64,000 nucleotides of DNA, from positions 1 to 64,000 of the forward strand of contig CAJFCJ010000010.1 in the NCBI GenBank assembly GCA_904063045.1. Reading direction: 5' to 3'. The position numbers were made by a program, and so were the translations under genes. This DNA is from Dimorphilus gyrociliatus (Eukaryota; Animalia; Annelida). Below are positions 1-64,000 of the stretch, in pieces. Below the pieces are notes generated by a model. It was not told the DNA's origin, ran no database searches, and worked only from the letters and a program-made list of their open reading frames with translations. Each line of letters begins with the position of its first letter. Position 1 is the first letter of the stretch.

Positions 1-391
1 AGAATGACTTCTCTTATTGTTTCTATTTTGAAGTTGTCTAGTGTAGTTTGTTTCAATGATTGTTTTATATATTTGTTATGTAATTATGAATTAATTACCA
101 CTTTATTTATTGTTATTGTTTAATAAAAACTACTCAATAGGTACTTTTCATTTATTTGTTATTATTCGTATAGATATGATAGTTAAGTATTTATTACCGT
201 GAGATGGCGCTGCCAAAAAATGAAGTATTGGGCAGAGTTGGAGATGATTGGAAACTCTTTCTGGAAATTGAAACCTCGAGAGCGGCTCTTTTTCTAGTTT
301 CTTCTGGAGATTCGACAAAAGTATCATCATCGTTTTCGTCGTCGTCATCATAGATTTCTAGTTGATCTTCGGTGTCCTCATCCATTTTCAT
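1..391 (-). CDS. 5' portion of an unidentified gene with an acidic N-terminus; continues beyond the window edge
   Basis: ATG at 391 (MKMDEDTEDQLEIYDDDDENDDD...SAISR). GT donor (CACG|GTAATA) ends exon 198-391 in phase 2. A candidate acceptor (ACTAG|) at 39-38 continues the frame as QLQNRNNKRSHS to position 1. No family recognised. Confidence 0.5.
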
Positions 392-1332
392 TCCTAGTTT
401 AAATATTAGAGTTAAATATACTTTTAGCCTCCTCGTTCCTTCCTTGCTCTCTTCAAAAAAGTAAACAAAATAACAAAAATCTATGGATACCAAGGAAAAT
501 CGAAGTGAATTTGAAATATTGACGAGTTTCGATTGGTTTTAAGAGCGGTTTGCTTTGATATAAAAATTACTAAATAATTTAATAAAAAACGTTTCGTGTT
601 TTGTTAATCCTAGTTAATCCTTTACTGGTTATGAATACTTCATTAACAAGGCATTTATCAACTTCTTAGCAATGACAATAAAAGAAATTCCTTTTACTCA
701 CTAGATGACACTGTCGGATAAAGGATTTTTAATATTACCCATATTCACCTAACATTTATAAACTGGACAATACTCTAAACTCATACAGATTACCGATTGA
801 AAAAAGAATATATGAATATTGATGATGGATACCAATACTATTGTGTATTGGTTTTGTTGTTTGCTTGTTTGTTTGTTTACGTTCCGAAATTTTTCATTGA
901 CGAATATTTGAATAAAAAACGATTTCTAATCAAAGAAAATATGCACAAAATGATAATAGAAACTTTCTGTAACTGCTAAAAGACACACTGTTTTGTCTGT
1001 TATATATATAGTGTATATATGTAAACAAATAATAAAACAAACCTTAGTGATTTTAATATAAACAATATTGTAGATGGCGCTATAAAAGACAAACTCATAT
1101 ACCTCTTACAGTAGTTAAATAAAGGATAATCATTTACCTTGAAAATTTTGTGGGAAAAAAATAGATATACAGCAAGACAAAAACATTAAAACGTATATTT
1201 TGTATAAACTATATTTCTTACGTTTTCTATTCATTTACTTATATTTCTATATGAATATATAGTAATTATTTTAAAAAGGAGAAATCAAAACAATTGTTTT
1301 TTATTATGAATTTAGGCCTGGACGAACGTTTT

Positions 1333-3518
1333 TCACCAATTAATAACATTTCCGTGTTTAAGCGTTATTTGCTGTTGAGGCGGATGAGATATTTTTGAGG
1401 CTCTTTGCTCTTCACTGCGATCTTCATTCTTACTTGAAACACTCCAATCGAAATGAAAATCGTATTGATAATGTAGTTTTTTAGTATACAATTTTCTGAA
1501 CAGTTCTTTCCTTAGGTAGTCGTAATCAGGAGCATCTTCGAACTTCAAGTTCTTTGTATAAGTCAAGTACTTTTGAAATTCTTCTGGAAAACCTTTACAC
1601 AAAACTTCTGGTATTGTTGATAGCTTTTTTTCAGAAATTCTTTCATATTTCTAAAATAAAAATTGAGAAAAGAACAATGTCACAGGAAGAGGAGCAAGAC
1701 AAAGATATATATTCCACAGTTTATTATCAATTTTTAATTATTATCAGCAAAATTATTTACCAGCTAATGAATATTTATTAGCTTGTTAATTTAATTGTGG
1801 AAAATATATTTCTATTATCTTTAATTACGTACTTGTTTTCTGGTTGCTGCTTTTAGTCCTTGCCAAGGTAGACTTCCTTTTGCCAAATATACCAAAACGT
1901 ATCCTAAACTCTCAAGGTCGTCTCTTCTCGATTGTTCAACTCCTAAATGGGCGTTAACGGAGGCGTAACGAGCTGTTCCCGTTAGACTTTTCCCTTCCCT
2001 ATAGGGAATATGAGTTCTTGTTCTCATGTCCCTGTACTTTTTGGCCAAGCCGTAATCTATAAGGAAGACTGTGTTCACTCTCCTAGCTCCAATGCCCATT
2101 AGAAAATTATCTGGTTTAATATCCCTATGTATAAAACATTTATTATGGATATATTCGACTCTTCCGAGCATTTGGTCAGCCAGTTGAAGGACCGTCTTTA
2201 AGGAGAATTTTCTTTTACAATAGTTGTATAAATCCTCTAAATTCGGACCCAGTAAATCGGTTACCATGACATTATAACCGGCGTCGTGTTGGCCATACCA
2301 CCTAATAATAATAATACAAGAATTGAATTCGATTTGATAGTTAGTATAACGAAAAAAATTTAATAATCCAGTTTGCTGGGTCTGTGAAAAGAAGCTTTAA
2401 GTACACAAAAAATAGGTGACAGGTCTGTTTTCTGTATTTCTTTCCAGTATACAAATATATTACTGTGTGGATTAATCGTATAGGATAATCTCTCTCTCTC
2501 TCTCTCTCTCTGTCTTTTCTTTGTTTATGTTATTTCGAGGAAAGAGACAGATGTTTAACGTTTTGTTCTATAGTTTGAATAGACAAACATTCGTTAAATA
2601 TATTATGTTTAATTGGATTTTTATTGAGGGTTTTTTAACAATAAAATAATTGTAAATATGCATATTCTATCACATAACGTCTATTATGTAAAGAGAAAGA
2701 TCTATAAATTAACTCTATTCAAAATTTGTAAAGAAATCTATAATTATCCATAATGTAAACTTGTAGCATATTATTGCACACAACCTATACGAAAGAATTG
2801 ATAAGGGATTTTATATTTGTTTAGCAAATAGGAATGAGGTGATAAAATCTGGAATTCTTTTTATTAAAAAGTAGAATAAAAAAAAAGGAAATGAGAGAGG
2901 CAACAGATGATGATGATGAAGAAGAAGAAGAACAAAGCACCCAAGGATGAGATATTGAAAAAAACGTAGAATTATGTTAATTAAGAAATCTGAAAAGGAA
3001 GGAGTTTGTTCAAAGATAATTCAATATCTTTCCATCTAGACTAAACATAGGATAGGATAGATCGTTCTGCAGAAATAATAAGCATTATTTACAGTAGCAT
3101 ATACATTCATATACGTATTATGTTTGTCATAAACTGTCATATAGTAACCTAAAGGTTACAAGTTCAAGTTTACTTAAGTACCTGTTAAGAAAATATTTCT
3201 TTATAGATCTCATACAGCACGTATAGATTATTGGCTGTGTGATCTTATTAATTCTAAGTTAATTAATTACCTTAAGACTGGTACTCCAACACCACCTTGA
3301 AGAACCCTATATAACTTGCTTTCGAAGAGTAGCTGGGGATGTCTAGACTCTTTTTTCTCCATTTTAACAGCCACTTTCTCCCCTGTTGTTTCATCTTGGG
3401 CTTCGTAAACATCGCCGAAACTTCCTGAACCAATTTTCTTTGTAAGTCTAAACTTGTGTCCCCCATTTTGGTTTGAACCGACTAGAACCTCCGTTCGTTT
3501 GTCATCGATCTCCGTCAT
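1333..3518 (-). CDS. Casein kinase 1 family Ser/Thr kinase (alpha-like, divergent); exons 3518-3271, 2301-1833, 1650-1333
   Basis: Motifs [87 protein letters not shown] junctions keep the frame (phase 2, then 0). MGIG and LQGGVGVP resemble CK1-alpha. An alternative ATG lies at 3536. Confidence 0.95.
2489..2510. repeat. (TC)11 microsatellite in CK1 intron 1
   Basis: Direct reading of the sequence. Confidence 0.95.
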
Positions 3519-3660
3519 ATTTTTTTTTCCTAACATTTATTATCAACTTATCCTCTTATTATCTATATATATGTATAATGTCTTGTACAACTTTCATTGG
3601 GCTTGGGCTTGTTTTGTTTCTCTTTTCACCTCTTCTCTTGTTTACTGTTACATAGATAAA

Positions 3661-3750
3661 CTCTCTCCTTTTCTCTTTCTCTCCTCTCTTTCTCTCTCTC
3701 TCTCTCTTCTCCTCTCTTGTTCTCTCGTTCACTTTCCTTCTCTCTTCTTC
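3661..3750. repeat. CT-rich low-complexity tract upstream of the CK1 start codon; similar tracts at 4751-4795, (AT)n at ~3921-3942
   Basis: Imperfect (CT)n runs seen directly. Confidence 0.85.
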
Positions 3751-3906
3751 GTATTCGCCCGCTGCTGTGACAACGTCGATATAGGTTTATTGAATTTTTA
3801 GCTAGCCTTTGTTAGTGGCGGCGACGACGGCGCTTTTACGGCAATTTTATAGTACTTGCGGTGGAATTTTTTTAAATTTTATATATCTCCATTTCATCGT
3901 TTCCAT

Positions 3907-3939
<33 letters not shown>

Positions 3940-4771
3940 TATGTTTATTTGCTATTTCTATTTATATAGTTTAAATATATAAATACATTGTATGTTGTTT
4001 ACATATTCGTGTTTATATGTACAAAACAAAAGTTTATATAAGTATTAATATACAGCATTCACTCAATCATGTACACTATACATCGCCAAATCTTTGTATA
4101 AACACACATTTATTAATACAGTTATATCTTGGTAATAATTATATTGCATAGGCTGAAAAATATATATAGATTTTGATAAGCGATAATGTAAATAACAAAG
4201 CTAGTTGTTAAACCCTCTCTATTCTAGTTGAAAACTAACTAAAGTATATTTGAATAAAATTATTACATAAATATCATATTTAATAAGGAAAGATGATGAA
4301 GAGGATATGAATTATCTTAGTTTTTTATATCAAAACACGCATATAAGGTATAAAGTCAATCTTATATCAAATATAATATATATATATATATTAGTATATA
4401 TATATTTTCGTACCTTTTGTTTATTAGATTTATTCGTACCTGGTCTTCTATTATACGCTTCTTAATAAGAAGAACGACTCATAATTTTTTTTTCAAGAAG
4501 GCAAACGTAGATTTTGTATAAATAAACACTTTGTTCGCTCTTTGGAAGGTAATAAACGGTCAATACTAAACTAAAATATATATAGTACGCTACCTTTTTT
4601 ATAGCATTACTCTTTTAATCATACCTTCTCTATTGAAAAATAGAGCAATGTATTGTATTATTATTACAGCGCTATTATTATTCTTTTACGTACACAACTT
4701 CTTTTTTTATGTATAAAGAAATTGTTTCTATGTAATTTTCTTTTTGTACTCTTCTCTCTCTCCTCCCTCTG

Positions 4772-4802
<31 letters not shown>

Positions 4803-5556
4803 TTAAGTATTATCACCATAATCTATATGGATTTACCATGCTACACAACTCTTTTATACTTTAGATAAACTGACATTCTCAACATAAAAAAAAGAGTATA
4901 ATGTTTTATACTCTAAAAAAATAGTATCTCCTAAAGAAGTCAATTGACTGTTAAAGCATTTTATTAATCACTGTTCGCATTAAATCTATTAGAATTCCCG
5001 CAGGTATACTTACATATCAGAAATAACATTAAATAATAAACAAGCCATATATTGTAAAACTAGTTTTCTCTTTGATAGTACACACCCCTTTTTTGTCATT
5101 GCAAAATAGTTTCCTCAACTGATTTTAAGTTCAAGGTTAACCTGTGAATTTTTAATTATTTCTATTTATAAATTGATTACCATTATATGCACTTATTCTT
5201 TTTTATAGCAAAAACAACTAAAAAACTTTTCCTGCTGTAGATGGCGTTTTTGTATATATTTAGACTATTGAATTGATTGTATAAGATGAATAATAAAGCT
5301 TTCGTTCCAGTTCGTTAATACCGTAAAGAATAATTTAAGTTAAGCCAATTGTGGATATGTTAATAATTTCATTTCCAATTAAAATATTATAATTATAGCA
5401 ACTTTATAAATATATGTATAAAGTATATTTTAAATATCGTCTTCATACATTGCATTTACATTATCAAAAAGAACAATAGTCTTATTCGTAAACTGAAGTA
5501 ACAAGATATGTCTATATAACAATCAAAAGTCAAAGGAGGCGTTCGGGTCGCAAAAA

Positions 5557-8500
5557 TCAGCAAACTTCTGACATAAGTATTTCTTCGTCTTCATCGTCGT
5601 CGTCCTCATTATCCGAATCATCCATTTTTTCCTCCCTTTCAGCTACCTTATCCGTGTTACTATTTTCCTTTTTACAATTTAGTATGTAGTCAAAAAGATG
5701 TCGATTGTGATTAACAATAGGTGATAATTTATTCCAAAGTGACTTTAGAGCTCGATTTAAATCTCTGTCAATAGATAGAGTTTCTCCTCCCGTTTTCGAC
5801 CCGATTACAGACTTAAGAGTTTGGCCGTGCTTAAACAAAAGCTTTTTACACCACAAAACATAGAAATGAACGTGTTTTGTCTTTTCAATTTCGGCTGTTA
5901 TCCACCGAATTAAATCTTCAACTCGATCAATCGTTAACTGCTGAATAATTACATCAATATTAGGTACAGGTACATTTTCAATGGTTTCCCGAATAATTGA
6001 AGATTCTCGAAGTTTTAAAGCGTATGTTAAAGCTGCAAAGTAATCTTTCGATTTAAGACTTTCGAAAACCTATAGAAGACAAATGAAAAATATTGATAAA
6101 TTTGTATCTACAGATATTCTAAATATTGGTATAAACCTTGTTTGGCGTAATTTCTATTTCTAAATCAATAGGGTTAAAATTTTTATCTTGATCGAGAGAG
6201 AATACCATAATTCCATCGGTTGATGCTGCAACGAACTGTCGTCCAGTATTCGACCAAGAAACCTGAGATATTCTGACATCGGGTGAAGCTCTTCGCCCAC
6301 TAAAATCTCCCTTTCTTACACCAGGTAATTTGAGAGATACATCATTACCTTCATCGTTCTTTTCTACAAGAGCCAAACTACCCCATTCTGTCATCTTGCG
6401 ACGATCTAAGAATTCATTTAAAGTGTCCAGACTTCGGTTTTTAGTTACGATAAATGTTTTTACAAGAACTTCTTGTTCAACATGAAATAGGCAAATATTC
6501 GGACTATTCCCTGCCGCTAATAACAAACTACCATCTGCAGAATACACTAGGGAAGTAAAGATTTTTGAATCGGCTCCTTTCTTGCCACTAATTTTATCAG
6601 TCTTTGATCTGGCATAACCAAGATAAGGCTTTCCATCGATGTTACCTTTAAACAGAAATATTAATTCAATTATTTTATTATATAGCAGCTTAAGCTTTAA
6701 TTATACCTTCTTGTTCGGCTTCCGCTGCAGCCCAAAAAGTTATTTTGGCATTTAAATCTGCAACAGCCAATTGTGAGCCGTCTAATTTCCAAGCAATTGC
6801 TGTTACTTCATTGCCTATATCGATTGTCTCTCGAAAATCCTCAGTAACTCCCCAAAGCTTAGTCTTTTTATCCCAACTTCCCGTTGCAAGCGTTACGCCA
6901 CCTGGTTTAAATTCTATAGAGCAGACAGGAGCCTCATGACCGGATAAAGTATCTAGAAGCCGACCAGTTTGAACTGACCACAAAAATACATCAAAATTAT
7001 CATTACATCCAGCACACACTAATTCGGCTGACGAATCAATATCGACGCAAGAAAATTGTACGGGTTCAGGTGTTGTAAAAGTTCTAAAGTTGCGGAAGCG
7101 GTGTAAATCAAAGGCTCTCACAGAACCATCCAATGATGAACTAACAATGACATTCTTTGCTGTTGAAACTCCAGTAACAACAGACGAATGTTCGTCGAAT
7201 GTTGCATAACAATGTCCAGACCCCACAGTCCATACTTTCACTTTACCATCATCTCCACCAGTTGTGATGTATACACCATCTGGCGTCCAAGCTACACTTG
7301 TGGTACCTTTTGTACAAAAAAAAGAAATGCATAACCTCTTCAAGACATCGTTCTGATTGAGCACTTACCAGCTAGAAAATGTCCAGCTTGTTTTAAAATA
7401 TAACTTTCGCTCCTCCATTCCCAAACTATTAACTGTCCTTTCTCTCCAGCTCCAAGTGCTATCCAATCCCCAGTATTATTAAAAGCTAAGCTTGTAATTG
7501 GACCAGCCTCTTTAATATTCAAGGAATGCATCAATTTAAAGTCGGGCATTTCATGTACAGTAAAAGTTCCCGAATCAAAGCCAGTTACCAAAATATGAGT
7601 ATCTTTATGATAGACAGCGCAAGTTACTCTAACCCTTCCAGATTCTAACGAATCTTTATAGTTATATTTTCCGACTCTCCTGTTTAAAAGGAGGGTATAT
7701 TTAATAGATTTAATAGATGATTAAACAATATTATAAATTAACCTATATTTTAGTTTTTCAGGTTGATCTTCCTCATCATTATCATTTTCGTTCTTTTCCT
7801 CCAAGTCTGACAATGCAGTATCGCATTGCCAAACACAAATAACACCATTTTTACCAATGTTAAAACAATCGAGGGACGATGGTTCAAAATACGAAGCAAC
7901 AATGCAATCATTCTGAGAGGCAAGTGAATGTATGACAAGCTGTTTTAAACGAGCATCGCAAGCGGCATACAATCGTGTATTCATATCCTTAGAAGAAGCC
8001 AATAAAACTCTTGAATCTGTAGACCAGTCTAGATGAACAACATGATCTTGAGCTCCATATAATATACGTTGCTGAGAAAATGCATTCAAGGTTCTTGTTT
8101 TAGCTGGAGAATCAAAAACTAAAACGTTGCTATCGTTAGCAACAGCTAACTTTCTCGAGTCTGGACTAAATTTTGCACAATAAACTTGACCATTAAATCG
8201 GTGTGTATGAAGTAACGTATGAGAAACGGCATGTAAAATAACACATGATCCCTCTTCATCAATAATAAGTAGCATAGAATTATCAGGAGAAAGACATAAA
8301 ACAGATATATTTAATTCTAATTTAGTATCAATCGATCTGGATATATGTTTTTGTAAATTCATCCTATTTAGTCGATTTCCAACAGGAGCAAGTAAGGTGA
8401 CTCCATCAGTAGCAAACAGTAGATCACCTTTTCGGTAGACAGCACCGAGGACATTTTGTAGCTATTTAAAATGAACATATTTTACTATTAATTTTTGAAA

Positions 8501-8800
8501 GTTTCTGAAGTCTGTTAATGCTTGTTAATAAGAGCAAAGATGTATATTTTACTAAGACTACTTATTGATGCTAATGATTTATAAAATAAAGTGTTCATTA
8601 AATGATTTGCTCAGATTGAGATCCTATTGTAGCAAGCATTTTATAAACCGATATTTTTTCACTACTTAGGAAATAATAATTGATAATTCTATACTTGAAA
8701 AGCTCTTTTAATTTGCACATGATAAAACAATAATCTTATTAAAGCTTTCTTGACCAAATAGAAGAATAAATTGAATAGTAACCTCAAAATTTAACTTCAT
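5557..8800 (-). CDS. PWP2: Periodic tryptophan protein 2 (PWP2/Utp1), WD40 SSU processome subunit; exons 8800-8783, 8461-7743, 7679-7369, 7306-6707, 6645-6137, 6069-5557
   Basis: Spliced N-terminus MKLNFE|LQNVLGAVYRKGDLLFATDGVTLLAPVGNR matches the PWP2 start (MKFAYRFSNLLGTVYRRGN). Also GQLIVWEWRSESYILKQAGH, FRNFRTFTTPEPVQFSC, LSGHEAPV and YSADG, then a Utp12-like helical domain and an acidic tail. All junctions are GT-AG and in phase. Confidence 0.95.
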
Positions 8801-9133
8801 TTTTATATCGATATAACTTAATATTCAGACAGCGCACATTTTTTTGAGCGATATTACAGATATAGTTTAAAATTATTTTCGTCAATATTTAAAAAAACAA
8901 TTCATAAACTCTATTAAAATAAAATTTATTAAATTAATTTTTAACCCATATTATTAACCGATTTCCAATATATCTGTAAATTATATAGTGATTGGTTAGA
9001 AAACATAATGTAAGCCAATCATAGTATGCTTCTTATTGGTCAGTCACATGATTTGCATTTTTCCGCCATCTTGGTCATAAGACTAAACGAGTAATCTTAA
9101 CTTTTAATTCAAAAATCATTCCTCTCTATTAGA
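8801..9133. promoter_or_regulatory. Bidirectional promoter between PWP2 and V-ATPase subunit c
   Basis: 333 bp between divergent ATGs. CCAAT boxes at 8965, 8991(rc), 9015 and 9035(rc); GTCACATGA E-box/M-box at 9043-9051; YY1-type CCGCCATCTT at 9063-9072. Confidence 0.7.
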
Positions 9134-9681
9134 ATGGACGGTTTCAGTGAAGGAAGTCCAGTATATGCTCCATTTTTTGGAGTAATGGGAGCTACTGCAG
9201 CTATGGTATTCAGTGGTAAATAATTAATTTAAAGTGAAACGTAAAAATATCCATCTGTTTTCTAATAAATATCTGGTTTTTAGCTTTGGGTGCCGCCTAC
9301 GGAACAGCGAAAGCTGGAACTGGAATAGCAGCAATGGCAGTTATGAGACCTGAACTTATAATTAAATCGGTCATTCCAGTTGTCATGGCTGGTATTATCG
9401 CCATATACGGTTTAGTTGTTGCTGTTCTTATAGCCAAGGATTTAGCAGATGACGGAAAGTACAGGCTTTTTAAAGGGTTTGTACACTTAGGGGCAGGTTT
9501 AAGTGTTGGTCTTAGTGGATTGGCAGCAGGATTCGCTATAGGTATCGTTGGTGATGCTGGAGTTCGAGGTATGGCTCAACAACCACGTCTATTTGTTGGT
9601 ATGATCCTTATTATGATCTTCGCTGAAGTTCTTGGTCTTTACGGATTGATCGTATCGCTGATCCTTAGCACAAAACAATAA
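9134..9681 (+). CDS. ATP6V0C: V-type proton ATPase 16 kDa proteolipid subunit c; exons 9134-9215, 9284-9681
   Basis: [27 protein letters not shown]|[18 protein letters not shown]...[29 protein letters not shown]...[16 protein letters not shown], including the proton-carrying Glu. Phase-1 GT-AG intron. Confidence 0.98.
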
Positions 9682-11466
9682 ATGTTATATCATCCTCCTA
9701 ATATTACGTCGGGGAATTGTGCACATACTTTAGAACAATTATAGTAAGTGTTGTATTGGGATATTTAAGATATAATGTATAAAGAAGCATTTACAGTTTT
9801 GCTGGACGTAGGATACACCATGTCAAATCGTTGTTGTGCTATTTTGCGTTTAACAGACTTTTCTGCCAAGTATGTGCATGTGTTTCTTGGGGATTTTTAT
9901 GCAGTAGCTCCTACAATCAAGAACTGACATAAAGATGCTGCAGTTAAATATATAAAGAAATATAACATTAGTGTTGTCTTACTGCATAATAATGCCCAAC
10001 GAAATATCTCCAATCATTACTTAGTTCAAATATATTAAATATTTCAATTTATTTCAATGTATAGAGTGAATAATAAATATATCTAAAATACCTGTGAGTC
10101 AATATCACGTGGATAAGAGTTTATAAAAAAAGATGTCAGTCGTCAGTTCACCCATTGGCTTTTCATGAGGACTAGACAAGAACATGTTAGGGAAAGGATT
10201 GATTATATAATCGTTGAACTCTAAAAAGACAGCAAATGCTAATGCCATCTGTTAATCCATTCAAATTCAAAGATAGATAGATAGCTCACGTGACGATTAT
10301 TCCGGACAACCCATTCTATTGATGACATGACTCTTTTGAAACAGGGTAATCGATAATGTTTATACCGATTACCATAATTTTTTTTACTAATGTGGATAAA
10401 GAGACAATATTCATTTTTCTACCATAAAGTTAACTCTGGACTTTTCAATATGGCCGGCAGTTTTACACCGTATGATACGAGGCTAAATACTAGAACGATA
10501 TTCTTGATTATATCTTAACAATTGATCTTATAACCGACCCAAAATTTTTGAAGAAGTAATTTCAAAGCGTTGTTTTTGTAATTCAGATATTTATAAATAT
10601 TTCATATATGTAGCTCTGCTAATTAATCATGTGATAAAATATCCTTCGACCTACATCCCCTATTAAGTTTAATTATGTAAATGAATATTCAGTAAACTAA
10701 TGAGATGGCTATAGCTTTTTATTATTTTAACGATAAAACAATCATTTCATTCATTTAGCTTTTAAAATAGCAACATTATTCATTTTAGAGACTCTCTTTC
10801 ATTGTAGTTATTAAATATTAATATATTTGACCTATTAATAATTCGATTAAAATTCTGGCTAAGATAAGAAAGTATTAGCATAAACTCGAAATTTGATAAA
10901 ATAGTGATCCTATAAGATTTTTTTTATCAAAATAATAGATTAAGTAAATTAAGAGAACATTTCAATTTATTATAGAATATAGTTATGTAGGAAATAATAA
11001 TTGAGACATACTTGTTTGTTCATAGCTAACTTAATTGAAACATTACAAATTAAAAAACAAATATAAAGAAGCGAACGAATATAAAAGGAGTATAAGGCGT
11101 GCAATAAATGTTGATAAAAATTGAAAAATCTTCACTTATTTCTTAACAAAAGCTATTGTACATCGACAAATGCATTGAGTATATATCTATATATACATTT
11201 AATATATGCTTGATGCATATCCGCGTATTCAGTAGATGGAATATTAATTTCAGTTAGAAATATTCTTTATGAATTTTCTTCTAACATCTATCTACGTACT
11301 TTTAACCTATGCAGATGGTTTTAAAAAAGCAAAAATACAATAAAAAAAAATAAATCAACAGAAAGCGTTTCCTTTCATTTTTTTTGCTGTATCGATAAGT
11401 AATTTAAAAATCCAATTAAATTAAAACTGAGAGAAATACTATAGTAAAATAATAATATTAGATTAA

Positions 11467-12640
11467 TCAAGGTTCTTCGCTGTGAGGTGATTGGTTGTTA
11501 TTATCTCGATTTCCCATTATTGCTCCACAAACGCCAATAATACACATAGAGCAGCACATGCAAAGTGCAAATATGTAAACTGCCGTTGTTATCCAAAAGG
11601 AAAAGTAATATAAAGTGGGATTACAGTAGTCGGCACTCTCCTTATTTTTGTCATCAAAATCATCGTATATTTTATATATCCAAACGTTTCCGGCGACGAA
11701 CCATCCAAAGAGGAAACACCCAATAAGACTATCAAAAGGATTGGTTTTACTATTGGCTTCTTCAGCATTCTCTTCGTTCCGATTTTTACATCGTTGAAAG
11801 AGAGAAGATATATTTTTTAAAACACCAAATGCACCAGCCACAATTAAATATATGGGTATGTATTTCTCTCTTGGGCAATCACCCTTATATATCGATCCAA
11901 TAACAATCATCGATATAGGTATAGCCAATAGAACTAGAAGCATCAGTGTAAATGCCACAGTAGATACTATAATTTGAAAAAATTTCTTAGCATATTGAAG
12001 AGTAGATGTAGACTGATTCCTGGCCTCCTTCATTCTGCCAAATATTGTATCATATGAGGGTGGAGGATCGTTATAAGTTGCATCGTAGGCTGGTGGCGTG
12101 GAGCCATAACTTGGAGGTGGATCTGGTTCCTGAAATATAAAATACGTATATTCTTTGATCTCACCTGTATGCGTGCGTTATATACGTGATACAACTACGA
12201 AACAATCATACTATTATTATAATCTTAGTGTCATAATAAATTTTCATTGTGGACAACAAACCATGTTCGCCGAGAAATTGTGACGTAAATATCAAGTTTA
12301 TTTATTAATTAATTTATTAAACCTTTTGACTAATTCTCAGCCCTTTAATATTGATTTATGTTTTTAATATATATTGTCATGCTCTATATGGCACAACAAA
12401 AATTCGAATTACTCATGGGAAATACACTGCTATCAAAACTAGAATGATTATATTAACTCTTAATTAACTTGTTTTATAGGCAGGAGTGGTCAATTACTGA
12501 CATGAACCAGAATACTTTAATCATTTTCGTATTAATATACAAAACATAAATACGAATTAGGAATCTATTGAATAAATTGTAAAATATACCATCGATTGTG
12601 CTGAAGCTGCTCCTGCTTCCACCTCTTTGGTTACTTCCAT
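11467..12640 (-). CDS. TMEM272: TMEM272-like four-TM protein with a PPxY-rich N-terminus; exons 12640-12590, 12129-11467
   Basis: Four hydrophobic segments with IGSIYKGDCPREKYIPIYLIVAG, WFVAGNVWIY and YCNPTLYYFSFW, typical of the TMEM272 family. The phase-0 intron joins MEVTKEVEAGAASAQSM to EPDPPPSY. Confidence 0.8.
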
Positions 12641-13379
12641 TTTTTTTCTTATGAAATTATAGAAATTTACAATAATAAATAAATGGTTTGATCCGAAACT
12701 CTAGTTCTAAGGGCTGACCAACAGTATAGATACTTATCGACTAATTGATAGAACCGGTGAAGTAAAAGTATGGTTCAGTGGTCTGACTGGTGTCTACGAA
12801 TAACATGCGCAAATCAGAGCTCAACCTGATGACCGGTAACAGTAGTAAAATTTCAATTTTTTTATACGCTTATTTACTGCACTATTGTGGAAACCTGTTA
12901 CAGTCACATAATTAAATAAAATAATTTACTATTTATTGCAAATTTTATGTTCTTTATTAAATAAAAAATGAGACGGTGAACGACAATTGTACAAGTTTTT
13001 TTTCTTTAAGCAGGATTCTTTTTGTACAATTATATAACTTTTGAAAATTTAACAAAAAAAACTTACATATCATTTATAATAAATGTAATAATACGACCAG
13101 AGAGTTAAAAGACTGACCAATTCGAAAAAATTAATATCTTACTGTAATTAGCAGAGAAAAGTGTAAATTTTTTAATGCAGATTTACGTGATTAAGCACTA
13201 CTCGACGAGTATTCAAGCGAGAAAAAAAAGAAGAAAAAGTATTATTAGAACAAATAACAAAATACGAGAAAATAGCAAATTTTGTTTTGGTGAGCAGTTA
13301 AATTAAATTTTAATTCTTTTAGAAGACTAGAAGGTAAAGGTTAAGGATTAAAATAATTTTCAAAATGACTACACTCTTT

Positions 13380-16300
13380 TCACTGAATGTCCTTCTCGGC
13401 ATATCTTTTTGAATATTTATCACAATTTTCTAATGGGGAGTCTTGATTATGTACGGGTGAGTTTCCGTGATCAATAGATGATTGGTTTTGTACCTTGCTT
13501 TCCAAAGTCTATTTATAAAATGGTATGTCATTAAGACGACAGATTTACAATGAAGTTACATACTTTGAAAGCCCCTCTCCTCAAAAATTCCAGACGAGCC
13601 TTTTCTTGGGCAATCCAATGCGGAATATCAGGTATTGCATAAGCCAAAAGAAATTTGCATGCGAGAATGATATGCTAAAAAAGTTTTACGTAATAATCAC
13701 TTCCCTATATGTTAATCTTTAAGATTCTTACCTCCAAAGCAACTATAAGAACAATCATTTCGGTTGTACCAAAATTAGGAAAGAGTCTGTGAGCCAAGCC
13801 AGAGTTCCCAATAAGAGCACAATTTATTATCACGGCTGTTACACTCATCACTTCCAGAGCATCCTATTACGAAAAGTTAACTTTATATTCAAAATTTTTA
13901 TACAAATTAATAATTTCAAACCTGCCATGTTCCTATATTTTGAACTCGTTGGCCAAATGGTCTTTGAAAGGTATGACAGAGCTTAAAGGCATCCGATCGT
14001 ATCTCAATAACATTATTTAGGAAGGCACACAGTGCCGCTAGAGGAAAAGCCGAAGAAAACAAAACCACATACCCAAATTGTATAAACATTTCTAAATAAT
14101 CTTCAAAAGTATCTTCATACTAAAGTGATAGGCTAGAGTGAAATTCAATATGAACTTTTTATTTAATTTTTATTAATACCTTTTCCATGCTAGCTTCGAT
14201 CTCTGCTTGAGACAGGGTTGGACCGGAATATTCCACCGAACTTTCAGGCTTAACGTTCTCTAGTTTTTCTGGTTTTCTGTGTCTGATCTCAGTTTCAACT
14301 CTAGAAACTATTTTCTCTTTAATTTCCGTCGCTTGCTTTGTCAACGTATTTGGACTAATATCAGAGGTCATTTCATATCCAATCCTAAACAGTTTTATAC
14401 GATTTTTTACATAAGGTAAGAGAGCCTCTTTAATGTTTCCAATTACTTGACGAGTTATAAGCAAAGCGGCCAATTGCTCTCTTAGACGATTCATATCTTG
14501 AAGGTAGAATGCAATATAGAAAAGAGAAAGGAATGAATTGACAAATTGAAACTGTTGGAATAGAGAAAAAAAGCTCTTTCAAAAAGATCAAAGGTTCATA
14601 TATAACAAACCAATATAAGCTTTATAATCAAATGGTTTTCGTGTTCATCGTCCAATCGATGATTTTCTTTGTTATTTAACCACACTGCAATTTTTTTATA
14701 AGCATTATCCAAAATTCCTATTGAAAGGGCTAAAGCAACTTTAGGAAGAAACTTGGTAAAAGAAGGCAAAAATCCTTTGGAAATTTTGAGATTAATCCAA
14801 TCTTGAACCTAAAAACAGCATTGAAAATAAGCTAAATTATTTAAGAAATATAGCATAGTTCAGAGGATTTGATTAATTTTTTGTTTTTTTTATAGCTTAT
14901 TGATCGAGAATGCCAGAAATTGGAATAAGAATAATACTCATATTTACCATAAATATTAACAGCATAACTCCAAACACGACTCCAAGAGAAATGCAAATTA
15001 CGGGTACCGTCACAAAATAACGAAAGAGATTGCGCTTCCATGCTGGGTAATGCCTCTCTGTCCTATTCGTAACGGGATTCTGGATCAGATTTCCCTATTA
15101 TGGAGGAATTATTGATTGTATAAGTGGTTCGAACAAAAATAAACTCAAACAGAGTGATTAAGCTTTGTTATAACAAAGAATTATAGAATTGACTATTTAA
15201 AATATTGAAATTACATTTAAATCTTACTTTATATAAAGGTCTTGGTTCTACTAATAAATCGTCCTCTTTATCTAAAGTTCCCCATTCATAGGCAATTTCT
15301 GAACTACGTCTACAAAAAAACTTTATATGTCTATTTTGGCATCTTTAATGATTATATAAATTCAAACGTACCTTTTCCAATGCTCTAAGTAGAGTGTCGA
15401 CCAAACAACATTGATGAAAGCGAATATAACAAATAAAAGATCATCTATTTTCTGTTCTTTTCCAGCAATTGCCCAAATAATGATACCAATTATTGTAGGT
15501 AATAATAAAGCTTTAGTATAATGTCCAAGGTAGGCAAAATACATTCCAATCTTAATGCCAAAGTATTCAGCTATTTTATCTATTTAATTAATGTAAAATT
15601 TAAAGACTATAATTATTAATTTTAAAGCATTACTTAGGGGTTGGTTCTTCCAGAATTTCTTTACCCATGCATTTTTCAAAAATGATAAATCCTTGGAATC
15701 ATGAATGGGAAGCACGTGCTGTATAATTCCTTTTGACTCCAAAAGTGGAACTAAAAAAAATTATATTTTGCTTACGCTTAATACAACTTGTTAAATGTCA
15801 TTTAAAAAAAGATAGATATCGGATTAATCTTTTGATTGACGTGACAAATGCATACAATGCTTAGTAAACATTGCAGCCGAAGTAAAGTAGTTAAGTTATT
15901 TTTCATTTAGGGCAGGTATAGAGAAGAAAATCTGTGTAGCTTACCTATAGCTTGACCCTGAAGAAATTTTATATTTCCACATGTTTCATTTTTTAATGCT
16001 CTTAAATTATCAATCATTGATCGAACTATGCATTGGCGTTCTTCGCTTGTTAAAAGCCTATCGATATCGTCATTATGCAGGAATATTTCTTTCTCATCGA
16101 CTGTGAATTCTCTTTTTCCTCCACCAAATTCGACTTTTACCTCTTTTATTAAGCCGTGAATTTCTGCTCCTCTTAATAAGCTGTTTTCGGAAAAGTAGTA
16201 CACAATGATAAAGCATTACTATTTACAATAAAGCAACTTACCTTCTATTGTTGGTTGTAAAATACAATCCCCAAATTTTAGTGTTGTTGTGATATCTCAC

Positions 16301-16836
16301 TCGAACAATAAGCTCGGGAACTCGACCTCTAAAACATTGCAATAACCACTTAACCGTCTCCTCCTGAGCTGACTTGGGAAATGTGATTAGAACGTCACAC
16401 TCTTTGGTTGGTATTTGATTCATCCATACATTGCTTGATACTATTAGTCTTGCTTTGTCAGTAAACTGCTTGTTGATAAACTTTTCCGCTGCAAAAATGA
16501 CAAAGTCAATAATGAGGCATAGATTTACCTACGATTTTCCAAATACATTTGGGCATGACAGCAAAAGCAGACGGGATATAAGGTTAAAAGAGGAGAGGGA
16601 AGGGAGGGGTAGATATATAACGTTAGTGGAATATGAATGCAATGTGTTGTGAAACAGGTTGAATTTAACAAAGCTTTATGGAAAAAAAAGTAGTTCAATA
16701 TTCCGCTACGAACATCTGTCGTTCCTTTTCGAAATTGTACATTAAAAGAAATATATTCAAAATAACCATGGACATTACCCAGTAAACGTAATGATCTCTT
16801 TCCATGGCGTTCGTGATAGAGGTGAAGTCTTTCCAT
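13380..16836 (-). CDS. ANO8: Anoctamin-8-like (TMEM16H); about 13 coding exons
   Basis: [97 protein letters not shown]. Ca2+-site residues in TM6-8 (N..KE, D..E, E...D) are present. Exon phases were checked by hand; the first exon (16836-16779) is less certain. Confidence 0.92.
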
Positions 16837-18297
16837 TCTCTCCTCAAATGTTTCATAAAAGTATTTGAATTATTAGTTAATTATACTTATTTAATTTACA
16901 GAGAATAATCTTCGAGTTTACTCATTATCTGATTTAATCTGTTATCTTATCTAATTATGCCACTTGTAGATCAACTATATAATCAAAAGCATATGCTGTC
17001 AGAATACCTTAGAAAGCTCATCTCTCAGTAAAGAATTAATTGTATTCTGCTGTAGCTATACAAGGATACTAAAGTGAAGCAATATTTCTCAAGGAATATT
17101 TAAAATTACCTTTTTAAACCTCTACCAAGAAAGATCCTATAATAAATGAACGATCAGTGAAAACTTCATTGTAAAAAGAGAACTCTGTTGTCTATCGCTT
17201 GCGAAAATGTACTTTAAATAGAGTGTATGTCAGTCACACGTAGTCAAACAAATTTATTCAGTTTCTTCTCACATCTGATATTATTGAATTATTAAAGATA
17301 TGTTCTCTGGATGGTTTATTTTTAGTTGTTATAATTCAAATAGTTCAATAAAGCTACGTCTCGCTAGCAAATGCTAATTTAAATATCACATTTCCCTTTT
17401 CTCTTCTTTTTTTTTGAATCAATCGAACTAGCAGAACTTAATTGATTATTCGAGTGAGGTATTTATTTATGTTAAGTTCTTTTACATAGTTTGTTATTTG
17501 ACTATAAATCTCAGTGAAGTATCATAATAAATGTCCATTATGAAAATAAGACGAAATATAAATCATAAAAATATGAATTTATTAGTGGAAATAACGATTG
17601 CAAACTATTAATGTCAAGTCAATTTTAGGAATAAATAAGAGAATGAATGAGGTTAAAAAGATGCTTTAGCAGACATACCCGACTGCATTTGATATCCATT
17701 TATAAATTGACAAACACCTGCATTTTACTTCGATCATGTTCTAAAATAGACAGCTGCAGTGGCGCCGTTTGTCCACCATGTTTGCTGTCTTATAAAAAGT
17801 GGTTCGAGTTCCGCTGTAAGGAAACGGAAATATTTTCTCGCGCTGATGAATATATACAGACCAAATTTATAAGTATCAAGTAAACTTTCTCAAACAAAAA
17901 AAAGCTGCTTTTCAAAAACGCTCATATCATTTTATAATTACGTAATTAAATGACATAAGAAGTATTCTCTTTTCATTATCTAAACTGTATCATGTATAAA
18001 AGTAAACAAGATAATTGGATATAATCTTCAGTGCAATATAATACTCTTTCTGTATTAAACATATCTCTTTCTGAAGTCATACTTTGAAAAGCCAAGAAAC
18101 AGCTTTAACAAGAAAATTTTCATTTGTTAATAGCGTATCATTAAAATGCTTCTTTTTAAATAACAATAAGGAAATTAATAGGCGGTACAAACATTCTCAT
18201 TAAATAAAACGCAGGGGAAGCAGGAAACTTTCAAATGATAATAACTATTTTACCTATAAAGGGATTGTTGTTTTTCGAAGTTTAAAATTTATTAAGC

Positions 18298-18560
18298 ACT
18301 TACCTTTAGTAATTCCTCAACTTCACCAATCACATCACAAGTAGCTCTGCTTGCTTAGTCGATAATAGAATATGGTCATGTGACTTAATGGGGGAAAAAC
18401 AGTTAATTTCATAATCACGTGGCCTATTGGAAGTTATAAAAAAAGCCCGCTTTTGAAAACCGGATATAGTTCCTTTAGAGTGTTACATAGAATTGTATAA
18501 CATGTATGAGTAGTTATCAGGAATGACCTTAAATTAATTTCAATAATTCCGCCATATTGT
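18298..18560. promoter_or_regulatory. Probable bidirectional promoter for ANO8 (-) and the CPEB-like gene (+)
   Basis: Minus-strand donor AAG|GTAAGT at 18303 implies an ANO8 non-coding first exon. CCAAT at 18326, GTCATGTGAC at 18375-18384, TCACGTGG at 18415-18422, ATTGG at 18426, TATAAAAAAAG at 18435, YY1-like CCGCCATATT at 18549. Confidence 0.55.
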
Positions 18561-19156
18561 TTTCCCTAATTAATTCATAATTGCCTATTCATCTCAAACA
18601 ATTAACGCTATAATTTCGGGGGTCGGTAGCGTCTTTCCGTGTTCTCTGCAGCGCACTTCGCAATCTTCCGAACGTTATTCCTTCTTCAATATTGTCAGTT
18701 TCAACATAAAGCTTTTCAGTAAGTTTATGGTGTAAATTGTAACTTTATAAAAGAAGTTTTAGAATTTCCAAATTTTGTTGAAAAAATATTAAGTTTAAGC
18801 GCAAAAAAATGGTTTAAAGAAAAGGGCAAAAAACAAAAATGGCCTACATGGTCTTTTCGTTTATATTTCTCTAATTAGATAATTTTTTTCACACTTAATT
18901 AATTATATGCGTTTTCTGAAGAATATCTAATTAAAGTAAATGCAAACACTTTATTTTTAAGATTTTGACTAAATTTCTTAATGAAGGCTCCTAGCACTTG
19001 AGGCTCTCAGCCAAAAAAATTAATTCTACCTGCTGTGAAATTTCATTTAATTTTAACATTGGAGCCTCTTTAAGTAGTTTGAAATTAATTATTGACGATA
19101 ATTTCTATAATTTGAATATATTTACTAAATCTTTTCTTTATCTTTCTTTTTTAGGT

Positions 19157-20380
19157 ATGTCTAACTCGGCGGCTCCCCATAGCATTCTTTCTATCGACCA
19201 GATCACTAAAGTTTATTATGATGAACTGACACAGTTGGCAAGAAAGAACCGTAGAATGTCCAATTCGCATTTGAAGAAACGAACAACTCTGCTCTTTAAT
19301 AAGAACTTGTCAACTGTTAATATATCTGGTATGTTTAGTCAAAAAGTCTTTGTCGGGGGAGCACCGCCGGGTATAAGTGATACTGAAATTTTGAACGCTT
19401 TCGGTAAATACGGCAATTTCACCATAGAAAAAAAAAAGGCTAACGAGAAAAGCAGTTTTTTTTATGTTATTTATGAGTCCAATCAGTGTGTTAAGGGTTT
19501 GCTGACCACGTGTGTCATTAATAGCGTTGGTGAATTTTATACCCGGATCGGCACCCATATTGTTCAAGTTATTCCATGGGAAATAAATAATTCGCATTAC
19601 GTGCCCGCAACCAACATGACACTATTAGATAATAAGAAAGTGGTATTTATCGGAGGTTTACACGGGAAAATGACAGCCAAGTTTATAGCGGAAGTGTTTA
19701 GCTACTTTGGACCGATAGTGATGGTTACGATAGACGTGGACAAGTACAAGTACCCGATTGGATCTGGTCGTGTAGCTTTTTCAGACAGTCAAGGTAAGCT
19801 GTTAATTTTATATCTTCCATATCAAGAGCTGAGAATAAAGTAGATTATTCCCATACATCAGCAAAATTGAAAAGAAACAAGTAATACAAACATTTATATT
19901 ATCATAAGAAAGCCAGAAATCATTATTTATAAACAATAAAGTAATCAAACATAACAGTTACAAACGGTTATCTTGGACGGGTATGATATAGCATAAGTTG
20001 CGGCAGTAAATTATGTTTCGTTTTTGTTTTTTATTATATATATATATGATAGATTATCATATAAAGTAATAATTATCATTTTTGAAGGCTATTTTACTGC
20101 TATAATGCAAGAATTTATCGATATTGAGACTCCCGATTTTCGTAAGACGGTCCAAGTAACACCTCAACTTGAAGATTCTCTCTGCTACATATGTAAGAGC
20201 GAAGTTGGGCCATTCTTCTGCAAAGATTTTACTTGCTATCAGTATTATTGTACTCTGTGTTGGAAACTAAAGCATTCCGGACCCGGCTACGTACATCATC
20301 AGCCTCTGATTCGTGATAGCAAGCATAAACCTAAGCTTGGACCAATTCTCTCAAAATTTTCTAATTTATCATTAAAATAA
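19157..20380 (+). CDS. CPEB1: CPEB1/Orb-like RNA-binding protein (2 RRM + ZZ finger), ~309 aa, lacking the long N-terminal region; exons 19157-19793, 20088-20380
   Basis: KVFVGG, VQVIPW, VFIGGLHG, IDVDKYKYPIGSGRVAF, and ZZ domain CYIC..GPFFCKDFTCYQYYCTLCW..KH...HHQP. Phase-1 GT-AG intron. CPEB1-type rather than CPEB2-4-type from remembered motifs; orthologue versus paralogue is unresolved. Confidence 0.85.
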
Positions 20381-21251
20381 GTCATTTGTAGTTTGTTACA
20401 GATGTAGTTTAGTTTTGTTAAGACGTAGTTTTAGTTTAATTTTTTTTGGAACGGTCTTTTTTTTGTTAGAATTAGCTTCACGAGAAAAAGACCATATTTG
20501 TTCCATAAGTAATTAATTTAAAAGCTATTTTACAGATATTTTTATAAATTCTTAAAGAAGCTAACATTTGTATTCTATATCTGTATGATATATGTCATGT
20601 ATAATATATAAATATATTATAAAGATATGTATATATTAAGATATTTTGCTAACTTTATCTTGCTTAACTTTTGATCGTTGTATTTTATTTTACAGTTGAA
20701 AAAATGCCTACGATTATATTTTAATGTATTTTAAATGATTAAAATCAATAACTTATTGTAAGGCATTCATTTTTTCAACGCTATTTTGTTTTGAAGTATT
20801 GCCTATTATATAATATTTAATGTTAATTTAGTTTGTGTATAATTATTTTTGATTAAGATTTCAAAAAAAATATTAAAAATTCTGTATTTTTTAAACTATT
20901 TACTCTTTAGTTAGAGCTTTGTTTATTTGTAGTATTATTACTATAGCAATGTTTGTTAAGCTTATCTATTAATAAACTTGTACCTTATTTTAGAGACATT
21001 CTGAAAGTTATATAGGGTGTTAGAGTCTGGAGACAATAAAAGTTCTCTAAATTCCATGAAAAGATATAATGACTAAACTTCAAAGAAAAGTGAAGGATAT
21101 TATCTTTTCTTTGTTCTGAATCCCCTATTAAGGAAAAGGGGGAACAAAAACAGTTTAATTGGCCGGATGATACATTTTTTCATTTGATTACATTTATAAG
21201 AAGTAGAGTTAGGGTTTATAAACACCATTTACAGGCAGATAAATAAAATGA

Positions 21252-21268
21252 CACCAACAGGTGGCGCA
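21252..21268 (+). promoter_or_regulatory. Putative CTCF-binding site (CACCAACAGGTGGCGCA)
   Basis: Close match to the bilaterian CTCF core CCxxxAG(A/G)(T/G)GGCGC. Related cores at 202, 1072, 5239 and 26784(rc). Confidence 0.55.
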
Positions 21269-21330
21269 ATTGTTATCAATATTATAAAAAAATTATGATT
21301 ATTATGGAAACCTTAGGCGTCAGTTAAACC

Positions 21331-23749
21331 ATGCGGTTTATGAAAAACATGATATTTCTCTGGCAAAATATTATTATTCTTCAATTATCTTCATCATTTC
21401 TGCTCCATGATAAACATTTTAGAGAATTAACACCTCACTGTTTGAGCGATAGTTTGCCACAGGTTAGAAGCTGTTTTACTGATAATAGCTGTAAACAAAT
21501 AGGTTGCGGAAAAAAGTAAGTACAAGTGAAAAAAATTAAAATCTAATTGAAGTTTTCTAATAGTAATCGTGAAAAATTAAAAATTTAGATCAAGTCTTTG
21601 CTCTTGCGACATTGACTGCATTTACAGCAACTTTTGTTGTCAAGATTTCAACAGTACCTGTTCAAATTTATCCGAAATTACTTATTCAGAAGAAAATAAA
21701 AAGTTAGCGAATCAGATGGAATGTAAATTAATTGATGATGGAAAAATATCATATTATCCTGTAATAACTAAATGTTCCAATTTCCAAAATTGCCCAATCA
21801 ATCGGAAAATTGCAGATCTTGTTCCAGTAGAATATAACTTGATCAAACCTGTACTCTTCCTAAATCGCGATTGCGCTGCTTGTAACGGAATTAAAAACTA
21901 TTCAGTCACGAGTTTTATAATTTACACTGTTGAATACTTTTCAGTTAGCAACAAACAACCGAATTATACACTTAACGACCTAAATTATATTTTTAAGAAT
22001 GACCTCCATAAATTAAAAGTTAGAGTTAATTTAAGTCTTCAATTTTCAAACTGCTATCAGAATATTATCAGTTCGTGTCCGGAAAATTGTGCTAATGATC
22101 AATTAGTCAGAAAGTGTAAAGAAATTCAATCAATAGTGATTTACAATAATATAGTATATAAAAATGACTATTGTAAGAAGTGTCAAAATATGCTGAATTA
22201 TTCCTTAAGTTGTCAAATTAGACGGAGATATAGTCACAGTGATAAGGACCTTGGAGTTATGAATTTTCGTTATAGCTTTTTGTTTCAACTTAAGGAGCCT
22301 GAGACGGGGAAATGTGATGATGGAGAAATATACTTCAAAGAAACTGATAAATGTAGAAGTGTCCTCTCAAAATATTTCATACTGGAAAAGGTGAAATCTA
22401 TACGTGTTTATCTGAAATTACGCATGAAATATGAGAGAGGAAATTGTCGAAATTTACTGGTAAACTATACTAATAAAATGATTGAAACTGGACTAAACGA
22501 TATTGAAAGTTCACTGGAACAATTGAATTATTTAGGTTATGTTGAAGATTATCGTAACAAATGCTACAATTCATATACAAACGATTTTAAATTATATTGT
22601 GAAGGTGTGTGTGAAATATCCTTTTACGTTCCTAATTGGAGGAAAATTTCAAATATTATAACGCAAAACAGTCACGAAAATGGTACTTATCAATCTGTAA
22701 TACATATAAAAACTGGAGTTGCTTCAAACAATTTACATCAATTTAATGAAGTTACGTGTGATGATTATGTTGAATACATTGATGACCCCCCTTTTGAATC
22801 GAATAGAACTATTAGTATCCATAATGTTTCTTATGCTTGCAAAGAGGACGTTGAAATCTATGAAGCGGATAACAAAGTAGATAATATTTCAAAAGGTAAT
22901 TATATTGATGTCATCGGGATAATTTGTCTCAGTTTATCAGTATTTGCTTTACTAGTACGCTTAATTGCTCCTGCTTACTGTGCAGCTTTGAGAAAGAGAG
23001 CAAATTGGCTACAATGGAACTTAGCTTTAGCACTATTTTTATGGCTCACTTGTCTAATTTGTTCTCCTCTAGTGAGCTCCTGGTTATGGCCTTGCCGATT
23101 AATTGCTCTTTCCGGTCATTTATCTTTGCTAGCAACTATCACGTGGCAAAGCTTCATTGCTATTGATATGTACTTAAAATTTAGAGATAAAACGCTGATT
23201 GATTCTTATAAGTACTCTAATATGAAACTATGGAAGATATTTATCGCAATTTGGTTGGCTCCATGCATTCCGGTCACAATAGCACTAGTGTTAGAAACAC
23301 TACAACTGAAAGGAAAAGGCGAAGCTTTTTACGGCTTAAACAATAACAGAAATATATGTTGGATTCATGGTTTTGCGGGGAAAATTATACTCCTGCTTAT
23401 ACCATTTTTCTTACTCTGGTCTATAAATAGCATTCTGTTGACAGCAACAACTTTTAACTTACATTATCTTCTAAAGAACTCACCTGATCATGTGAAAAAG
23501 AGTAGGAAGGAAATTATTATCTATACAAAATTGTCTATTTTATTCGGAGGATCTTGGATACTTGTATTACTTAGCTCTTATATACGTAACGACATCGTAA
23601 CTCTTTTGAATATATTTGTCAACTCATGTCAAGGGCTTTGGTTGGCGTTAGCTACAATGAAAATAGGTCATTTCCGGAAAGAAGAAGGAAGCTCCTCCAG
23701 CTCTGAAAGACAAGTAAAATTGCAATGTCCAACTAGTCGTGCGATGTAA
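21331..23749 (+). CDS. SMB-domain, Cys-rich class B (Methuselah/adhesion-related) 7TM receptor, copy A; exons 21331-21515, 21589-23749
   Basis: Signal peptide, SMB-like CSCDIDCIYSNFCCQDF, two YxNxxCxxC modules, seven hydrophobic helices with CRLIA..H, CWI in ECL2 and NSCQG in TM7. Confidence 0.85.
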
Positions 23750-23939
23750 AAGATATAACTAGATTATTTATCGTATAGTAAAGTAACTACACACTTTCAT
23801 TTATCGTATATTATTCAATAGATGGTGTACAAAAACAAGTTATTCATCTGCACTCATAAACAAATTAATAAACATACTTAAACAATTCAACCTTATCATA
23901 ATTAACATATTTAAGTTCAGAGTTTTTTGACGATATTAT

Positions 23940-26442
23940 TCATCTATTTGCTGTATTCGATGGATTCGTTTTGCTAGTATCTGACTGTCTTTTAAACATG
24001 CCTTGCCAATATTTCTTTCTAGATAGAGCGGCCAAACCAATCCATATACCTATACATGCGTTTGATACGATATTCAATACTAAGATAACCTCATGTTTGA
24101 TAAATGATGCTAAAATCATAAAAATCCATGTTGCACCGAACAATATAGTTAATTTGCCGTATATTATTATCTCTCTCTTTGAATTAGTCTTTTTCGATGA
24201 TGGAGATTTTAATGTCAGTACATGTAGATTTCGTATTGATAAAGCTAATATAATTATGTTGAAAAGTAGCACTATAGCGAATGGTAGAAATAAAAGCATA
24301 AATTGTCCAGTAAATCCATATATCCAACATTGATTACCATCTGCCATAGTTTCTATCGAGTCGGATGAGTCACTTCCATATAACGCTTTTCCATAATTTT
24401 TCAGGTTTGCAGTATCTATCATGATTGATATTATGACTGGGACAGAGCTGACAGACCATACTGTTGCGAAAACAGTTGATACTTTTGCTCTAGTAAATAT
24501 GTTGTTACTTAGTAAGGATTGTTCTCGACACTTAAAAAAGATATCAGTTGCAAGAACAGCTTGCCATCCAATTGAACTTAGGATACTTAGATGACCAAAC
24601 ACTGCTAATATCCTACAAACCCATAAGTATTCGTAAAGAAAAGGAGATAGGAAGATACACCATTGCCATATAAGTAATGCAAAAACTAAATTCCATTGGA
24701 ACCATAGTCCTCTTGTTCTTAATGCAGGAAGAATTGCTGGAGCTATTAGTCTAAAAAGGAGAGCTAATAATGATAAAGAAGTACACACTAATCCAAAGAT
24801 ATCAATTGCCTCAGAAATAACTTCCTTTTTTCTCTCATCTTTCAAGTTTAAAGTTAAATTGGCGACTTCTTCTTTACAAATATAGGAATAATTATTAAAA
24901 TGAACAACTTTATGTGCCAGTGATACTAATGGCGAAGTTGAATTGAATTCAATGTATGTTTTGCATAATTGATCGCGTTTTAAATTGTATAGAACAATTG
25001 GAGAAAGTGGAACAAAATTTGCAATAACTCTTCCGTTAGGTAGAGGTGGATGATTGCGAGAGACATATCGGTTTACTTTTGGGAATGTATGAAATTCTAA
25101 TGCCAGTTTATTTGCTTGACATTCGCTTCCAGAACCTTTCACTACAATCATTCGACATTTGTACTCGCATTGTCTATAAAGTGAGTTCTTCAGTTGACAA
25201 ATATCAGATGGCATCAAGGGATTTTTGGCAATCTTCAACATGTTCATCTTCTCCACAAAACCCTCAATAGTTGAGTTAGCTATCTGCTGAAATACTTCCG
25301 GTGTCATACTACGACAAAGGACGTTGTCGACTATATGAAGAAATATTTCTACATTACAAACATCAACGTCAATCATAGGAAGAATTTCCTCCCTTGAAAC
25401 GACATTTAAGCATTTTTTCTCGCTTTCAACGTAGATTTGATCTTTTGTGCACTCAGCAGTTTTACTGTTTATTGAATTTTCATCTTTTCCAAGATTTAAC
25501 AGATCACTGAATAAAAAATTATACTTAAAAGTATTTAAATAAACGTTGAATTTAGACTGCGGTGGCAAATTACAGGTAGTCGGAAGAATTTCATGAGGCA
25601 TAGGTATGTTACAGAGTAAGCAATAAGCATTCTTGTAATAGTAAGCCTCCCAATTAGCAATAGTATGAATTGACTGGCATTTCTTTATTAATTCTTGATT
25701 TGTGCAAGTTTTAGGGCAAGTAGATATTAGATTGGGGAAACAGGTTTCCAATTTCGAGGAAAAGTTCAATTCTACACTGTAATTGATATGGTAAGTTTTT
25801 ATCAATTTTTCCAAATCTCTAAAACCAATACTAGGAGATTTTATATTATCCCAATTGCCCTTTAAATGAATTGTATAATCTATAGGTTTAACATTATGAA
25901 ACCCGTTACAAAGAGCACAACGAATATTTTTGAATAAAAGAGAACTTGAATTATGAATCATCGGAATATGATCAAGTAGACTTCCATTACCAAACTCACA
26001 ACTATCTCCATTGCTACATCTTGAAATAACAAGTAAACTATCAGCTGAGTCGTTGTAATATTTACATTCCATGGTATTTTTTAAGGTTTTATATACGAGA
26101 CTCTTTCTATACAGATTTGGGCAGGATTGTTGAAAATCAGGACAACAATTTTGGCTTACATGACAACTTTCTTGGCAAGAGCAGTGATTATCGCTATGAA
26201 CATTAACAAAGGAAACTTTCAATATACATAATACTTATATATTAAATAAAAATAGATTTATGTTTTTACCTATGCCCACATCCCAAAAGTTCACATGTCT
26301 GGCACAAAGGTACATTCTGAGGTAAAACTGTTTGAGAGCAGCTGTCACCAAACGGTATACCATTTACTTTATTTAGGCAGAGAACTACGGAGAGTAGAAC
26401 CAAAGATATTACGGACGAGCTTGATCGTCTCTCATTCGTCAT
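23940..26442 (-). CDS. SMB-domain class B-like 7TM receptor, copy B; exons 26442-26270, 26193-23940
   Basis: Signal peptide in exon 1 (MTNERRSSSSVISLVLLSVVLCLNKVNG), phase-2 intron after LGCGH, CSCQESCHVSQNCCPDF, 7TM with CWI and NACIG. Confidence 0.85.
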
Positions 26443-27054
26443 ACTTTTGAGTTTATTTTAGTACTATTAACCAAACTCTTTATATAGTAAAGCTGTTACT
26501 GCATTTATTAATATTAATTAATATTGTAGCAAGTGGTACATATGTCATTAATAAACAATTGATAGGTATTTGAGTACAAACAACAAGTGATAAACAACAA
26601 CGTCGGAAGTTCATTAATAAAAAAGTTGGCCTGTAAGTTTTACCTTGAAGTTACAATTTTGATTTTGTGTTTCAATTTTCTCAACACAATCAACTACTTT
26701 CTGGTCCTCTTTTCTTGCTGTTGAATATTTCTAATACAAATTGACCCCTTGATACAATGGGTCTGCTATTGTTGTATTGAAAAGCGCCATCTGTTATTTA
26801 TTAATAACTTTAATGGTACAGAGTAGTTCTCTTACAAGCTCAAGTTTGCGTATTCGTTTATATTATATGTTGAGTTATTTTTAGAAAGCGTTTTATTAAT
26901 TTATAGACTTATGAACAAAGAGACAATTTCTCATTAAATTGTATTTGCTCTAAATTTGAAGTTAAAGTAAACATTAAAAAATGATTTATTGAAAGCACAA
27001 CATTAACAGTAAATGTTGAATAATTCAAACGGAATAAAAGTAGATTATGTCATA

Positions 27055-29565
27055 TTACGATTGGCTTCTTGGCCTCTTACTTTGCCTATCTGACAGATAT
27101 GTTTCAGAAGCGCTCATTTTCCTCTTCCAAACGTCTCTACTTACCAATGCCGTCATGGATAGCCATATTCCAATGCATACGTTAGCTAATATGTTAACAA
27201 TTGTTATCGCATCGTGATCTACATAGGCCGAAATGAACATTGCAAACCAAGAGATTCCAAAAAAGATTGATAGTTTAGTAAATATTATGACTTGCGATTT
27301 CATTGATGTTTTTGAATTTGCCGGTGAATTCTTTAGCATTATATGCAAATTACGTATTGTCGTTACTAACATGCCCGTATTTATTAATAATAGTATAACG
27401 ATTGGTAAAATTAATAGAATGACCTGACCAAAAAATCCATAAATCCAGCATCTATCTTTATATTCACTTTTATTTTGATCAATTCCATAAATAGCATCTT
27501 CCGGTTTTGTTATTGCAAGAGTAATGCTAACGATAACTGGTAGACAAGCTAATCCCCATGCTAAGAGAAAAAACTTCCACACTTGTAGATCGGAGAATTT
27601 TGATAAATCTATCATACTTTTTTCGCGAAACTTAAAGAACATATCAATAGCTAAGATACTTTGCCAAGACATTGAAGAAATCATTGAAAGATGACCCAAA
27701 ACTGCAATAGAACGACAAACCCAAATCCACGATGTTAATAGGGGAGAAAGGAGAATTGAAGTTTGCCAAATAAATATAGCCAATGCCAAATTCCATTGAA
27801 TCCACATACCTTTTGTTCTTAATTTCGGTAGAAAGCAAGGAACAATCAATCGCACAAGCAATGAAACTAATGATAAAGAGTTGCAAACTAAACCGAATAG
27901 ACCGACAATATCTATTTTACTGTCATCATTTTCTTCTACCGTCATTGACGGAAAAGTTAACTCTTCTCTACAGAAGTATGTAGTATTATCCTTTGTAAAT
28001 TGATTGAATGATTTTGATAAATATTTAGGTTTGTCACCTATAAATTCTATGTAATTTTCGCACATCATACCCAAAGTTATTGTGTACTTTTGCAGTTTAT
28101 TTTTCACCTCTCTAATATTGCTTAAAGATGTGGTACTGCTATTAATAGTTTCCGAAATGTTAATAAGAATTGAATTGTTGCATTCAAGATATCTTGGAAT
28201 TATTAAATAGCTAGTACAGTTTGTTGTATTATTCCCATTTGTATAGAAATTGTCAGCAATATCATAACAGTTTTCAGTAGATTTTACTGGTTTTAAAGTT
28301 ATTTTTAAATCATTCAATAATGTTGATATTTCTAAAAAAGTATCTTGAATTAAGATATCAAATTGATTTTGGAGATTTTCTTTCGAAATCGATTCCAATT
28401 TTGTTAAATTCAATTGAAAAGTTATTGTAAAAGAACAAATATTCGGTTTTAGTAAATCGTAAAGTGCATGTTTCTTTATAATTTTCCGACAAGCCTTATC
28501 AGCAGATATATAAGCATAATTTTCTGGACAAGTTTCGCTGCTATCGCTGTTTTCTCTATTATCATTTTCTCTTTTGATCTCTTCAAAGAGAAAATTGTAT
28601 CTGTAGGTTTTTAAAAATTTGTCTGTAATGCTAAAACCAGACAAACATCCGTAATGGGAGTCTTCTCCATTGTTGCAAAAATAACAATACTTATTCTTAT
28701 AGTATCTTATTATTCCACTATCGTTAAACTGTACAACTGAATGGTAAGATCTGCATAGAATATACCAAGCCAGGTTTGGACAATTGCTAGGACATGTATC
28801 AATGAGATCTTTAATGCACTGTTTAACATCGCCCTTCGCTTCTATAACTAAATTAACTTTTGCTAACTTGGAGCTATATAAATATTTAATATCGTCCAAA
28901 GTATAATTCGGCCGAGGTTCGGCTTCATTATCGTATTCAACAAAAGCTTCAAAATTAAAAGGTGTTATGTTAAAAACACTATTACAAAAAGCACATTTAT
29001 CATTTCTATAAGGTAAAATATCCATTTCATTTCCCAGAACAGGAATTTCATCTAAAAGCCTTTTCGCATCCAAACTGCATTCATCACCATTGGAACATTT
29101 TGTAACCATCCAGTAACTATAATCGGAAATCTTTTCGCACGTATAACGATCTTTATATATTTCAAAATATCGTTCGTAGTCGAAACTATCAGATTCTTTA
29201 TTGCAGTATTTATGCGCATCGAAACAACAATCGTTGAACTTTTCACAATATTTATCGCAAGCACATGCCTGGTCACTTGGACTGGGAAAAACACAGCGAA
29301 GGATATTATATAAAGCAAGAAAAAGTTACATTACTTACAACTTCTTACCGCAAAATACAAATTGACAGGAACGAAAACCGCATTCATAATGAAGTATAGT
29401 ATGATCTAAACACTGCTGATTATCATTACCTAAATAGTTGTCATGGTCTGATGGAGAATATTGTCTTGAACCATCCAACGAATCGTTAAAAGCGTAAACA
29501 TAGCCAAACTTTACTCGTAAATATAGAGAGAAGTAAAAGATTAATTTACTAGCCAAGTGTAGCAT
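27055..29565 (-). CDS. SMB-domain class B-like 7TM receptor, copy C; exons 29565-29339, 29281-27055
   Basis: Phase-2 intron after VFCGKK, CACDKYCEKFNDCCFDA, YRNDKCAFCN and YKNKYCYFCN, 7TM with CWI. Confidence 0.85.
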
Positions 29566-30064
29566 GATTTGCGATATAGACTAAAAAGACGCTATAATTT
29601 ATGAAGATGTATGTGACTAATTTCAATAACGCTGGTTTGAAATGTTTGAAAATAATTTATGCTGGCATCTAAATTACTCTATTCACTTTTTAACAATAAA
29701 GCTTGTTAAGGGTTTTTCTTTTATTAAAAGTGTTACAAAGTGAAAGAAATATTAAAAAAATGTGAATATATAGTGCATACTGTATATATAAAACAACATA
29801 TTAATAGCCAATCTGTTGTCACCAGAAATCCTATTGGAATACGTAGGGTATTTCATCAATATTTCTCGTTATTTTAATTTAGTTTAAACGTATCCATCTC
29901 CAAAAGATAACCCGGTTTAACCATCAAAAAGGGTTATCAATATTTTTAATAATTTCTCTTATAGTAATTAACGCTTAAGAATAGACTTTTTTTTGTATAT
30001 CAGTTCAGCTGGAAAGGCATTAGTGTTAATGTATAGAAATCGAATCATTCTTCCTAGAAGAAGC

Positions 30065-32419
30065 TTATTTGATAGTATATGTTGTAGATGGATTTCTTGA
30101 TGTAGACGAAGTTTTAAAACTATATACTGATACTACCAACCAAACGCCTTGTAGAGAATTAATTATAATATTACAAAATATTATTACATCGTGATTGATC
30201 AAAGAACTTAAAAAGCTAAGTATCCATGACAACCCTAAAAGTATAGATAGTTTTACATATATCATTATCTCCTTGCTATTTTTCACCTTTGCTCCAGGTG
30301 AGTTTTTAAATAATTTATTCATATTAAAAATAGTTATTCCCAAGAGAATGCAATTGATTGTCCATATTGTGAAAAAAGGTATAATAACTAGGCCTATTTG
30401 CCCCGTAAATCCACTAATCCAGCAATTTCCTCTACTTTCACTGCCGTAGAATACCTTTCCTTTTCCTTTTAAATCAAGGTTATGTAAAAGAATTCCCGCC
30501 GCAACAAATAAGAAGGAAAAGAGGTAAACGAAAATTGCTATTTTCCAAACTTTGCATGAACTAAACCAACTCTTTTGTAGTAATGATTTTTCTCTAAAAT
30601 TTAAAAACAAATCGACCGCAATGACATTCTGCCAAACTATTACTGACAGAAGCAATAGGTGACCGGATGAGGCAACTATTTGACAAAGTAATTTCCAGTC
30701 ACGAACGAATACTGAACATATAGTGCAAAACAACCATAAAAATAGAGCCAAAGCTAAGTTCCATTGTAGCCCACTTCCTCTCTTCTGAATGGAACGTTTA
30801 TAAATAGAAGCTATTAAGAAAAATATGAGAGCAAGTTCGGATAAAATCAAGCAACACAATCCAATAATCGTTAAATAATCAAATTTATTGTCATTCTCTT
30901 TTGCATCTCTTCGTATTTTGTCTAATACTTCAGACTTGCAGACATAAGTATTATTACTGGCATAAAACGACTGATTATACTGCGAAGTCAATTGCCTATC
31001 CTTATATTCTACGTATTCAGAGCACATTGTCTCTTCTAGTTTTTTTCTCATTTCGTCATCTTCGGACACAACAGGAGAAATGCTCAAAGTAATATTAACA
31101 TGGCTTAGTTCAATAATATCGTCATATGATGTGTAATAACCACGACAGAATTTTAACAGTCCTTGATCAACGTAAATCTTGACGTGAAGAGAACAATAGG
31201 ACGTTGAATCAGAAGTAAAATTCTTGAAATGAAATGTGAAATGTTTAAATGAAATTATCTCATTCTTAATTTCATTTTCTACATATTCAAATATGATTTT
31301 TCTATCATTTTCATTATTATTCAAAGAACTACAATAATCCGTATACTCTTCACTAACAGTACTAACTTGGAGAAGACAAATTTTAGGTATTATCTTATCA
31401 ATTAAGGCAATTTTAGATATAACGTATTTGCAATCGTTGTCAATTTCAAAGAAGATTTCACCATCATCGCATTCCTTACTATCAGAATTCAATAGAATGT
31501 TAAACATAAAGTCATATCTGAACCCTAGAGTAGGACTAGAAGGTAAAATTTCACTTAAATCGCAATCTGCCAAAGCAAATATAGGTTGAAGACTTTGGCA
31601 TATAAAACAATACGGATTTCTAAAAACATGCTTTCGATGAGAGATAAGCATTTGAAATGTTCCGCAAGAATCCTTTAATCTATTATTTGAACAATTTAAA
31701 CATTCCATTCTAGTTCTGCATTGAGTTATTTCTGGAAAGTATATATTAAAACTGATATCCTTAAGTTTATTTTTAAAGAGAAAATTCAAATCTGACCAAG
31801 AGTAATTTCGATTTCTAATTTCCTTTCGATTAAAGAGTTCAATTTTAAATTCTAATAAATCAATATCCTTAATTCCATTGCAAAGGGCGCAATCATAATT
31901 CAAAAAAAGTAATGGTCTTGTAAAATTATAGACAACTGGTATATAATCAATAATTTTTCTATGAGAGGGACAATTAATTAGATTGGAGCATTTTGTTACC
32001 ATTGGAAAATGTTTTCTTTCGGTTTCATAACATTCTGTTACATTAAGATATTTCTTATTTTCATTTGAGTAGGCAGTTCTTGATATATTTGGACAAGTTT
32101 GATTGAAATCTATGCAACATCTATAGCCGTATATACAATCAATGTCGCAAGAGCAGAATTGAGAGCTATAGTTGAGATGGAAAACATAAGATACAACGTA
32201 AAGGAAAAATGGATAGAAAATAATAGCAAAGAGAGAGAGAGAGAGAACCAACCTCTTACCGCATCCTATATCAACGCAAGTTGATTTATAACAAGGATAT
32301 ATTCCTGGAAGTTTTTGTTGGTTGTTACATACATCACTCCTAAAATATAGCTTATCAAATTGAGATTCAGTACAATAGATAGGCAGGAGGAGAAAAAGAT
32401 TGAGAAATATTGGAATCAT
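30065..32419 (-). CDS. SMB-domain class B-like 7TM receptor, copy D; exons 32419-32253, 32165-30065
   Basis: Signal peptide, phase-2 intron after IGCGK (87 nt, read through by the ORF track), CSCDIDCIYGYRCCIDF, 7TM with CWI and NSLQG. Ectodomain most similar to copy A. Confidence 0.87.
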   Translation of the reverse strand: MIPIFLNLFLLLPIYCTESQFDKLYFRSDVCNNQQKLPGIYPCYKSTCVDIGCGKRLVLSLSLFAIIFYPFFLYVVSYVFHLNYSSQFCSCDIDCIYGYRCCIDFNQTCPNISRTAYSNENKKYLNVTECYETERKHFPMVTKCSNLINCPSHRKIIDYIPVVYNFTRPLLFLNYDCALCNGIKDIDLLEFKIELFNRKEIRNRNYSWSDLNFLFKNKLKDISFNIYFPEITQCRTRMECLNCSNNRLKDSCGTFQMLISHRKHVFRNPYCFICQSLQPIFALADCDLSEILPSSPTLGFRYDFMFNILLNSDSKECDDGEIFFEIDNDCKYVISKIALIDKIIPKICLLQVSTVSEEYTDYCSSLNNNENDRKIIFEYVENEIKNEIISFKHFTFHFKNFTSDSTSYCSLHVKIYVDQGLLKFCRGYYTSYDDIIELSHVNITLSISPVVSEDDEMRKKLEETMCSEYVEYKDRQLTSQYNQSFYASNNTYVCKSEVLDKIRRDAKENDNKFDYLTIIGLCCLILSELALIFFLIASIYKRSIQKRGSGLQWNLALALFLWLFCTICSVFVRDWKLLCQIVASSGHLLLLSVIVWQNVIAVDLFLNFREKSLLQKSWFSSCKVWKIAIFVYLFSFLFVAAGILLHNLDLKGKGKVFYGSESRGNCWISGFTGQIGLVIIPFFTIWTINCILLGITIFNMNKLFKNSPGAKVKNSKEIMIYVKLSILLGLSWILSFLSSLINHDVIIFCNIIINSLQGVWLVVSVYSFKTSSTSRNPSTTYTIK

Positions 32420-33677
32420 TTGACGGGAATCAGTTAAGTAGAAATGTCAAATGAGTGAATTATTTTATTACAATAAATTAATATGAATATGTGAAATGTT
32501 TGCTCTATGCAGTACAATTACTAATTAAGCAGTTAACATATGTGACTATTATGCATTTAGCATGGGTCTGGGAAACGAAAAATATTATAAATAATTTAAA
32601 GCAGATATAAGCAAATCAATTAATTAATTAACAAGTTAATATTATTATCGACTATAAGAAATATTATAAATATAAATAATATATATATTTAAATGTTATA
32701 CATTTGTATCTATGATAGATATGAGTGCATATTTCTTTTATAACGATAATTTCAATAGATTCTGTTTAACTGTTATGCCATTACTTTCCCTTTAGAAATT
32801 CGTTCTCAAGGTCGTAATTATTCAAAAGTAGTAAATTATTTTCTATGCATATTTTTCAACAGAGACAAACATTTCTACTTTATAATCATAATATTAGTAT
32901 GTGCTGTTACTTCCCTTTCTATACACAAAATCTTACAACGATATTTATTCGCTAATATTAGATGCTAGGTCTATAAAAGTTAAATTAAACAAAAAGGATA
33001 AAGACTATCTAAAAAGTTTTTCTGATTTTAGACATAGGTAATAAATGCAAAGGTGTGATAACTTGGCTTATGGAAGCATAAATGATGCTTTCGTTAGGCT
33101 GGTTCGCTACTCCTCTTTACATTTAGGTAGCGCATTTTCAAAAACAATTATACGCCATATTAATTTTCTATTAGTCAGTGATTTCCGTTCTATATTATCG
33201 TTCGCTTTTTTAAGCCAAAATAAACATACTGAGGATATATATGTTAAACTAATTATTGGATACAAATCATAAATGGATTCTCTTCTAGGTAGTCTTTTAA
33301 AAAAATTTACAGCTAATTCTACTTCTTTTTAAAATTACACTACTTGTTTACAGATCATTTCTAGGTTAGAAATTCTTTAAATGCTCTATTACCTGTATAA
33401 TCTGATCTTGTGCCTAAACGTAAAGGGAATACGAAAAAGCTCATAAGCGAAGCATTGTGCGTATAATATACTTCACATAACGTATTTGAAATTTTCACTT
33501 AACGTTATTATCCAAAGGACTCGAAATATTTGAAAATTAAATCCAGCTCTATAATTAACTGATTAAAAATTTTCTCTTTATGTTATTAAACTTGGTGAAA
33601 ATTTTTTAAAAATTTATAAATTCAATTATTTATTCATCTACTTCTACATTGGAAATAAGGATAATACTATCAAAATC

Positions 33678-36600
33678 ATGCATTCGTCAAGCTCTTCGAA
33701 ATTTTCATTACTTAAAATTGAAGGATCGAAAGTAATCTGCAATGTTTGTAAATATGAGAGTACGAACTATCACGAATATATGAATCACTTTTACCACACA
33801 AAGCATCAGCAAAACTTTCATCAAGGATTAAATGTTCTTCTATCAGACATTTGTCAAAGTTGTCATTCAGATAGCTCGTACAATGATGAGTACCCATGTA
33901 AAGCTATGCAACCGATTGCTAATTATATAAAAAGAACAATGAAAAACAACAATGTGCCCATAAATAATGATCGCCTAAGAAATCCACTGCAATCGTCTGT
34001 TAGACATCAATCGCAAAGCCATGTGAGTACACCCGTATTTAGAAAGGAAGTAATTGTTATAAAACCGAAGCCAGAACTTTTGAGAAGCGATGTGCAACAC
34101 ACTGCTATCGAGCCCCCAAAACAAGTTCAAAATACCAGTAGAATTCCGAGAAAAGAGTCTCAGCCGAGGCAAAAAGAACCTGAACAACATTCAAAGGAAA
34201 CAAATAACAGAGTAGAGGTTGCAGTAAATGTATCGCAACCATGTAATCTGTCCAAAACTAGTAAAACTTCAAGAACAAATGTTCAACGAATACCTAATAG
34301 ACCAGCAGATTTCGAAAAAAGGCCCATAAATATACCATTAGAGGAAGTAAGTCAAACTACATCATTTACAGAACCCAGAGATCCTAGAAGGCGTGTTCAA
34401 GAATCTCATAAAAGTACAGAGAATTTAAGAGACAACTCCAAAGAAATACCCACTGGACAAAAAGAATCTGAAAAAAGGCCTAGAGAGACAAGCAAGAGAT
34501 CTGAACTTATGAGAAATATACAAAAAACGTTTGCTGAACCTATAGATCCCAGGAAATTTATTCAAAATACCAGTAGAAAAACAGAAATGTTAAGAGTAGA
34601 TCCTAAACTAGTACAATCTAGACAAGGAGCACCCAATAAGACTTTAGGAGTATCAAAGACAAATTTGCAACAAACGTCTATTTCACAAAAAGAACCTCAA
34701 GAAAGCGCCGATCAGTCTGATAAACAAGTAGCAACTCCAGAGAAGGACACGCAACAAATTTCCACCGAGCGCGAAAGACCTGAAAATACGGCGGCAGCTT
34801 CTGACAGTAACTTGGAAGTTTCAGGTCAGAAACCACAGCAAACAACTACACAAAGTAGTACTCCAGTATCTGCCGTACCCGAAGGACTGAAAAATCTCCC
34901 TAAAAATTTATCACCAAGCAAAATCGATATGAAACAGAAGAGACTCGAAAATAGCATAGAAAAGATTGGAAGAAAAGTAACGTCGTGCCTTAAAGAAGGT
35001 CAAGTCGCAAAAGCGAAAAAACCATCTTTGGCAGATGAACTTAATAAAGAAGTTAATACCATTACAAAACAAACTTTATTAAAAGTTAAGAAGGAGAAGT
35101 CTATTTTAGGAGTTCTAGTAGCCAGTCCAAGCAAGACTGCAGAGCAGCGAACAGAACAGTCCAAAGAATTAGGGGCAAAAGTCGTTCAAAGTTCTTCGGT
35201 AAAGTGTCGTTACTGTTCGATTTTCCTAAAAAATATTGACGAATTAAAGGATCATTTTCATTTCACTCACAATGTAACACATACTGCAATCGATGGACTA
35301 TTAGCTAAAATGCATAATACACAACTATCCGAAATTGATACAGACAATGAAAAAGAGAGTACTGCAACAAGTAAGGCGAAAGATATGATGAAAAGTATAG
35401 AATCTGAAGAGATATCTACAAGCGATAAGGGGATTGCATCAAATGCTGAAAACTATCATCAGACTGAGAGTCTGGAACGTTCGATTTTGGATAGACCCGC
35501 AGCTGAATTTGAAACACATGATCCAAACAGATCCACGTTAGATACCGAAAAGCAAGATAAAGGAGAAAGTGTAGTTTTAAATAACCAAAGGACCAAATCT
35601 TCAATTGAAGTAAAACAAACATCCGCTAATAGTGAAATAAAGAACAATACGACAAGTGAAAAGAGTGTAGACTCTGATTGCAATCCACGAAATAACACCA
35701 CGAATATTAATAAATTAATAGAAACTGCAAACAATATTGATTCTGAAAAGGGTATAGTAAATGAGGAACAACATGTATCTTCTACATTCAATTCAAACAA
35801 TAGTTTATCTGGTGCTGAACTTCCAACAACTTATCTAAGTGAAAAGGATGTCGAATCTGCTATTCAAAAACGAAGTAGAGTAAAAAATACTGAGTCTGAA
35901 ATCGTTATGGAACAGGATATAGAAATTCAGAAGCAAGCTAATGCCAGAAATACTGAATCTGAAATCGTTACCGAACAGGGCTTGGAAATTCAAAAACGAA
36001 AGAGAATAAAAAATACTGAATCTGATATCGTAACAGAGCAATATGTAGACTTGGAAACACAACATACAAACAAAAATACTGAATCTGAACAGGATATAGA
36101 AATTCAAAAACAAGTTGTATCTAGTACTAATGAGTGTAATGATAAACCTTTGGCAACTGCAAATGATGAGCCATCTGAAACACAAACTAATGAACCTAAA
36201 CTCATTTCTGATTGTACAACAAATAAGCAACAAGCTGCATCTGACACATTCAGTTCAATCAGTGATATGGATCATGAACAGTCTACAGCAACTACTGTAG
36301 ATAGTAACAATTTAATATCTGGTATTGAACAGAAGGACAAATCCAAAAGTGCTGAACCTGATACTGAAACACGTGAGCAGATAGAAAATGCTACATGTAC
36401 AAACAATGCCACAAGGGAGAAAGACGTAGCATCTGATGCGTCAAAAGTAGGTGAAGTTGCTGTTATTGATAAAAAAGTCTCGTCTGAAGTTGAAAACCAA
36501 AATGATATCAATGATGGTACTCTTGATATTGAGAAACAAAGTGAAAATAATAGTTTGGAGTCTGAGATGAGCAAAGTAAGTGAAAAAGAGAGCGTATCTA

Positions 36601-39197
36601 AAGTTGATGAACAAGTTTCAGAACCTAAAGAGACTTTTAAGAATAAGGAAAATGTTAGAAATGTTGTTGGAGACGAAAACCAGTTGAAAACTTTTACACT
36701 TGAAAAAGGTGCGGCTAATAAAGACACTATATCAGATCTGATGAATTCCAAAACAGAAGAATCTGATGATAGAATTTTCAGTACAAGTGAAGAAAATGTA
36801 AGCCATAACTTAGAAAAAAATACTTCTGATTCCAAACTTGAACAAAACAAAGAGTGCAACGAAAATCCAATAGATAGCGAGGACAATGACGAATCAGAAA
36901 GGAAGAGATATCCTAAGAAATTACAAAAATATTTGTCTGCTCAAAACGTCCATGACTTTGGGATGGACAAGCTTCTTGAAATGAAGTTAATAGATGGTAA
37001 TAACATTAAATGTCAATATTGCGGTACTGTTATTGCACTCTCTGAAAAGGAGGGACTAAAAAACCATATTTACAATCATTTACATGAAACACCTTTATGC
37101 AATCGCAATATAGAGAGAGATAGAAAATTGAACTCATTCTGCAAATTAACAGAACAACTAGCAGATCATGTCGTAGGAATGACATGTAAAACTTCTGCCT
37201 GGCGTTGTGTTTTTGATGGGTGCACTTACTTTACTTATCGATCAGAAGACCTCTCAGACCATTTAAAATCACATCACGAAAAGATAAATAAATATATATG
37301 CTATTTGTGTAAAAAATCAGTTGAAAGCTTATCACTTCTTATTGACCATCTAAAAGTAGTTGCTAATTATATCTGCAAAGAGTGTAATTTTACTGATTGC
37401 GATAAAATTATTGTGAAAAATCATATCAAAGAAAATCATAAGATGGATGTTGAAATTATTGAAAAATTCAACTTGCTTTCTTGTCAAAAGGTTACCAACG
37501 AAAAAACAGATAAAATTTTGAATAAGGTTACAAATCCTGAAGTCATTCAAGAGGAAGATGTTAGAGAGGCTGATAATACACCATGCTCAAGTCCGTATGC
37601 GCCTTTAATAATAGACGAAGATAATGACGAAACTTTCACTGAGACTAGTAAAACAGATGACAATACGCCTGAGAAGCTTTCTGAATTGAATGGGTCAAAG
37701 GCAGAGATAGATAAAAATACAAATGTCATGAATACACTTGAAACTTTCTCAACCGCTAATGACCCACTATTACATGATAGTGATAATTTTGATGATTGCG
37801 ACGATACCGAAGAAAACCAATCACATTGTGAAAAAGATGACGACTCTATGAATATCCAAAATTTATCTGGTAGCAATAGAAAACATTCCAAAGCTCAAAT
37901 TTTGGATATTACTTTAAATCTTAAAGAAACAATCGAAGAATTTAAGAAAGCAGTGCCATTATTGACAAACACGTTTTCTTTCAATGGGAATAGTTTGCAA
38001 ATTATGCATTACAAAGAGCGTCAAGTCCAGAGTTCCCGCCCATGTCATGGAGAGAGTAGTCTAAGGTGCTTATTTTGCAAAAAAACTTTTCTTTTTGGTA
38101 TAAAACAGTTCTCAAAGCATCTCCTTTCGGAGGAACTTTATGAAATAAGAGAAAGTCCATATATATTATTCAAATGTAAAGAAAAATGTGAAGTCTACAA
38201 TAACGATCCAATGGAAATTTGCAAACATAACAAAATATTTCATTCAGGCGGCAATTTAGTAAAACCTGTTCTAATGAGTTTATTAAGTGAAAAAAAACAG
38301 AAACCTATAGTAGAAGCCCCAGTTGAAATAATAAATTCATCCGATGATGCGAAAGAAATCTCCCCTACCAATGATTCCAAAGATGATGACGATGCTTATT
38401 GTATTGAGAAGCATGAGCCAGAGAGTCAATGTGAGACAACTGTTATCTGTGGGCATTGTGAATTTTCTATAGAAGCAGAAGATGAAAATAGATATTTTAA
38501 AATGAGGCAGCATGTTATTCAAGGTCACCTGCCCAAGCCTTTCTATTGTTGTAAAAAAGGTTGCGATTTTTCAGCTGACAACTATTTTCAAATTGAAACT
38601 CACTTTGTATCTTGTCATATCTACATCACATTAGAAGAAATGCAAAGAAAGTATGTTACTGAAGAAGTTTCCAACGTCGGAACTGACAGAATTATTCAAT
38701 TCTCTCTGAGAGCTTTATCGCTGAAAAGATCTTCCGTTGGAAAGGGATCTGTATCAAAGAGGCGACGTCTATCAGCATTGGTAGAAAGTCGAGATGAGGA
38801 GGATGATGAGTATAGATGCTCTATTTGTTTTGCAAAGTTGACTGATGTCACTAAGATTGAAGCACATATACGAGATCATTTTGAATATAATAGATATGAA
38901 TGTCTTTTTTGTCTCAAGAAGTATAAAAATTTACTTATGGAAACAGTTGAACACGCTAGCCAGCATAAATCAACGTTGATAAGTTGTTTTGTAGAGATCA
39001 ATAATAGAAAGGTAAATGCTCTTGTTAAAAAGTTTGCAAAGGAGTTGCTAAATTGCAGAGGAATTATTTTTAAATATCCAAAGTGTTTGTTATGTAACAT
39101 TGGCTTTCCAGATGGAGTTCGAGCCGCAAAAATTCATTTAAATACTTTTCATAGATTAAACCCTGTTGTTAAAATTGATAGAAGTTGCATCAAGTGA
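33678..39197 (+). CDS. Large multi-C2H2 zinc-finger protein (1839 aa, about 13 dispersed fingers, long polar low-complexity linkers)
   Basis: One uninterrupted ORF with repeated CxxC...HxxxH units (e.g. CRYCSIFLKNIDELKDHFHFTH, CSICFAKLTDVTKIEAHIRDH). The N-terminal finger is matrin-like. No specific orthologue recognised. Confidence 0.85.
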   Translation: MHSSSSSKFSLLKIEGSKVICNVCKYESTNYHEYMNHFYHTKHQQNFHQGLNVLLSDICQSCHSDSSYNDEYPCKAMQPIANYIKRTMKNNNVPINNDRLRNPLQSSVRHQSQSHVSTPVFRKEVIVIKPKPELLRSDVQHTAIEPPKQVQNTSRIPRKESQPRQKEPEQHSKETNNRVEVAVNVSQPCNLSKTSKTSRTNVQRIPNRPADFEKRPINIPLEEVSQTTSFTEPRDPRRRVQESHKSTENLRDNSKEIPTGQKESEKRPRETSKRSELMRNIQKTFAEPIDPRKFIQNTSRKTEMLRVDPKLVQSRQGAPNKTLGVSKTNLQQTSISQKEPQESADQSDKQVATPEKDTQQISTERERPENTAAASDSNLEVSGQKPQQTTTQSSTPVSAVPEGLKNLPKNLSPSKIDMKQKRLENSIEKIGRKVTSCLKEGQVAKAKKPSLADELNKEVNTITKQTLLKVKKEKSILGVLVASPSKTAEQRTEQSKELGAKVVQSSSVKCRYCSIFLKNIDELKDHFHFTHNVTHTAIDGLLAKMHNTQLSEIDTDNEKESTATSKAKDMMKSIESEEISTSDKGIASNAENYHQTESLERSILDRPAAEFETHDPNRSTLDTEKQDKGESVVLNNQRTKSSIEVKQTSANSEIKNNTTSEKSVDSDCNPRNNTTNINKLIETANNIDSEKGIVNEEQHVSSTFNSNNSLSGAELPTTYLSEKDVESAIQKRSRVKNTESEIVMEQDIEIQKQANARNTESEIVTEQGLEIQKRKRIKNTESDIVTEQYVDLETQHTNKNTESEQDIEIQKQVVSSTNECNDKPLATANDEPSETQTNEPKLISDCTTNKQQAASDTFSSISDMDHEQSTATTVDSNNLISGIEQKDKSKSAEPDTETREQIENATCTNNATREKDVASDASKVGEVAVIDKKVSSEVENQNDINDGTLDIEKQSENNSLESEMSKVSEKESVSKVDEQVSEPKETFKNKENVRNVVGDENQLKTFTLEKGAANKDTISDLMNSKTEESDDRIFSTSEENVSHNLEKNTSDSKLEQNKECNENPIDSEDNDESERKRYPKKLQKYLSAQNVHDFGMDKLLEMKLIDGNNIKCQYCGTVIALSEKEGLKNHIYNHLHETPLCNRNIERDRKLNSFCKLTEQLADHVVGMTCKTSAWRCVFDGCTYFTYRSEDLSDHLKSHHEKINKYICYLCKKSVESLSLLIDHLKVVANYICKECNFTDCDKIIVKNHIKENHKMDVEIIEKFNLLSCQKVTNEKTDKILNKVTNPEVIQEEDVREADNTPCSSPYAPLIIDEDNDETFTETSKTDDNTPEKLSELNGSKAEIDKNTNVMNTLETFSTANDPLLHDSDNFDDCDDTEENQSHCEKDDDSMNIQNLSGSNRKHSKAQILDITLNLKETIEEFKKAVPLLTNTFSFNGNSLQIMHYKERQVQSSRPCHGESSLRCLFCKKTFLFGIKQFSKHLLSEELYEIRESPYILFKCKEKCEVYNNDPMEICKHNKIFHSGGNLVKPVLMSLLSEKKQKPIVEAPVEIINSSDDAKEISPTNDSKDDDDAYCIEKHEPESQCETTVICGHCEFSIEAEDENRYFKMRQHVIQGHLPKPFYCCKKGCDFSADNYFQIETHFVSCHIYITLEEMQRKYVTEEVSNVGTDRIIQFSLRALSLKRSSVGKGSVSKRRRLSALVESRDEEDDEYRCSICFAKLTDVTKIEAHIRDHFEYNRYECLFCLKKYKNLLMETVEHASQHKSTLISCFVEINNRKVNALVKKFAKELLNCRGIIFKYPKCLLCNIGFPDGVRAAKIHLNTFHRLNPVVKIDRSCIK
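35885..36111 (+). repeat. Coding tandem repeat, 63-bp (21-aa) unit x4
   Basis: AAATACTGA(G/A)TCTGA recurs at 35885, 35948, 36011 and 36074 (NTESEIVxEQxxEIQK). The last unit has a 12-bp deletion. Confidence 0.9.
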
Positions 39198-39538
39198 TAT
39201 GCTGTACTGGTGATTCGGTACGATATTGATCGAATGTTGAGAGAAGTAAAACACATAAAAATCAAAGGAACAATATGTCAAGAAACTATTTTAATGGTTA
39301 ATTTAAATCAATGGTTTGGATTTGGATTAAAGGGCACACTATTTAATGAATTGTTACTATTCTTAAATGAATGATTTCTGTATTTTACAAAAGGACAAAA
39401 AGTTTAGAAATGTTTTATTATTTCTATAATTTACATCATTTCATTAAATATTAATATGTACAATGATTTTTCAAACTGATAAAATGTGTTCGTGTGAGAA
39501 AAAAACAATAAATAAAAAAGCATGTTAATAAATATAAT

Positions 39539-42500
39539 TTATTTTTCAGTATTTTTAGTTTTTACTTTCTCAAAGGTATTCTTCAACAGTTTCTTATAAA
39601 TTCCTTCTTGTTTGAGGAGAAGTTTGGGATAACCATCTTCCACTATTTTTCCATTATCTATCACATAGACTTTGTCAAAATGAGAAGTATTAATCACGCT
39701 ATTAGTTAGGATAATGACTAATCTATCTCTGAATATTTCTTGAAACAGACTATAAATATGGCTGTTAATGGCATTATCGTAGGTTGCCTCATATATAACT
39801 ATCGTTTCCCTGTAAATTAATGCTCGGCATATTGATATTAATTTTGCCTCTCCAAACTCTAAATTCTCATTTAGATCTTCATTCAAGTCTTCGAGTCTTT
39901 TATTCAATCCGACTTGTCTCATAGAATATAGAATTTCGTCATCAGTAAAAAAATTGAAAGGATCAATATTCCTCCTGAGCGTATCAGAAAGAATGAGAGA
40001 TTTTTGAGGTATAATATTAAATCTTGAACGTGCGATCGACAATTCCAATGAAGTCAGATCTAAACCATTCATTAAAATTTGACCATCTCCACTATATAAT
40101 CTAAAGAAGGCACTTTTTAATATACTATTATAGTTTACGTCCTTTGAAACATTGATAAAGCAGACATGTTGATTTTTATGAATTTCAAAATTAAGGTCTT
40201 CCAATCCTTGTTTCTCATCCGAAATATACAAACTCAAATTTTTAACTACCAATTGATAGTTATGATAGTTTAAATAGTATTGATGAGGTCGATTTACATC
40301 GGGTTCTGTTGGATACTTGAAGAAATGGTTTATTCTATCTAAACTTGAAGTCTGTTTAATAGTATATTGTTAGCTTTGAAGAATGATCTTAAAAAGATTG
40401 ACTGATACGTACCGCTTTAGTTAATTCGACCCAACCCTTTATTATTGTAAATGTTGATTCCATTAGCTGAATAAAAAAATAAAGTATAAGACCATACCAT
40501 ACAAGGTCAACTTTAAAGAGGAAGTGTGTTACTAGGAAGACGATTGTAATATAACAAAATATTAACAATTGTACACGTATCGATAGCCAAAGATTACATA
40601 ACTCCGTCAAATATAGAAAGACTGTATATTTGTTATTATACTCATGAAGTTTATCCATAAAGAAATTCTTCTTTTCGTGTAACCGTATAACACACAACTT
40701 AATTGACGTATCTCTATACAAAAAACTCATTTTAGTCCTATAGGATTCTAATAACGTTTGTAGTGATAAAATAGCTGTGGATGTATAGTTGAATGTAACA
40801 AAAGCCAAGCTGCTAATGATCAAGCCGAAGACTATTGTCACAGGATAGATGGCGGATATAAAAATAATGATAACAATTCCGTATGTTGTATTAGCTAGTA
40901 GGTCATGTAATTTTCTGTGAAAAATTTCATCCATTAGCTGAAAATCTTCTTTGAACACACACAATATTGCATTTATAGGCATACTCTTAAACATCTCTAA
41001 AGGAGTCCTAACAATTTTCAGTAGGAACTTTGAAAAGACCTTTTCAATACTTTTCGTTAAGAAGCTTTGAGTTAAAAGTGATCCTACAAAACTAAGACAA
41101 GCAATTAAAAAGAGGAAGAGGAAAATCTCCAATTTTGGTATTGAAATTTTCCCTTTTAATGACACAATGAGGTAGTCCATAAATAATGATGCGCACATAG
41201 TTAAAAGTAGAATTATTATAACCAATATAAATAGACTTAAACTGCCAAATCTGAAGAATTTTCTCATTACATTTGATGTCTTTGCGATATCATATCTAAT
41301 GTGACCACAAATTAAGTCATTATTACCACAAGGTGGCACTGGTTCCATTTCAGATTGAAATATAGTTTTTGATTTATCATTTAACGGTCCATCATATATA
41401 ATCCTTCCGGCTTCTAGAAACATACATCTTTCAGCTTTTTCCACAACTTGCAGATATTTTGTAGCGATTATAATGGTTGAACCTTGCATAAAACTATTAA
41501 AACACTCCTTTAAGATTGCTTTTGAATCATTTATATTTAAGTGTTCGAAAGGTTCGTCTACAAGATAAATTTGAGCATCTTGATAAACAGTTCTTTAATA
41601 TGTAGAGAAGAGGTTAATAATTAAAAATCTAGGTCAATAAAAAAGAAAAATAGAAAATTATTGTATTCACCTTGCTATTAAAATCTTCTTTTCCTGTTCT
41701 TTTGTTATTTCATTAGTATATCCTCCTATAATCGTATTCTCTTGATTAGATAAATGAAAGATATCCTTAAACAATTGACACGATTCTATCACTTTCCAAA
41801 ATTTTTCGTGATCATAAGAATTTCCAAAAAGAATATTATCCTTAATTGATTGATTTAGAACACCGTCGTTCTGGGATAGATAACTTATTGAACCATTTAC
41901 CATTAAACCGTTGGCGGTGAAATCAACTTCGTATAATATTGATTTTAATAATAGACTCTAAAAGAAAAGATAAGTGTAAAAATATTATCATTTTTCATTT
42001 TTCTATCCCCTACCTTTCCCGATAAAGAATTTCCGGTAAGGATTAACTGTTCACCTTGAACTAGGCTAAATGTAATATTAGTTAATATGTTTGTCATATA
42101 CGGTGTTTGAACGATATTTAAATTATTAATATTCAAAATTTCTTCATTCATTTGCATATCAAATAAACCATTTGCGCCAATCATATCGTGAACAGAGCTG
42201 TTGTATTCATCTTCCTGCAGGAATGCGTTGATTGTTTTCAACCATCTTAAAGTTTTAAACAAGGAGGCTAAGCCTGTATGAAAGTATTTAAAACCAGTTT
42301 GCTGTAATATACTTAAAGATAACAATATCCTAAATATATCTGTCACATGAAAGTTTATGTCAATAAAATAAGACATATATAAAACTGTTAATAATAAAAC
42401 TCCTCTGGATGAAATGAAGAGTAAAGAATTGTACAAAGCTAATAGTATCCTACTCATAAACATTTCTTCAACTTCTCTTATCCTCTTGTTGGAGATAAAC

Positions 42501-43632
42501 ATAAGTAACGGCTTTTCCCAAAGATACATTTTCACGATTTCAATATTTAATAAAGCATTCTTAACATATTGAACGGTACTCTCCTCAAATGCTCTTTTGT
42601 CATTAAAGACATCATCTTCAAGTGTAGTAATTATACAAATCCATAGAATTAACAGTACAGTCAATGGTATTATTAAGATAGCAGCATTGCCCATTAAATA
42701 ATAATTAATAAAAAAAACTCCAGTAAACGTTAGTGGAAATGTTAATAATTGAAAACATAACAATATTGAATTTTGAATATGTTCACTATCGCATGAAATC
42801 ATTCCTATAACATCTTCTATTCCATTTTCATCAGAGAACGTCTGAATTTTTAATATCTGTTTTGAATAATCTCTTATTAAATAATTCATATAGTCTACGT
42901 TTTATTGACAAATATCTTACTTTTTTATATAATAAACTATGAATCATGCTTTTAACTCGTACAGCCCATAATCCACAATTTATACAGGAGAATTGATAAA
43001 ATATAAAGAACAATACCATTATTAATATGAACGCACCAAGGAGAATTATTCGATGCAATTCCAGCATGTTTTCTCCGTCGTAAATCTTCATCATTCTTTC
43101 AATTAAAAGAGGGAATAATAATCTACAAACTTCCTATATATAAATACACTATTTATTTATAGATAATCCATATTTTCCCGCCTTTAAATAGTACTTAACT
43201 GTTAAAATGAAGGATGATAATATTAAAAACACATTTCTTGAAGACTTATTTAATGTATAATAGATGAAAGATAAGAGATTTCTTGTTGATTGTCCATTAC
43301 TTTCCCTATTTAGGTTGTATTAAATATAATATATTTGATTATATATGTATTAATACTATTTATATATATAAAAGAAACCAGTATAACCTTTTCTTAATCA
43401 ACATGTACAAGTATTTTGACTCATAGTGAATAGGGATTCCTTTAATGTCTTTCTCTTCTAATCTATCAAAATGAGCTTTTTGCATCAAATCTCCTAACCA
43501 CCTGAAAGAATATTTCCTATCAATCCCTAAAATATCTACGCTAAATAGTGATTATATAACAAACCATGACGTAATCCTTGATAAGCAATTAGGCTTCGAT
43601 GAAAAATCAACTGCGTGCTTAAATATTCCCAT
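39539..43632 (-). CDS. Short-form ABCC (ABCC4/CFTR-type) transporter-like protein, ~1196 aa, with degenerate ATPase motifs; exons 43632-43565, 43501-43388, 43305-43195, 43095-42921, 42856-42014, 41957-41671, 41592-40413, 40351-39539
   Basis: Lasso motif (PNCLSRITSWWLGDLM..LEEKDI), TMD1, NBD1 (GNSLSGKS, SYLSQ, SIKDNILFG, YLVDEP), TMD2, NBD2 (NIIPQ, TLRRNIDPF). The eight exons sum to 3591 nt with consistent phases and no stop found. The true start may lie further upstream (possible exon 43768-43730). Confidence 0.85.
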
Positions 43633-44051
43633 AGTTTCGATATTCTCCTCCGTTGCGTGTTTCTCCTGTTAAATATTCACTTTTTCAATACTTCTTTCTA
43701 ATAAAAAAGAAACTGGTTCTCAATGAAACTATAGAAATTCTCTCAAACGCTTTAACAATAGCTTGGACCTATAGAGTTAAATTTGTTGAAAAAATGAAGC
43801 CAGTAGAATGTTATTATTAGTGGTATTTCATGTAAATATCTTGTATATTTATATTAAATAAAGCAATAAAATACATAAAATTTGCATATGAATTGCCAAA
43901 TAAATTTGTTTAAAAATAATCAAAGTTTTATCTTGAATATTCATAGATTCTTTAAAAAGTTATGTTTTTGCTAGCAATTTCGTTCTTTTCAGATGACTAG
44001 ATTTACTTGTTAATTACTTCATTGATAACAATTTTCGTTCGTCTTCTTCTC

Positions 44052-45255
44052 TTAAACTGATAGTTCTGACACCATAGAGCTTTCTTTTGGCTCACCGGAA
44101 AAGCTTGTTGAAGTAGATGTAGGCCTTTTTAATAGAAATGTTTCTTCATTGGCATCAGCCTCGGATGTTATATCTGAAGTTCTTACGGGAACAGCTTGTA
44201 CCGTCGAGTGCTTTTTTGCACTGAAACGATTTAAAAGATTAATTGATATGTATAGAATTTAATTTATGGTTAGAGATAATGCTTACGAGGAGATTAGGTA
44301 CATAAGTAAGGCTTGAAATCCTGCGTACTCCACTTGTAAAAAGTCTTTAGGATCATATCTCGCGTGTTCGTATGAAGAATAAAAGAGATCTATATCATTA
44401 ATAGACACTGATGCTAATGGGCCATTTTTTCTACATTCTAATAAGTATTCTCGAATATTGGATCCTGGCATACGTTTCTTCATTCCTGATTCTCTCAATG
44501 CCGCATCAAGGAATCTAACCGAGTCAACAGCTTTCATTCGATAGTAGTAATGGGTTCTATCTGCAAGCATTAAAGTTAATAATAATGCAGCTCTTATCAG
44601 TAAAATCTATTTCTTGATATAATTAATACCTATTAGAATCAATTTTCTCTCTAAACGGGGACTAAGTAGAGGTAATTCACACTTGATTGATAATATCTTA
44701 TTTATTTTCTCCGCGATATCCCTTTTCAATTTCTAATATAATATTCAATACATTATTCCATTCATTATTCTATATTGAAGTGAAAAGAATTTCTACATAC
44801 TTTTGGAACAGATGATCCAATTGGTTCGTGCGAACCTTTTCCACGTAGTTTATACCTGATAATTTGTCTCTTTAGAAACAAGAGTAGGACGACCGTTAGC
44901 TAATAAACAATATCTAGAGTTAATATTTTATTAATCAGAATGCAAAAGTGATCTTTACTTACCACTATTCCAAATGCAAAGAAGATTAAAACAATCTTTA
45001 TTGAAACGGATTTCTATATTTTGTAAAAAAAAAAAAAAGGAACTCATAAAAGGATATAGCTGGCTTTCTAATACATATTTTTATAATTCTAGCTCTATGT
45101 ACCGAGACTGGTAAACACCCAATCAAGTTTTGTTTTTAATTAGACCTAAAACTCAATTTAGTACATATACCAGTTCCTAGAAATATTGTATTATCGCTCT
45201 GTAGAATATATATTTTCATTGCGTAAACGGGCGTAACCATACTTACTAAGTCCAT
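44052..45255 (-). CDS. C1orf43: C1orf43/NICE-3 homologue (234 aa); exons 45255-45247, 45013-44963, 44899-44801, 44732-44630, 44560-44287, 44220-44052
   Basis: N-terminal TM followed by KRQIIR, HEPIG, YYRMKAVD, NIREYLL and YEHARY, matching NICE-3 family motifs. The exons total 705 nt in frame. Confidence 0.88.
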
Positions 45256-45847
45256 TGATTATTTTATATTCATTATAATCTAGAATATATCAAATAGTTG
45301 AGTAGATTGGAAAGATAAATTTAGGGGCTTTTACTAAATCCGAGATATTTTAAAAATAAGGATATGTATAGAGAGAGTGTTTCACTCGGCGTTGACTGAC
45401 AAAAAATAAATAAAACAGCGTTCCTAGCGTCTGATAGACCTTTCAAACGAAAATGAAAGAAAAAACTTGTCTTTTTATGTATACTAAGTATTTATCTTCT
45501 TGATCAAGAGATTTATCCGTATCAGATACATTCATATTTCACAAGGAAATGATACGGAAGCTGGACTTTATTTCAAAAAGAAACTCCTAAAAAGAAAAAT
45601 CAATATGAAAATGTGATAGAAAACACACTGTTACATTTAAAGCATATAAAATTGAACAACTCAACTATTCAATAAAAGTTAAAAAAAGCGGAGAATCAAA
45701 CTTAAAATTGGAACAACTCCATCTATAGTGCATATCTTCATAAATCTCTTTAGTCTCTGTTTCCGGGCTACTAGCAGACGACTAAATACAACCGTGGTCA
45801 TATGTGCACTTTCGAACAAAAGAGCGCGTTTAACTTTCTATTCTAAG

Positions 45848-54873
<9,026 letters not shown>

Positions 54874-55385
54874 AAAACAACACGAGTGAAATTAGAGACT
54901 TATTTCTCATTCTAAAGCTTATGTCTAATAGAAACAGATACTCTTTTTTTTTAATACCTCAAATATGTCTATTTCTATGAGATAAAAGAAAACAGAGTCG
55001 ATATATGATGAGAATATTTTTTAAAATAATATATATATATATAATTGATATGTATATAATAAAAAAACAAGAAGAAATGATCTATCAACTATTCTTATTT
55101 TTAGTTCATTTTTTATCACAGTAACACAGATAGTATTTAAAATATTTTATATTATTTTTTTTACATACGTATACATATAAATTATTCATTTATTTATACA
55201 TAATACTATAAAATACCCTTTAGGTAGACAATACACAGAATGTTTTCAGGTGTTTTAAATGAATAAAATATAAGTTTATCTTCGAACTGGTCCGTTAAAA
55301 TTAAGGTAAAAATAATGTCTTTTTTTTTAGATTAGATTGTTTAATGGAATTCTTCGACTTTGTAATCGATTTTTTGTTTATTCTT

Positions 55386-58300
55386 TCAAGCGACAACAAG
55401 GGGTTCATCATCGGAAAATCCTCTGATTATAGGAGCGTCATCAGCATCTGTAAATGTTAATTAAAATGTTTTCAGAATAACAAAATACACTTGAATGGGT
55501 CGAAAAAATAGTTTACCCAAGTTATTATCAGTTGATATAACTGTTGTACCGCTACTGCTATGATAAATTGAATTTGCGTAACCAAGTAAACTTCTTTGTA
55601 ATCTTCTGTGTCTCATAACAAAAAATACCAAAATTGCTACTAGGACGATTATTACTATGACAGCAACGATAGCGATAGGAATTGCCAAATTACTAGAGGA
55701 TTTAGATTTATCAGAGTGTTCTCCAACTTGTCCAATACGGCATATTGGATTAGAAAATTCCCCTGGGTAGTTACTTTCATACAACTTTATACGTATTCTA
55801 TAGCATCTATAATGATTGCTTCTAATCTATTTATATAACAGAAACGAGACAAGATTAATTTTTAAAACGAGGCCAAATTAATTCAAACCTTGATTTCTTT
55901 ATCAAGTTGACCACGTGGAATAGAAGTTAATTTGTTGCAAGTATGTTCATCTTGGTTTTTACATTTGTAGATAATATAATTCTAGATATAAAAGAAAAAA
56001 CAGTAATTAAATACTTAACTTGATAAAAAAAGTAAACAATATTAAATGAAACGTACATATGATTCTATTTCAGTAAGGTATTCAGGTTTATTCCAGATAA
56101 ATCGGATAGTGTTTCCTTTTTCGAAAACTTTGAATCCCGGAGGAGCTTGGATTACATTGTATGAGAACGACTTTGGCTCTGAGAATGAGCTTTGTCCTGA
56201 TATTTTTACTTTCCAGTGATACTTTGCGCCAGAAATAAGATTTTTTATTGTTTTTTTAGTAAACTGTCCTTTTCCTTGGGCAACTTCAATGGAATAATGA
56301 TCACCCGAATCGTCTTTACCAATAACCATCGTATACGACTATATCGTAAGAAAAACATCGCGATAAAATAGATAAAGAACAATATATATAAATACTATAT
56401 TACTTTTGGTGCCTTTTCCAATAGACAATTCCATTTCCAAGAGAAATCGGCCGAATATTGTAATAATGATGAATTTTTAAAATTTCCAACGCGAAGGGAA
56501 CTTGGCGGTGAATTATAATCTACAAATATTATTTATAATTAATAAATGAAGCAAATTTTCTTAATTTATCAACCTTCTCTCGTAGAGAATGTCTGAATAG
56601 GAGATAGTTCACCAATCACATTGTGTGGGCCTGTTACTTGCAACATATAAAATATTCTGAGACAAGATGGCAATTTCAATTTCCCAATAGTAATTGTCTC
56701 ATTTTCAGTTTTGACATCTTTTAATGATATTTTTTCAACGTCACGATGATTAAAATCCAAATTATCTAATAATTTATATTCCGACGTCCAATAAAAGGTG
56801 TAAGTCTATACAAATAAATCAATAGTATTGTTATTTAACGGTGTTATTTTCTGTATATTAATTTAAAAAAGTACAGACGTATTTCTTATCAAAAGCTTGA
56901 AAAGAAATTTCGTAATCGCTTTTCAATATCCACTCAATTTCTATATTAGTAGGAGCTTTAATCGCCTCTCCTAATAGATAAAATAGATAATTCTATAATA
57001 GTAATAATTATTCTATAAAGAAAAGAAAACAATACCTGCAGTTTTGAAATGCTTTCTGGTCGAGCATTGATCGGAGCTTCCTTTAAAGTGGAATATAAAT
57101 TCAATAGTATATTTCATTCCAGGACTAAGATCTTTAACTATTAAAGAAGAACAACAAGAAAACGTCAATTATTTAATAAAATTATATTAATAAATATTAT
57201 TACGATGATATGTATTTTTCAGGGACTTTATCTCCAAATTCCTTGCAAATATATCCAAATCATCTGGTATAAGTTTAACGTCAAGTTTATTAACATCATT
57301 TGCATCCGAAAACTAAATAAGGAAAATAAACACAAAGCCTAAATTAAAACTATTAAAAGGATATATTTGTTTTTCTATACCAATATTTGGGGAAGTGATT
57401 TCATTAGATGAATTAATTTAACTGTAGGGCATTGTTTAATTTTTACTTGAACTGCAGGGGAAAATTTTCCTTGTCCTTGATCGGTAAAAGGTAAAATCTA
57501 TATCGAAAAAGAAAATAATATGATGATTATTTAATAATTTTTCGTCAACTTTTCCCAAAATATATAAAAATATCTTACGTGTATAAGATATTGCCCCTTT
57601 GCTAAATCAATTGTTTTTCGTATTATATTGCCAAAAATATCATCTTCAGTTATTTCCAGTTGTTCTGTTTCGCTTAATTCAGGCATTTGCACATTTGAAA
57701 TGTAAACCTTTGATAAATCAATTATGAAATAATAAGATTAATATAATAGAAAGAATAAGGCAAGTTTTATTAATAAAAAGAAAAAAATTTACTAACTTCG
57801 TAGTAGTTAACTTTAAAATCAGGCTTTTTCCAACTTAATATAGCTTTGGAATCACCTCCTTGAACGCTAAATTGTTGAATAACTTTTTCGTATGTAGTTT
57901 GAAAGCGATATGTTGCATCGCTAACAAAATATTTTGTATTGTTGATTATTAGATTTGCGTATAGCTAGATGTAGAAAAAAAATTCAATTATTTAATATTA
58001 ATAAATTAACATACAAAATATTAATAGATAATACTTACAATGTATTTTACATGTGGTATTAAATTAGGGATGATAACTTTATGGCTAGCTTCTTTTGCTT
58101 TGTAAACAATTGTTTTATTTAATCTTGATGCTCTGTTAGAAAGGATTGAATTATTCGATTTTATATTGGCATTTTATTATCTTTTACTTACGGATTCCCC
58201 ATATCAATAATTTCCATAAAAACTTTCATATCCTCTTTAGTATCCTTTATAGCAATATCAAATTTAACGGTCTTTTTAAAGGATGTTAATGAAGATATGT

Positions 58301-61300
58301 GAAAGGAACCTGATGAAAATTGATTAACAACACAAAAGAAAGAAATTACTAATTTAAATTTTAGGATAATAATTGAAAATATACCGCTATAGCATTTTTC
58401 ATCTTCGTTGCTAGGACATTCGGGAAACATATTGCAAATTTCACTTCTTAGTATACATAATGATGAACCTATACAGTTATATTCGTCGAATTTACAAGTT
58501 CTTGCTGTTGAGTTGGAACAGCCTCTCTCATCCGCTCCATCAGCGCAGTCTACTTTGCCGTCGCAAACTTGTTTTTGAAGAATGCATGATGAACATCTAA
58601 AGAATTTTGGCGCTACACAGCTGTCTGTAGGACAATCGAATTCATCGCTGTTGTCGTCGCAATCTTTGGCTCCGTCACACACCCAACTCGATGGCAAACA
58701 TTTAATACTGCCAGTTAAACAATGGAAAGTAAATTTTGGACAAACACTTGGATCTCTAGTAGTTATCACTGCTTCTGTCGCATTTTGAGAACAACTTTCT
58801 TCGTCACTACCAATTCCGCCATCGTGACAATCATTGATTGAATCGCAGACGTACGAATATGGTATGCACCGATGATTTCTACAATGAAATGATGTATAGT
58901 TGCACATGTTATGTGGTTTAACAGTGGTTGTTATCTTTGGACAATTTTCTTCGTCAGATCCATCCCAGCAATCGTCATAACCATTACATTTAAGCGATTT
59001 ACTAATACAAATCTTAGTTGTTTTGCAAGAGAACTCAGTACTGCTACATTTATTCTTACAGCCAATCTCATCAGAGTTATCAGGGCAGTCCTTATAATTG
59101 TCGCAGCGCCATGAATTAGGTATACAGTCTTTGGTACTATTACATTGGAAGGCTTTACATACTGAAGGTGGTTTTGCAGACGTAAAATTGAAAGTTGGAC
59201 AATTAACTTCATCAGAACCATCTTCACAATCCATGTCTCCATCGCACACATAACTCATTGATATACATTCCGAATTACCGCAGGTAAATTGTGTACTTTT
59301 GCAGATTTCTATTAAATAGATATTTAAATAAATTATTAATATTATAAAATATCTTATCTTACTTTTAGCACAATTTTTTTCGTCAGATTTATCCAGACAT
59401 TCTGTTACATTGTTACATTTCCAATCCAAAGGTATACAAGTTGAACCGCCGTCGCATTGAAATTGCTGTGCTGTACATACCTTTGGACAATTTCTCTCGT
59501 CGCTACCATCTCCGCAATCATCTTGGCGATCGCATTTCCAAGAATCAAATATACATTTCTTATTGTCACATTTAAAGAAATTTTTCGGGCAGTCTCCCTT
59601 ACCAGCCTCACAACCGTCTTTAGTAGGTGTTTCTCCTTTTTCGCATTGGCATATTTCATTGTTGTCTTTCACAGTCTGTTTATTTCAAATAATTTACGTT
59701 TACTATTAACTGTATTTAAGTCTTTCAATTACAATACCTTTTTCGTGAAAGTATCTGGACAGAGACATTTTTCTGCCGAGCCATTAATTGGTGCTGGTGG
59801 ATACTTTCTTAAAGAATTCCTAATAGGAACTCTTCCGCACAGATATTTACAGGAACACGACGCATTTCCAGCTTGTGAGGATTCAGAGAATAATTTGATA
59901 TCCATAATATTAGTAATGTTAGCTAAGAATACACGATTTTTAGCGGATAGATAGCGGAAAGCCGACATCTTATCAGTAACGTAAATACTATTCGTTGTCC
60001 AATCAGTCCAATACACTTCGGTTTTGAAAACACTAATAGCGTATGGATGAGGAGAGGCTTTAAATTTTACGGGAACGGTATGTCCCGAAGGATATGTCGA
60101 AAATTTAATATTTTTCGTAAAACCATCAACCCAATAGAGTCTCTGTAGATAAAAGAATGAATTATAATACATTAATTAATTAAGAAATTTCAAAAAACTT
60201 TATAAGGATGATAAAAAAACATACTTTTGTCGATTCGTCTACAGCCAATCCATTGGGCCATTTAATACTACCGGTTTGGACAAATATTTTTACATTCTGA
60301 CCATTCATATCACTAATCATTATACGAGCATTGGCCGACCAATCACTCCAAAACAGTAATCTATTTTATTAAAAACTTTTCATGTAATAATCTTTTCTTT
60401 TTTTAATGTAATAGAGCATGCATGCTCTTACTCACCCGTGTTTAGGAGCAAGAGCAATACTTCTAGGCTTTTCCAATAGCTTCGGATTCTTTTTAGTATT
60501 TTGAACAACAACTCGTCTGAACTTTCCTCTAGTATTTATCATTTCAATTCTTTTATTTCCAGAATCAATCCAATACAAATTACCGCCAAGATAGTCCAAA
60601 GCTAAGCTTTCTACGTTGTCCAATCCTTGTTTAATAAGGGTTTCGGTTTTAGAATCTTTGTTCAAGCATAGTCTCTATTATTTAAAGAAAGAAAACGAAA
60701 TAATTAAAGATATTTATAGATATTTATATTTTAAAACAAACTTGAATTATATCAAAAATAGTATCTGCCCAGTACAAACAATTTTCATTATAATCGTATT
60801 CAACAGCGGCAATATTTTTTAATCCACTGATTACTTTCGTTGTTTTATTAACTCCAAATTCATAACGGTATATAGATGATTTTGTCGAATAAAGCATAAA
60901 TTCCCTCAGTCTACTTGATCTTAATAATTCAAGGCAGAAGATTAACGCTAAACCTGTTTCCTAATTATTTTAGCAAGCTAACCTGCACATTATCTTTTCA
61001 GGCTCGTATTCGAAGGCTAAACCACCATGGCAAGTATTTCCAGCAACACGACGATAACTATACGAAATGCAAATTCATTAATTATGATCTAGAGGTACTT
61101 TTTGTATAATATATATAAAGAATTACCCTTTAGTTCTATAGTAATAAGATCCAATTGGACATTTTTGTGGTCTATGACTAATTAGCTCACTCTCTGATAT
61201 TCTTGGATCTCTACTGCATGTAGATTGCCATAAATAATCCTTTTTATATCCGAAATCACTGTCAGTTTTTATTTTATATTATGTATATATATCATAAAAA

Positions 61301-63892
61301 TTAATTGGTCAATAATTATTCAGTTAATGTACTACCATTCAAAATCTGATGATCGACAAGAACAATTTTTCAAGACTTTTTCATCGTTGTATGTCTTCCC
61401 ATTATAGCAATTGGAGTTAGCTATTCTACGCTTAAAACTCAGCATTCTACCCAATAGACAATGGGAAGCCCTAGAAGATTTGGGATTCCAAACCTTATAG
61501 TCACTTTTAACACACGTTCTATCTATAAAAAGTTATTTTACATTTAATCTTTTTTATCATTATTTATATATTCATAGCTTTTTGAACTTACTAAACAGAG
61601 TGTTTAAAACAACTTTTACTAGAACCCAACTATGGCGTTTATTATAGAGCGATCCAAATACCGAGAATGTTGTCGTATTACTGCCAGGTTCAGTAAGGAT
61701 ACCATATATTTGAAGTTTTTCTTCATTGCTAAAGTAGTGAGGATACCAACTTTCCCCTTCATCAGTTGAATATCTAGATATGTAGATAATGATTGTAAAT
61801 ATGTGTTTAATCGTAATTTCTTTAAAGATTGCTTACAGAATCTTATTGGTCGGCTCCCACTGTTCAGCAGCAACAATAATGCCTCCATGATCACCAAATT
61901 CAAAGAAATGAGAACCGCTTAGTGTCTATGTTACAAAGAATAGGTAAACAAAAAGAGCATAGCCAATTAAATTAATGTTAACCTCTCTCCAAATATAGCC
62001 GCCATCGCTACTAAAGTAGACATTAACATCTCGACCAGAAGTATGGTCCATGTACTTTCCTAAAGTACCAGTTGCCATAACATACCCAGGTGCAGATGCT
62101 TTAGAGAGAATAGGAACACTCCTAGATTTGGGATGTAAACTGTGGTAGTTTTGAGACAGATGCAGATAACACTTCCAGGACTAATTTGGAGTATAACAAT
62201 ATTTAATATTTTCATATTATGTTTTTTTCAAGACTTACGTAGTAGCAACTAGACCTACTTCCATTTCTTCGAATTCTTGGGGCATATATATAATACCAGT
62301 TTCCTCCTTTATTCATAGTTATATATGATTGTTGATTAGTTGCAGTGATGTTTGTCATATTAACTACGGAGGCTATAAAATATCCTCTAAGACCTTCTAC
62401 TTTATGCACGTCTGCGAAAGGTCTGGTCACATATTCCCTATGGAAAATAATAAATAGGTTTAAATATGGAGCCAACAAAAAAATATTAGCTAACCTCAGC
62501 CAACTTGAAACATTAGATTTTGGATTGAAATAGACAACATTTCTTAAAGATAAAGAATATATAAGTCCAGTTCCATCGCTTGTATATAGGTTATTCTCTA
62601 ATTGTCCATCACTCCTTTTATGAGAACCAACAATCATAACCATACCTTCACTTGCATCAATAACGTAGAATTCCTACAAATGCGTTTTTAAAATAGACGG
62701 TATTATTTGCACTAACTAGTTTTTTTATCGTGAATAAGAAACACTTACAACAATAGGTTCAATGTTATTTGCTTCACTGGGATCGTTATTCTGTCAGAAG
62801 TAATATTTAATAAATATAGATAAGTTAAAATTTATATTTTACCGATGGTTGAGTTAATGCTGGAAATGTTGTTTTTTGGAACTTTTCATGAATTTTCGCA
62901 ACCCATAATTCAAGTCCAGTTTTCTTCTGTATTTATAGAAAATATGTTAGAATGATTATACTAATATATTTCCATATATTCTATTAATTGAAATATTTAC
63001 TGCTCGTTTAGTTGCAAACATATACTCGTCCTTTACTTGAAAATCTACTACTCCACTAAGAACTTTATCGAACCTAATATAATTATTATTTTTATAAACG
63101 TTAATATTTGTGTCAACGAATCCAGTCCTTTGAACGTAGAGAGTGTTTTCAGTCCTATTTTTGTAAAATTCATAAATTAAAGAGAGTGTAAACGAATATA
63201 ATTGAAAAAAATTTAACACTAACAAAAAAAACTCTTTTACGCCATAGGAAACAATTTTCCATTTGTATCCATAATCTTCAGATACCCATAAACGAGTTAA
63301 AAAATTCTCATCATCAAAACCAAATATCGTATGAACTTTATTCGGATGAAAGCTTATTTTTCTTGGGACAAATTTAAGTTTGTGCTTGGTTGTACGTTTT
63401 AAGTAGGTTTCGCTCGTCCATATGTATTTGTTTTTTATGTCCGTAACAATAAACTAAATATAGATTAATTTTATTGTATAGCACAACGTTTCTCAATAGA
63501 ATATATATGTGAAGGAGTGGGTTTACAGTACTTACGTTGCTGCTCTTAAGAGGTGAATAATAAAATCTATCAATGTTGATAGTCTCGTTGCCCTAAAATA
63601 AGAAAGTATATATGGATTGTAAATCAGTGTATGATAATAGTTGAAATTGCTTACTAGCTTTTGTTTTTCAAACGTTTTTCCGTAATTTCTGTGTATAATA
63701 AACAATAGATAATTACACATGTCATCTTATTAATTATCGGTAATGTCAGAGGCATACTAACCGAGACACATATAAAATACTTTTAAATTTTTTTCCTTGA
63801 GATTCAAGTGGTTTTGTTAATGCGATAACAACATCGCTGTTCTCACCAGCCCAATGTACAAACATTTGAGAATTATGGTCATTGAAATCAAA
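55386..63892 (-). CDS. SORL1: Sortilin-related receptor (SorLA/LR11), 5'-incomplete: VPS10, YWTD propeller, EGF, 9 LDLa repeats, FN3 repeats, TM, cytosolic tail
   Basis: [50 protein letters not shown], LDLa repeats ending [31 protein letters not shown], tail YANSIY...[18 protein letters not shown]. The signal/propeptide exon is not in the window. Confidence 0.95.
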
Positions 63893-64000
63893 CTATTGAG
63901 GAAAAACAGAATAATTGTGCAATGAAAGTAATTATTTAATGAAATTATTTACGCATAATCCATAAGTAGCTGAATATACAGTATATATATACAGCATACT

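What the first reader, a model, noticed from the sequence alone, without database searches (positions are those of the whole stretch)
39539..43632. Intact ABCC4/CFTR-type gene whose two ATPase sites are both broken: a candidate pseudo-ATPase transporter
Seen: the eight exons splice in phase into ~1196 aa with about 12 TM helices and both Q-loops, yet catalytic motifs are lost. In NBD1 the signature LSGGQ becomes ITKEQ and the H-loop VTH becomes ATK. In NBD2 Walker A GRTGAGKS becomes NVSKDVNY, the signature becomes LEFGE, Walker B LLDE becomes VIYE, and the H-loop AHR becomes TNS. Only NBD1 Walker A (GNSLSGKS) and LVDEP survive. Known: ABCC proteins normally keep one hydrolytic site (NBD2 Walker A/B with the NBD1 signature), even CFTR and SUR. 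Inference: hydrolysis is abolished while the fold and frame are kept, suggesting a passive channel, scaffold or regulatory subunit rather than a pseudogene.
Basis: partly seen in the sequence, partly recalled or inferred. Interest (0 to 1): 0.8.

Follow-up and report, generated by a model that had tools for sequence, protein, structure and literature searches.

The report
Intact ABCC transporter lacking working ATPase sites
A small marine worm carries a complete, unbroken gene of the MRP/CFTR drug-pump family in which both ATP-burning sites have been dismantled, yet its reading frame has been kept since before two species split, so it probably does something other than pumping; no RNA evidence could be obtained.

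Summary
On the minus strand, 43632-39539, eight exons join in phase through seven GT-AG introns of 56-82 nt into 1207 codons with no internal stop. It is a short ABCC (TMD1-NBD1-TMD2-NBD2). Both X-loops and both D-loops are lost too. Only the NBD1 P-loop, the NBD1 Walker B (DE) and both Q-loops survive.

It is a singleton and an extreme outlier. It keeps 27 of 55 near-invariant NBD2 columns, against a mean of 95% in 81 relatives. Its NBD2 end branch is 12 times the median.

A decaying pseudogene is unlikely. Neutral drift of only 0.02-0.03 substitutions per site would already have introduced a stop. The gene also branches outside an orthologue pair from two species whose synonymous sites are saturated.

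Its likely sister paralogue (contig C11) is also degenerate at both sites. It is kept in the sister species under purifying selection (dN/dS about 0.1).

Best reading: a selection-maintained ABCC pseudo-ATPase that cannot run the ATP switch.

Weak points: no RNA evidence, no orthologue found, and composition drifting towards AT-rich codons.

The scan had noted this same stretch once before, with no follow-up.

The parts
43565..43632 (-). Exon 1 (ATG at 43632-43630), N-terminal short-MRP-like start
43388..43501 (-). Exon 2
   Evidence: GT..AG intron 1 of 63 nt, phase 2
43200..43305 (-). Exon 3 (start of TM1)
42921..43133 (-). Exon 4 (TM1-TM2)
42014..42856 (-). Exon 5: TM3-TM6 and the first part of NBD1, ending in Walker A GNSLSGK (42034-42014)
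41671..41957 (-). Exon 6: NBD1 Q-loop YLSQ (41882-41871), lost X-loop TIIGGYT (41735-41715), lost signature ITKEQ (41708-41694)
40413..41592 (-). Exon 7: NBD1 Walker B IYLVDEP (41570-41550), lost D-loop FEHLN (41549-41535), lost H-loop ATK (within 41468-41454), short linker, TMD2 (TM7-TM12)
39539..40351 (-). Exon 8: NBD2. Lost Walker A SKDVNYNS (40147-40124), kept Q-loop IIPQ (40015-40004), signature LEFGE (39862-39848), Walker B IVIYEAT (39802-39782), shortened D-loop TYDN (39784-39773), lost H-loop LTNSV (39709-39695). Stop TAA at 39541-39539

Best explanation
This is a real, intact, fast-evolving short ABCC (MRP-type) gene. The genome is that of the annelid Dimorphilus gyrociliatus according to earlier notes of this scan.

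Shown:
- The protein keeps the full TMD1-NBD1-TMD2-NBD2 architecture and predicted folds.
- The consensus ATP site (NBD2 Walker A, Walker B and H-loop with the NBD1 signature) has lost all of its essential residues.
- The other site keeps only the NBD1 P-loop, the Walker B Asp-Glu and the Q-loop. It lacks the H-loop His, the D-loop, the X-loop and a usable partner signature.

Inferred:
- The protein cannot form the ATP-sandwiched NBD dimer or hydrolyse ATP at a useful rate, so it cannot pump.
- At most it binds a nucleotide on NBD1.
- Because the frame has been kept far longer than neutrality allows, it is maintained for an ATP-hydrolysis-independent role.
- Most likely it is a passive or nucleotide-modulated facilitator or channel that uses the exporter fold, or a non-transporting regulatory or scaffold subunit. 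The data do not separate these.
- It probably belongs, with the C11 paralogue, to a small dinophilid lineage of ABCCs that began to dismantle the ATPase before the two sampled species split.
For: - Intact 8-exon, 1207-codon frame with canonical splice sites.
- ABCC identity: best solved relatives are ABCC2, MRP1, ABCC4 and ABCC5; NCBIfam MRP and CFTR models match.
- The NBD2 model has pLDDT 90 and is closest to ABCC6 NBD2, MRP5, ABCC2 and MRP4. The TMD2 model has pLDDT 88.8 with six long helices.
- Motif loss: only 27 of 55 NBD2 columns and 15 of 29 NBD1 columns that are at least 90% conserved are kept. Relatives average 0.95 and 0.96, with minima of 0.73 and 0.66.
- End branches: NBD2 7.85 against a median of 0.63; TMD2 3.66 against 1.04; TMD1 4.55 against 1.03. 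The ATPase domain accelerated about three times more than the membrane domains.
- Neutral bound: 5.6-5.9% of substitutions create stops. P(no stop) is 0.017 at K=0.02 and 4e-5 at K=0.05.
- Age: the gene lies outside the C11own+C11sib pair (100/100), whose dS is saturated.
- The C11 paralogue shares DEPF, a lost NBD1 signature, lost D-loop and lost H-loops. It is conserved in the sister species with dN/dS about 0.1. It groups with this gene at 84/99, and at 75/86 on TMD2 alone.
- Background: every known ABCC keeps a hydrolytic NBS2 (PMC7756269). An ATPase-dead TAP D-loop mutant still works as a nucleotide-gated facilitator (PMC4242082).
Against: - No RNA run holds the stretch, although earlier notes of this scan report RNA support for neighbouring genes of the same genome (unchecked). 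This hints at low or no expression.
- No orthologue in 1.84 billion representatives, in word searches or in metagenomes. Yet four runs of the sister species gave contigs of up to 45 kb, so the sister species may have lost the gene.
- Composition has drifted towards AT-rich codons: GC1 0.345 and GC2 0.270 against 0.444 and 0.332 in paralogues; FYMINK 0.386 against 0.310. This is a sign of relaxed constraint across the whole protein.
- The membrane domains are also 3.5-4.4 times faster than the median.
- The sister grouping with C11 joins long branches and is only moderately supported.
- The structure models lean on alignments of canonical relatives.
- A very recent death of the gene cannot be excluded.
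Confidence: 0.55

Rival explanations
1. A silent relic: a member of a large, birth-and-death ABCC family that lost its function and its expression, and whose frame happens still to be open (a young unitary pseudogene, or a gene on its way out).
For: - No RNA holder.
- No orthologue in any search, although the sister species is well assembled.
- Amino-acid composition drifted towards the AT-rich background.
- Longest end branch in all three domains.
- Pfam scores below or near the gathering thresholds.
Against: - An open frame of 1207 codons with seven intact GT-AG introns.
- Neutral drift is bounded at about 0.02-0.03 substitutions per site. That cannot account for more than 40 changes at near-invariant columns.
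- The motif loss must therefore have happened while the frame was under selection. The gene predates a species split with dS above 1.
- Codon-position structure persists (GC1 > GC3 > GC2).
- Only a death within the last roughly 1-2% of divergence is compatible.
Confidence: 0.27
2. Still an ATP-driven transporter with reversed asymmetry. The NBD1 site (P-loop GNSLSGKS, Walker B Asp-Glu, Q-loop) would have become the one working site, and the H-loop Lys would stand in for His.
For: - NBD1 has Glu at the catalytic-base position, where 82 of 87 relatives have Asp and all described ABCCs have Asp or Ser (PMC7756269).
- The Walker A Lys and Ser are kept.
- Both Q-loops are kept.
Against: - The partner signature from NBD2 reads LEFGE, with Glu where the phosphate-contacting Ser should be.
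- The NBD1 H-loop His, D-loop and X-loop are all lost.
- H-loop His mutants of ABC ATPases are nearly inactive (own knowledge, HlyB H662A; that mutant structure appears).
- With the second site unable to bind ATP, a closed NBD dimer is unlikely.
Confidence: 0.1
3. Mis-modelled gene: canonical motifs lie in unrecognised alternative exons, or the true product is shorter.
For: - Junctions are unverified by RNA.
- Intron 4 required a choice.
- This genome uses mutually exclusive exons in other ABCC genes (earlier notes).
Against: - No Walker A, signature, Walker B or H-loop pattern occurs in any frame of 38800-44600 outside the model.
- The degenerate motifs sit inside long uninterrupted ORFs of 276-401 codons, collinear with ABCC profiles.
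Confidence: 0.04

Closest known systems
Short MRPs (ABCC4/MRP4, ABCC5/MRP5) and ABCC2/ABCC1
   Same: - Single polypeptide TMD1-NBD1-TMD2-NBD2.
- Short-type start of the protein.
- Best sequence and fold matches.
- Six plus six TM helices.
   Different: - These pumps keep a consensus site 2 that hydrolyses ATP, and an Asp at the NBD1 catalytic-base position (PMC7756269).
- Here site 2 has no Walker A, no Walker B Asp, no H-loop His and no NBD1 signature, and NBD1 has Glu.
CFTR (ABCC7) and SUR1/SUR2 (ABCC8/9)
   Same: ABCC members that are not pumps (a channel; a channel regulator) and that use nucleotide binding as a signal.
   Different: - Both still bind ATP at two sites and hydrolyse at site 2 (PMC7756269).
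- CFTR has an R domain and SUR has TMD0. Here the NBD1-TMD2 linker is short (low-confidence residues 83-95 of exon 7 only) and no TMD0 is seen.
TAP1 D674A D-loop mutant (engineered)
   Same: An exporter fold without ATP hydrolysis that still moves substrate downhill as a nucleotide-gated facilitator (PMC4242082). Here both D-loops are naturally lost.
   Different: - The mutant keeps both ATP-binding sites, and nucleotide binding is required.
- Here one site cannot bind nucleotide at all.
- No activity has been measured.
Paralogue on G000:C11 (about 1110500-1114600) and its sister-species orthologue P0010
   Same: - NBD1 Walker B DEPF.
- Lost NBD1 signature (IKDTD against ITKEQ), lost D-loop and lost H-loops in both NBDs.
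- Intron after the GK of the NBD1 Walker A.
- Groups with this gene in trees.
   Different: - C11 keeps the NBD2 Walker A (GKKDAGKS) and Walker B (LDEAT) but lost the NBD2 Q-loop.
- It scores 249 bits against the NBD2 profile, this gene 123.
- C11 has a conserved orthologue with dN/dS about 0.1; none was found for this gene.
Heterodimeric or full exporters with one degenerate site (TM287/288, TmrAB, BmrCD, TAP1/2, ABCB11, Pdr5)
   Same: Loss of catalytic residues in a composite site with retained nucleotide binding.
   Different: All keep one fully competent site (PMC7756269). Here neither site is competent.

Membership tests
ABCC (MRP/CFTR) subfamily, by descent | One polypeptide with the order TMD1-NBD1-TMD2-NBD2 | tested here: met
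   Pfam ABC_membrane and ABC_tran hits in order along the exons; collinear alignment to a 1286-aa paralogue.
ABCC (MRP/CFTR) subfamily, by descent | Closest relatives are ABCC proteins | tested here: met
   PDB sequence search: ABCC2, MRP1, ABCC4 and ABCC5 on top. NCBIfam MRP_assoc_pro and CFTR_protein among the top hits for exons 6-8, beside bacterial exporter models such as CydC. Foldseek: ABCC6 NBD2, MRP5, ABCC2, MRP4. The nearest own paralogues are ABCCs.
ABCC (MRP/CFTR) subfamily, by descent | Type IV exporter membrane domains, six helices each | tested here: met
   Hydropathy peaks. AF2 model of exon 7 with six long helices, pLDDT 88.8. The model depends on the alignment of relatives.
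ABCC as a working ATPase class | Consensus site 2: NBD2 Walker A Lys, Walker B Asp-Glu and H-loop His, with the NBD1 signature LSGGQ | tested here: not met
   SKDVNYNS, IVIY-EAT, LTNS and ITKEQ. All 89 full-length relatives keep the NBD2 Walker A or the NBD1 signature.
ABCC as a working ATPase class | Degenerate site 1 with Asp (Ser in CFTR) in place of the catalytic Glu of NBD1 | tested here: not met
   Glu in IYLVDEP. 82 of 87 relatives have Asp. The rule is stated in PMC7756269.
Short MRP (ABCC4/5-like, no TMD0) | The protein starts at the L0-like segment, with no five-helix TMD0 upstream | tested here: inconclusive
   Exon 1 starts with an ATG. Exons 1-2 read like the short-MRP N-terminus (own reading). 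Another minus-strand ORF ends only about 650 nt upstream. There is no RNA to fix the 5' end.
CFTR | R domain of about 200 residues between NBD1 and TMD2 | tested here: not met
   The linker is about 45-50 residues. The only disordered stretch is residues 83-95 of exon 7.
Unitary pseudogene | Stops, frameshifts or lost splice sites | tested here: not met
   None in 1207 codons; seven GT..AG introns.
Unitary pseudogene | No transcript | tested here: inconclusive
   No RNA holder was found and nothing useful was laid. The tools state that this does not show silence.
Unitary pseudogene | Neutral evolution (dN/dS near 1) | not testable with these tools
   No orthologue was found. Indirect evidence: the stop-free bound against the gene's age argues against long neutrality.

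The most novel reading that the evidence does not exclude
This gene and the C11 lineage form a dinophilid-specific clade of full-length ABC exporters that gave up ATP hydrolysis altogether and are kept by selection. They would work as ATP-independent or nucleotide-sensing channels, facilitators or receptors. That would be the first natural exporter-fold ABC proteins with no competent ATP site, and a natural series showing the order in which the ABC engine is dismantled.
Probability: 0.35. Interest if true: 0.8.

Novelty: new variant of a known kind. Interest (0 to 1): 0.6.

Why it matters
Every characterised ABCC, including the channel CFTR and the regulator SUR, keeps one hydrolytic site. The field treats that site as indispensable to the exporter fold.

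A naturally maintained ABCC with neither site competent would show that the fold can be reused without its engine. The less degenerate, conserved C11 relative sits beside it, so the pair offers a natural experiment on which NBD elements serve structure and TMD coupling and which serve catalysis. Here the Q-loops and the core fold are kept, while the P-loop, signature, and X-, D- and H-loops are lost.

It would also add ABC transporters to the list of enzyme families with pseudoenzyme members. If the gene instead proves silent, it is a clear example of how far an ABC gene can drift before its frame breaks.

Tried and rejected
- RNA evidence. The look-up of sequencing runs gave one holder, X1. 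Its roughly 60 Mb of contigs mark it as a genome run, not RNA. Read laying placed only two short spurious pieces. Both caps are spent, so there is no verdict on expression.
- Orthologue hunt, all negative:
  - The representatives search with exon 7 found nothing above 24% identity.
  - The word search with exon 8 found nothing.
  - An exact look-up of the exon 7 ORF product is not on record.
  - The metagenome scan found nothing.
- Synteny route to the sister species through the neighbouring 1839-codon ORF. Only the genome's own protein P0151 came back, the C-terminal fragment search was blank, and the look-up of P0151 was withheld.
- None of the 150 proteins held maps to the window's MRP1-like gene at high identity.
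- I first took the 'stops inside' for pseudogene paralogues that could serve as a contrast. They are introns of normal genes, so that argument was dropped.
- The intron after the GK of the NBD1 Walker A is not exclusive to the degenerate genes, so it is not used as a shared derived character.
- The 26-nt alternative for intron 4 runs into a stop and was rejected.
- Three full-text searches found no described natural exporter with both sites dead. That is a limited search, not proof of absence.
- The joined 1207-aa protein was never sent to any search, fold or look-up tool. All searches went exon by exon, by reference. The exon DNA was concatenated only inside local scripts, to count length, stops, composition and stop-creating substitutions, and was not printed.
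Full report
WHAT IS THERE

The window is AT-rich (GC about 0.31). It belongs to a 78-Mb, 349-contig genome that earlier notes of this scan name as the small marine annelid Dimorphilus gyrociliatus (not checked by me).

On the minus strand between 43632 and 39539, long open frames of 276, 401, 96 and 318 codons, plus shorter ones, line up in ABCC order. Joining them at GT..AG sites gives eight exons and seven introns of 56-82 nt (GC 0.15-0.28). The total is 3624 nt, or 1207 codons, with no internal stop.

Only intron 4 needed a choice: the 64-nt GTAAGA..AACAG intron keeps the frame and fits the TM2-TM3 spacing of relatives, while the nearer 26-nt pair or read-through hits a stop.

WHAT FAMILY

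Pfam sees ABC_membrane in both halves and ABC_tran in the last exon, at or below the gathering scores. That already shows strong divergence.

The last exon finds human and rat ABCC2, MRP1, ABCC4 and ABCC5 as the best solved relatives. NCBIfam MRP and CFTR models are among the top hits for exons 6-8.

An AF2 model of exon 8, built on an alignment of 60 relatives, has pLDDT 90 and pTM 0.85. It superposes best on ABCC6 NBD2, MRP5, ABCC2 and MRP4. An AF2 model of exon 7 has pLDDT 88.8 and six long transmembrane helices after the C-terminal part of NBD1. A hydropathy scan gives about 12 TM segments overall.

The NBD1-TMD2 linker is short, so there is no R domain. The protein is therefore an ABCC by descent, of the short MRP type rather than CFTR-like. 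The models lean on the relatives' alignment, so they show compatibility with the fold rather than proof of it.

THE MOTIFS

Sources are alignment to an intronless own paralogue, to human ABCC2, to 81 full-length relatives and to profiles built from them.

NBD1:
- Walker A is GNSLSGK|S. The P-loop Gly, Lys and Ser are kept, and intron 5 splits the motif.
- The Q-loop YLSQ is kept.
- The X-loop TEIGEKG reads TIIGGYT.
- The signature LSGGQ reads ITKEQ.
- Walker B is IYLVDEP.
- The D-loop SAVD reads EHLN.
- The H-loop VTH reads ATK.

NBD2:
- Walker A GRTGAGKS reads SKDVNYNS.
- The Q-loop IIPQ is kept.
- About seven residues of the X-loop region are deleted.
- The signature reads LEFGE. This genome's norm is LSVGE, so the key change is Ser to Glu.
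- Walker B reads IVIY-EAT, with the Asp lost through a one-residue deletion.
- The D-loop is shortened by two residues.
- The H-loop AHR reads TNS.

No canonical motif is hidden in another frame of 38800-44600.

At columns that are at least 90% conserved in relatives, this gene keeps 27 of 55 in NBD2 and 15 of 29 in NBD1 (counting the split Arg codon). Relatives average 0.95 and 0.96, and the worst relatives score 0.73 and 0.66. None of 89 full-length relatives lacks both the NBD2 Walker A and the NBD1 signature.

One unexpected point: the NBD1 catalytic-base position is Glu, where 82 of 87 relatives have Asp. The review PMC7756269 states that all ABCCs have Asp there, or Ser in CFTR.

HOW UNUSUAL WITHIN THE GENOME

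The gene is a singleton. The nearest paralogue, on contig C7, is 38% identical in NBD2, 23% in TMD2 and 24% in TMD1.

Of 46 other NBD2-type loci, 44 show a canonical Walker A in the piece fetched.

In trees with 81 outside relatives, its end branch is:
- 7.85 against a median of 0.63 for NBD2
- 3.66 against 1.04 for TMD2
- 4.55 against 1.03 for TMD1

The whole protein is fast, and the ATPase domain is about three times more accelerated than the membrane domains.

IS IT A PSEUDOGENE?

For a pseudogene:
- No RNA run holds the stretch and the reads tool laid nothing useful. Earlier notes report RNA support for other genes of this genome, including the neighbour 8 kb away (unchecked).
- No orthologue appeared among 1.84 billion representatives (best hit 97 bits at 24% identity), in a word search or in metagenomes.
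- Composition has drifted towards AT-rich codons at positions 1 and 2. GC1 is 0.345 and GC2 is 0.270, against 0.444 +/- 0.036 and 0.332 +/- 0.024 in paralogue exons. FYMINK is 0.386 against 0.310. GC3 is unchanged.

Against a pseudogene:
- 5.6-5.9% of single substitutions in this frame create a stop. The chance of staying open is 0.13 at K=0.01, 0.017 at K=0.02 and 4e-5 at K=0.05, before counting indels and splice-site hits. The more than 40 changes at near-invariant columns cannot have arisen in so short a neutral time, so they accumulated while the frame was under selection.
- The gene is old. The best outside hit, P0001, is the copy of the C7 paralogue in a sister species (Logan run SRR23372228). 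It is 82% identical in DNA and 95% in protein, with dN 0.028 and saturated dS of about 1.3. In trees of the exon 7 region, this gene lies outside the pair formed by the C11 paralogue and its sister-species orthologue (100/100). It therefore arose before the two species split.

An open frame kept over a span in which synonymous sites saturate requires selection for nearly all of that time. Only a very recent death remains possible.

A DEGENERATE SISTER LINEAGE

Two other own paralogues are partly degenerate.

C11 (G000:C11, about 1110500-1114600):
- NBD1 Walker A GHCNSGK|S
- NBD1 signature IKDTD
- Walker B FLLDEPF
- D-loop QTLP
- NBD1 H-loop TQ
- NBD2 Walker A GKKDAGKS and Walker B LDEAT are kept
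- The NBD2 Q-loop (ALTR) and H-loop (LTRR) are lost

C19 has ILDEP, NBD1 H-loop SN, NBD2 Q-loop Gln to Arg, Walker B VIEES and H-loop ASK.

The sister species keeps the C11 orthologue (P0010, on contigs of up to 45 kb in four runs) with the same degenerate motifs. That pair has dN 0.21 and dN/dS about 0.1. With dS saturated, pN/pS is 0.25. The canonical C7 pair has dN/dS 0.02.

An ABCC that lacks the NBD1 signature, both H-loops and one Q-loop is therefore demonstrably under purifying selection in this genus.

This gene groups with the C11 pair at 84/99. With the NBD1 part removed (TMD2 only) the support is 75/86. The support is moderate and long branches meet, so the sister relation is probable rather than shown. 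C19 sits elsewhere and may be an independent case.

Scores against the NBD2 profile of relatives fall in a series:
- C7: 329 bits
- C11: 249 and 250 bits (own and sister-species copy)
- C19: 206 bits
- this gene: 123 bits

HOW IT MOST LIKELY WORKS

Shown: the residues that define both composite ATP sites are absent, apart from the NBD1 P-loop, the Walker B Asp-Glu and the two Q-loops.

From established knowledge of ABC ATPases:
- The Walker A Lys binds the phosphates.
- The signature Ser and Gly of the partner domain clamp the gamma-phosphate.
- The H-loop His is needed for hydrolysis.
- The D-loops position the opposite Walker A and H-loop (PMC4242082).
- ATP hydrolysis at NBS2 drives all known ABCCs (PMC7756269).

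Inferred: site 2 cannot bind ATP. Site 1 may hold a nucleotide on NBD1 but cannot close a canonical sandwich or hydrolyse at a useful rate. The ATP switch that drives alternating access is therefore gone.

A protein kept under selection in this state must act without hydrolysis. The TAP1 D674A mutant shows that an exporter fold without hydrolysis can act as a nucleotide-gated, downhill facilitator. SUR shows that ABCCs can serve as regulatory subunits.

I commit to 'non-hydrolysing ABCC-derived membrane protein, at most a nucleotide binder through NBD1, acting as a facilitator or channel or as a regulatory or scaffold subunit', at 0.55. I cannot rank the sub-options.

Rivals:
- a relic that died very recently or is silent: 0.27
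- a transporter with reversed asymmetry using the NBD1 site, suggested by the Glu: 0.10
- a mis-modelled gene: 0.04

NOVELTY

The gene is a member of a known family by descent, but it fails two defining functional features of that family: a competent site 2, and Asp at the NBD1 catalytic-base position.

I found no described natural exporter with both sites dead in three full-text searches. That search was limited. I rate it a new variant of a known kind.

LIMITS

- There is no expression evidence, no orthologue and no population data.
- The trees involve long branches.
- dS between the two species is saturated, so dN/dS values are rough.
- The structure models depend on canonical relatives.
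- The joined protein was not searched or folded. Exon DNA was concatenated only inside local scripts for counting.

Noticed in passing
G000:C11:1108500-1116500 (L060), gene at about 1110500-1114600, minus strand; sister-species copy in L080-L083: An ABCC paralogue with lost NBD1 signature (IKDTD), lost D-loop, both H-loops lost and NBD2 Q-loop lost, but NBD2 Walker A and B kept. It is conserved in a sister species with the same motif states, dN/dS about 0.1. It deserves its own follow-up as a conserved, probably ATPase-impaired ABCC.
   Followed up: partly
G000:C19:2081500-2089500 (L061), gene at about 2083700-2087650, plus strand: A third partly degenerate ABCC: NBD1 Walker B ILDEP, NBD1 H-loop SN, NBD2 Q-loop Gln to Arg, Walker B VIEES, H-loop ASK. 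It branches apart from the other two in the tree, so it may be an independent loss.
   Followed up: partly
window 33678-39197 (+): A single 1839-codon ORF, A-rich on the coding strand (AT skew 0.2-0.33), with no Pfam hit. It is mostly low-complexity and acidic, with scattered C2H2-like Cys/His pairs near both ends. The genome's own annotated product is 1752 aa (P0151). No relative was found in two word searches. It ends 340 nt from the stop of the ABCC gene, tail to tail.
   Followed up: partly
G000, many contigs (for example C2:3365660-3382867, C1:2679764-2690437, C55:123199-132926): A large ABCC expansion with tandem arrays. At least 46 further NBD2-type loci exist. Most carry the NBD2 signature LSVGE or FSVGE (Glu instead of the usual Gln) and an intron just before the NBD2 Walker A.
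   Followed up: partly
window 44283-44570 (-): A 95-codon ORF on the same strand only about 650 nt upstream of the ABCC start codon, probably the last exon of another gene. It limits the space for a promoter or for extra 5' exons (a TMD0).
   Followed up: no
Logan runs SRR23372216, SRR23372228, SRR23372229 and SRR23372231 (L016, L080-L083): A related species with about 82% DNA identity in alignable parts and saturated synonymous sites (dS 1.3-2). It is useful for selection tests on any gene of this genome. The canonical C7 ABCC is 95% identical in protein.
   Followed up: partly
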